A stretch of DNA of 35,820 bases from a virus (lineage: Duplodnaviria > Caudoviricetes). Below are positions 1 to 35,820 of the stretch, in pieces (position 1 is the stretch's first letter; each line of letters starts with the position of its first letter). The translations under genes were made by a program, and so were the position numbers. The notes under the pieces are model-generated. The model saw nothing but the letters and a program-made list of their open reading frames with translations. It was not told the origin of the DNA and made no database searches. The DNA is taken from positions 1 to 35,820 of the IMG/VR virus record IMGVR_UViG_3300010358_000008. One strand, written 5' to 3'.

Positions 1-1958
1 CCGCCTCCACCATGACCGGTTTTCCCAGGGGCCCCGCCTGCGGTAAGAGCGGTGAGCACGGCATGCTGAGGAGGCTTGGAGAGCAGTACCTCTAACGCAC
101 TGCCCTTGGGAGGCTTGGCCGAGAGGGCATCCAGCATGGCTTGAGTGGCCGGGTCACCGGCCTCAGGAGCAGTCGACTTCTTGTGACCACCACCGAACAG
201 ACCATGCCATGCACTAGAGACAGCGTGACCGATCTGATGCCGGAACCCAAATGCGCCAACAGCCAAACCGGCTGCACCAAGTGCTAGTCCAACCGGTAAG
301 CCAGCAACAGTTGCATCCGCAGCAAGACCAGCTTCTTCCAGACCACCAGCAGCAGCAAGAGTGCCAGCTTCTTCGCCTACACCAGCTTCAGCAGCACCCG
401 CACCACCCTTACCAAATAGACCTTTAGCCCCCCTCCACAGGCCACCAATACCCTTGCCAATTCCCTTACCGACCTTGCCAACAATCCCACCTGAGGGGGC
501 CTTGCCCAGCCAGTCACCCAACCGACCAGGGACAATCTTGCCCAATATGTTGCGGACGAAGGGGATCCGGCGAGCCAAACCCAACCCCATGGCTCCCATA
601 CCGATGTCCCCGATGAGGCTGCCACCACCCAGCAGGTTGGTAAAGCCTCCGGGCCCGCCACCGAAGATAGAGCCAAGCGGCCCGGTCGCATTGTTGGCTA
701 GCTGAAGGAGCTTGTCGGCTGCCGTGTTCAGTTTGTCGGCAGCGTTAGCGATGGTGGGCTCTGCCTTGGACTTGAGCCGCTCACCCTGTGACTGCGCCTG
801 TAGCTGCTTGTAAGCCGAGGTATTGAACCCTGCCGCCGCCCTACCACCCTTGGTAGTTACATCAGGGAGAGGGCCGAATTGGCCCTTGTCTCCTCGTGCT
901 GCTTTCGCCATGGCATAGGAGTAGAAGCCCTGAAACTCCGGGCTGGATGGGTCCATGCCCAGGTAAGTGGTCAGGTTGTAGTAGGCGGGGCTACCAGGAG
1001 ACAGGTCAGTCTCAAGCTGTGCCGATGAGGGAGTCTGTCCCCGAAATAACTGCTGAAAAATAGCTTCAAAGTTCTGCTCAGGAGCCTGCGCCTGACCCCA
1101 AGGCCGCAGGGTCATGCCCACGTTGCGAGCCCGGTTCAGGAAGGCGGGCTGCTGCATAAAGTTCTGCGCCTGCATGGCCTGTTGGCGGTTCAAGCCAGGC
1201 ACCATGGTCATCAACTGCTGGGCCCCGGTCTGGAAGGTGCTCCAGTTACGGCCCGCCGTGGTACCAGCCCCGGTGGGAGCAGCCCCCATCTGAGTCATCA
1301 TGTACCAGTTGGATTGGGCGTAGTCCGGGTAGTTCTGCGCCAGTGTGCCCTGAGGCATGACGTAGAACTGGTTGGCCCCGCCCCCGAACCACTGGTTGCC
1401 AAGCTGGCCGATAGTGCCACCCTGGATGGCGTTCGACCACATGCTGCCCGCTGCGTTACCGAGAGCATTGGTGAACGCTCCGGTGGCAGCCGGGATACCA
1501 GCGGTGGCGACGTTGCCCCAGAAGGAGGGCCCCTGTCCGGTCATGGAGCCGGGGTTACCGGCTGCTGCGCTGCCCTGGCTCAGGGTGCGCCACATGCGGG
1601 ACCACCAGCCGCCCTTGGCTGCGGTGCCCAGAGGCTGGCTAGAGGTGCCTGCGTCACCGGTCCCGCCGCCACCCGGATTGGGCGGGTTATCCCACTGACC
1701 TCCCTTTGGTGGAGCTCCACCACCAGGAGCTCCACCAGGAGCTCCACCCCCTGCACCAGCGTTCTGTAGCTGCTGGAGACTGTTCTGTAGCTGCTGGATG
1801 GTGTTGGCGAGCCTGCCGAAGACCCCGGTAGCTTGCGTGTCGAGGTTGCCGAAGGCCGTCGTTACCTTGTCGATGGCCCCAGGGATCTCACCGATGGCAT
1901 CTGCAAATGCTTTTGGTCCGCTGGCATCGAACAGCCCAGCCCCGTAGCCGTCAGCCAT
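1..1958 (-). CDS. Tape measure protein (5' part; runs off left edge)
   Basis: Not in the ORF track. ATG at 1958 overlaps the upstream TGA (TGATG) and translates MADGYGAGLFDASGPKAFADAIGEIPGAIDKVTTAFGNL...; the same frame is open at the left edge (both ends checked). Gly/Ala/Gln-rich and directly downstream of tube and chaperone genes. Confidence 0.75.
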   Translation of the reverse strand, partial: MADGYGAGLFDASGPKAFADAIGEIPGAIDKVTTAFGNLDTQATGVFGRLANTIQQLQNSLQQLQNAGAGGGAPGGAPGGGAPPKGGQWDNPPNPGGGGTGDAGTSSQPLGTAAKGGWWSRMWRTLSQGSAAAGNPGSMTGQGPSFWGNVATAGIPAATGAFTNALGNAAGSMWSNAIQGGTIGQLGNQWFGGGANQFYVMPQGTLAQNYPDYAQSNWYMMTQMGAAPTGAGTTAGRNWSTFQTGAQQLMTMVPGLNRQQAMQAQNFMQQPAFLNRARNVGMTLRPWGQAQAPEQNFEAIFQQLFRGQTPSSAQLETDLSPGSPAYYNLTTYLGMDPSSPEFQGFYSYAMAKAARGDKGQFGPLPDVTTKGGRAAAGFNTSAYKQLQAQSQGERLKSKAEPTIANAADKLNTAADKLLQLANNATGPLGSIFGGGPGGFTNLLGGGSLIGDIGMGAMGLGLARRIPFVRNILGKIVPGRLGDWLGKAPSGGIVGKVGKGIGKGIGGLWRGAKGLFGKGGAGAAEAGVGEEAGTLAAAGGLEEAGLAADATVAGLPVGLALGAAGLAVGAFGFRHQIGHAVSSAWHGLFGGGHKKSTAPEAGDPATQAMLDALSAKPPKGSALEVLLSKPPQHAVLTALTAGGAPGKTGHGGG

Positions 1959-2107
1959 CAGTCCTCATTCACGATCACCTGGATCCAGTGCTGCCGCTCT
2001 GGATGGGGCATGGCTTTGATCTCGGACAGCGTCCAACCAGGGAAGCGTTCCGAGATGCGTTGGTACTGAAGATAAAGGAGGTCGAAGCCGGTGAGGGTAT
2101 TAGCGAA
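1958..2107 (-). CDS. Tail assembly chaperone, frameshift-extended second domain (gpGT/gpE'-like)
   Basis: Frame reads FANTLTGFDLLYLQYQRISERFPGWTLSEIKAMPHPERQHWIQVIVNED*, containing the W-x-L-x-E-I-x-x-M-P-x-x-E-R-x-x-W pattern of chaperone second domains. No usable start codon; fills the gap exactly up to the tape measure ATG. Confidence 0.7.
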   Translation of the reverse strand, partial: FANTLTGFDLLYLQYQRISERFPGWTLSEIKAMPHPERQHWIQVIVNED

Positions 2108-2957
2108 AAATGTCGATCAAGCTGACCTGGTAGTCGGCGTCCCGACCGCACTTTGTGCATGTAACCCCCACCTCCTCCATGCGGGGGCCGGGTTGCCCGT
2201 CCGTTAGAGCTTGTGCAATTGTGCGCCGGTCAGCCATGCTCAGCTTCTGAGCCATGCCACCTGGGACCGGCACCCCATCGATGCTGCGAAGGCAGTGATC
2301 GATAGCGATGGTGGTTTCCTCCGGGCCGGTGCGGCTACCGTCCCCCACGATGTCCAGTTGAGCTCGCCCATTCAGGAGAGCCAACACCGCAGTGCGACCA
2401 TTACGGAGCTCGACACTGATCTCCTGGTGCCGTGGATTCTCCAGCTTCTTCTCAGTGATGCTGTTGAGCTCCACGATGGTGCCAAAGGCCTGGCCGCACA
2501 CTTTGCAGGGGAAGTCAGGCACCTCCCAATCAGTGCCGAAGGTGAGGATGCGGATCGCCAGCATGAGCGCAGCCCGGTCCCCTATCAGCATGCGCTGGAG
2601 CAGAACCGGTGTGGCGTGGAGGTTGCCGATCTCCAGCACACAGCGCTTGAGGATGAGGTCAACCACCTTGGCGACATTGGTGGTCGGGCTCAGGAGCTCC
2701 CGAGCCATGGCCTCCTCGTCGGCCCCACTGATCTCCTTGATCCGGCACTCAGTATGGAGAGCTCCATCCTCATCGAGGAAGCCACCCGGCAACACCACCG
2801 TGTCAGTGGGGAGCGCATCCATCATGGGCACCGAGGAAGCAGTGATCTGGCGTACTGCTTCGTTGGCCCGCATGGGGTCGACAGTCGGGTCGATGACGTT
2901 AGGGTCGGAGGGGTCGATCACTCCTGCCGTCAAGCCCTCTAGGTCACGGAAGGTCAT
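2100..2957 (-). CDS. Tail assembly chaperone (T4 gp26/gp51-like, Zn-binding)
   Basis: Lies between tube and tape measure. ATGA-coupled start at 2957 (MTFRDLEG...). CKVC and CTKC motifs, GDR-x-x-L-x-L-x-IR-x-x-T-F-G motif, ends IDIFR. Confidence 0.7.
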   Translation of the reverse strand: MTFRDLEGLTAGVIDPSDPNVIDPTVDPMRANEAVRQITASSVPMMDALPTDTVVLPGGFLDEDGALHTECRIKEISGADEEAMARELLSPTTNVAKVVDLILKRCVLEIGNLHATPVLLQRMLIGDRAALMLAIRILTFGTDWEVPDFPCKVCGQAFGTIVELNSITEKKLENPRHQEISVELRNGRTAVLALLNGRAQLDIVGDGSRTGPEETTIAIDHCLRSIDGVPVPGGMAQKLSMADRRTIAQALTDGQPGPRMEEVGVTCTKCGRDADYQVSLIDIFR

Positions 2958-3580
2958 ATCTGAATGGCAGCCGGAACGTAGACTCCAGAAGCGTTGGAGG
3001 CCGCAGTGATGAGCTCCCAACCCTCATGGGCCAGAGTCAGCGTCTCGATAAAGACAGCGTTCCCACCGGCTTCCAGATCACTGAAGCTGTAGCCCATAGG
3101 CCAGCAATTCCACACCTGGAAGCGAGCCTTGATGGGCGGGGTGGGCATGGGATCAAGACCCGCAGCACCGTTGCCCTTCGTGACCGGATGCTCCAGCACG
3201 TCGATGGTCACACCGATACGGAAGTTCACTCCTGGCGGGCCGAATCCCCTGCCTACTTGGACTGAGAAGATCTGGCTGAACCAGTGGTATATCTCATTGG
3301 TCCCGGTGGATGAGCCCTCCGATCCTGACGTAATTATGGGGGCTGCCATAAGCCCTCTTGTCAAGGTAATTGGACCGAACTCAGATTGTCCGGGCATCTT
3401 CCTCGTAGTTGTATTGTTCCCACCTTCACGATAAGGAATGACCTCATTGTTGACTGCCAGGCCAGACATAGCCATGAATCCAAGCCGAGCCATAGTGGTC
3501 AAACCAGGGGTGGTGTTGTGAAGATTGACCCTGAACCGGAAGTTCCGTAGAGGATCAGAGTCGATACCTCGTGATGTCAT
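2954..3580 (-). CDS. Tail tube protein (T4 gp19-like)
   Basis: DPLRNFRFRV, GF-x-x-x-SGL, EVIPYREGG, KMPGQSEFGPITLTRG, WP-x-x-Y-x-x-SDL and IETLTLAHEG motifs. SD GAGGAGG. Follows the sheath gene. Confidence 0.92.
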   Translation of the reverse strand: MTSRGIDSDPLRNFRFRVNLHNTTPGLTTMARLGFMAMSGLAVNNEVIPYREGGNNTTTRKMPGQSEFGPITLTRGLMAAPIITSGSEGSSTGTNEIYHWFSQIFSVQVGRGFGPPGVNFRIGVTIDVLEHPVTKGNGAAGLDPMPTPPIKARFQVWNCWPMGYSFSDLEAGGNAVFIETLTLAHEGWELITAASNASGVYVPAAIQI

Positions 3581-3589
3581 GGTTCCTCC

Positions 3590-5215
3590 TCAGGATGTGA
3601 TCGAGGTGCTTTGCCCGCCAGCCCACTGGCCGATCTTGATGACCACAAACTCTGCGGGGTACTCAAGAGCGACGCCAACCTCGACATTAACGATGCCCTG
3701 CTGGATGCTCTGGGGGGTGTTGTTGGTGTTGTCACAAATGATGTAATAGGCCTCCGACGCAGACGTACCGCTGAGCCCACCGCTTTGCCAGAAAGCCATC
3801 AAGAACTGGTTGAGCACCGAACCAATGGAGTTCCAGAGAATCCAATCGTTGGGCTCAAAAACAGCGAATTTGGTCATGGCAACCATCTGCGTCGACAGAT
3901 AGATCAGGCTGCGCTCCACCGACACATAGCGAGTCACCAGGTAGGGCGACAGGGTCCGAGCTCCCCACAGCACCACCCCGGAGCCAGGCACCGAGATGAT
4001 GCAGTTGACGTTGGACTGCGTCAGCAAGCCCTGGTCGTCGTTGGTCAGGGTTGTCTCCAACCCATAGGCTCCCAAGAGCGTGGTCCCCAGGCCCGCTGGA
4101 GCCTTCGCCACCCCCCGGTTGTGATCGGTAGCCATGTAGAGCCCCACCACGAATCCACCAGGCGGCACAAGACGGGTCCGACCCTGTACCGGAGAGTACG
4201 GATCAGCGATGATCACCTGGGGGTAGTAGACCGCTGCCTGGGCACTGGCCGGGATGTTGTTGACGAAGGTGTTGACCATGTCAGAGGGCCCGTAGCCCTG
4301 CGGACAATCCAGCACCACGAAGCCGTCGCCCCGGTTCTGGGCGTAGGCGATGACGTTGCCGATGTCAGTGAAGTTGGGCGGGCCCCCCGTTGCCAGTCCC
4401 GGCATGTTGATCACGAAGGGCTGGTCCGGGTACTTGTCCAGCTGCTGAAGAGCGATCTGCTGATCCTGGAAAGTGATAGCTGCACCGTCAGTACCATTTA
4501 CCAGCGGCGTGGACTGAGAGGTGGCAGCCGGGATGTTCTGCGGAGGAGGAGTGGGCGTGGAGTTCTGCTTTCCAACGTCCACCACGTTGATGTAGTGCGA
4601 GCCGGTGAAGCTGCTGTTGATCACGTCGGGGGCGTACTCAGCGTTTTGCGTCCCACCCACGGTGGCTCCAGTGGGATCCATGGTCATGGGGCCCCACTGC
4701 TCCACCTGATTGATAGGAGAGGAGCCCTGGTACTTCACCCTCAGATAGAAGGTGTTGATCACCCCTGTGGCCGGGTCTGCCTTCCCGTTAAGGATGTCGA
4801 TCCAGATGTTGTCACCCCAGGCTCCGGGACTGATGGCGTTGACCTGCAAGGTGGGCTGCACACCTGAGGTGTTGCTGTCAGCGAAGGTCACCGTTGCCAC
4901 CGTGGCCTTGGACTCAGCCGTCTGCACCGGCAGGGTGCGGACGATCACGGCGGCTGTTCCTCCTGCCGAGAAGTAGCAGTAGACGGCCAGATGCAAGTCG
5001 CTGGGAGGAAACTGCTTCTCAAACCCGCCGTACTTGGCTGTGAAATCCTTCCAGGACGTGACAATGGTGGGCTTGCCGTACCCGGTGGCCGGGTCTACCG
5101 GGCCCCGAGGCGTCCAGCCAACGAAGGCTGCCGACGCCGTCCCCGGTGTGGATGAGACGTAGGTTGGGAATGCCGACTCATCGACGTACACCCCCGGCCT
5201 GCTGAGTGTGACCAT
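3590..5215 (-). CDS. Contractile tail sheath protein
   Basis: Likely start MVTLSRPGVYVDE at 5215 (SD AGGAG). Motifs AFVG-x-x-x-RGP, VPPGGFVVG, KAPAG, LWGARTL, RYVSVER, VFEPN and PAEFVVIKI. Confidence 0.95.
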   Translation of the reverse strand: MVTLSRPGVYVDESAFPTYVSSTPGTASAAFVGWTPRGPVDPATGYGKPTIVTSWKDFTAKYGGFEKQFPPSDLHLAVYCYFSAGGTAAVIVRTLPVQTAESKATVATVTFADSNTSGVQPTLQVNAISPGAWGDNIWIDILNGKADPATGVINTFYLRVKYQGSSPINQVEQWGPMTMDPTGATVGGTQNAEYAPDVINSSFTGSHYINVVDVGKQNSTPTPPPQNIPAATSQSTPLVNGTDGAAITFQDQQIALQQLDKYPDQPFVINMPGLATGGPPNFTDIGNVIAYAQNRGDGFVVLDCPQGYGPSDMVNTFVNNIPASAQAAVYYPQVIIADPYSPVQGRTRLVPPGGFVVGLYMATDHNRGVAKAPAGLGTTLLGAYGLETTLTNDDQGLLTQSNVNCIISVPGSGVVLWGARTLSPYLVTRYVSVERSLIYLSTQMVAMTKFAVFEPNDWILWNSIGSVLNQFLMAFWQSGGLSGTSASEAYYIICDNTNNTPQSIQQGIVNVEVGVALEYPAEFVVIKIGQWAGGQSTSITS

Positions 5216-5216
5216 G

Positions 5217-5975
5217 TCATTCTCCTGCTGTCTGTGATTGGTACTGACCGGGAATAGAGGGGTCCAGAGGATTGCCACTGGTGATGGTGGCGACAGCGGC
5301 GGGACCGTAAACCAGGTCACCGCTCCCCTTGTCAAAAATGCTCAGACCACCCTTGGTTGTCTTGGCAAATACGGTCATGATCACCTGACGTACCCGGATA
5401 TTGGACACCGCTTGCGATGCCCTGATCTCGGTGGGGATGCGGATGTGGTAGATCTGGCGAAAAATCCGCTTGTCGGCTTCCATGCCGTTGGCCCTGCTCA
5501 CGGCCATGACGGTGATGCGGCGCACCGTGCCGCCTGGGCAGTCCATCTGAGCGAAGCGAGCATGCAGTCGGTCCTGGATCAGGTGAGCACTGATCTGACT
5601 GATGTGCTGGTTGATCCGAGCCGAGGCCGTGACGACATAGTCGAAGTCAATCGGGATCGGATAATCCATCATGACCACGTTGTCGAAAGGAATGTCTTGA
5701 AGATAGCGATAACCCGCTGGCACCCAGCCCCGGTGCTCCCGGTCATGCGCTACCTGCTCACCCAGGAAATTTATGATGATGTTCGGGTATGTGAGCCGCC
5801 GCTCCTCACGCTCCGGGTTGTGAAACCACACCGGCACCGGGCGAGGCGTCGGCTCTGGAGCATTCAAGTCGGTGACCGTGATGCCCGAGAGGTGCTGCTT
5901 GAGAGCGAGATCCTCCTCTACATACAGCCCCATGAAGGGCGGGTTGGGCTGGGTGTCGAGGAACATCTGGCTCAT
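5217..5975 (-). CDS. Putative tail terminator / neck (sheath-stabilising) protein
   Basis: Immediately upstream of the sheath gene. VPVWFHNPE...YP-x-I-x-I and PIPIDFDY motifs resemble tail-completion proteins of this phage type. Confidence 0.55.
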   Translation of the reverse strand: MSQMFLDTQPNPPFMGLYVEEDLALKQHLSGITVTDLNAPEPTPRPVPVWFHNPEREERRLTYPNIIINFLGEQVAHDREHRGWVPAGYRYLQDIPFDNVVMMDYPIPIDFDYVVTASARINQHISQISAHLIQDRLHARFAQMDCPGGTVRRITVMAVSRANGMEADKRIFRQIYHIRIPTEIRASQAVSNIRVRQVIMTVFAKTTKGGLSIFDKGSGDLVYGPAAVATITSGNPLDPSIPGQYQSQTAGE

Positions 5976-6355
5976 TGGATGATCGCCTGCTCTGCCAACG
6001 AGTTACAGAAGGCCCCTTCCACGTCCTTGGACTGCTTCGCCATGTCGATCACCACGTCGGACACGGGGTAGATCTGCTCCATCTGGCGAGCCTTGGGCAC
6101 CAGCGGGTGACCGGGCGGCAGGCCCGCCACCACGTTGCCGTCCTCAAAGGTGGTGAGGGCGTTCGCCACGTCGGCGTAGTCAGCCAGGGCACTGTCACTC
6201 ATGATGATCATGTGCATGCGCTCCACCAGGAGCTCGCATGCGGTATGCCCAGCAGCCAGCACGACCTTGGTGTCGGACATCTTTTTGTAGGAGCTCGCCG
6301 CTTTTTTCACAATGGCGAGGTCCGACTTACGGACGCACCTGAACACAGGAGGCAA
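5972..6355 (-). CDS. Hypothetical virion/neck protein
   Basis: ATGA-coupled to the downstream gene. Start reassigned from 6427 to TTG 6355, which has SD GGAGG; the 6427 codon overlaps a likely -10 element. Confidence 0.55.
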   Translation of the reverse strand: MPPVFRCVRKSDLAIVKKAASSYKKMSDTKVVLAAGHTACELLVERMHMIIMSDSALADYADVANALTTFEDGNVVAGLPPGHPLVPKARQMEQIYPVSDVVIDMAKQSKDVEGAFCNSLAEQAIIQ

Positions 6356-6423
6356 ATTTTCCCTCCGAACCTGGGCATTTTCTGGCGGGTACAGCTTGAC
6401 CGGTGATAGCAGACCGGCTAGGG

Positions 6424-6477
6424 CCAAGCGTAGGTCCGGGTGTTCACCGACCCCTGACCACCCAGGCCTAGCCTTGG
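6424..6477. promoter_or_regulatory. Back-to-back divergent promoters forming an imperfect inverted repeat
   Basis: TGAACACCCGGACCTACGCTTGG (minus) versus TGACCACCCAGGCCTAGCCTTGG (plus), 18/23 identical. -10 hexamers TACGCT (6427-6432, minus) and TAGCCT (6469-6474, plus); the latter is 6 nt before GTG 6481. Confidence 0.6.
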
Positions 6478-6480
6478 TCT

Positions 6481-7593
6481 GTGTCAGTAACCGGGCCCGT
6501 CTCCGGGCTGCCCAATCCCTACGACATCACGGCGGGTCAGCCGGGGCAGTATCCCGACACCGACCAAGCGCTGGTCTATCCGCCAGTCAACCCGTCCTCG
6601 ACTCAGCGGATCGCTCAAATGGCCCGCCTGCGTCTGCGGGATCTGCCCCGGCCCTTCATCTGTCGCCAGACCACCAGCGGAGTGGCTTGGCGGTTTGAGC
6701 TCCCGGTGGAGAACATCCACCGGCAGACCATCCAGATAGCCCTCACCGATACCACGGCAGGAGGTACTACTTCTCCTGCTCTGAACGTCGACTACTTCCT
6801 CGATGACCACGGTGGGATCGTCGTCTTCAACGAGGCACCCGCCCAGGGTCTGCTCATGGTGGCCCAGGGCACCTACTACCGGGATCTGCTGCCGCCCGAG
6901 CTCGATCTGTATGTCCGCACGGCCTACATCCAGCACACCTACGGCACCGAACCGATGTCTGACATCGATGGTGGCTACCCGCCTGTTCAGCCGCCGCCCG
7001 TGGCTATGGACGGTCAGCCCGTCAACTATGGCACCCCGGCTCCCATGATGATCAGTGAGGTGGAGGAATACCCCATCTCCATCCTGGTCACCATCATGGC
7101 CCTGTGGGACATGGCGGTCGGGGCGGCGCAGCAGCACGATGTGCACACCCCTGACGGGGTGAGCATCCCGATCAGCCAGACCTTCCAACAGATCACGGCC
7201 ATGATCAACATGCTCCAGGGGCAGTACCTGGCTCTCTCCTCTGCCCTGGGTGTGGGACTCTACCGCATAACACAGAGCCGTCTGCGCCGTATTTCTCGTA
7301 CCACCAAACGACTTGTGCCTCTATACAGGTCGAAGGAGTACGACGATCTGACGTGGCCGCAAAGGGAGATGCCGCAAATAGATGTGACGCAAAAGATGTA
7401 CACCTACCAGGGCACCTGGAGTCCCGACCGGCCCTACAACATCCAGGACTTGGTGGACTTTGAGAACCGTCGCTACGAGGCTCTCCAGCCCAGCACCAAC
7501 ATCAACCCAGTGCGAGACGTGGATCCTACGACCGGCTCTGGCTATTACTGGCGATACACAACCATCAACACAGGGTGGGTGGGCTGGTGGTGA
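6481..7593 (+). CDS. Putative head-to-tail adaptor with C-terminal carbohydrate-binding-like module
   Basis: EEYPISIL...TPDGVSIP...LGVGLYRI...LRRISRTTKRLVPLY pattern as recalled for Bxz1-like adaptors. C-terminus YQGTWSPDRPYNIQDLVDFENRRYEA resembles ChtBD3/CBM5-12. Confidence 0.55.
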   Translation: MSVTGPVSGLPNPYDITAGQPGQYPDTDQALVYPPVNPSSTQRIAQMARLRLRDLPRPFICRQTTSGVAWRFELPVENIHRQTIQIALTDTTAGGTTSPALNVDYFLDDHGGIVVFNEAPAQGLLMVAQGTYYRDLLPPELDLYVRTAYIQHTYGTEPMSDIDGGYPPVQPPPVAMDGQPVNYGTPAPMMISEVEEYPISILVTIMALWDMAVGAAQQHDVHTPDGVSIPISQTFQQITAMINMLQGQYLALSSALGVGLYRITQSRLRRISRTTKRLVPLYRSKEYDDLTWPQREMPQIDVTQKMYTYQGTWSPDRPYNIQDLVDFENRRYEALQPSTNINPVRDVDPTTGSGYYWRYTTINTGWVGWW

Positions 7594-7718
7594 CCTACTG
7601 GTGGCGTCCCTACATGGCCTGGGGCCGACGACAGTTCTCAGTTGGCATCCGGCGTCGTCGCCGGGACCGGATCCAGCCCGAGTACCGCTACTTCCGTATA
7701 GAAAATGGGTGGTGGTAG
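7590..7718 (+). CDS. Small Arg/Trp-rich protein (42 aa)
   Basis: GTGA-coupled to the upstream stop. MTYWWRPYMAWGRRQFSVGIRRRRRDRIQPEYRYFRIENGWW*; its TAG is directly followed by the next ATG. Below the ORF-track cutoff. Confidence 0.5.
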   Translation: MTYWWRPYMAWGRRQFSVGIRRRRRDRIQPEYRYFRIENGWW

Positions 7719-8219
7719 ATGTACACACCGGCTTGGTATTCCAAGGATCGTCTCATCCGCATCAACGAGGTGATGAAGGGGTATCAGCGTGTATGGGGCG
7801 AAAGCGTCCTGTGGTTTGAGTACGACGCCATGGATGCTACCAAGCACCAGGTATACGACGAGGGCCCCAGCCGGGTGTGGTACCCGCCCGTGGTGCTGCC
7901 AGTGATGTTCCTGGACTTCCGCCAGGATGATCCCGAGAATGTGGAGGAGGGCTTCTACGTCCTCTCCACTGCCTCCATCGTGTTCCAGGTCACCGAGGCT
8001 GTGGACCGCTTCCAGATCAACCCGTTGTCAACGGCGGCACACTTTAGGGACCGCTTCTCCTACGACAACATCGTGTACCGGGTCACGAAATATGAGAAGC
8101 AAGGCTTTGTTCATGGCACCTATTTAACGGTGTCTGCGCTGGGCGAACAGGTCAAGGGTGAAGAGGTGGTGAATGACGCTCAGCAACAGGACTTCTTCGT
8201 ACAGACTTTGACATGGTGA
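7719..8219 (+). CDS. Putative head-to-tail stopper / head closure protein
   Basis: Follows the adaptor. VLWFEYD...VYDEG...W-x-x-P...EGFY...DRF-x-Y-x-x-x-VYRV pattern; typical size. Confidence 0.5.
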   Translation: MYTPAWYSKDRLIRINEVMKGYQRVWGESVLWFEYDAMDATKHQVYDEGPSRVWYPPVVLPVMFLDFRQDDPENVEEGFYVLSTASIVFQVTEAVDRFQINPLSTAAHFRDRFSYDNIVYRVTKYEKQGFVHGTYLTVSALGEQVKGEEVVNDAQQQDFFVQTLTW

Positions 8220-8671
8220 CCACGCTGCATGACTTCAACCTGAGTGCGGGGGCCGACTGGCAGAAGGTCATACGCCTGCGGGATGTGATCACTCAGAAAC
8301 TGGTACCGCTGGCCGGTGCCGTCATGGAGATCCGCAATACCAACAACGTCCTGGCCTTACGCCTCGATGCCCCCAGCAGCCGGTGCTACATCCTGCCTGA
8401 CGGGGCGTCCATCCAGCTACACATCCCGGCCCAGGACAGTTACACCTACTTCCACTCAGGCAATTATCCCGGTGCCGTCCAAGCGGTAGGACTGTGGGGC
8501 ATTAGCCGAGCCTACGTCTATGACCTGTTCGTGCTCTATGACAACAACGGAGCTCAAGACCGCATCATGCGGGGCTGGTTCTACGTCGATCCCAACATCA
8601 CCCAGCCCCTCGATCCAGAGATGAACTATGCGCTCGCCATCGGGCAGAGAGGTAGCTGGTCGCAGCAATGA
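8213..8671 (+). CDS. Virion structural protein (Ig-like fibre-attachment/BppU-like)
   Basis: GADW-x-x-x-I-x-L-x-D...MEIR...YVYDL...RIMRG-x-F-x-V-x-P pattern common in small beta-sandwich phage proteins that precede fibres. Confidence 0.45.
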
Positions 8672-9453
8672 GCAACCCCGTTCTGACTACCAGCGAGAAC
8701 ATCATCGAGATCCTTACCCCCGGCCTCCCTGGCCCTGCCGGTATACCCGGACCTTCCGGGGCGCAGGGCGTGCAAGGGCCCCCCGGACAGGTAGGCTCAG
8801 CGGGCCCACCTGGTCCCCAGGGGCCTCCAGGCGGCTTCACCATCGCCGCAACCGTGCTGGATCCGACCTACCTGCCTGCGGTGCCCGATGCATCGCAGGC
8901 AGGCATGGTCTGGCTTGTCGGCAATCCGCCCCTGGTGTACTTCTATGACGCCACAGCGGGCTGGGTAGTACTGAGTGTCGCTGCTGGCCCCCAGGGGCTG
9001 ACAGGGACTCAGGGGCTCATTGGATTGCAAGGAATACAGGGAGTTCCCGGTCCCACCGGAGCTCAAGGGCCCGTAGGTCCGCAGGGCTTGCCGGGTGGCA
9101 TGAGCAGTCTCATCCCCCCGGTCTGGCTCGACGCCAAGTCTTATCTCGTGGCTCCCTGGCAGGCCATCGCCGGATCCTCAGTGTCCTGGCTTCAAGATGC
9201 CTGGGGCCGGGTGCAGCTACGAGGCGAGGTGTTTTATTCGGGCGGCAACCCGCCCGATGCCACCGTCATCATGTCCTGCCCTCCGGGCACTACTCCTAAG
9301 CAGAATGCCGTCCTGCCCGCCGTCCAGGACGTAGCCCCGGCGCAGTTTTACCGGGTGGATGTTGGCACTGACGGCTCTATACGGCTGCGCTTTCCGCCCC
9401 CATCGGGTACCGGCCAGCTATTCCTCGACAACATCAGTTGGCTCACCCAGTAA
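8668..9453 (+). CDS. Collagen-like minor tail/fibre protein
   Basis: Two Gly-X-Y tracts. C-terminal GRVQLRG...V-x-x-DG-x-I...FLDNISW fibre-tip-like domain. Confidence 0.75.
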
Positions 9454-9463
9454 GGAGCACACC

Positions 9464-9676
9464 ATGACCGCAACCGAAGACCCCACCCCGCCCCCGGAGC
9501 CCGAGCCTGCACCTACGCCTGCGCCCGAACCTGAGCCCGAGAGCTCTGATCCCTCCGACCCCACACTGTCCCATTCCCATGACCGGACGACTCATGTCGA
9601 ATCAGCCGAGGGAGGGACACTTCACCACGAGTCTGAAGGTCAGACCGAGGTCAACACTGGAGACGCCGATGAGTGA
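9464..9676 (+). CDS. Small acidic Pro/Glu-rich protein
   Basis: SD TAAGGAG then ATG 9464 (MTATEDPTPPPEPEP...). Overlaps the next gene. Confidence 0.55.
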   Translation: MTATEDPTPPPEPEPAPTPAPEPEPESSDPSDPTLSHSHDRTTHVESAEGGTLHHESEGQTEVNTGDADE

Positions 9677-9857
9677 TATAGACCAGCCAGAGGGTGAGGT
9701 CAGCGAGCAACCTGCCATGGAGCCTGACGATGTACGGGGGCCAGATGGCGAGGAACTGGAGTGGCCCGAGCCACAGGATGATCCCGAGGAAGAGCTAGGT
9801 GAGAGCAAGGCCAATGACGGCACACCAGGAGCAGTAGAGGAGCAAGATGGCACTTAA
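9669..9857 (+). CDS. Small highly acidic protein
   Basis: MSDIDQPEGEVSEQ..., SD GGAG. Overlaps both neighbours. Confidence 0.55.
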   Translation: MSDIDQPEGEVSEQPAMEPDDVRGPDGEELEWPEPQDDPEEELGESKANDGTPGAVEEQDGT

Positions 9858-10689
9858 GAGAGTCGGTATTCCGAGCCCGAACTACTCCAGCCGAGGCGGC
9901 TCTAAGGTCAGACTGATAGTGCTCCATACGGCGGAAGGAGCCACGACATACCAGTCGTTGGGCTCGTATTTTTCCAATCCAGCTAGCCAGGTATCGTCCC
10001 ATGTAGGCATAGACGACACCGTAAATACGGTCGGAGAATATGTCGGTCGGTCCAATAAGGCTTGGACTAGCTGTAACGCCAACCCCGTGGCCGTGCAGGC
10101 AGAGCTCTGTGCATTCGCAGCCTGGTCAAGTAATGATTGGGCCGGTCACCAGCAGATGCTCGCCAATACTGCGGCCTGGATAGCCGAGGAGTCAGCCGCC
10201 TTCGGCATCCCCATCGTGAAGCTCACGGCTTCACAGGCTCAAGGTGGATCAGCCGGTGTCTGTCAGCACCGGGATCTCGGTAGCTGGGGCTGTAGTCACA
10301 CAGATTGCGGCAACGGGTTCCCTATCGATCAGGTCATATCAATGGCTACCGGCAAGCCACCCACGCCCACGCCACCGACACCTACACCCACCCCTCCTCC
10401 CTCAGGGAAAGCGCCCCCCTTTCCCTACCCATCCTCCGACTATCTGGGGCAACCATCCTCCGACCCACACTGCCATTCCGGCTACTACGGCGGCGTGGAT
10501 AACACAAACGTGGCGACCTGGCAACGGCAGATGGCGGCACGGGGTTGGTCGATAGGTGGCATCGATGGTATGTACGGTCCAACCTGCACCAATATCTGCC
10601 GCCAATTCCAGCAGGAGAAGGGCTTGTCCGTTGACGGTTTGGTGGGGCCGCAGACGTGGTCAACGAGTTGGACGGCCCCGGTCACATAG
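9847..10689 (+). CDS. Endolysin: N-acetylmuramoyl-L-alanine amidase (Amidase_2) with peptidoglycan-binding domain
   Basis: SPNYSSR...LIVLHTAEG...VSSH...AW...E...HRD...HTDCG Zn-amidase motifs, a Pro/Thr linker, then WQRQM...DGMYGP...FQ...GLSVDGLVGPQTW (PG_binding_1). Confidence 0.92.
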   Translation: MALKRVGIPSPNYSSRGGSKVRLIVLHTAEGATTYQSLGSYFSNPASQVSSHVGIDDTVNTVGEYVGRSNKAWTSCNANPVAVQAELCAFAAWSSNDWAGHQQMLANTAAWIAEESAAFGIPIVKLTASQAQGGSAGVCQHRDLGSWGCSHTDCGNGFPIDQVISMATGKPPTPTPPTPTPTPPPSGKAPPFPYPSSDYLGQPSSDPHCHSGYYGGVDNTNVATWQRQMAARGWSIGGIDGMYGPTCTNICRQFQQEKGLSVDGLVGPQTWSTSWTAPVT

Positions 10690-10691
10690 CC

Positions 10692-10904
10692 ATGCTCGCC
10701 AGTGTCTGGGATTCCGGCTTCGCCATCGCCACCTGGTTCATGGTGGCGTTCATCTGGGGGGTCGGAATCCTCTGCGCCGTCATCAGCTTCAGGAAGCGTC
10801 ACATGCTGTGGTTCATCCTAGGATTTTTCTTCGTGGTGTGCTGGTACATCGGAGCGCTCCTCCCTGACCGTCGCAAGGTGGTGGTTGTGGAGGAGCGCCG
10901 TTAG
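10692..10904 (+). CDS. Small two-TM membrane protein, holin candidate
   Basis: Two hydrophobic segments with a basic C-terminus, directly after the endolysin. Confidence 0.5.
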   Translation: MLASVWDSGFAIATWFMVAFIWGVGILCAVISFRKRHMLWFILGFFFVVCWYIGALLPDRRKVVVVEERR

Positions 10905-10906
10905 AT

Positions 10907-11767
10907 GTGGCGAATGGTGATGGTGCCCTCATTGCAGCCTGCTGTACCGGAGTCGCCGCCATCGTCACGGCCTGGGCTGCCATAATCCGGGCCAAGCACA
11001 CGGGCAACGATAAGTGCGAGGAGGATCTGGCTGCCGCCAGGAAGGAGGCAGAGGAAGCTCAGGCCAAGCTCCACCACATACGCATGACGCATCCAGAGGT
11101 GATGGACAACGAAGAGGAAGACGACACTGAGAGGGGGGCGATCTCTCCGAACTTTCTCCTGTTCATGGCCGTCATCTTCGTAGCAGCATCGATTCTGTTC
11201 GCACTGTTAGCGGGGCACAGCAGGACAGCGAACGGGCAGACGGGTAGTACCGGACCACCAGGAGCTACCGGACCAGCGGGACCGAAGGGGCCACAAGGCG
11301 AGAAAGGCGACACCGGCCCACAGGGACCGAAAGGACCGATAGGACAAGCCGTCAGCAACCTCGTAACGCCAGGAGTGTTAGGTGCAACAAGACCCGGATC
11401 AGGAACTGCGGGAGCGGCGGGAAGCGTGGGAGCAACGGGAGCTACCGGAGCCATCGGGGCCACCGGCAGCCAAGGCCAAGCGGGAGCCACGGGCAGCCAG
11501 GGAGCGGCGGGTAGCCAGGGTCCAGTTGGCCCACCTGGAAGTACCGGACCTGCTGGCCCTGCTGGGCCTACCGGCCAGCGAGGCCAGACTGGATCCACCG
11601 GGGCTAGTGGTGCTCAGGGTCCACCCGGCGTACCTGGCCCTGTAGGACCGAGGGGCCCAGCGGGGCCACCTAGTGGCTTCTCTTGCCCTGGCGGCTCATC
11701 CCTGCAAGAGCTCAGCATCAATGGCAAGGGTGGGCAGAGCACAATTTGGGCCTGCGTGATCGGTTAG
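10907..11767 (+). CDS. Membrane-anchored collagen-like protein (lysis cassette)
   Basis: N-terminal TM, coiled coil, second TM (FLLFMAVIFVAASILFALLAG), long Gly-X-Y repeats and a C-terminal Cys pair. Confidence 0.7.
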   Translation: MANGDGALIAACCTGVAAIVTAWAAIIRAKHTGNDKCEEDLAAARKEAEEAQAKLHHIRMTHPEVMDNEEEDDTERGAISPNFLLFMAVIFVAASILFALLAGHSRTANGQTGSTGPPGATGPAGPKGPQGEKGDTGPQGPKGPIGQAVSNLVTPGVLGATRPGSGTAGAAGSVGATGATGAIGATGSQGQAGATGSQGAAGSQGPVGPPGSTGPAGPAGPTGQRGQTGSTGASGAQGPPGVPGPVGPRGPAGPPSGFSCPGGSSLQELSINGKGGQSTIWACVIG

Positions 11768-11772
11768 AAGGT

Positions 11773-11807
11773 GGGAGAGGGGGCTGATGTGAGGGGCCCC
11801 CTCTCCC
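11773..11807. terminator. Stem-loop between convergent genes (probable bidirectional terminator)
   Basis: GGGAGAGGGGGC-N11-GCCCCCTCTCCC perfect 12-bp stem just after the 11767 stop. Confidence 0.7.
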
Positions 11808-11862
11808 GGTTGGACCGGAGAAGCATCCTGTCCGAGCTCAAGATAACATGCACCTTGATCAC

Positions 11863-13731
11863 CTAACTGGTGGGCCCCGAGAACCGAGCCGGGAACACGT
11901 CGTCCATGTAACCCAGGGCCCCAGCCATCAGCGGATTGCGTTGGGCTGTTTGGTTCAGCATGTCCACCAGGTCAGGCCAGTTGAACGGCGTGGTGCCCTG
12001 CGACTTGGCGTAGATGATCAAGCTGGTGAGCACCTTCATGACCACAGCGGCGTAGATCAGTTGATCGGTAGTCAAGGTCAGCGCCGCCTGGCTTCGCATG
12101 ATCACCGCAGCGACCTGCTGCACCGAAGGAGCCATGGTCAGGCTGGTGTAGCCGTACAGGGGTACGACCACAGCCCGCCCAGTCACGTCAATCGTGGTGC
12201 TGGCACTCAGTACGACCTGGCCGGATACATGCAAGGGCTGGGGCACGATGCTCTGGCTGGCATGGGCCGACATGACGACCAGGCCCAGCTTGGTGACCAG
12301 GCCGATGATCTGGAGGCTGGAGCGCTCAGTAAGGTGCACCCCACCGAAGCGGATGGGAATACCCGGCGTCGCCAGCGTGGTGGTGGCATGCAGGTCAGCT
12401 ATCGCCAGTTGCCTGAGCGAGGCCGAGACGAACAGACTGCTGTGCACCGGCATGGAGATGATGCCGGGGCGCATGACCCCACCCGACAACGTCATCTCCA
12501 CGAACGGGGCCATCGAGATGTAAGCGATCTGAGTCGCCTTGGCCGTGATCGTGAGCCTGGCTGAGCCAGCCAGATGGGCTGCTCCTACCGGCACCCGCAG
12601 GCCCGCCACCGTCAGTTTGGCCGTGACCGTGTGGTGGACTACCGCCAGGATGTGAGTGAGGTCAGTGGTCACCAAGGAGGTAGAAGCGGCCATGCTGGTG
12701 CTACTGGTGGTGCTGACGTGAGCGACCACATTAAGGGCACCGGAGCCCTTTAAAAGCACCGCAGCGAACTGCTGCACAATGCCTGGCTGCACAGTCAGGA
12801 CGTTGTGGGCCACCATGGGGATGACCCCGAATTGCTGCACCTTGGTGTTGCTCACCGTCAGGTGGGCAGTGGCCGCATGCTGGACGTTGATGAAACCAAG
12901 AGCGGTTGCTGAAGTCGTCAGGCTGGCGTTGGCTGCCATTTGGGCCAGGCCAAACCACTGGGGAGCAGTGGCAGCGAACAGGTTGGCCTGTGCGTTCAAA
13001 GAAGCGACGCTGTAGGTAATCAACCCGCCCGTTGTTGTCAGGCCAGCGGTCGAGCTCATCACCACCCCGGCCTGCTGGACCGTTATGCCGCCCGCTGTCA
13101 TGGCTGCCAGGGCAGCCATGGTCACGCCGCCGAATTGCAGCCTGACACCGGTCACCGAGAGGCTCGCAGAACCCCCCAGAGCGACCCCAGAGAGGATGGT
13201 TTGGGCCGCAGTGACAGAGAGCCCGGTATTGCCAACGAGAGCCGTAGCAGCCGCCTGAGTGACCTTAGGAGTCATCGTCAGAGCAGCCACCGGGGACATC
13301 AGCACCGTGGCATAGGTGATGCCGGTACCAGGAGTGACGGTGAGGTGAGCCGTGCCAGACAGGGCCACCGAGGCCATCTGGACAATGCCCGTGGTCACCG
13401 ACATGTTGGAGGTGGCGACGTGCGACACCTGGGCTACGGCCTGCCGTATGGCCGCAGCGCTCAGGGTGGCCCCGCCTGCCAGGGTGACACTGGAGACTTG
13501 CTGGACTGACGCCGCCACCGACATAGAGGCGTGGGCGGGCATCGCCATCGAAGAGGTGGTGAGAGCGATGGCAGTAACCGACAACTGAGCCGTAGCCGAC
13601 TCAGCAACCGCCCCTCCACCAATGACGAGCCCCGCCGTAACCGACAGGTTGCCGGTCCCGGCCAGACCTACTGTCGAGTCCTGAACCTGGTAGTACTGCC
13701 GGTTGTAGTTAAGCGGGTAGAAGCGAGGCAT
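11863..13731 (-). CDS. Long ~20-aa-repeat beta-strand virion fibre protein
   Basis: Roughly 27 degenerate repeats such as SSVTLAGGATLSAAAIRQAV and AQVSHVATSNMSVTTGIVQM. Very few charged residues; in the structural operon. Confidence 0.6.
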   Translation of the reverse strand: MPRFYPLNYNRQYYQVQDSTVGLAGTGNLSVTAGLVIGGGAVAESATAQLSVTAIALTTSSMAMPAHASMSVAASVQQVSSVTLAGGATLSAAAIRQAVAQVSHVATSNMSVTTGIVQMASVALSGTAHLTVTPGTGITYATVLMSPVAALTMTPKVTQAAATALVGNTGLSVTAAQTILSGVALGGSASLSVTGVRLQFGGVTMAALAAMTAGGITVQQAGVVMSSTAGLTTTGGLITYSVASLNAQANLFAATAPQWFGLAQMAANASLTTSATALGFINVQHAATAHLTVSNTKVQQFGVIPMVAHNVLTVQPGIVQQFAAVLLKGSGALNVVAHVSTTSSTSMAASTSLVTTDLTHILAVVHHTVTAKLTVAGLRVPVGAAHLAGSARLTITAKATQIAYISMAPFVEMTLSGGVMRPGIISMPVHSSLFVSASLRQLAIADLHATTTLATPGIPIRFGGVHLTERSSLQIIGLVTKLGLVVMSAHASQSIVPQPLHVSGQVVLSASTTIDVTGRAVVVPLYGYTSLTMAPSVQQVAAVIMRSQAALTLTTDQLIYAAVVMKVLTSLIIYAKSQGTTPFNWPDLVDMLNQTAQRNPLMAGALGYMDDVFPARFSGPTS

Positions 13732-13734
13732 TCA

Positions 13735-15048
13735 TCAGCCCGATCCCAAGTAGCTGACCGTGGCTGCTGTCGCCGTCGAGCCAGGAACACCGCTCATGCT
13801 CACCCCCGAGGGGCAGATCGAATAGATCTGGAAGGTCTGACCAGCCACAGCCAGGATGGTGTCGACAGCAGCGGTGGAGATGACCCCGGTGCCCGCCGAG
13901 TAGGAGAAATCATCGATGGTGTTGGAGCCGCCCCACCATATCTGGGTCCGCAGATATTGACCGGCTGCGGTAGGGGTGGCCTGGACCGTGCCGGTGACCC
14001 GGTACCAGCCAGGAAGTGGTGCCGTAAAGACACCACCACTTATCAGGCCATAGGGATCCCAATTGGGTGTGTCGATGCTGATGGCTGTCGGGGCGTTGGT
14101 GATAATGAAGGCCCCGCTGCGATAGCCCCTGGCGTGGAGGACATCACGAGCCAGCTTCCAGGCCCCGCTGTTGACATTGTTCTTCGCCACCCAGATCCCG
14201 CCCAGGTTGTCGGTATAAGTCTGGATGGTGCTGCCGGTGGTGACCGGCGCAGGCAGGTTAGGGGTCCGGGCGTCGACATAGGCCTTGGAGCTCAAGTCCG
14301 AAGCTAGGATGGGCTGAGGAGCCGTAGGAGCCGCAAAGACCACCAGGTTGGACGCATTGGGTGTGCCCACACTGGCCGTGACCTGGACCGTGTTGGCATC
14401 AACGACAGCGATCTCAGCCTGGATGAGAGCGTTGGTTACCGCATCCCATAGCTGAGTGATGACGTTGCGGCTGTTGAGGTTGTGAGTGACGATGTAGCTC
14501 GATCCTTGACCCAGCGCCGGGATGGACTGGATGAAGGTGCTGCCTCGCAGGAGCGGACGCTTGTCGGTGACGTTGGCCGTGACGATGGTGGTGACCTGAG
14601 GCCCCACTAGCACCTGAGCAAGTTCCATGCAACTAGCCGGAAGAGCAGGGGGTGTCTGAGAGCCGGTGGTGGCAGGAGTCCCAGCTACAGCCTGGAAGAG
14701 GAAGTCGCTGTTACCACCACCGGCCACCCAATCGTCTCGCACCTTGGCAACGATGCGGTCGATGCGAGACTGCCCAGCACCCGGAGCCGCCGTGATGGGC
14801 ACGTTCTCGACAGCATCAGACCAGCAGATGTACGAGCCCTGGTTGGCGATGTCAGAGCCAACGACCAGGCCCCGGCCCGCCGCCACATCCACCGTCATGT
14901 TGGCCGTGCCAGCATGCTGGGATACCAGCCAGGCCCCGGTCCCCGAGAGGAGACAAGGGCCCGTGCCCAGGGCATCGGTGATGAAGAGACGGTCTAGCTG
15001 AGCCGGGTAGGTCGCCTCCTGCATCCAGGAAGGGGCGTACCTGGTCAT
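13735..15048 (-). CDS. Minor tail/fibre protein with C-terminal C1q/TNF-like domain
   Basis: N-terminal MTVDVAAG...RIDRIV...LAQVLV domain typical of actinophage minor tail proteins; VTHNLNSR module; GVFTAPLPGWY C1q-like motif. Confidence 0.65.
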   Translation of the reverse strand: MTRYAPSWMQEATYPAQLDRLFITDALGTGPCLLSGTGAWLVSQHAGTANMTVDVAAGRGLVVGSDIANQGSYICWSDAVENVPITAAPGAGQSRIDRIVAKVRDDWVAGGGNSDFLFQAVAGTPATTGSQTPPALPASCMELAQVLVGPQVTTIVTANVTDKRPLLRGSTFIQSIPALGQGSSYIVTHNLNSRNVITQLWDAVTNALIQAEIAVVDANTVQVTASVGTPNASNLVVFAAPTAPQPILASDLSSKAYVDARTPNLPAPVTTGSTIQTYTDNLGGIWVAKNNVNSGAWKLARDVLHARGYRSGAFIITNAPTAISIDTPNWDPYGLISGGVFTAPLPGWYRVTGTVQATPTAAGQYLRTQIWWGGSNTIDDFSYSAGTGVISTAAVDTILAVAGQTFQIYSICPSGVSMSGVPGSTATAATVSYLGSG

Positions 15049-15051
15049 GGG

Positions 15052-15435
15052 CTAGCTCAGCGTCTTGGTATATGACCCTGAAGCAATCGAAAAGGTGTCA
15101 CCAGCGTTGACTGTTTTGGAGGCCGATAAAGCCCCGAACCACCGTCTAACCGGGGTGCCAGCGCTGTCCCACTCGTCCACCCCGGTCACCGTGCAAGCAG
15201 GCATGTTCGGGTAGGTCAGGGCCACATTGGACGAGATCGAACCACCCGCCGAGGCAGCAAAGGTGATGGTCTGACGAGCATAGGAGCCGCCTGCCACCTC
15301 TGTGCCCGGAGCGGTAGCTGTGCCGGTCGCCGTGACCAGGGCCACCTTGACTGGAGTGGTGACGGCGGTATAGGCAGCCTGGCCGCTGCTGGCGTTCAAA
15401 ATGGCATTGGCTTCAGTGGTTACAAGGTTTGCCAC
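15052..15435 (-). CDS. Small virion fibre/decoration protein
   Basis: EVAGGSYARQTITF...WD...G-x-L-x-x-SKTV-x-x-GDTF pattern of a widespread phage beta-sandwich structural family. GTG start overlaps the upstream TAG. Confidence 0.7.
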   Translation of the reverse strand: MANLVTTEANAILNASSGQAAYTAVTTPVKVALVTATGTATAPGTEVAGGSYARQTITFAASAGGSISSNVALTYPNMPACTVTGVDEWDSAGTPVRRWFGALSASKTVNAGDTFSIASGSYTKTLS

Positions 15436-15761
15436 TACGCCTCCTCAGTGGTCGGGATGTTGAAGTCAGGGGACTCGACAGCCACTCGCTCAAAGAGCGT
15501 CTGGAGATGCTCGCTGGTGCGGTTCTGGAGTGCCTGATCAAAGGCATCCCCGATGGGGTGATCTGAGATCTGCTCTACGTCGACCGAGCAGATCTCACAG
15601 CCGTCTTCGGCACAGCACTGCACATGCTTAGTGACTGAGAGATCCAAGCCCTCGCCCGTAACCGGGTGGTTGAAGGCGACGTACTGGACATGATGGGCAT
15701 GCGTGTCGGTCTGGCCGCACTTGGCGCATGTCCGAGATTCTGTGGTGTCAGGTGCGGTCAA
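15435..15761 (-). CDS. Hypothetical Cys/His-rich (Zn-binding) protein
   Basis: Start reassigned to TTG 15761 (SD AGGAGG). CAKC...HAHH...H-x-x-CC...CEIC. Confidence 0.6.
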   Translation of the reverse strand: MTAPDTTESRTCAKCGQTDTHAHHVQYVAFNHPVTGEGLDLSVTKHVQCCAEDGCEICSVDVEQISDHPIGDAFDQALQNRTSEHLQTLFERVAVESPDFNIPTTEEA

Positions 15762-15769
15762 GGTTCCTC

Positions 15770-16309
15770 CTAGTGATAAACGACACCCCGGCTTTCCAGC
15801 CAGTCGTAGAGATGCTTCGGTACCCGATAACGCCGCCCTCGCAGGAAGGTCATGTGGTTGCCCACGCCGTAGGTCATCTCCTCGATGTCGGTGTTGACCC
15901 GGATGACCCTCCATTCATCCTCGACGGTGACCGGAGGTGGCACGCCCAGGTCTTCGACCTCCAAGCTGTTGGGGGCGACAGGCCGGGGCTGCTGCTGAGG
16001 TTGCACTTCCTGAAGGCTCTTCATGGGGTCGTATGGGGGCACACCTGGCGTTACCTGGGGGTCGAAGATCTGATCGGTTTCCACCGTGAGGGGCTGGCTT
16101 TCCATGGCCTCGATCTTGGCCCTGGACTCCGGGGAGAGCTCAGTCATCTCACCCGTCACCGGGTCGAAGATGCCTTCCTCCTCCACCACTGTGTCCACCT
16201 GGTTCACCAATCCGACCTCTCGCTGCCGCTTCTCAAGCTCCTTCTGATTCTGCTCTGCCAATACCTGGCGCTGCGTCCCGGTGTAATCACCTCGTGCTGG
16301 TCTAGCCAT
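15770..16309 (-). CDS. Conserved capsid-associated hypothetical protein
   Basis: Directly after the capsid gene, SD AGGAGG. C-terminal IRVNTDIEEMTYGVG...YRVP...LE-x-x-G motif recalled from Bxz1-like phages. Confidence 0.6.
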   Translation of the reverse strand: MARPARGDYTGTQRQVLAEQNQKELEKRQREVGLVNQVDTVVEEEGIFDPVTGEMTELSPESRAKIEAMESQPLTVETDQIFDPQVTPGVPPYDPMKSLQEVQPQQQPRPVAPNSLEVEDLGVPPPVTVEDEWRVIRVNTDIEEMTYGVGNHMTFLRGRRYRVPKHLYDWLESRGVVYH

Positions 16310-16331
16310 TCACATTCCTCCTAAAGGGAGA

Positions 16332-16361
16332 GAGTGCCTGGACCGACCCAACCAGGCACTC
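16332..16361 (-). terminator. Stem-loop downstream of major capsid gene
   Basis: GAGTGCCTGG-N10-CCAGGCACTC 10-bp stem about 20 nt after the capsid stop. Confidence 0.6.
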
Positions 16362-16380
16362 CCACCCGACCAGTAATTGC

Positions 16381-17403
16381 TTAGTTAGTCGCCGCCAAAA
16401 CGATGCTCTGATCGGTAATCAAACCGAATCCCCAAATCGCATACCAGGCCAATGCGTGCTCACGACCGAAGTCCAACACGCCACCATCACGGAGCTCCAC
16501 CGGGAGAGCGATGGCATGCCCGAAGGCATTGTCCCCCAGGTAAAGGGCCAGGTGAACGACCCCGGCGTTGGTGTAGGTGGTGGGCGGGACGGTGGTCGGG
16601 CCAGTGCTGGGAGCGTACTGCCGGATCTGAGTCGTTTCGATATAAACGACATCATTCAGACGGCCTATTTCTCCAATCATGAAGTTTCCAGCGGCAGCGT
16701 ATTTTGTCACTTCTATGAACTCAGGATTGTCCCTTAGACGCCGAGACTGATGCGGGTCAATAAACGCCACATACGTCTCGCCCAGCCTGGGCACATTCTT
16801 GGTGGCGAGCGTTTCGACAGCGTCCTTTGTGACATTGACGCTGAGGAAGTACGTCCCATCCAGTCCGTTCCAGGCCGTCGCCAGCGTGCCAGCGTCGTAG
16901 GGGGACAGAGGGGTACGAGTGGCACCCGCAGGGGGCGGCTGATAACCGAACAGCAGGGAGGAGGCCTGGTACAACGTGTCCCTGGCACTGCCGTCCAGGT
17001 ACTTAGCCATGTTTCTCCCGAGGAGCCTTGAGCTACTCGCCATCACGTCATCAAAGGAGGAGTTGAGCAAGAGCTCACTCACGGCCACGGCATAGCCCTG
17101 CTCTGCCACCGTGATGGCGTACTGAGAGGCCGTCAATGCCGCCGTCTGCATGCGGACACCTTCAACAAGCTGCGTGGCGTCACCCAGGTTGTTGTAGCGC
17201 ATGAAGTTGATTTGCAGTCCAGGCTGAATGCCGAGCTCTGTCTTCTTCACAGCGAACTGTTCAAAGCGCAGCACCGGCATGCTCTGGAACAAAATCTCCT
17301 TGCTCCAGATCACCTGGATAGCTGGAGATAGCTGCGAGTTTGTGCCCGGATATCCCGTGGGGCTAGCGCTCAGCAACGGGGTGCCGGTGATTGCGGAAGG
17401 CAT
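16381..17403 (-). CDS. Major capsid protein (N4-gp56 family)
   Basis: WSKEILFQSMPVLRFEQFAVKKTELG, GEIGRL, PVELRDGGVLDFGREH and WYAIWG motifs. SD GGAGG; follows the scaffold gene. Confidence 0.92.
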   Translation of the reverse strand: MPSAITGTPLLSASPTGYPGTNSQLSPAIQVIWSKEILFQSMPVLRFEQFAVKKTELGIQPGLQINFMRYNNLGDATQLVEGVRMQTAALTASQYAITVAEQGYAVAVSELLLNSSFDDVMASSSRLLGRNMAKYLDGSARDTLYQASSLLFGYQPPPAGATRTPLSPYDAGTLATAWNGLDGTYFLSVNVTKDAVETLATKNVPRLGETYVAFIDPHQSRRLRDNPEFIEVTKYAAAGNFMIGEIGRLNDVVYIETTQIRQYAPSTGPTTVPPTTYTNAGVVHLALYLGDNAFGHAIALPVELRDGGVLDFGREHALAWYAIWGFGLITDQSIVLAATN

Positions 17404-17457
17404 ACGCCTTACCTCCTGTTTGGTCTGAGGCCCACGGCCTTCCTTCGGGTACTACCT

Positions 17458-18255
17458 CTACTGTTGTCTACGACTTTGCGACGCCGCACGCAGCAAGCTG
17501 TCACGTTGGGCACTGTACTCTTCGGGTGTCATCGCCTTGAGTTCATCTGCCGTATAGGTGCGTGTCGTCTGGCTGGAAACATCGGGCCCAACCGGTGGTG
17601 ACGTGACTCCCACAGTCGGGCGAGTTGCATTTTGATTTCTCACAACTTGCTGGTAATTGCCCAGGATCGCTGCTGATTTTTCCTTGAGCAGATTGATGCT
17701 GGAGTCGATCTCTTGCTCCGTATTACCGGACACGAGATCCCTGAGCTCTGGAGCGATCTCGTCACCCTCCAAAGCCATGCGCTGAGCCAAGTAGGTCTGG
17801 AGGGAAGCATGCCGCCGCTCTTGCTCCAACATGGCGAAGGCCCGCTCCCGCTCAGCCCTCTCCTCGTCCAGCTTGGTCTGCCACTCCTGCTCCTTGCGCT
17901 CCAGGAGGGTGCGAACCTCCATGTCCTCCTCTTCCTTCTTCTTGGCAGCCCGCTCCGCAGCCTTCGCCGCCTGCTGGTCTGCCTTGTCCCGGTCCTCCTG
18001 GGCCTTGCGGAAGGTGGCGAGCTCGTTCTCTAGTTGGTCAGCCCTGGTCTGCTCAGCGGTGACACGGGCCCGCTCTTCCTGGCGGATGCGCTCCACGTCC
18101 TCTGCGGTGAACTGCTGGACATCTGCACCGGAGCGTTGGTTGCGGTTGCCCGAAGTCGGAGGCTCAGGCGGCGGCTCCTGCACCGGGATGGTGATGCTGT
18201 TGGGATCCTGCTGGGGGGTCGGTTCGCCCTGCGGCTCGTTTTCAATGACGGACAT
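17458..18255 (-). CDS. Capsid scaffolding protein
   Basis: Charged coiled coil between portal and capsid genes. C-terminal 'LKAMTPEEYSAQR' capsid-binding-type helix. Confidence 0.8.
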   Translation of the reverse strand: MSVIENEPQGEPTPQQDPNSITIPVQEPPPEPPTSGNRNQRSGADVQQFTAEDVERIRQEERARVTAEQTRADQLENELATFRKAQEDRDKADQQAAKAAERAAKKKEEEDMEVRTLLERKEQEWQTKLDEERAERERAFAMLEQERRHASLQTYLAQRMALEGDEIAPELRDLVSGNTEQEIDSSINLLKEKSAAILGNYQQVVRNQNATRPTVGVTSPPVGPDVSSQTTRTYTADELKAMTPEEYSAQRDSLLRAASQSRRQQ

Positions 18256-18275
18256 AAACGGGGTCGGTTCCTTCC

Positions 18276-20048
18276 TTAGCTAGTGGAGTCTTCTTCGGGC
18301 AAGCGGCGCTGAGGCAGAGTGGTCCCATGAGCCAGGGTGACGATCCTCTGGAACATCTTCTGAACGTCTGCGTTGTCCTTGAGATCGAGTCCGGGGGCGG
18401 CGGCGATCTTGGCGGTTGGCGCAGTGTTTACTTGCGGACCACCCGCAGGCTTAGTGTCTCCCCCGTTGGACGAGCCGCTCTTGGAGCCGCCATTGCCTCC
18501 ACCATTCTGTGGGGGTGGTGGGACTGGCTGGGGGCCCTCTGGCGGGACCATGCCGGTCATGTTGACAATGAGGGAGGCGACCTGGGCCCGGAGGAATTCC
18601 AGAGCAGCTTGCTGTTCGGCGTCGTCCAGCAACTCCTTGAAGAGCTCCTGGAGCTTTTCGTCGGGCTGCTCCTCACCGAGCTCTTGGAGGGCACCACGCT
18701 TCGACTCAAGCCCCAGCGCCATCTTCACCTGGAGCTCGTTCAGCAGGATCAGCTTGTCAACAGGAAGAGGCGGCTGAAAGTGGACCGTGTTCTCATACGT
18801 CACCGGGTCCATCGGATCCAGCATCGGTAGCTGGTCATCCCGCAGGGGCGGATCCTCCAGCGGGTCATAAACCAGCCGATCCGGCTCCTTCATGAACAGG
18901 GTCTTCAGCGCCAACCTGTTCACCTCAGCAAAGCCCTCACCATACTGTGTGGCCTTGAGCTTGAACCGATTCATGAGCGGTTGATATTGGATGGCTAAGG
19001 CCACGCCAGAGGTATTTGAGATGGCCTGTTCCTCGCCCAGCGCCGTTTTGGGCACACCGGTCATTTCATGCATGGCCTGCTTAATTACTTCCAGGGCTTG
19101 CAGAGATGTCTCGATGCCACGGGGATCGAACAGAAGGTTCTCTACCTTGGCTTCCTTGTTAGGGATTGACCAGGTCTGATGGCTGCCTTTCTCCAGGTTA
19201 GAGGCCCGAGCTCCGATCACTACCGTTACCGGCGCAGCGTGGTAGTTGACGATATCGAGGATGTCCGTCATCGTCTCGTTGTAGGCCCGATTGAGCACGG
19301 TTACGTCCTGTATATCCGGCATACCCCACGGCGATGAAGGGATCGGTAGGTTGCTGATATGGACAATAGGGATCTCACCCAACGGGTTCTCACGGCTGTC
19401 GATGAGCTCGTCATTAACGTACTCTTCGATCTGATTTTCGGTGAGTAATTCCGTGTAAGTAAAAACCTGTCTCGTCCCTTCTGCCGATGTCCCCCAGAAG
19501 CGATATTTGAGCTTAAAACGAATCATTCGAGCCCGGTCATGTGGGTGCCATTCCGGGAACGCATAGGCGCTATTTAGCGGCAAGATACGCACCCGACCCG
19601 GATGTGGCATGCCCGAAGGATCCACCCAGGGCTCCTCGTAGGCCACCTTTATGAAGCAATCTCCAGTCACCGAGCCCATAGCCCCGCACTCCCACAGGAC
19701 TGAGTCCTTGCGGTTGTCCTTCTCCCAAATGCGCTGAAGTCGGGTGGGTACTATCGCTCCGGTAGCGTCGGGTGAGCGAAATGAGACGCCCTTACCGAAG
19801 ACAAAGTTAGTGGTAAAGTCACTCAATGCCCTGGTGTAGTTAAAGGTTAACTGCGGCTCACCTAAGTCAGGACGTTGGGCCCAGTGGTATCCCAAATAAA
19901 AAGCCCAGTTCATGGCGTAACGGTTTAACCGTGGGCCATGTACCTCAAACTCCTCGTCCGCTAGCTCCACCAACCCGAGCGGGCTTATCTGGATCGTCAG
20001 GTCTGACGATGCGGCACGATAAGAGGGGGACTGGAATTGGATTGACAC
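18276..20048 (-). CDS. Portal protein (SPP1 gp6-like)
   Basis: Likely GTG start at 20048 (TAGTG overlap). NWAFYLG, GDCFIKV, NPLGEIPIVH, SNTSGVAL motifs; Pro/Gly-rich C-terminal tail. Confidence 0.9.
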   Translation of the reverse strand: MSIQFQSPSYRAASSDLTIQISPLGLVELADEEFEVHGPRLNRYAMNWAFYLGYHWAQRPDLGEPQLTFNYTRALSDFTTNFVFGKGVSFRSPDATGAIVPTRLQRIWEKDNRKDSVLWECGAMGSVTGDCFIKVAYEEPWVDPSGMPHPGRVRILPLNSAYAFPEWHPHDRARMIRFKLKYRFWGTSAEGTRQVFTYTELLTENQIEEYVNDELIDSRENPLGEIPIVHISNLPIPSSPWGMPDIQDVTVLNRAYNETMTDILDIVNYHAAPVTVVIGARASNLEKGSHQTWSIPNKEAKVENLLFDPRGIETSLQALEVIKQAMHEMTGVPKTALGEEQAISNTSGVALAIQYQPLMNRFKLKATQYGEGFAEVNRLALKTLFMKEPDRLVYDPLEDPPLRDDQLPMLDPMDPVTYENTVHFQPPLPVDKLILLNELQVKMALGLESKRGALQELGEEQPDEKLQELFKELLDDAEQQAALEFLRAQVASLIVNMTGMVPPEGPQPVPPPPQNGGGNGGSKSGSSNGGDTKPAGGPQVNTAPTAKIAAAPGLDLKDNADVQKMFQRIVTLAHGTTLPQRRLPEEDSTS

Positions 20049-20296
20049 TATGACCAACCAGGAGAGTGTCGGATCTGACCCTTCTCAGGCACCCAGGCTT
20101 GCACCGGGTGGCCCTGGATATCGTTCGGGTCAAATGGTTCACCAGGTAGGAATGTCTTAGCGAACACTCCTACATGTCCAGCCTGTTCATAGTGCCCTTG
20201 AGTCAAGGGTGGAGGATGGTACGGAGCGTGGCGTCGTCCCTCATTGCGCCGGTCATGGAAGAGACGATGACCGCCGATGCCGTCCATCCTGTCCAT
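20048..20296 (-). CDS. Small protein with N-terminal DGIGGHRLFHDRRNEGRRHAPYHPPPLT tag (copy A)
   Basis: TGATG-coupled start; stop overlaps the portal start. Shares 28 identical residues with its neighbour. Confidence 0.75.
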   Translation of the reverse strand: MDRMDGIGGHRLFHDRRNEGRRHAPYHPPPLTQGHYEQAGHVGVFAKTFLPGEPFDPNDIQGHPVQAWVPEKGQIRHSPGWS

Positions 20297-20556
20297 CAAG
20301 ACTCACCTATATGGAACCGGGTACGGCCAGGCTTCTCCAGACCCTCAGTGATCAGGTGCTCACCCCGGTGGTACTCACCGATGTCGCCCTCCAAGGTGGG
20401 GTAGTTGACCTTGCCCTGGTGCTGAGTGATCCAACTGACCTCCATAGGAGCAGTGGATGTCAGGGGCGGCGGATGGTAAGGAGCGTGGCGACGGCCCTCG
20501 TTACGACGGTCATGAAAAAGCCGATGACCACCAATGCCGTCTGCTCGCTCACTCAT
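20296..20556 (-). CDS. Small protein with N-terminal DGIGGHRLFHDRRNEGRRHAPYHPPPLT tag (copy B)
   Basis: Same 28-aa block with only synonymous differences; unrelated C-terminal half. Confidence 0.75.
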   Translation of the reverse strand: MSERADGIGGHRLFHDRRNEGRRHAPYHPPPLTSTAPMEVSWITQHQGKVNYPTLEGDIGEYHRGEHLITEGLEKPGRTRFHIGES

Positions 20557-20565
20557 GTGAGTACG

Positions 20566-20751
20566 TCACCGTTGTGGCTGTTGCCGTCGCTGCTCATCGT
20601 ATTCCATCTGCGTGCGAGGCAGCCGCCGACGCTCCGCAATCTGAGTCAGGATGCGCTGCACCTGGCGGTCGTAGGCCTTGTGCGGGTGGCCCGCAGCCAT
20701 GGCCGCATGACGGGGCTGAAAGCGGGTCAGGTTGGAGGACTCATCGGCCAT
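20566..20751 (-). CDS. Small basic Arg/Gln-rich protein
   Basis: Start reassigned to ATG 20751 (MADESSNL..., SD GGGAG), overlapping the upstream gene end. Confidence 0.5.
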   Translation of the reverse strand: MADESSNLTRFQPRHAAMAAGHPHKAYDRQVQRILTQIAERRRLPRTQMEYDEQRRQQPQR

Positions 20752-20980
20752 CTTTGCTCCCATACAGACGCTGGTTGTCGCTCTGATAGCTGTTGTCGCC
20801 GCCACCAGGCCGGTAGATCTGCTCCAGCGTGGAGGAGAGCCCGCTAGGGGCAGGAGCACGGCCCTCCCGCCTGGGCGAGGAAGACAGCGGGTTAGCGTGG
20901 GGGTCACGCCGGTCGTTCCACAGCGTCTCGATGTCCATGTAGTCGATGGGGACACCCTTGACCTTGTAGTCCTGCATCAC
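20741..20980 (-). CDS. Small hypothetical protein
   Basis: SD GGGAGG before GTG/ATG; packs into the operon; contains LWNDRR. Confidence 0.55.
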   Translation of the reverse strand: MMQDYKVKGVPIDYMDIETLWNDRRDPHANPLSSSPRREGRAPAPSGLSSTLEQIYRPGGGDNSYQSDNQRLYGSKDGR

Positions 20981-21048
20981 TGCCTCCCTGACAAAAATCT
21001 GGAGCCCCCTGCGACCACTCCGGGCATTTTTTCCAGTACCCTGGAGGT

Positions 21049-21249
21049 ATGGCTACCACGACCATCAAGCTGACCAGGAAGGAGTTCGCTCTCCTTTACG
21101 AGTACCTCGACAGAGAGCACTCGTTCGTCTGGGATCCAGCCGAGGTCGGGAAGACCACCAAGTTGGGCAAGGAGCTCTGGGACCGGGTCCAGAAGATCGC
21201 CACCGAGCAGGACTTCACCCCTAAACATAAGGCTGTCCCGTCCGGGTAA
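21049..21249 (+). CDS. Small antisense-oriented hypothetical protein (leaderless)
   Basis: MATTTIKLTRKEFALLYEYL..., preceded by TACCCT-N6-ATG. GC3-rich codons. Confidence 0.65.
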   Translation: MATTTIKLTRKEFALLYEYLDREHSFVWDPAEVGKTTKLGKELWDRVQKIATEQDFTPKHKAVPSG

Positions 21250-22081
21250 CGCCCTTCACCCTGGGCTTTCCGCTCTTGGTGGGGGCCGAAGTCTCGATGT
21301 GCTTGCCGCCCTCCCACACGATGGCCTGCATGTGGTGGGGGAGCTCGATGTCACGGCCCAGGCCAGCCGCCCGGTAGGCATTCTCAAAGTGCTCGTAGCG
21401 GGTGGGCTTGCCTGAGGCCAGCGCCGCAGAGGAGAGCCCCCGGCCCGAGTAGGCAGCCGGGTACATCCGGTTGATGGCGATGTCATGGGCCCGGTAGTCG
21501 ATGGTGACGTGGGTGTGCTGATGGGGGTAGGCGATGTTGTGGTAGAAGCTGTGGATCTTCGGGGCCGTGCGCCGGTTGATCACGTCCTCGATGTTCTCGC
21601 CCTCCATGAGCCGGTGAGCTCGCACCAGCCCGGTGTCAGAGGCATGCACCAACGACATGCCCTTCAGGAGGTGCTCCACCTCCGGGGTGCGCCGTCCCCC
21701 CGCCTCTGAGCGATGGATGGCAGCCCAATCCTGCTTTTTAAGGCTGTGGAGCTCCTTAAAGGCCGGGATATTACGGCTGCCCCAATCCATCTGCGGGCTG
21801 ATCGAGGCCACCATGGCCGCACCATGTTCAGGGGAGACAGAGGTGCGCCGGATCCCCTTCTGCACCGCTTCATGCACCTTGGGATACCACTCTGAGCCCG
21901 AAGCCCGGAGATGGGGCGGGGTGACATCGTGGAGGTGCTGGATGTTACGGACAGCCTGCATGAACTGGTCCGGGTTGCCCAGGTCGAACTTGGGGTACTT
22001 GGCGGCAAATCCCACCTGACTGGACCGTCCAGTCGGTGTGCGAGGGGCATCAGAGCCAGGACGAACGAAGGGGCTACCCAC
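21221..22081 (-). CDS. Conserved phage protein, possible HhH-type DNA glycosylase-like fold
   Basis: WY...ASISPQMDW-x-x-x-N...K-x-x-SF-x-x-NI...VTID-x-x-A...Y...AY-x-x-A...QAIVW pattern. The family is recognised; the fold and function are inferred. Confidence 0.55.
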   Translation of the reverse strand: MGSPFVRPGSDAPRTPTGRSSQVGFAAKYPKFDLGNPDQFMQAVRNIQHLHDVTPPHLRASGSEWYPKVHEAVQKGIRRTSVSPEHGAAMVASISPQMDWGSRNIPAFKELHSLKKQDWAAIHRSEAGGRRTPEVEHLLKGMSLVHASDTGLVRAHRLMEGENIEDVINRRTAPKIHSFYHNIAYPHQHTHVTIDYRAHDIAINRMYPAAYSGRGLSSAALASGKPTRYEHFENAYRAAGLGRDIELPHHMQAIVWEGGKHIETSAPTKSGKPRVKGVTRTGQPYV

Positions 22082-22398
22082 TACGTCGGCCTATCTCGAC
22101 GGCCCTCACCACGGCGGTCATGGAACACGTCATCACCAACGTCAACGGTCTTGTGCACTCCGTACATGCGGACCCGTCGCCCGGAGGGCTGATTGCTGGG
22201 CGGGACCGAGTGGGTGTACTCGATGTCCTGGAAGGGCCCGCCTTCTGTCTCAGAGGTGGCCTCCCCGGCCACCACGCCGTAGTGCCACTGGTTGGCCTTG
22301 GGGTTCTTCCACTTGACCACCCGAGCTCTGCTGCCCTTCTTGGGCGCACCGACACTGCCGAAGGGCGTGTAGGCAGCGTCGAACTCAGTGGCGTCCAT
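22081..22398 (-). CDS. Small protein with C-terminal FHDRRGEGRR tag
   Basis: Tightly coupled to both neighbours; ends VGDDVFHDRRGEGRRDRPT. Confidence 0.65.
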   Translation of the reverse strand: MDATEFDAAYTPFGSVGAPKKGSRARVVKWKNPKANQWHYGVVAGEATSETEGGPFQDIEYTHSVPPSNQPSGRRVRMYGVHKTVDVGDDVFHDRRGEGRRDRPT

Positions 22399-22399
22399 C

Positions 22400-22801
22400 T
22401 CAGTCGGTGACTACCTCAGGGGCCCGCCGCTTCTGGATGCGTCCGTTGCGAACCACCTCTTCATAACGGACTTCGGCTTGATCCGTAAATGAGCCGTGAG
22501 CAAATTCCCCCAACATGGTGGGAGCATCGATCCAGGCAGCGGAGCCGACATGAGCTCGCTCCGAGAGCGTCTCCTCTGGCATTTTGAACTGGACGTTGGG
22601 GTCAACATGGTTGATGCGACCCGGTGCCGACACCATGAACTCCAACATCCCCCGTTGGAAATCGTTGGGCACATCGGTGTCAGTGGACAGGCCTTCCTCA
22701 AAGCGCAGCGGACCCCGGCCACCAGGTGCATTGGGGCCAACACTTACGTCATAGGCATAACGCCCCCGCTCCGGGAACGTCGGCTCAGGCCCCAGGCTCA
22801 T
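22400..22801 (-). CDS. Conserved virion-associated hypothetical protein
   Basis: RGPLRFEEG-x-x-TDTDVPNDF...ERAHVGSAAW motif recalled from Bxz1-like phages near the portal. SD GAGGAG. Confidence 0.7.
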   Translation of the reverse strand: MSLGPEPTFPERGRYAYDVSVGPNAPGGRGPLRFEEGLSTDTDVPNDFQRGMLEFMVSAPGRINHVDPNVQFKMPEETLSERAHVGSAAWIDAPTMLGEFAHGSFTDQAEVRYEEVVRNGRIQKRRAPEVVTD

Positions 22802-22838
22802 GGAGGCTCCTCTCTACGGCTTTCATGGCTTTGTAGGA

Positions 22839-22890
22839 AGGCTAGTGAGGGGCCCCTGGCCCTCCTTGACCACCCGAGTACCCTGGAGGC
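22839..22890. promoter_or_regulatory. Divergent promoter pair
   Basis: TAGCCT on minus (22839-22844) ahead of the 22801 gene; TACCCT on plus (22879-22884), 6 nt before ATG 22891. Confidence 0.5.
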
Positions 22891-23142
22891 ATGTCCGACC
22901 TGTGGGCGCAGCAGACCTCCATGCAACGGGCCCTGGGCACCAGCCCGCAGTCAGGTGACACCCCCGCCGACAAGGAGCTCAGTACTGCGACCACTCCGTA
23001 TGCGGCCCAGCTTCAGTCGCAGTCACAGGTAGCCCGCTGGAAGAGCATGGCCCAGCCCGCCGTCGCTGGTGCCGCCGACAAGATCAATGGAGCTATCAGC
23101 GACGTGCTAGGGCCCTTGAACGGTGCCTTGCCTGGCGGCTAG
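22891..23142 (+). CDS. Small Ala/Gln-rich antisense-oriented protein (leaderless)
   Basis: Same AGTACCCTGGAGG-Y-ATG context as the 21049 gene. Overlaps the terminase 3' end by 47 nt. Confidence 0.6.
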   Translation: MSDLWAQQTSMQRALGTSPQSGDTPADKELSTATTPYAAQLQSQSQVARWKSMAQPAVAGAADKINGAISDVLGPLNGALPGG

Positions 23143-24757
23143 TGGGCACGGCCCGCCGTTCCGAGCGGCCCCACCGGCTGGCCGTGATCTCCACCTCTGG
23201 CACCACCAGCACCTGGCTCATGATGGTGGCGCATGACAAAGAGTCGACGTAGTCGTCGTGGACGCCAGCCTCGTCGGGGGCCTCGACCAACAGGTGGGCT
23301 CCCTGGTAGCGCTTCTCCACGTCGATCATCTGCTGACGAAATCGCTTCCAGTTCTTGGTTTTTTTGGCCTTCGGGTGGGCGGGCCATGACAACAAACCAC
23401 GTTGCAGCAACTGCTGGAGGTGCTTCCACCTGGCGGATTGCTCTGCGATCTGGGACGACAGTGGTTCCACCTGTATGTTGGGGAGAAGTCTTTTAAGACG
23501 ATCAGCAGCTACATCGCCTACGCCCTGAGCATCTACACCCATCGCCACTACGCTGTAGTTACTCAAAAAATCGACTATGCGCCAATACTGCTCTTCCCAC
23601 TCCTCCCCGTGCATCTCCAGCCAGTTCAGGATGCGATGGTCGTAGAGGCCAAGCTCATCGGGCCTGTCCCAATCCACCCATAGGACTGTAACCACGGTAC
23701 TGTCCATCTTCCGGGCGAAGTCAATACCGGCCACCAGGGGTGTCTTCCAATAGCCTGGCACGATAGGCATGGTGGCATCACCGAGCTCATCCATCCGACT
23801 CTCAGTGATGAGCATGCCCCGCTCCAACAACCACTCCAGCTTGTAGTTGAGTCGGAATTCATCTGAGTCCTCTCCCACCCGCATGGCCTCGCCCCGGATG
23901 TAGGCGGCGTAGTTGCGGTTGTAGCGGGCGCAGTATTTCCAGTCGAAGCGGAAGTGGTTCTTCTTACCACCCCGGCGTAGCTCCTGGCGACGGTTGTGCT
24001 GGATGGTCTTGTAGAACAGCCCCTTGGTGATGTCGGGAGTGCCGGTCATCACCACAGTTGCAAGATAGAATGCACCCATCGGTGAGATACTCTTATTAGC
24101 GACGTACTCATCGACGGCCTGCGACTCATCCACGAAGATGACGTGGTAGCTCTTGGACTCGATCTTGGCCCTGGGGTTGGCCGTCTGCATGGCACAGAAG
24201 CTGCCGCACTTCTTGAGCCGCACCCGACGAGAGCCTGGCTTGACCTGGTCATCGATGTCGGGATCCTCCAGCATTTCCAGGGCCCGTTCGCTGGTCAGCC
24301 GGTCCACCATGCGACCGAACAGCGTCTCCACCTGTTGCTCCACCGGGGCGAAGCAGCCGATCATGACGCCCCGGCTGAACTTCTGGAGAGGCTGGAACTC
24401 CTTGAACATCTCGGCCAGCCGGGGTAGCAGGATCATCAGGCTGGCCCCCACGTTGGCAAGCACCTCAGTCTTCCCACTCTGACGGCTGAGCTCACCCGTT
24501 ATGGTCGCCCCGTCTCCTGAAATAACCGATTCAATGATGCGCCGCCCCAGGCTCTCCTGGTAGGGAAACATTTCCACACCACTGAACATGACTGTGAATT
24601 GCCACACCTTGTCAGTGAGACGTGCAACGAACTGCTGATCAGTGGGGTCGAGCTCCTGGGGGGCGTAGCTGGCGATGTCATCGGACAGGCCGTCCTCGCT
24701 CTCGGCCCAGAGCTCCTCGTCAGGTTCTTCCAGGCCCGGTTCGGCCACATACGTCAT
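23096..24757 (-). CDS. terL: Terminase large subunit
   Basis: Walker A SRQSGKT, Walker B VIFVDE, coupling motif TGT, RNase H-like AGIDFA...D and HDDYVDS. Confidence 0.93.
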   Translation of the reverse strand: MTYVAEPGLEEPDEELWAESEDGLSDDIASYAPQELDPTDQQFVARLTDKVWQFTVMFSGVEMFPYQESLGRRIIESVISGDGATITGELSRQSGKTEVLANVGASLMILLPRLAEMFKEFQPLQKFSRGVMIGCFAPVEQQVETLFGRMVDRLTSERALEMLEDPDIDDQVKPGSRRVRLKKCGSFCAMQTANPRAKIESKSYHVIFVDESQAVDEYVANKSISPMGAFYLATVVMTGTPDITKGLFYKTIQHNRRQELRRGGKKNHFRFDWKYCARYNRNYAAYIRGEAMRVGEDSDEFRLNYKLEWLLERGMLITESRMDELGDATMPIVPGYWKTPLVAGIDFARKMDSTVVTVLWVDWDRPDELGLYDHRILNWLEMHGEEWEEQYWRIVDFLSNYSVVAMGVDAQGVGDVAADRLKRLLPNIQVEPLSSQIAEQSARWKHLQQLLQRGLLSWPAHPKAKKTKNWKRFRQQMIDVEKRYQGAHLLVEAPDEAGVHDDYVDSLSCATIMSQVLVVPEVEITASRWGRSERRAVPTSRQARHRSRALARR

Positions 24758-24823
24758 GTATCGACGCTAGCTTGACCAGCCATTTTGACCCTGACCAGTC
24801 GGCTCTGTATAGCGCCATATCAC

Positions 24824-24875
24824 TGTGTATAAAGCCAGAGATTACGCACAGAGTTATCCACACCCCTGTGGATAA
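24824..24875. promoter_or_regulatory. DnaA box cluster (putative origin or DnaA-binding site)
   Basis: TGTGTATAA (24824-24832), TTACGCACA (24842-24850, imperfect), TTATCCACA (24854-24862) and TGTGGATAA (24867-24875) in a relatively AT-rich intergenic gap. Confidence 0.75.
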
Positions 24876-24987
24876 GTTCGGGCTTGACGACCTGACTTGG
24901 TGGTGCCAAGGTAGGCGATTACCGACCGACTGAAGTCGACCGGCTGGAAACATAGGTGACCCACGGCGGCACCGGATAGGGGAAGCG

Positions 24988-25788
24988 ATGACAGAAGGCT
25001 TGGTACACCCATGCCTGGATTTAGGCGACTCACCGGAGCACCGGCTGCTCTACTGGATGGGTCAGCGAGCTCGACAGCGTGATGGCGTACTTGTGCGAGA
25101 TCCCGAAGATGTGCTATCGGAGGCGGCTCGCCGGGTGTTCGGATCAGGAAACAGCATGAAGCTCGTCCCTTGGATGCGAACCCTCATCGACTGCGAGTTC
25201 ATTGAAAAGACTGAGGTTGGGCCCCACTATCGGTGGAAAGTCCTGGTCACATGCCCTGGAGAGAAATTCTCCGGGGAACTTTCCCCGGTACCCCACGCCG
25301 CAGGCGGGAGGAGTGTAAGTCTAGCGGCGAAGCCGCTGGAGTGGAGCGACCCGGAGGATCGCTCTGGCAGCGACAGAGCGATACGACGTTCTTTGAAAAC
25401 AAATTCAATTTCTGGACGGACTACTTTTCGCCAGAGGTCTGTCCAAACGCCAGTCAAGGAACTGAGCAACCTGTTCTATGCCAGGACACTCCACAGAGGG
25501 ATGGCCCGCCCCGGCGAAATGAACTGGAAAGGCTTCGGAGGGGCTATCAAAGCCTGGATAGAAAATGAAGACATGGATGTGTGGTTGATCCGGCGCATGA
25601 TCAACGAATTCGTGAGGCATCCGCAGTGGGTCAATAATTCCAAGAACAATGCGTGGAAGGTTTTCATCATCCGGCGTGATGACCTGACTGCAATCTTGTC
25701 CACACAACAGCGACGTGATCCCTCAGCCAGCAAATCTCGCTTCGGCCACGACTACCTCAACGGTCGTCGTCAGCCACAGCACGCATGA
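24988..25788 (+). CDS. Hypothetical protein, candidate replication initiator / DNA-binding protein
   Basis: First gene of the replication operon, two genes before the DnaC-like loader. Possible N-terminal winged helix and C-terminal helical domain; no definitive motif. Confidence 0.45.
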   Translation: MTEGLVHPCLDLGDSPEHRLLYWMGQRARQRDGVLVRDPEDVLSEAARRVFGSGNSMKLVPWMRTLIDCEFIEKTEVGPHYRWKVLVTCPGEKFSGELSPVPHAAGGRSVSLAAKPLEWSDPEDRSGSDRAIRRSLKTNSISGRTTFRQRSVQTPVKELSNLFYARTLHRGMARPGEMNWKGFGGAIKAWIENEDMDVWLIRRMINEFVRHPQWVNNSKNNAWKVFIIRRDDLTAILSTQQRRDPSASKSRFGHDYLNGRRQPQHA

Positions 25789-26246
25789 CCCCGGCCTGGA
25801 GAAACCAGGCCCCCACTGACAGGTTCCTCAACTTCAGGAAGCGCCCTTGCGTCGAGCACCTGGAGGAGTATTTCGATGAGGGACTGGAGGCACTGGCTAC
25901 CACACGAGCTCTCTGCGTCAAGTGTCCTGCGTTCCAAGCGTGCACCAACTGGAGCCTCGCCCACCACGAGGATCTGCCCTATGGCATCTTCGCTGGCCTG
26001 ACACCGGAGCAGCGCACTCGGATCGTCCACGGTGTCGATGAGTACAAGGACTGGCGGCAGGACTACCTCCGCAGCCGGGTGAAGCAGTCTTACAAGATCC
26101 GACGCAAGGTCCGGGCCCCGAACCCGCCTTGCCCTACCTGTGGCCGGTCAGACACGGTCAGGAAGGACGGTGTAGTAGACAATAGACAGAGGTATCGCTG
26201 TAGAGAGTGCAAACATCCCCGAGTATTTTTAGGAGAGGAACTGTGA
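25785..26246 (+). CDS. whiB: WhiB-family Fe-S transcription regulator with C-terminal Zn ribbon
   Basis: C...C-x2-C-x5-C (PC...CVKCPAFQAC) and GIFAGLTPEQR (WhiB G[IV]WGG-like), followed by CPTC...RKDG...RQRYRCREC. Confidence 0.8.
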   Translation: MTPAWRNQAPTDRFLNFRKRPCVEHLEEYFDEGLEALATTRALCVKCPAFQACTNWSLAHHEDLPYGIFAGLTPEQRTRIVHGVDEYKDWRQDYLRSRVKQSYKIRRKVRAPNPPCPTCGRSDTVRKDGVVDNRQRYRCRECKHPRVFLGEEL

Positions 26247-26851
26247 ACCGACCCTTCGCACCCTTTCAAGACATGACCCTGGACGACTTCGTTGGTCGAA
26301 CCGGCAGCCAAGCCGAAGCGCTCAGTGCCATTGAAGCCTTTATCAAGAACCGGGAAGATAATTTCAAGCGTGGGGCTGGGCTGCTCTTCGTGGGCCCTCC
26401 AGGTGTGGGCAAGACCTTCCTCGCCAACATGGTGCTCAAGTCCTTCATGGAGGCAGGCGACACTATCGAAGCCATCGAGCTCAGCACCTACATCAACCTG
26501 TACCACGAGAAGTTCGATCTGATCGAGCTCCTGAAGCGGGACTATGAGCCCGCTGAAGATGACTTTATTGAGCTCAAGAAGCACCTGAACATGATCGAGC
26601 GCAAGGCCAAGTGGGTGCTCTTCGATGACATCGGACGTGAGCATGAGTCAGGATCCGGCTGGTCGAACGAGCAACTGTTCAATGCCTTCCGGTTCCGTTG
26701 GAACCGTGGCAGACCCACCATCTTCACCACGAATTTCGATCTCAACGATCTCGGAGCTCGTTATAGCGAGGGGTTTGTCAGCTTGATCGGAGAAGCCTGT
26801 CAAGTCGTAGAAATTAAAAGTGACGACTACCGGTGGACAAGGGACGAATAG
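26243..26851 (+). CDS. DnaC/IstB-like AAA+ helicase loader
   Basis: GLLFVGPPGVGKT, VLFDDIGRE, R...PTIFTTN. GTGA-coupled start at 26243 with SD AGGAGAGG. Confidence 0.88.
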   Translation: MNRPFAPFQDMTLDDFVGRTGSQAEALSAIEAFIKNREDNFKRGAGLLFVGPPGVGKTFLANMVLKSFMEAGDTIEAIELSTYINLYHEKFDLIELLKRDYEPAEDDFIELKKHLNMIERKAKWVLFDDIGREHESGSGWSNEQLFNAFRFRWNRGRPTIFTTNFDLNDLGARYSEGFVSLIGEACQVVEIKSDDYRWTRDE

Positions 26852-27282
26852 GCACCGACATCCAGGACCGGTTCCTGTGGATCTGGGAGGGGGCGCTCGC
26901 ATCCCTCCCAGACCACCGGATGGTCCGGGCTATGGAGAAGGTCAAGTGCAACCTGGGCCTGTGGGACCAGGCACTGAGCTACTGGCAGGTACGGGACGAA
27001 GCCATCAAGTGGATGTGGTCGATCCTAGAGCGGACTTACATCCGCATCGACGTAGTGGTCACGACACGTCCCGCAGAGTTTGCTCAGGCTCTGGCTCGTA
27101 AGTGCGAGCAGGAGAACTGGCCGATCCGCTATGTGACCGCTGAGTCACCACAGAAACTGGGCCGAAGATTATCCACGATGCCTGATGTGAAGCGGGTGTT
27201 TTACGGTCTGGCTGAGCAGCAGTGGGCCTATGGCCCGGTTGGCTACCACTTTGGGGGGGACGTGAAAGGACAAATCGTCTGA
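26833..27282 (+). CDS. Hypothetical protein (possible degenerate HAD-like fold)
   Basis: Overlaps both neighbours and sits between loader and helicase; function not assignable. Confidence 0.55.
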   Translation: MDKGRIGTDIQDRFLWIWEGALASLPDHRMVRAMEKVKCNLGLWDQALSYWQVRDEAIKWMWSILERTYIRIDVVVTTRPAEFAQALARKCEQENWPIRYVTAESPQKLGRRLSTMPDVKRVFYGLAEQQWAYGPVGYHFGGDVKGQIV

Positions 27283-28526
27283 TGGACATCGAGTACTCCC
27301 TGATCTCCAAGATCATCGAGGCTGGCGACTTCGATGCCGTGGCCCAGGCCCGCATCACGCCACGGTTCTTCCTCGATGAGGAGAACCTGGGCATCTTCCA
27401 ATGGGTTCACCACCACTGGTCTGAGTACGGGCGGGCCCCTGGTCAGGAAGCCTTTCAGCATGAATACCCGAATCTCTTACTACTTGAAACGCCCGAGCCC
27501 CTCGACTACTACATCGGAGAGCTCCAGAAGCAGCGCAAGTTCGCCCTGATCACCGAAGCACTCGACGGCACCAGCGAACCCCTCAAGAAGGGGGACGTGG
27601 ACGCCGTCATCAAGCTGCTGGCCTCCAGCCTAGAGGGGCTGCACTCTGAGATCGTTGCCAGCAGCGTCGAGCTCGTGCACGAGACACAGGGTGACCGCAT
27701 GGACTACTACGACCACCTGGCCGAGCAGACCGGACTCCAGGGCTGGCCCACCGGGTTCCCCACCATGGATCTGGCTACCAACGGGCTCCAGGCCGGTCAG
27801 CTTGTCACTATCACCGGGCTCCAGAAGAAGTTCAAGTCCATGGTGGCTATGTGCATGAACATCGCCTGCAACCGGGCCGGGGCCCGGACTATGTTCGTGG
27901 GCTTTGAGATGAGCAACACCGAGCAGACCACCCGCTTTGATGCTCTACGGGCCGGGATCTCCCTGACCCGGTTACAGCGAGGCAAGCCCACTACTGAGGA
28001 GCGGCGCAAGCTCATCCGCATGATGCACGCCGACATGCCCTACATGGCCTTCGTGCAGGACTCCACCAGCACCACCACCGTGTCAGCCATCGCCGCCCGG
28101 ATCCAAGAGCACCGGCCCGACGTGGTGTATATCGATGGGACGTACATGATGGATGCCGAGAGCCCTGGCCTGGACCCCGGTAGCCCCCAAGCGTTGACCA
28201 CTATCACCCGGTCACTCAAGCGACTGGCCCAGCGAGCTCAGGTGCCCATCGTGCAGACCACACAAAGCCTGGGCTGGAAGGCCAAGCGGGGGCTAACCCT
28301 CGACAGCATCGGCTATAGCAGTAGCTTCGCCCAGGACAGTGATGTGATCTTCGGGACCGAGGAGATCAAGGACGCCGAGCACGAGATCATGCTCCGCATC
28401 ATCGCCAGCCGTAACTGCCCCGCCCAGGAGGTACGCCTGGCCCTGGATCTCGATCACGGCTCCATCCAGGAGACAGCCGACATCACCTACGCAGCCGACG
28501 ACGAAGACGATGGACCGGCTGCTTGA
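27282..28526 (+). CDS. dnaB: DnaB-like replicative helicase
   Basis: TGATG-coupled start MDIEYSLISK. PTGFPTMD, GLQAGQL, FEMS, VYIDG, SFAQDSD and SRN motifs; variant Walker A GLQKKFKS. Confidence 0.88.
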   Translation: MDIEYSLISKIIEAGDFDAVAQARITPRFFLDEENLGIFQWVHHHWSEYGRAPGQEAFQHEYPNLLLLETPEPLDYYIGELQKQRKFALITEALDGTSEPLKKGDVDAVIKLLASSLEGLHSEIVASSVELVHETQGDRMDYYDHLAEQTGLQGWPTGFPTMDLATNGLQAGQLVTITGLQKKFKSMVAMCMNIACNRAGARTMFVGFEMSNTEQTTRFDALRAGISLTRLQRGKPTTEERRKLIRMMHADMPYMAFVQDSTSTTTVSAIAARIQEHRPDVVYIDGTYMMDAESPGLDPGSPQALTTITRSLKRLAQRAQVPIVQTTQSLGWKAKRGLTLDSIGYSSSFAQDSDVIFGTEEIKDAEHEIMLRIIASRNCPAQEVRLALDLDHGSIQETADITYAADDEDDGPAA

Positions 28527-29376
28527 GCACCTGGGGCTGGAGGACATCCGGCCCCTGGGCAACGAGATCGGGGCCCGCTGTCCCAAGCACCCCACCAGGG
28601 AGAGCAAGCCCGACAACTGGTCGATCAACCGGCTGACCGGGGCGCACCACTGCTTCGCCTGCGGCTACAGCGGCTCGCTCATCACCCTGGTCATGGACAT
28701 GACCGGCCAGAGCCTGTGGCTGGCCCATCAGACCATCCGGGAATTTGAGGTCGAGCTCACCGATGTCGAGCCCGAGCCGGTGGTCGACCGGACCACGGTC
28801 CTCCAGGCTTACGAGCGCTTCGGAGAGCCCCCTCAGAGGGCCGTGGAGCGGCGCAAACTCACCATGCCTGCCCTACAGACATATGGAGTGCGCTGGGACG
28901 CTACAGAGCTCGCCTGGGTCTTCCCCATCCGCTCTCCTCATGGGACGCTGTGGGGCTATCAGATCAAGGCTGCCGAGTTCGTCCGCAACCGGCCACCGGG
29001 CATCAAGAAGTCCCAGACCCTGTTCGGACTCGACGTGTTAAAGGGGCCGGTGCCCCGTTTAACCGTGGTCGAGAGCCCCCTCGATGCCGTGTACCTCTAC
29101 TCCCTGGGCTACCCCGCCGTCGCCACCTTCGGGGCCAACGTGAGCGACGCCCAGTTGCGCCTCCTCATCGAGTACGCCGAGAGCATCGTGCTGGCCCTGG
29201 ACAACGATCAGGCTGGCCTGGTCGAGATGCGCCGGATCCTGCGGCTGAAGTGGCACCACCGCATGCCCTTCGTCATCTTCAACTACGAGGTGACCCCCGG
29301 CAAGGATCCCGGCGAGGCCACACCAGAGCAAGTCCACGCTGGTCACCTGGCTGCGGTCATAGCCTCGTTCTGGTGA
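28510..29376 (+). CDS. DNA primase (Zn finger + TOPRIM)
   Basis: CPKH...CFAC Zn finger; VVESPLDA, ATFG, LALDNDQAG and KDPGE TOPRIM motifs. Confidence 0.9.
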   Translation: MDRLLEHLGLEDIRPLGNEIGARCPKHPTRESKPDNWSINRLTGAHHCFACGYSGSLITLVMDMTGQSLWLAHQTIREFEVELTDVEPEPVVDRTTVLQAYERFGEPPQRAVERRKLTMPALQTYGVRWDATELAWVFPIRSPHGTLWGYQIKAAEFVRNRPPGIKKSQTLFGLDVLKGPVPRLTVVESPLDAVYLYSLGYPAVATFGANVSDAQLRLLIEYAESIVLALDNDQAGLVEMRRILRLKWHHRMPFVIFNYEVTPGKDPGEATPEQVHAGHLAAVIASFW

Positions 29377-29462
29377 CGAAGATCGACGCTCGCTGGCTCT
29401 GCATCCTGGGCCTGGTCATGTTGACCATGGCGGTCATCGTTGAGCTCGCTGTCAAGCTATGA
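29373..29462 (+). CDS. 29-aa single-TM peptide
   Basis: GTGA-coupled; MTKIDARWLCILGLVMLTMAVIVELAVKL* fills the gap to the next gene. Confidence 0.5.
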   Translation: MTKIDARWLCILGLVMLTMAVIVELAVKL

Positions 29463-29468
29463 GGGCAC

Positions 29469-31010
29469 ATGTTCAAGGGTGAGCTCTACCCGTTCCAGGC
29501 TGAAGCCGTGGAGCGGATGATCGAGGCCAAGAAGCTGCTGGTGGCCTACGAGATGGGCCTGGGCAAGACGGTCATCGCCATCGCCGCCACCGAGAGGTTG
29601 ATCGAGGCGGGTGAAGCAGGCGGAAGTTTGATTATTTGTCCCGCCTCGATCAAGCACCAATGGTTGCACATGCTGGAGGAGTTCGCTCCCGACGCCCGAG
29701 CCATCCTGGTCAACGGCGACAGGGTCCAGCGGGACCGTCAGTACCGGGACTACAAGGGGGGCCATGCTGAGTATCTGATTATCAACCCCGAACAGCTTGT
29801 GAACGATTGGGAGATCGTGAGCAAGTTGCCCAGGGACGTGATCATCGCTGATGAGGCGCAGTGGTTCAAGAACTTCAAGCCCCGGCGCTCCAAGAAGATG
29901 AAGCGACTCAAGGCCGAGTACCAGTGGGCCCTGACCGGCCAGCCCATCGAGAACCGGGCCGAGGAGGCCTTCTCCATCTTCCAGTGGGTCCAGCCCACCG
30001 TGCTGGGCGACTTTCAGACCTTCGACCGAGCCTTCATCGTGCGGGACCATTGGGGCCGGGTCAAGCTCTACAAGAATCTCCCGACGCTCCACCGTCTCCT
30101 GGGCGATCACATGGTGCGCCGCACCAGGGCCGAGGTGGCTGACCAGCTACCGGCTGTGACCGAGCAGTCCATCCTGGTGGACTTCGATGAGCCGGGGCGC
30201 AACTGCTACAACCGCATCCTGGTCGACCTGGAGAACGACATCCTCGACGCCGTCAACACCTGGGGCAACTTCTCCCTGAGCTCCCTATATAGAGGAGAGG
30301 AGGGCCAAGCCCAAGGAGCAATCATGAGCAAGTTGGTCTGCATGAGGATGCTCTGCGACCACCCCGAGCTCCTGCGCCAGTCGGCTGCCAACTTCGTGGA
30401 CGAGCATTCCAAGCTGGGGTCGGAGTACGCCGCCGAGCTCCAGCAGAAGGGGCGGCTGGACAAGCTGATCCTGCACCCCAAGCTGGTCACCCTGGTGTCG
30501 CTCCTGGAGGACATCCTGGGGGCTGACCCAGCCAACAAGGTGGTGGTGTTCGCCTACTTCAAAGGAGCCCTCAAGCTCATCGCTGATACCACCAAAGACC
30601 TGACCAAGTCAGTTTTCTTCACCGGGGATGTGAAGCTGAAGGACCGGGACGCCGCCAAGCAGCAGTTCGCCAATGATCCGGGCACCCGGCTGTTCCTTTC
30701 CAGCGACGCCGGGGGTGTGGGCTTAGACCTGCCCATGGCAAATTACTTGATCTCCTTTGATCTGCCGTGGTCTGCGGGCGTCTACAGCCAACGGCAGAGC
30801 CGAATCATACGTCTATCATCTGTTTGGCCCCGCATCACCCTCATCTCCATCCGCATGACCGACAGCATCGAGGAGTACCAGTTCCAGTTGCTGGGCCAGA
30901 AGAAGCGGGTGGCCGATGCCGTCATCGATGGCCGGGGCATCAGCCCCAAGGGGCGGCTCACCCTGGATCTCCAGTCCCTGTCGGCGTTCCTGCGGACGCA
31001 CCGTGTCTAA
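29469..31010 (+). CDS. SNF2-family helicase/ATPase
   Basis: LYPFQ, EMGLGKT, IIADEA, LTGQPIEN, GGVGLDL and QRQSRIIR motifs. Confidence 0.92.
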   Translation: MFKGELYPFQAEAVERMIEAKKLLVAYEMGLGKTVIAIAATERLIEAGEAGGSLIICPASIKHQWLHMLEEFAPDARAILVNGDRVQRDRQYRDYKGGHAEYLIINPEQLVNDWEIVSKLPRDVIIADEAQWFKNFKPRRSKKMKRLKAEYQWALTGQPIENRAEEAFSIFQWVQPTVLGDFQTFDRAFIVRDHWGRVKLYKNLPTLHRLLGDHMVRRTRAEVADQLPAVTEQSILVDFDEPGRNCYNRILVDLENDILDAVNTWGNFSLSSLYRGEEGQAQGAIMSKLVCMRMLCDHPELLRQSAANFVDEHSKLGSEYAAELQQKGRLDKLILHPKLVTLVSLLEDILGADPANKVVVFAYFKGALKLIADTTKDLTKSVFFTGDVKLKDRDAAKQQFANDPGTRLFLSSDAGGVGLDLPMANYLISFDLPWSAGVYSQRQSRIIRLSSVWPRITLISIRMTDSIEEYQFQLLGQKKRVADAVIDGRGISPKGRLTLDLQSLSAFLRTHRV

Positions 31011-31356
31011 GGGCCCGCAATACCTCTTCTGCGGCAGCCGACTGACCGATGACACCTTCATCATCCGCATCCTGTTGGAAGGGCTCAACACCCAGGCCAG
31101 GGTATGGTCGGAGACAATCACCATCCAGGATGACGGCAGTCTGGATGGCCTGGAGCACGAGGTGGAGGCCTTCCGGCATCTCCAGCGCCGCAAGGTGCGG
31201 GAGTGGTCGGATCCCAACATCGTGATCGCCTTCATGGACCGTCTGTCCATGAACCGCCACACAGAGGAGACGCTCAAGCAGGCCCAGGAGAACCAGCGCC
31301 CCGCCTTCGTCGTCTCCAACTACGTCAGGGACCAGGCGGGGAACTTTCTCCCGTAG
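31003..31356 (+). CDS. SLOG/YspA-like (DUF2493-like) protein, divergent
   Basis: GTG 31003; LFCGSR N-terminal motif and P-x-x-VIAF...T...A...P-x-x-VV C-terminal pattern. Confidence 0.5.
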   Translation: MSKGPQYLFCGSRLTDDTFIIRILLEGLNTQARVWSETITIQDDGSLDGLEHEVEAFRHLQRRKVREWSDPNIVIAFMDRLSMNRHTEETLKQAQENQRPAFVVSNYVRDQAGNFLP

Positions 31357-31392
31357 CCCATAACCGTCACACCCCCTCGTTACGCTTGTCCC

Positions 31393-31866
31393 ATGAAGCG
31401 AACGCTGCGCCGACCCAGCGCCAAACCCGATCTCAACCTGCCCGGAATTCGTCGCATGGTGGACGGCTGGTATGCCGTCAAGCAGCAGACGGCCATGCTG
31501 ACCAACAAGCTGAACGAGGACAAGAAAGCCCTCCAGGCCATGGTGCACGAATGGGGCCAGACCGACCCCTCCAACGGCAACATCTTCCTTGACCTGGAGG
31601 AGCCCGTAGGGGACCGCAAGATCACTCGCCTCAAGAGCCAGTCGGCTACCACTACTGGCTTCAATGAGAATGCTGCCGAGGAGATCTTGCGGTCCAAGGG
31701 GCTGTGGGACGACATGATCGAGATGGTGCCAGTGCTCGATCAGAGCCGGGTGCATGCCGCCTTCTACGACAACAAGATCACCGAGGCCGAGCTCGCCGCC
31801 ATGTTCCCCAAGCGGACCAGCTACACCTTCGTGTTGCTGGATGACAACGACAAGCCGGTCTACTGA
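31393..31866 (+). CDS. Hypothetical protein (coiled-coil N-terminus), leaderless
   Basis: TACGCT-N6-ATG; GC3-rich codons; TGATG-coupled to the next gene. Confidence 0.7.
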   Translation: MKRTLRRPSAKPDLNLPGIRRMVDGWYAVKQQTAMLTNKLNEDKKALQAMVHEWGQTDPSNGNIFLDLEEPVGDRKITRLKSQSATTTGFNENAAEEILRSKGLWDDMIEMVPVLDQSRVHAAFYDNKITEAELAAMFPKRTSYTFVLLDDNDKPVY

Positions 31867-32330
31867 TGGCTGACCTGCTGGAGGGTTTTCAAGACCTGGA
31901 CGAGTTTTATCCCGGCTCCAAGCAGCGTCGCCGGGAGAGCCAAGAGCAGCGTCATGCTCGCCGGGTAGAGGAACGCCGCATCGAGCGGGAGGAACGGCCC
32001 TGGGACTACAAGCCGGTCGAGGTGTGGGTCAACGGGGTCAAGTACGACATGTTCCGCATCGGGGCCCTGGCGAAGGCTCTGAACCGGGATCCCATCACCA
32101 TCCGGGCCTGGATCCGCAAGCGCTGGCTACCCGGCAACCACTTCCAGACCAAGCAGGTATACGGGTCGCTAGGCAACGCCGGTAGACGGCTGTGGACCCG
32201 AGATCAGATCGAATTCATCGTCAGCCTGGCCGAACAGGAGGGACTATTTAAAGAGAAGCCACCCTATGTAAAGGACACCCAATTCACCCGCCGCATCTTT
32301 GCGGCCTGGCCCATCCTGATGTGGCAATGA
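31866..32330 (+). CDS. MerR-like helix-turn-helix DNA-binding protein
   Basis: FRIGALAKALNRDPITIRAWIRKRWLP...GRRLWTRDQI. Confidence 0.75.
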   Translation: MADLLEGFQDLDEFYPGSKQRRRESQEQRHARRVEERRIEREERPWDYKPVEVWVNGVKYDMFRIGALAKALNRDPITIRAWIRKRWLPGNHFQTKQVYGSLGNAGRRLWTRDQIEFIVSLAEQEGLFKEKPPYVKDTQFTRRIFAAWPILMWQ

Positions 32331-32680
32331 AGCTCACCAAGCACATTCGCTACACCGTCCGGGTCAGGGAGTATGAGGTAGTTCAGGTCGAGGTGGGGGC
32401 TGAGGCCGATCACTTTGACCTGGGCGTCGACAGCCGTGCTTGGGCTGAGCTCGACGCCGCAACCCGTGCCACCTACACCGATCACCTGGAGCTCATGGTC
32501 ATCTCCGAGGTGGACAAGCTGGCTCGTGACGAGCTCCAGCGCATCTCCGGGTGGTCAGAGATCCACCCCAACCTTGCACAAGACTTTCTGCACTCTGCCA
32601 CGACACAAAGGAATCAAGATGCCCGAACGCAAACTGCTACGCCGCCCTCGACAAGCAGAAGAATACGACGAAGCTCCTGA
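32327..32680 (+). CDS. Hypothetical protein
   Basis: ATGA-coupled MKLTKHIRYTVRVREYEVVQVEVG... Confidence 0.6.
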   Translation: MKLTKHIRYTVRVREYEVVQVEVGAEADHFDLGVDSRAWAELDAATRATYTDHLELMVISEVDKLARDELQRISGWSEIHPNLAQDFLHSATTQRNQDARTQTATPPSTSRRIRRSS

Positions 32681-33290
32681 CAGCACTGCTACCACCAACC
32701 ACGCTGATGACGACACCGGCCTCGCTGTAGCCAAGGGATGGGGCGGCTACCGGCGTACCAAGGCCAACGCCCCTTCCAAGTTCACCCGGCTCTATAAGGT
32801 GCCCGATGACGAAGGCCTGATCATGTTCCTGGAGGATGGCCCATATGCGTCGTTCCTCATGCACTGGTGCGATTGGGTGCCCCGAGGCCAGCGCATGAGC
32901 TACGTCTGCCTCCAGGATGACTGCCCCCTCGATGAGGTGGATGCCAAGCCCCAGGCTCGTGTGCGCTTCAACATCCTGGATCTCGGTGGCGACGTGCCCA
33001 CCCACACCACCTTTGAGTGCGGTGTCACCGTGACCGACATCCTGGACAAGCACGCCGCCAAAAATCCTCTGGCTGGTACCTATTGGGCCGTGCAGATGAC
33101 GGGTCCAAAGAATAACCGGCGCACGGCTATCCGGCCCGTAAAGGCCAGGGATCTCCCCGAGGATTGGGACACCGAGGCTCTCACCAAGGAAGAGATCCAG
33201 AAGTTCGACAAGGTGTTATGGGACGAGGATTCGCTGGAAGTAAACTCACGGTCAGAGCTCCAAGCGGTGGCAGACGCCGCTACTCAGTAG
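32619..33290 (+). CDS. Single-stranded DNA-binding protein (gp32-like)
   Basis: Start ATG 32619 (SD AAGGA). MFLEDGP...HW...YVC...CPL pattern, acidic C-terminal region, directly upstream of the polymerase. Confidence 0.65.
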   Translation: MPERKLLRRPRQAEEYDEAPDSTATTNHADDDTGLAVAKGWGGYRRTKANAPSKFTRLYKVPDDEGLIMFLEDGPYASFLMHWCDWVPRGQRMSYVCLQDDCPLDEVDAKPQARVRFNILDLGGDVPTHTTFECGVTVTDILDKHAAKNPLAGTYWAVQMTGPKNNRRTAIRPVKARDLPEDWDTEALTKEEIQKFDKVLWDEDSLEVNSRSELQAVADAATQ

Positions 33291-33305
33291 GGCTCGTGGC
33301 CGGGG

Positions 33306-35369
33306 GTGCCGACTTCTCCGCTCCCGTGTCCAAATGGAGAGGGCTGGGATGCCGCCCAGCCCTCTCCTACCAAGCTGCTCGTCACCAGGACCGTAAATAG
33401 CGTCGAAGACCTGAAGTGCCTGGTGGCCGACTATGAGCAGTTCGATGCCTTCGCCTTCGACGTGGAAACTACGGGTAACCGCAAGGTCCGTATGTTACGC
33501 CTGCCTGGGCCCTTGCCGAAAGGTACTACTCGCACGGCCCGAACCAGCGTCCTCTGTCCATCATGTGGGCGTGAGTTCGCAGATGCCAGGCGCAAGTTCT
33601 GTTCTGAAATTTGCAGCAAGGCTGCTGCCAAAGACAAACCTCCCTTGGACGCCCGGACCAACACAGTCTGGAGCTTGAGCCTGGCTGGTCCGGGCCGTTC
33701 CGATGTCATACCCATGGGGCACCCGGACAAGCGGAAGCAACTTCACAGGGCCGAAGTGTTTGAGATCCTGCGCCCCCTGTTTTTCAGTGGTCGCAGGAAA
33801 ATCAATCAGAACCTTTCATTCGACCTGTTGAGCATCGCCAAGTACTACGACGGTGCCATCCCTCCACCCCCATATGGGGACACCCTGATCCTGGCCTTCC
33901 TGCTCAACGAGAACCTGGACAGCTACAAGCTAGGCCACCTCTCTAAGAAGTACCTGGCCTACCCCACCCGGCTGGACAGCCAGGTCATGACAGCCTACGG
34001 GGACGAGAAGCTGGGCGAGTTCGCCTACCGGGTCAGCTTCCAGGAGGCCATGCGGTACTCGATCATCGACGCCAAGATGGCCTGGCTGTTGTGGTGGAAG
34101 CTGTCCCACCGGCTGGAGAGCCTGCCCAAGCTGGCTGATCTGTTCGACCTGGAGATGGGCGTCATGCGGGTGCTCATGGAGATGCGCCAGCACGGGGCCT
34201 ACGTCGATGTGGCTGCCTTCGGGCCCCTGCGAGAAGAGCTAGAGCACCAGGTCGCCACCAAGGAGGCTGAGTGCCTCCACATCGTGGGGCGGGAGCTCAA
34301 TCTCAACAGCACCAAGCAGCTAGCTGAGTACCTCTACGACGAGCTCAAGCTACCAGTGACCAAGCTGACGGCCACCGGGCTGCGCTCCACCGATGCCGAG
34401 ACGCTCAAGCGACTGGCCCGCCGTCATCCCTTCCCGGCCAAGCTGCTGGAGCAACGGGACATCCAGAAGATGCTGTCCACCTACATCGGTGGCTACATCC
34501 CCCGAATTGACGACGATTCAAGGATCCGGGCCTCCTTTAACCAGGCCGTAGCCAAGACCGGGCGGCTGTCCTGCTCTGAGCCCAACCTCCAGAACATCCC
34601 GGCCCGCTACCGCCAGAACACCGAGGGCACCATGGTGCGCCGCCTGTTTCAGGCTCCTCCCGGTTACAAGCTGATCGTGGCCGACTACAGCCAGATCGAG
34701 CTCAGGATCCTGGCCCATCAGACCAGGGACAAGACCCTCCTGTACGCCTACACCGAGGGCATCGACCTGCACCTCATGACAGCGTCCCGCATCTGGAAGA
34801 TCCCGCCCGAGCTCGTCACCCCGGAGCAGCGCAGCATCGCCAAAAACTCCAATTTCAATTTCGCCTTTGAAGGCGGGCCCCAACGAGTCGTACAGATGTC
34901 GGGCATCAGTGACGCTGACGCTGAGGCTGTCTATGAGGCCTGGCACAAGAGCTACCCCGGTGTCAAGGCCTGGGGCAAGAAAGTCAAGCGCTTCTGCTGG
35001 CAGCACGGCTACGTCGAGACACTGTATGGCCGCAAGCGCAGATTGCCAGAGATCACTTCAGATGACTGGAAGCTACGGGGTTATGCGGAAAGGCAGGCTG
35101 TCAACCACCCCATCCAGGGCACCGCAGCCGACGTAGCAAAAATTGCCATGATCCGGGTGAACGAAGTCCTGCGTCAACTGGACGCCCACCTGGTGCTCCA
35201 GGTGCATGACGAATTTGTCATCGAGTGCGCTGAGTCCCAAGTAGAGCAAGCCCTACCGTTAATACGGGTCGCCATGGAACAGATCCATAAGGATGGCAAG
35301 CCCGTCCTGGATGTGCCCCTGGAGGCCAACATCAGCGTCGGCAGCAACTGGAGCGAGGCAAAAGCATGA
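33306..35369 (+). CDS. polA: DNA polymerase, family A (3'-5' exonuclease + polymerase)
   Basis: ExoI FDVETTG, ExoII NLSFD, ExoIII YSIID; TGRLS, motif A ADYSQIELR, motif B RSIAKNSNFNFAF, motif C QVHDE. Exact start uncertain. Confidence 0.95.
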   Translation: MPTSPLPCPNGEGWDAAQPSPTKLLVTRTVNSVEDLKCLVADYEQFDAFAFDVETTGNRKVRMLRLPGPLPKGTTRTARTSVLCPSCGREFADARRKFCSEICSKAAAKDKPPLDARTNTVWSLSLAGPGRSDVIPMGHPDKRKQLHRAEVFEILRPLFFSGRRKINQNLSFDLLSIAKYYDGAIPPPPYGDTLILAFLLNENLDSYKLGHLSKKYLAYPTRLDSQVMTAYGDEKLGEFAYRVSFQEAMRYSIIDAKMAWLLWWKLSHRLESLPKLADLFDLEMGVMRVLMEMRQHGAYVDVAAFGPLREELEHQVATKEAECLHIVGRELNLNSTKQLAEYLYDELKLPVTKLTATGLRSTDAETLKRLARRHPFPAKLLEQRDIQKMLSTYIGGYIPRIDDDSRIRASFNQAVAKTGRLSCSEPNLQNIPARYRQNTEGTMVRRLFQAPPGYKLIVADYSQIELRILAHQTRDKTLLYAYTEGIDLHLMTASRIWKIPPELVTPEQRSIAKNSNFNFAFEGGPQRVVQMSGISDADAEAVYEAWHKSYPGVKAWGKKVKRFCWQHGYVETLYGRKRRLPEITSDDWKLRGYAERQAVNHPIQGTAADVAKIAMIRVNEVLRQLDAHLVLQVHDEFVIECAESQVEQALPLIRVAMEQIHKDGKPVLDVPLEANISVGSNWSEAKA
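33336..33367 (+). terminator. 13-bp stem-loop after the SSB gene
   Basis: GGAGAGGGCTGGG-N6-CCCAGCCCTCTCC perfect inverted repeat. Confidence 0.55.
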
Positions 35370-35820
35370 GTGACGTAAGTTGGTGGGCACGCAAGCTGGG
35401 CCAGGTGCCACCGACCCAGGCACCGGCCCAGCCAGCAAACGGAGGATACCCGGCCAAAGCTGTCCGATGGCAGCCTCAGTACCCCCCGACCGGTCCACGC
35501 CAGGAGGTGACGGAGTGGGACCAGCCGGGGAGCGATTCTGACGATAACTGGCACCGGGTCCACCGTCAGGGATTCGTGGAGAAGGCTCCCTCTGGCCTGG
35601 GCAAAGACGGTCATTGCCCGCAGTGTGGTGGGTCCAATCTCTTCAGACGCAAGTGGGCCGGGAGCGAGGCGGCTCCTCTGTGCACCGAGTGTGGTTACAA
35701 CGGCCTGTACGAGCAGTCAGGCACGTTGCTCAACTCCATCGGGATGAAGAGCTCTGGACCCACCCGCTTCGCCAAGTCCGACAACCCTGACCATGTGCCC
35801 AACCTGGGTGTCGACGCCAG
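35366..35820 (+). CDS. Conserved hypothetical Zn-ribbon protein (runs off right edge)
   Basis: ATGA-coupled MSDVSWWARKLG...CPQCGGSN...CTECGY; frame open to the window end. Confidence 0.7.
   Translation, partial: MSDVSWWARKLGQVPPTQAPAQPANGGYPAKAVRWQPQYPPTGPRQEVTEWDQPGSDSDDNWHRVHRQGFVEKAPSGLGKDGHCPQCGGSNLFRRKWAGSEAAPLCTECGYNGLYEQSGTLLNSIGMKSSGPTRFAKSDNPDHVPNLGVDA

What the first reader, a model, noticed from the sequence alone, without database searches (positions are those of the whole stretch)
20048..22398. Shared FHDRRxEGRR peptide tag on unrelated small proteins next to the portal: candidate capsid-targeting system
Seen: two adjacent genes (20048-20296 and 20296-20556) carry the identical 28-aa block DGIGGHRLFHDRRNEGRRHAPYHPPPLT near their N-termini. 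By my codon comparison 15 of the 28 codons differ, all synonymously, and the C-terminal halves are unrelated. This points to strong selection on the peptide rather than recent duplication. A third gene (22081-22398) ends in VFHDRRGEGRR, and a fourth (20741-20980) has a possible degenerate LWNDRR. Known precedent: T4 internal proteins share a short capsid-targeting sequence. Inference: a portable tag, working at either terminus, that docks variable cargo on portal, scaffold or capsid for packaging and ejection, or a protease/partner recognition site.
Basis: partly seen in the sequence, partly recalled or inferred. Interest (0 to 1): 0.85.

Follow-up and report, generated by a model that had tools for sequence, protein, structure and literature searches.

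The report
Portable peptide tag on phage mini-proteins
An uncultured actinobacterial phage and its relatives put the same short peptide at either end of dozens of unrelated small proteins, mostly encoded beside the head-assembly genes; it is likely a docking label that would load them into or onto the virus head, but its partner is untested.

Summary
Confirmed. The 28-aa block is identical, with 15 of 28 codons changed, all synonymously. The third copy is real, and the 'degenerate' fourth is a conserved core. The window is a BRock-like actinobacterial myophage. [FHY][HN]DRRxEG[RK]R occurs in 47 distinct DNA copies, and 45 cargo sequences form 26 families. 18 of 24 complete terminase-portal intervals carry it. 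One cargo domain has the core N-terminally in a distant lineage and the full tag C-terminally here. The 28-aa identity is a head swap held by selection: gene B's orthologues lack the block. Tagged genes follow a promoter-like element shared with the tail module and overlap the portal start. Best reading (0.5): a docking peptide for the phage's own head, working like T4's capsid-targeting sequence or encapsulin cargo peptides but a member of neither. Against it: some tagged genes lie in the polymerase-recA module, no tagged cargo has a known domain, and no partner is shown. This scan probably reported the tag before on other DNA (e1-6011775, e1-6082992). No paper on it turned up in my searches.

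The parts
22839..22876 (-). Promoter-like element GGGTGGTC-N22-CTAGCCT in front of the head-gene run; likely a late promoter
   Evidence: Found upstream of the G133 gene in 26 of 27 loci examined, spacer 22 nt in 25; the only other window hits are a divergent pair at 6437/6464 in front of tail genes
22400..22801 (-). G133, conserved 133-aa protein of unknown function, first gene of the run; homologue of BRock gp155
   Evidence: no confident fold alone
22081..22398 (-). Gene C (105 aa), tag at the C-terminus
   Evidence: orthologue L013 82% identical, also tagged
22096..22125 (-). Tag copy in gene C (FHDRRGEGRR)
21221..22081 (-). F286, DUF7178 protein with a predicted helix-hairpin-helix DNA-glycosylase-like fold; untagged; candidate virion cargo
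   Evidence: Pfam PF23802 E 1e-25; model pLDDT 83; best match 3n0u Z 9.8, rmsd 4.0, 181 aligned, and the top 22 rows are this superfamily or its queuine-salvage relatives
21049..21249 (+). Small antisense gene inside the interval, no tag
20741..20980 (-). Gene D (79 aa), conserved in the clade; holds the core motif WNDRR at 20906-20920
20566..20751 (-).
20296..20556 (-). Gene B (86 aa), tag near the N-terminus; its head was copied from the A family
20458..20541 (-). 28-codon block in B (tag at 20488-20517)
20048..20296 (-). Gene A (82 aa), tag near the N-terminus; its stop overlaps the likely portal start
20201..20284 (-). 28-codon block in A (tag at 20231-20260)
18276..20048 (-). Portal protein (SPP1 gp6-like), candidate partner
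17458..18255 (-). Scaffolding protein, candidate partner
   Evidence: (phrog_1793, E 8e-5) and position
16381..17403 (-). Major capsid protein (N4-gp56 family by source names), candidate partner
23096..24757 (-). Terminase large subunit; upstream border of the interval

Best explanation
The peptide is a portable short linear motif on many unrelated small phage proteins and likely works as a docking label that would bind a conserved part of the phage's own assembling head, so that the tagged proteins would be carried in or on the virion. Shown: conservation at protein level, use at either terminus, shuffling between cargoes by copying the tag-coding segment, position in the head-gene run, and a 5-residue core shared with the conserved protein D. 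Inferred: the aromatic-[HN]-D-R-R core binds an acidic site on the capsid shell, portal or scaffold; D is its regular user; accessory proteins hitch on to the same site, with xEGRR as a clade-specific extension; the cargo acts in the next host or modifies the head.
For: (1) 47 distinct DNA copies; all six Arg codons occur, and third positions agree in only 43-85% of copies. The two residues not fixed by the regex are F/H/Y in 47 of 47 and H/N in 42 of 47. (2) 45 cargo sequences fall into 26 families; tags are 27 N-terminal, 18 C-terminal, 2 internal (start choices are heuristic). (3) One cargo domain has WNDRR at its N-terminus in L337 (portal 54% identical to the window's) and the full tag at its C-terminus in L025 and L049: 44% and 41% identity, E 1e-16 and 2e-15. 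(4) 18 of 24 distinct complete G133-portal intervals carry 1-3 full tags. In 4 genome records 7 of 8 matches lie in that interval, with 0 control matches. (5) In 125 intervals of the wider family the core occurs 26 times on the sense strand, once antisense and never in reversed sequence (lineages are not independent). (6) Tagged genes follow a promoter-like element otherwise found before tail genes, and B, A and the portal overlap stop-to-start. (7) Untagged neighbours and island genes resemble typical virion cargo: a glycosylase-like fold, ParB-like and a weak M91 peptidase hit. Portal-linked cargo of this kind is described in PMC5512222 (passages). (8) No MuF gene in 0 of 5 records, so another loading route is plausible. 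(9) Precedent: T4's capsid-targeting sequence (PMC9958956, passages) and encapsulin cargo peptides at either terminus (PMC7355545, passages).
Against: Eight of the 47 copies lie outside the head region (my tally): four of the polymerase-recA type and four of the ParB-island type. Shortened copies cluster in the polymerase-recA interval too (three in G009). That module points away from the head genes, and no promoter-like element was found near these genes. None of the tagged proteins among the 50 scanned matched a Pfam family. The largest likely cargo, F286, has no tag. 6 of 24 intervals have no full tag. BRock has no [FWL][HN]DRR match for the pattern used. No virion or expression data exist for this phage.
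Confidence: 0.5

Rival explanations
1. The tag is a handle for a host protein or a non-structural phage protein in the infected cell (adaptor, protease, defence sensor), and the small proteins act in the cytoplasm.
For: Tagged genes in the polymerase-recA module without the promoter-like element; small, Gly/Pro-rich (21% vs 13%), weakly hydrophobic (21% vs 33%) cargo typical of accessory proteins; fast turnover of cargo.
Against: 39 of 47 copies lie in the head-gene interval (tally). The core is in a conserved gene of that interval across lineages with about 50-57% portal identity, some found in different host genera. A 'bait' version failed: 53 cargo pieces matched only their own or other tagged frames among 1686 long ORFs.
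Confidence: 0.2
2. The tag mimics the C-terminal portal-binding tail of the large terminase and occupies the outer clip of the portal, timing or blocking packaging rather than loading cargo.
For: Terminase tails in the wider family end in P-F-[FY] and often an acidic residue and RR: BRock ends in FYDRRR and L251 has RRRYEGR. Terminase C-termini bind the portal in P22, T3, lambda and SPP1 (PMC5290284 and PMC13595956, passages).
Against: In the window's own clade the tail is mostly P-W-x-x-x-x-R-R and the window's own tail differs further, so the match is worst where the tag has spread most. Most of the 71 distinct tails lack the acidic-RR part. The likeness was noticed after the fact. Twelve portal sites leave little room for up to five tagged proteins plus D.
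Confidence: 0.12
3. The tag is an arginine-rich nucleic-acid-binding motif that attaches the proteins to phage DNA or to an RNA hairpin.
For: Four arginines in ten residues. The RRxExRR spacing recalls lambdoid N antitermination peptides (recalled, no call).
Against: Asp, Glu, Gly and an aromatic residue are part of the motif, and the second half can be lost. No Rfam match and no repeated hairpin in 19900-23200.
Confidence: 0.08
4. The tag is a protease recognition site.
For: It contains E-G, and several phage prohead proteases cut after Glu (recalled).
Against: PF04586 found in 0 of 5 records with the control ringing. No protease gene lies between portal, scaffold and capsid. C-terminal tags would release only a few residues, and the deep core lacks E-G.
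Confidence: 0.04
5. The shared sequence is a DNA or RNA element, an overlapping frame, or a neutral recent duplication.
For: The 28-codon block did arise by copying and shows as an 83-nt repeat.
Against: Synonymous sites are saturated with no amino-acid change. Other frames are less conserved, and the one close frame has stops in 7 of 47 copies. Folding z-scores are 0.47, 0.20 and -0.71.
Confidence: 0.02

Closest known systems
Capsid-targeting sequence (CTS) of phage T4 internal proteins
   Same: Short peptide of about 10 residues shared by otherwise unrelated, dispensable small phage proteins (PMC9958956, passages).
   Different: CTS is N-terminal only and acts in a core digested by the gp21 protease. 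This tag works at either end, sits on about 26 cargo families, and no prohead protease was found. No sequence likeness to CTS (recalled, not tested).
Encapsulin cargo-loading peptides
   Same: Portable peptide at the N- or C-terminus; several cargoes per shell; the shell has the HK97 fold, as a phage capsid does (PMC7355545, passages).
   Different: Here the shell is a tailed-phage capsid with portal, scaffold and terminase. The cargoes are small proteins without known domains, and binding to the shell is untested.
Portal- and MuF-linked polyvalent cargo of phages (Iyer et al. 2017)
   Same: Hypervariable genes in the terminase-portal neighbourhood with ParB-like and peptidase-like domains (PMC5512222, passages).
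   Different: No MuF domain (0 of 5 records) and no large fusions; the cargo is split into small proteins that share a peptide.
C-terminal portal-binding tails of large terminases (P22, T3, lambda, SPP1)
   Same: Short aromatic and basic peptide; the BRock terminase ends in a sequence that matches a tag variant.
   Different: The tag sits on accessory proteins, at either end, and does not match the terminase tail of its own clade.
Streptomyces phage BRock (Borockvirus) and relatives
   Same: Same gene order: terminase, G133 (gp155), variable genes, portal, scaffold, capsid; myovirus.
   Different: About 50% identity in G133 and 53-54% in the portal; BRock's interval genes are other proteins and lack the motif.

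Membership tests
T4-type capsid-targeting sequence | Short peptide shared by unrelated small phage proteins | tested here: met
T4-type capsid-targeting sequence | Restricted to the N-terminus | tested here: not met
   18 of 47 copies are C-terminal; the same cargo is tagged at either end
T4-type capsid-targeting sequence | Phage-encoded prohead protease that digests the core | tested here: inconclusive
   PF04586 in 0 of 5 records with the control ringing; PF03420 in 0 of 5 but the control was silent
T4-type capsid-targeting sequence | Sufficient to load a foreign protein into the head | not testable with these tools
   Needs a reporter assay
Encapsulin cargo-loading peptide | Works at the N- or C-terminus of several cargoes | tested here: met
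   Positional evidence only
Encapsulin cargo-loading peptide | Shell gene is a non-viral encapsulin without portal or terminase | tested here: not met
   The shell is a phage major capsid protein beside portal, scaffold, terminase, sheath and tube
Encapsulin cargo-loading peptide | Binds the inner face of the HK97-fold shell | not testable with these tools
   Needs a structure or a binding assay
MuF/portal-fused polyvalent cargo | MuF domain or fusion to the portal | tested here: not met
   PF04233 in 0 of 5 records, control rang in 5
MuF/portal-fused polyvalent cargo | Recognisable effector domains in the cargo | tested here: inconclusive
   No Pfam family on tagged proteins; untagged neighbours are glycosylase-like, ParB-like, weakly M91
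Terminase portal-binding tail | Sequence matches the phage's own terminase tail | tested here: not met
   Own-clade tails differ; a match is seen only in distant members such as BRock
Terminase portal-binding tail | Binds the procapsid portal | not tested
   The portal was not included in any complex job

The most novel reading that the evidence does not exclude
A whole family of BRock-like actinophages uses an old address code for its head. A five-residue core from a conserved small head protein has been copied onto either end of dozens of exchangeable mini-proteins and loads them on an HK97-fold phage capsid as cargo peptides load encapsulins, with no protease and no MuF. A second tag (L-x-x-x-Q-F) would address enzyme cargo in parallel.
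Probability: 0.3. Interest if true: 0.8.

Novelty: new variant of a known kind. Interest (0 to 1): 0.6.

Why it matters
How tailed phages choose which proteins go into the head is known for few systems, and even T4's targeting sequence acts in a core whose structure is unresolved (PMC9958956). A tag that works at either end, is shuffled among dozens of cargoes and has a core in cultivable-host lineages (prophages in Streptomyces and Terracoccus genomes) makes the question directly testable. It would also give a handle for loading proteins into actinophage heads and a way to list candidate injected proteins by motif. If the partner is a host protein, it marks one target that a phage family engages with many different proteins.

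Tried and rejected
Complex prediction of two capsid subunits with the first 36 residues of A: no answer, score 0.02 against a mark of 0.32, controls not folded; not used as evidence either way. Portal, scaffold, G133 and D were not tried as partners. G133 gave no confident model (pLDDT 45), no usable Atlas hit and no useful PDB sequence match. Gene C gave only a weak OB-fold lead below 0.9. The tag alignment found nothing in the PDB. The search of 1.84 billion representatives used a profile that kept all 82 columns of A, so it tested A's family rather than the tag: 7 hits, of which the 3 I looked at were two tagged proteins and one piece of A's cargo. tblastn of B against named phages gave one E 7 match. 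Most of the 106 metagenome matches lie in unrelated DNA or shadow frames; 17 had hits to window core proteins, two of them the window's own sequence and two weak. L005 and L012 look like off-frame chance matches. The FSDRR in relatives' DNA polymerase is not conserved in the window's polymerase, so I rejected it. The bait test was negative. No Rfam match, no RNA structure signal, no sigma-70 promoter or terminator excess. Tags within a genome share their first two residues in 17 of 20 pairs (permutation p 5e-5), but several genomes were found with an FH pattern, so this is biased and not used. My first D alignment required the motif and was circular; one search repeated it with the motif masked. 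Sequencing runs: no RNA holder listed; no reads were laid.
Full report
Setting. The window is a 35.8-kb fragment, about 30% of a phage genome. The minus strand holds terminase, portal, scaffold, major capsid, sheath, tube and baseplate genes. The plus strand holds WhiB-like, DnaB, primase, helicase and DNA polymerase genes. The nearest named phages are Streptomyces phage BRock and relatives, at about 50% identity in the conserved gene G133. More distant relatives are prophages in Streptomyces, Terracoccus, Nonomuraea and Actinomadura genomes, so the host is inferred to be an actinobacterium.

Observation. Genes A and B share 28 identical residues with 15 synonymous codon changes and no other change. 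Neutral change would give this with a probability near 1e-9, and the synonymous sites are saturated (15 against 16.4 +/- 2.5), as they are between G133 orthologues at 90% protein identity (65 of 120 codons). Gene C has the 10-residue motif near its C-terminus, and D has WNDRR. The genes run G133, C, F286, D, H61, B, A, portal, with overlapping or near-touching junctions except for a 240-nt gap that holds most of an antisense gene.

Origin of the 28-residue block. An A orthologue (P0001, 63% identical) has 23 of the 28 residues, a further tagged protein (P0024) has 20, and a B orthologue (P0017) has 11. B's cargo differs from its orthologues in only 10-12 of 44-45 conserved codons, while its tag codons differ in 4-6 of 9. 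B's head was therefore most likely copied from the A family and then held by selection.

Spread of the tag. A degenerate DNA pattern gave 16 loci on 12 IMG/VR contigs. Nine contigs carry the same head module at 81-91% identity, one carries tagged small genes in a ParB-type island, and two look like off-frame chance matches. With 80 G133 loci, selected metagenome loci and five clade genome records I counted 47 distinct DNA copies of DRRxEG[RK]R, three of them from the window. The loci for this count were chosen by hand for phage context, and two loci identical to the window were dropped. Codons vary freely, including AGR against CGN. The two positions not fixed by the search are F/H/Y in 47 of 47 and H/N in 42 of 47, and position 6 takes 13 residues. 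45 cargo sequences of 15 residues or more form 26 families; tags are 27 N-terminal, 18 C-terminal and 2 internal. 18 of 24 distinct complete intervals carry one to three full tags. The tagged proteins are Gly/Pro-rich and poor in hydrophobic residues, and none matched Pfam.

A deeper core. C-terminal copies cut short after FHDRR occur in G001, G002 and G009. D has [WFM][NS][DE]RR in 30 of 30 homologues found with the motif masked. In a Streptomyces-type lineage (portal 53%) the gene after G133 begins with F[HN]DRR in 34 of 36 loci. Four complete genomes of that lineage have the pattern exactly twice. In the two I read, the second copy lies at the end of a 55-56-residue protein near a large gene resembling the interval's large gene. 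Across 125 intervals of the wider family the core occurs 26 times on the sense strand, once antisense and never reversed, on at least three further unrelated families. Many of the 26 are one lineage. The strongest single result is that the cargo of L337, with WNDRR at its N-terminus, is homologous to the cargo of L025 and L049, which carry the full tag at the C-terminus. BRock lacks the pattern.

Expression context. A promoter-like element with a fixed 22-nt spacer precedes G133 in 26 of 27 loci. In the window it recurs only as a divergent pair before tail genes; there was one hit in a reversed-genome control. This suggests that the interval genes are transcribed with portal, scaffold and capsid. 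The tagged genes between polymerase and recA, and those of the ParB island, showed no such element at the threshold used, which counts against a purely structural role. F286, the large untagged gene of the interval, is DUF7178 with a predicted glycosylase-like fold (Z 9.8 on a helical protein is moderate). No MuF gene and no HK97-type protease were found in five records.

Mechanism. I give 0.5 to a docking peptide for the phage's own head, 0.2 to a handle for a host or non-structural protein, 0.12 to a mimic of the terminase's portal-binding tail, 0.08 to nucleic-acid binding, 0.04 to a protease site and 0.02 to a DNA- or RNA-level cause. Portability, protein-level selection and gene context are shown. 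The partner, packaging and any effect on the host are inferred. I tested it on terminase tails: BRock's tail matches a tag variant, but the window's clade does not. The bait idea from other notes (e1-5892477, e1-6147705) failed here.

Comparison with what is known. It would work like T4's capsid-targeting sequence or an encapsulin cargo peptide, but it fails defining features of both and of MuF-linked cargo (see the membership test). Papers seen as passages: PMC9958956, PMC5512222, PMC7355545, PMC13595956, PMC5290284. PMC7453282 was seen only as a listing with the start of its abstract. Searches for the motif, for BRock and LuckySocke, and for shared cargo motifs turned up no paper on this tag, judged from listings. 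The library lacks most subscription papers, and I read no supplements, where phage proteomes might bear on this. Two earlier notes of this scan describe what is probably the same tag on other DNA (e1-6011775, e1-6082992); their letters were withheld, so identity is not confirmed, and they are not independent support.

Verdict. A real, strongly selected, portable peptide tag of a large uncultured actinophage clade, with a core conserved much more widely. New variant of a known kind; interest 0.6.

Noticed in passing
window 22839-22876 (-), 6437 (+) and 6464 (-); G001-G003, G009: Phage-specific promoter-like element GGGTGGTC-N22-CTAGCCT with an unusually long fixed spacer, one to three per clade genome record (none in G004), before head and tail modules.
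   Followed up: partly
L247, L249, L251-L253 intervals; L011; L204:18419-18982; L205:6933-8456: A second recurring short motif, roughly L-x-x-x-Q-F, near the N-terminus of ParB-like and other island proteins; in G002 one such gene directly follows the promoter-like element. Possibly a second cargo tag; not counted or controlled.
   Followed up: partly
window 21035-21051 and 22877-22893 (+): Two small antisense genes (21049-21249, 22891-23142) share a 17-nt upstream element; the second abuts the head promoter-like element back to back.
   Followed up: no
window portal 18276-20048, residues about 165-175: The portal has a conserved HPHD[RK] loop in nearly all family members examined, a partial look-alike of the tag core.
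   Followed up: no
N-terminally tagged genes (e.g. L006, L013, L217) and L230:4962-5132: NGNG/DGDG repeats sit before the tag in the close clade and after it in the distant lineage; the portal's C-terminal tail has a similar stretch.
   Followed up: no
window 22400-22801: G133 is as conserved as the portal or more so, has no Pfam or PHROG family and no fold alone; it may be an extended head protein that folds on binding.
   Followed up: partly
large interval genes of L020, L025, L028, L052; L011:1372-2448: Short Q-L-P-G-M, Q-G-x-L-[DF] stretches recall sliding-clamp binding motifs (recalled, not tested).
   Followed up: no
L023:9438-10055, L058:5107-5763, L251:8424-8933: Endonuclease-like genes (judged by eye) directly after G133 in some relatives.
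   Followed up: no
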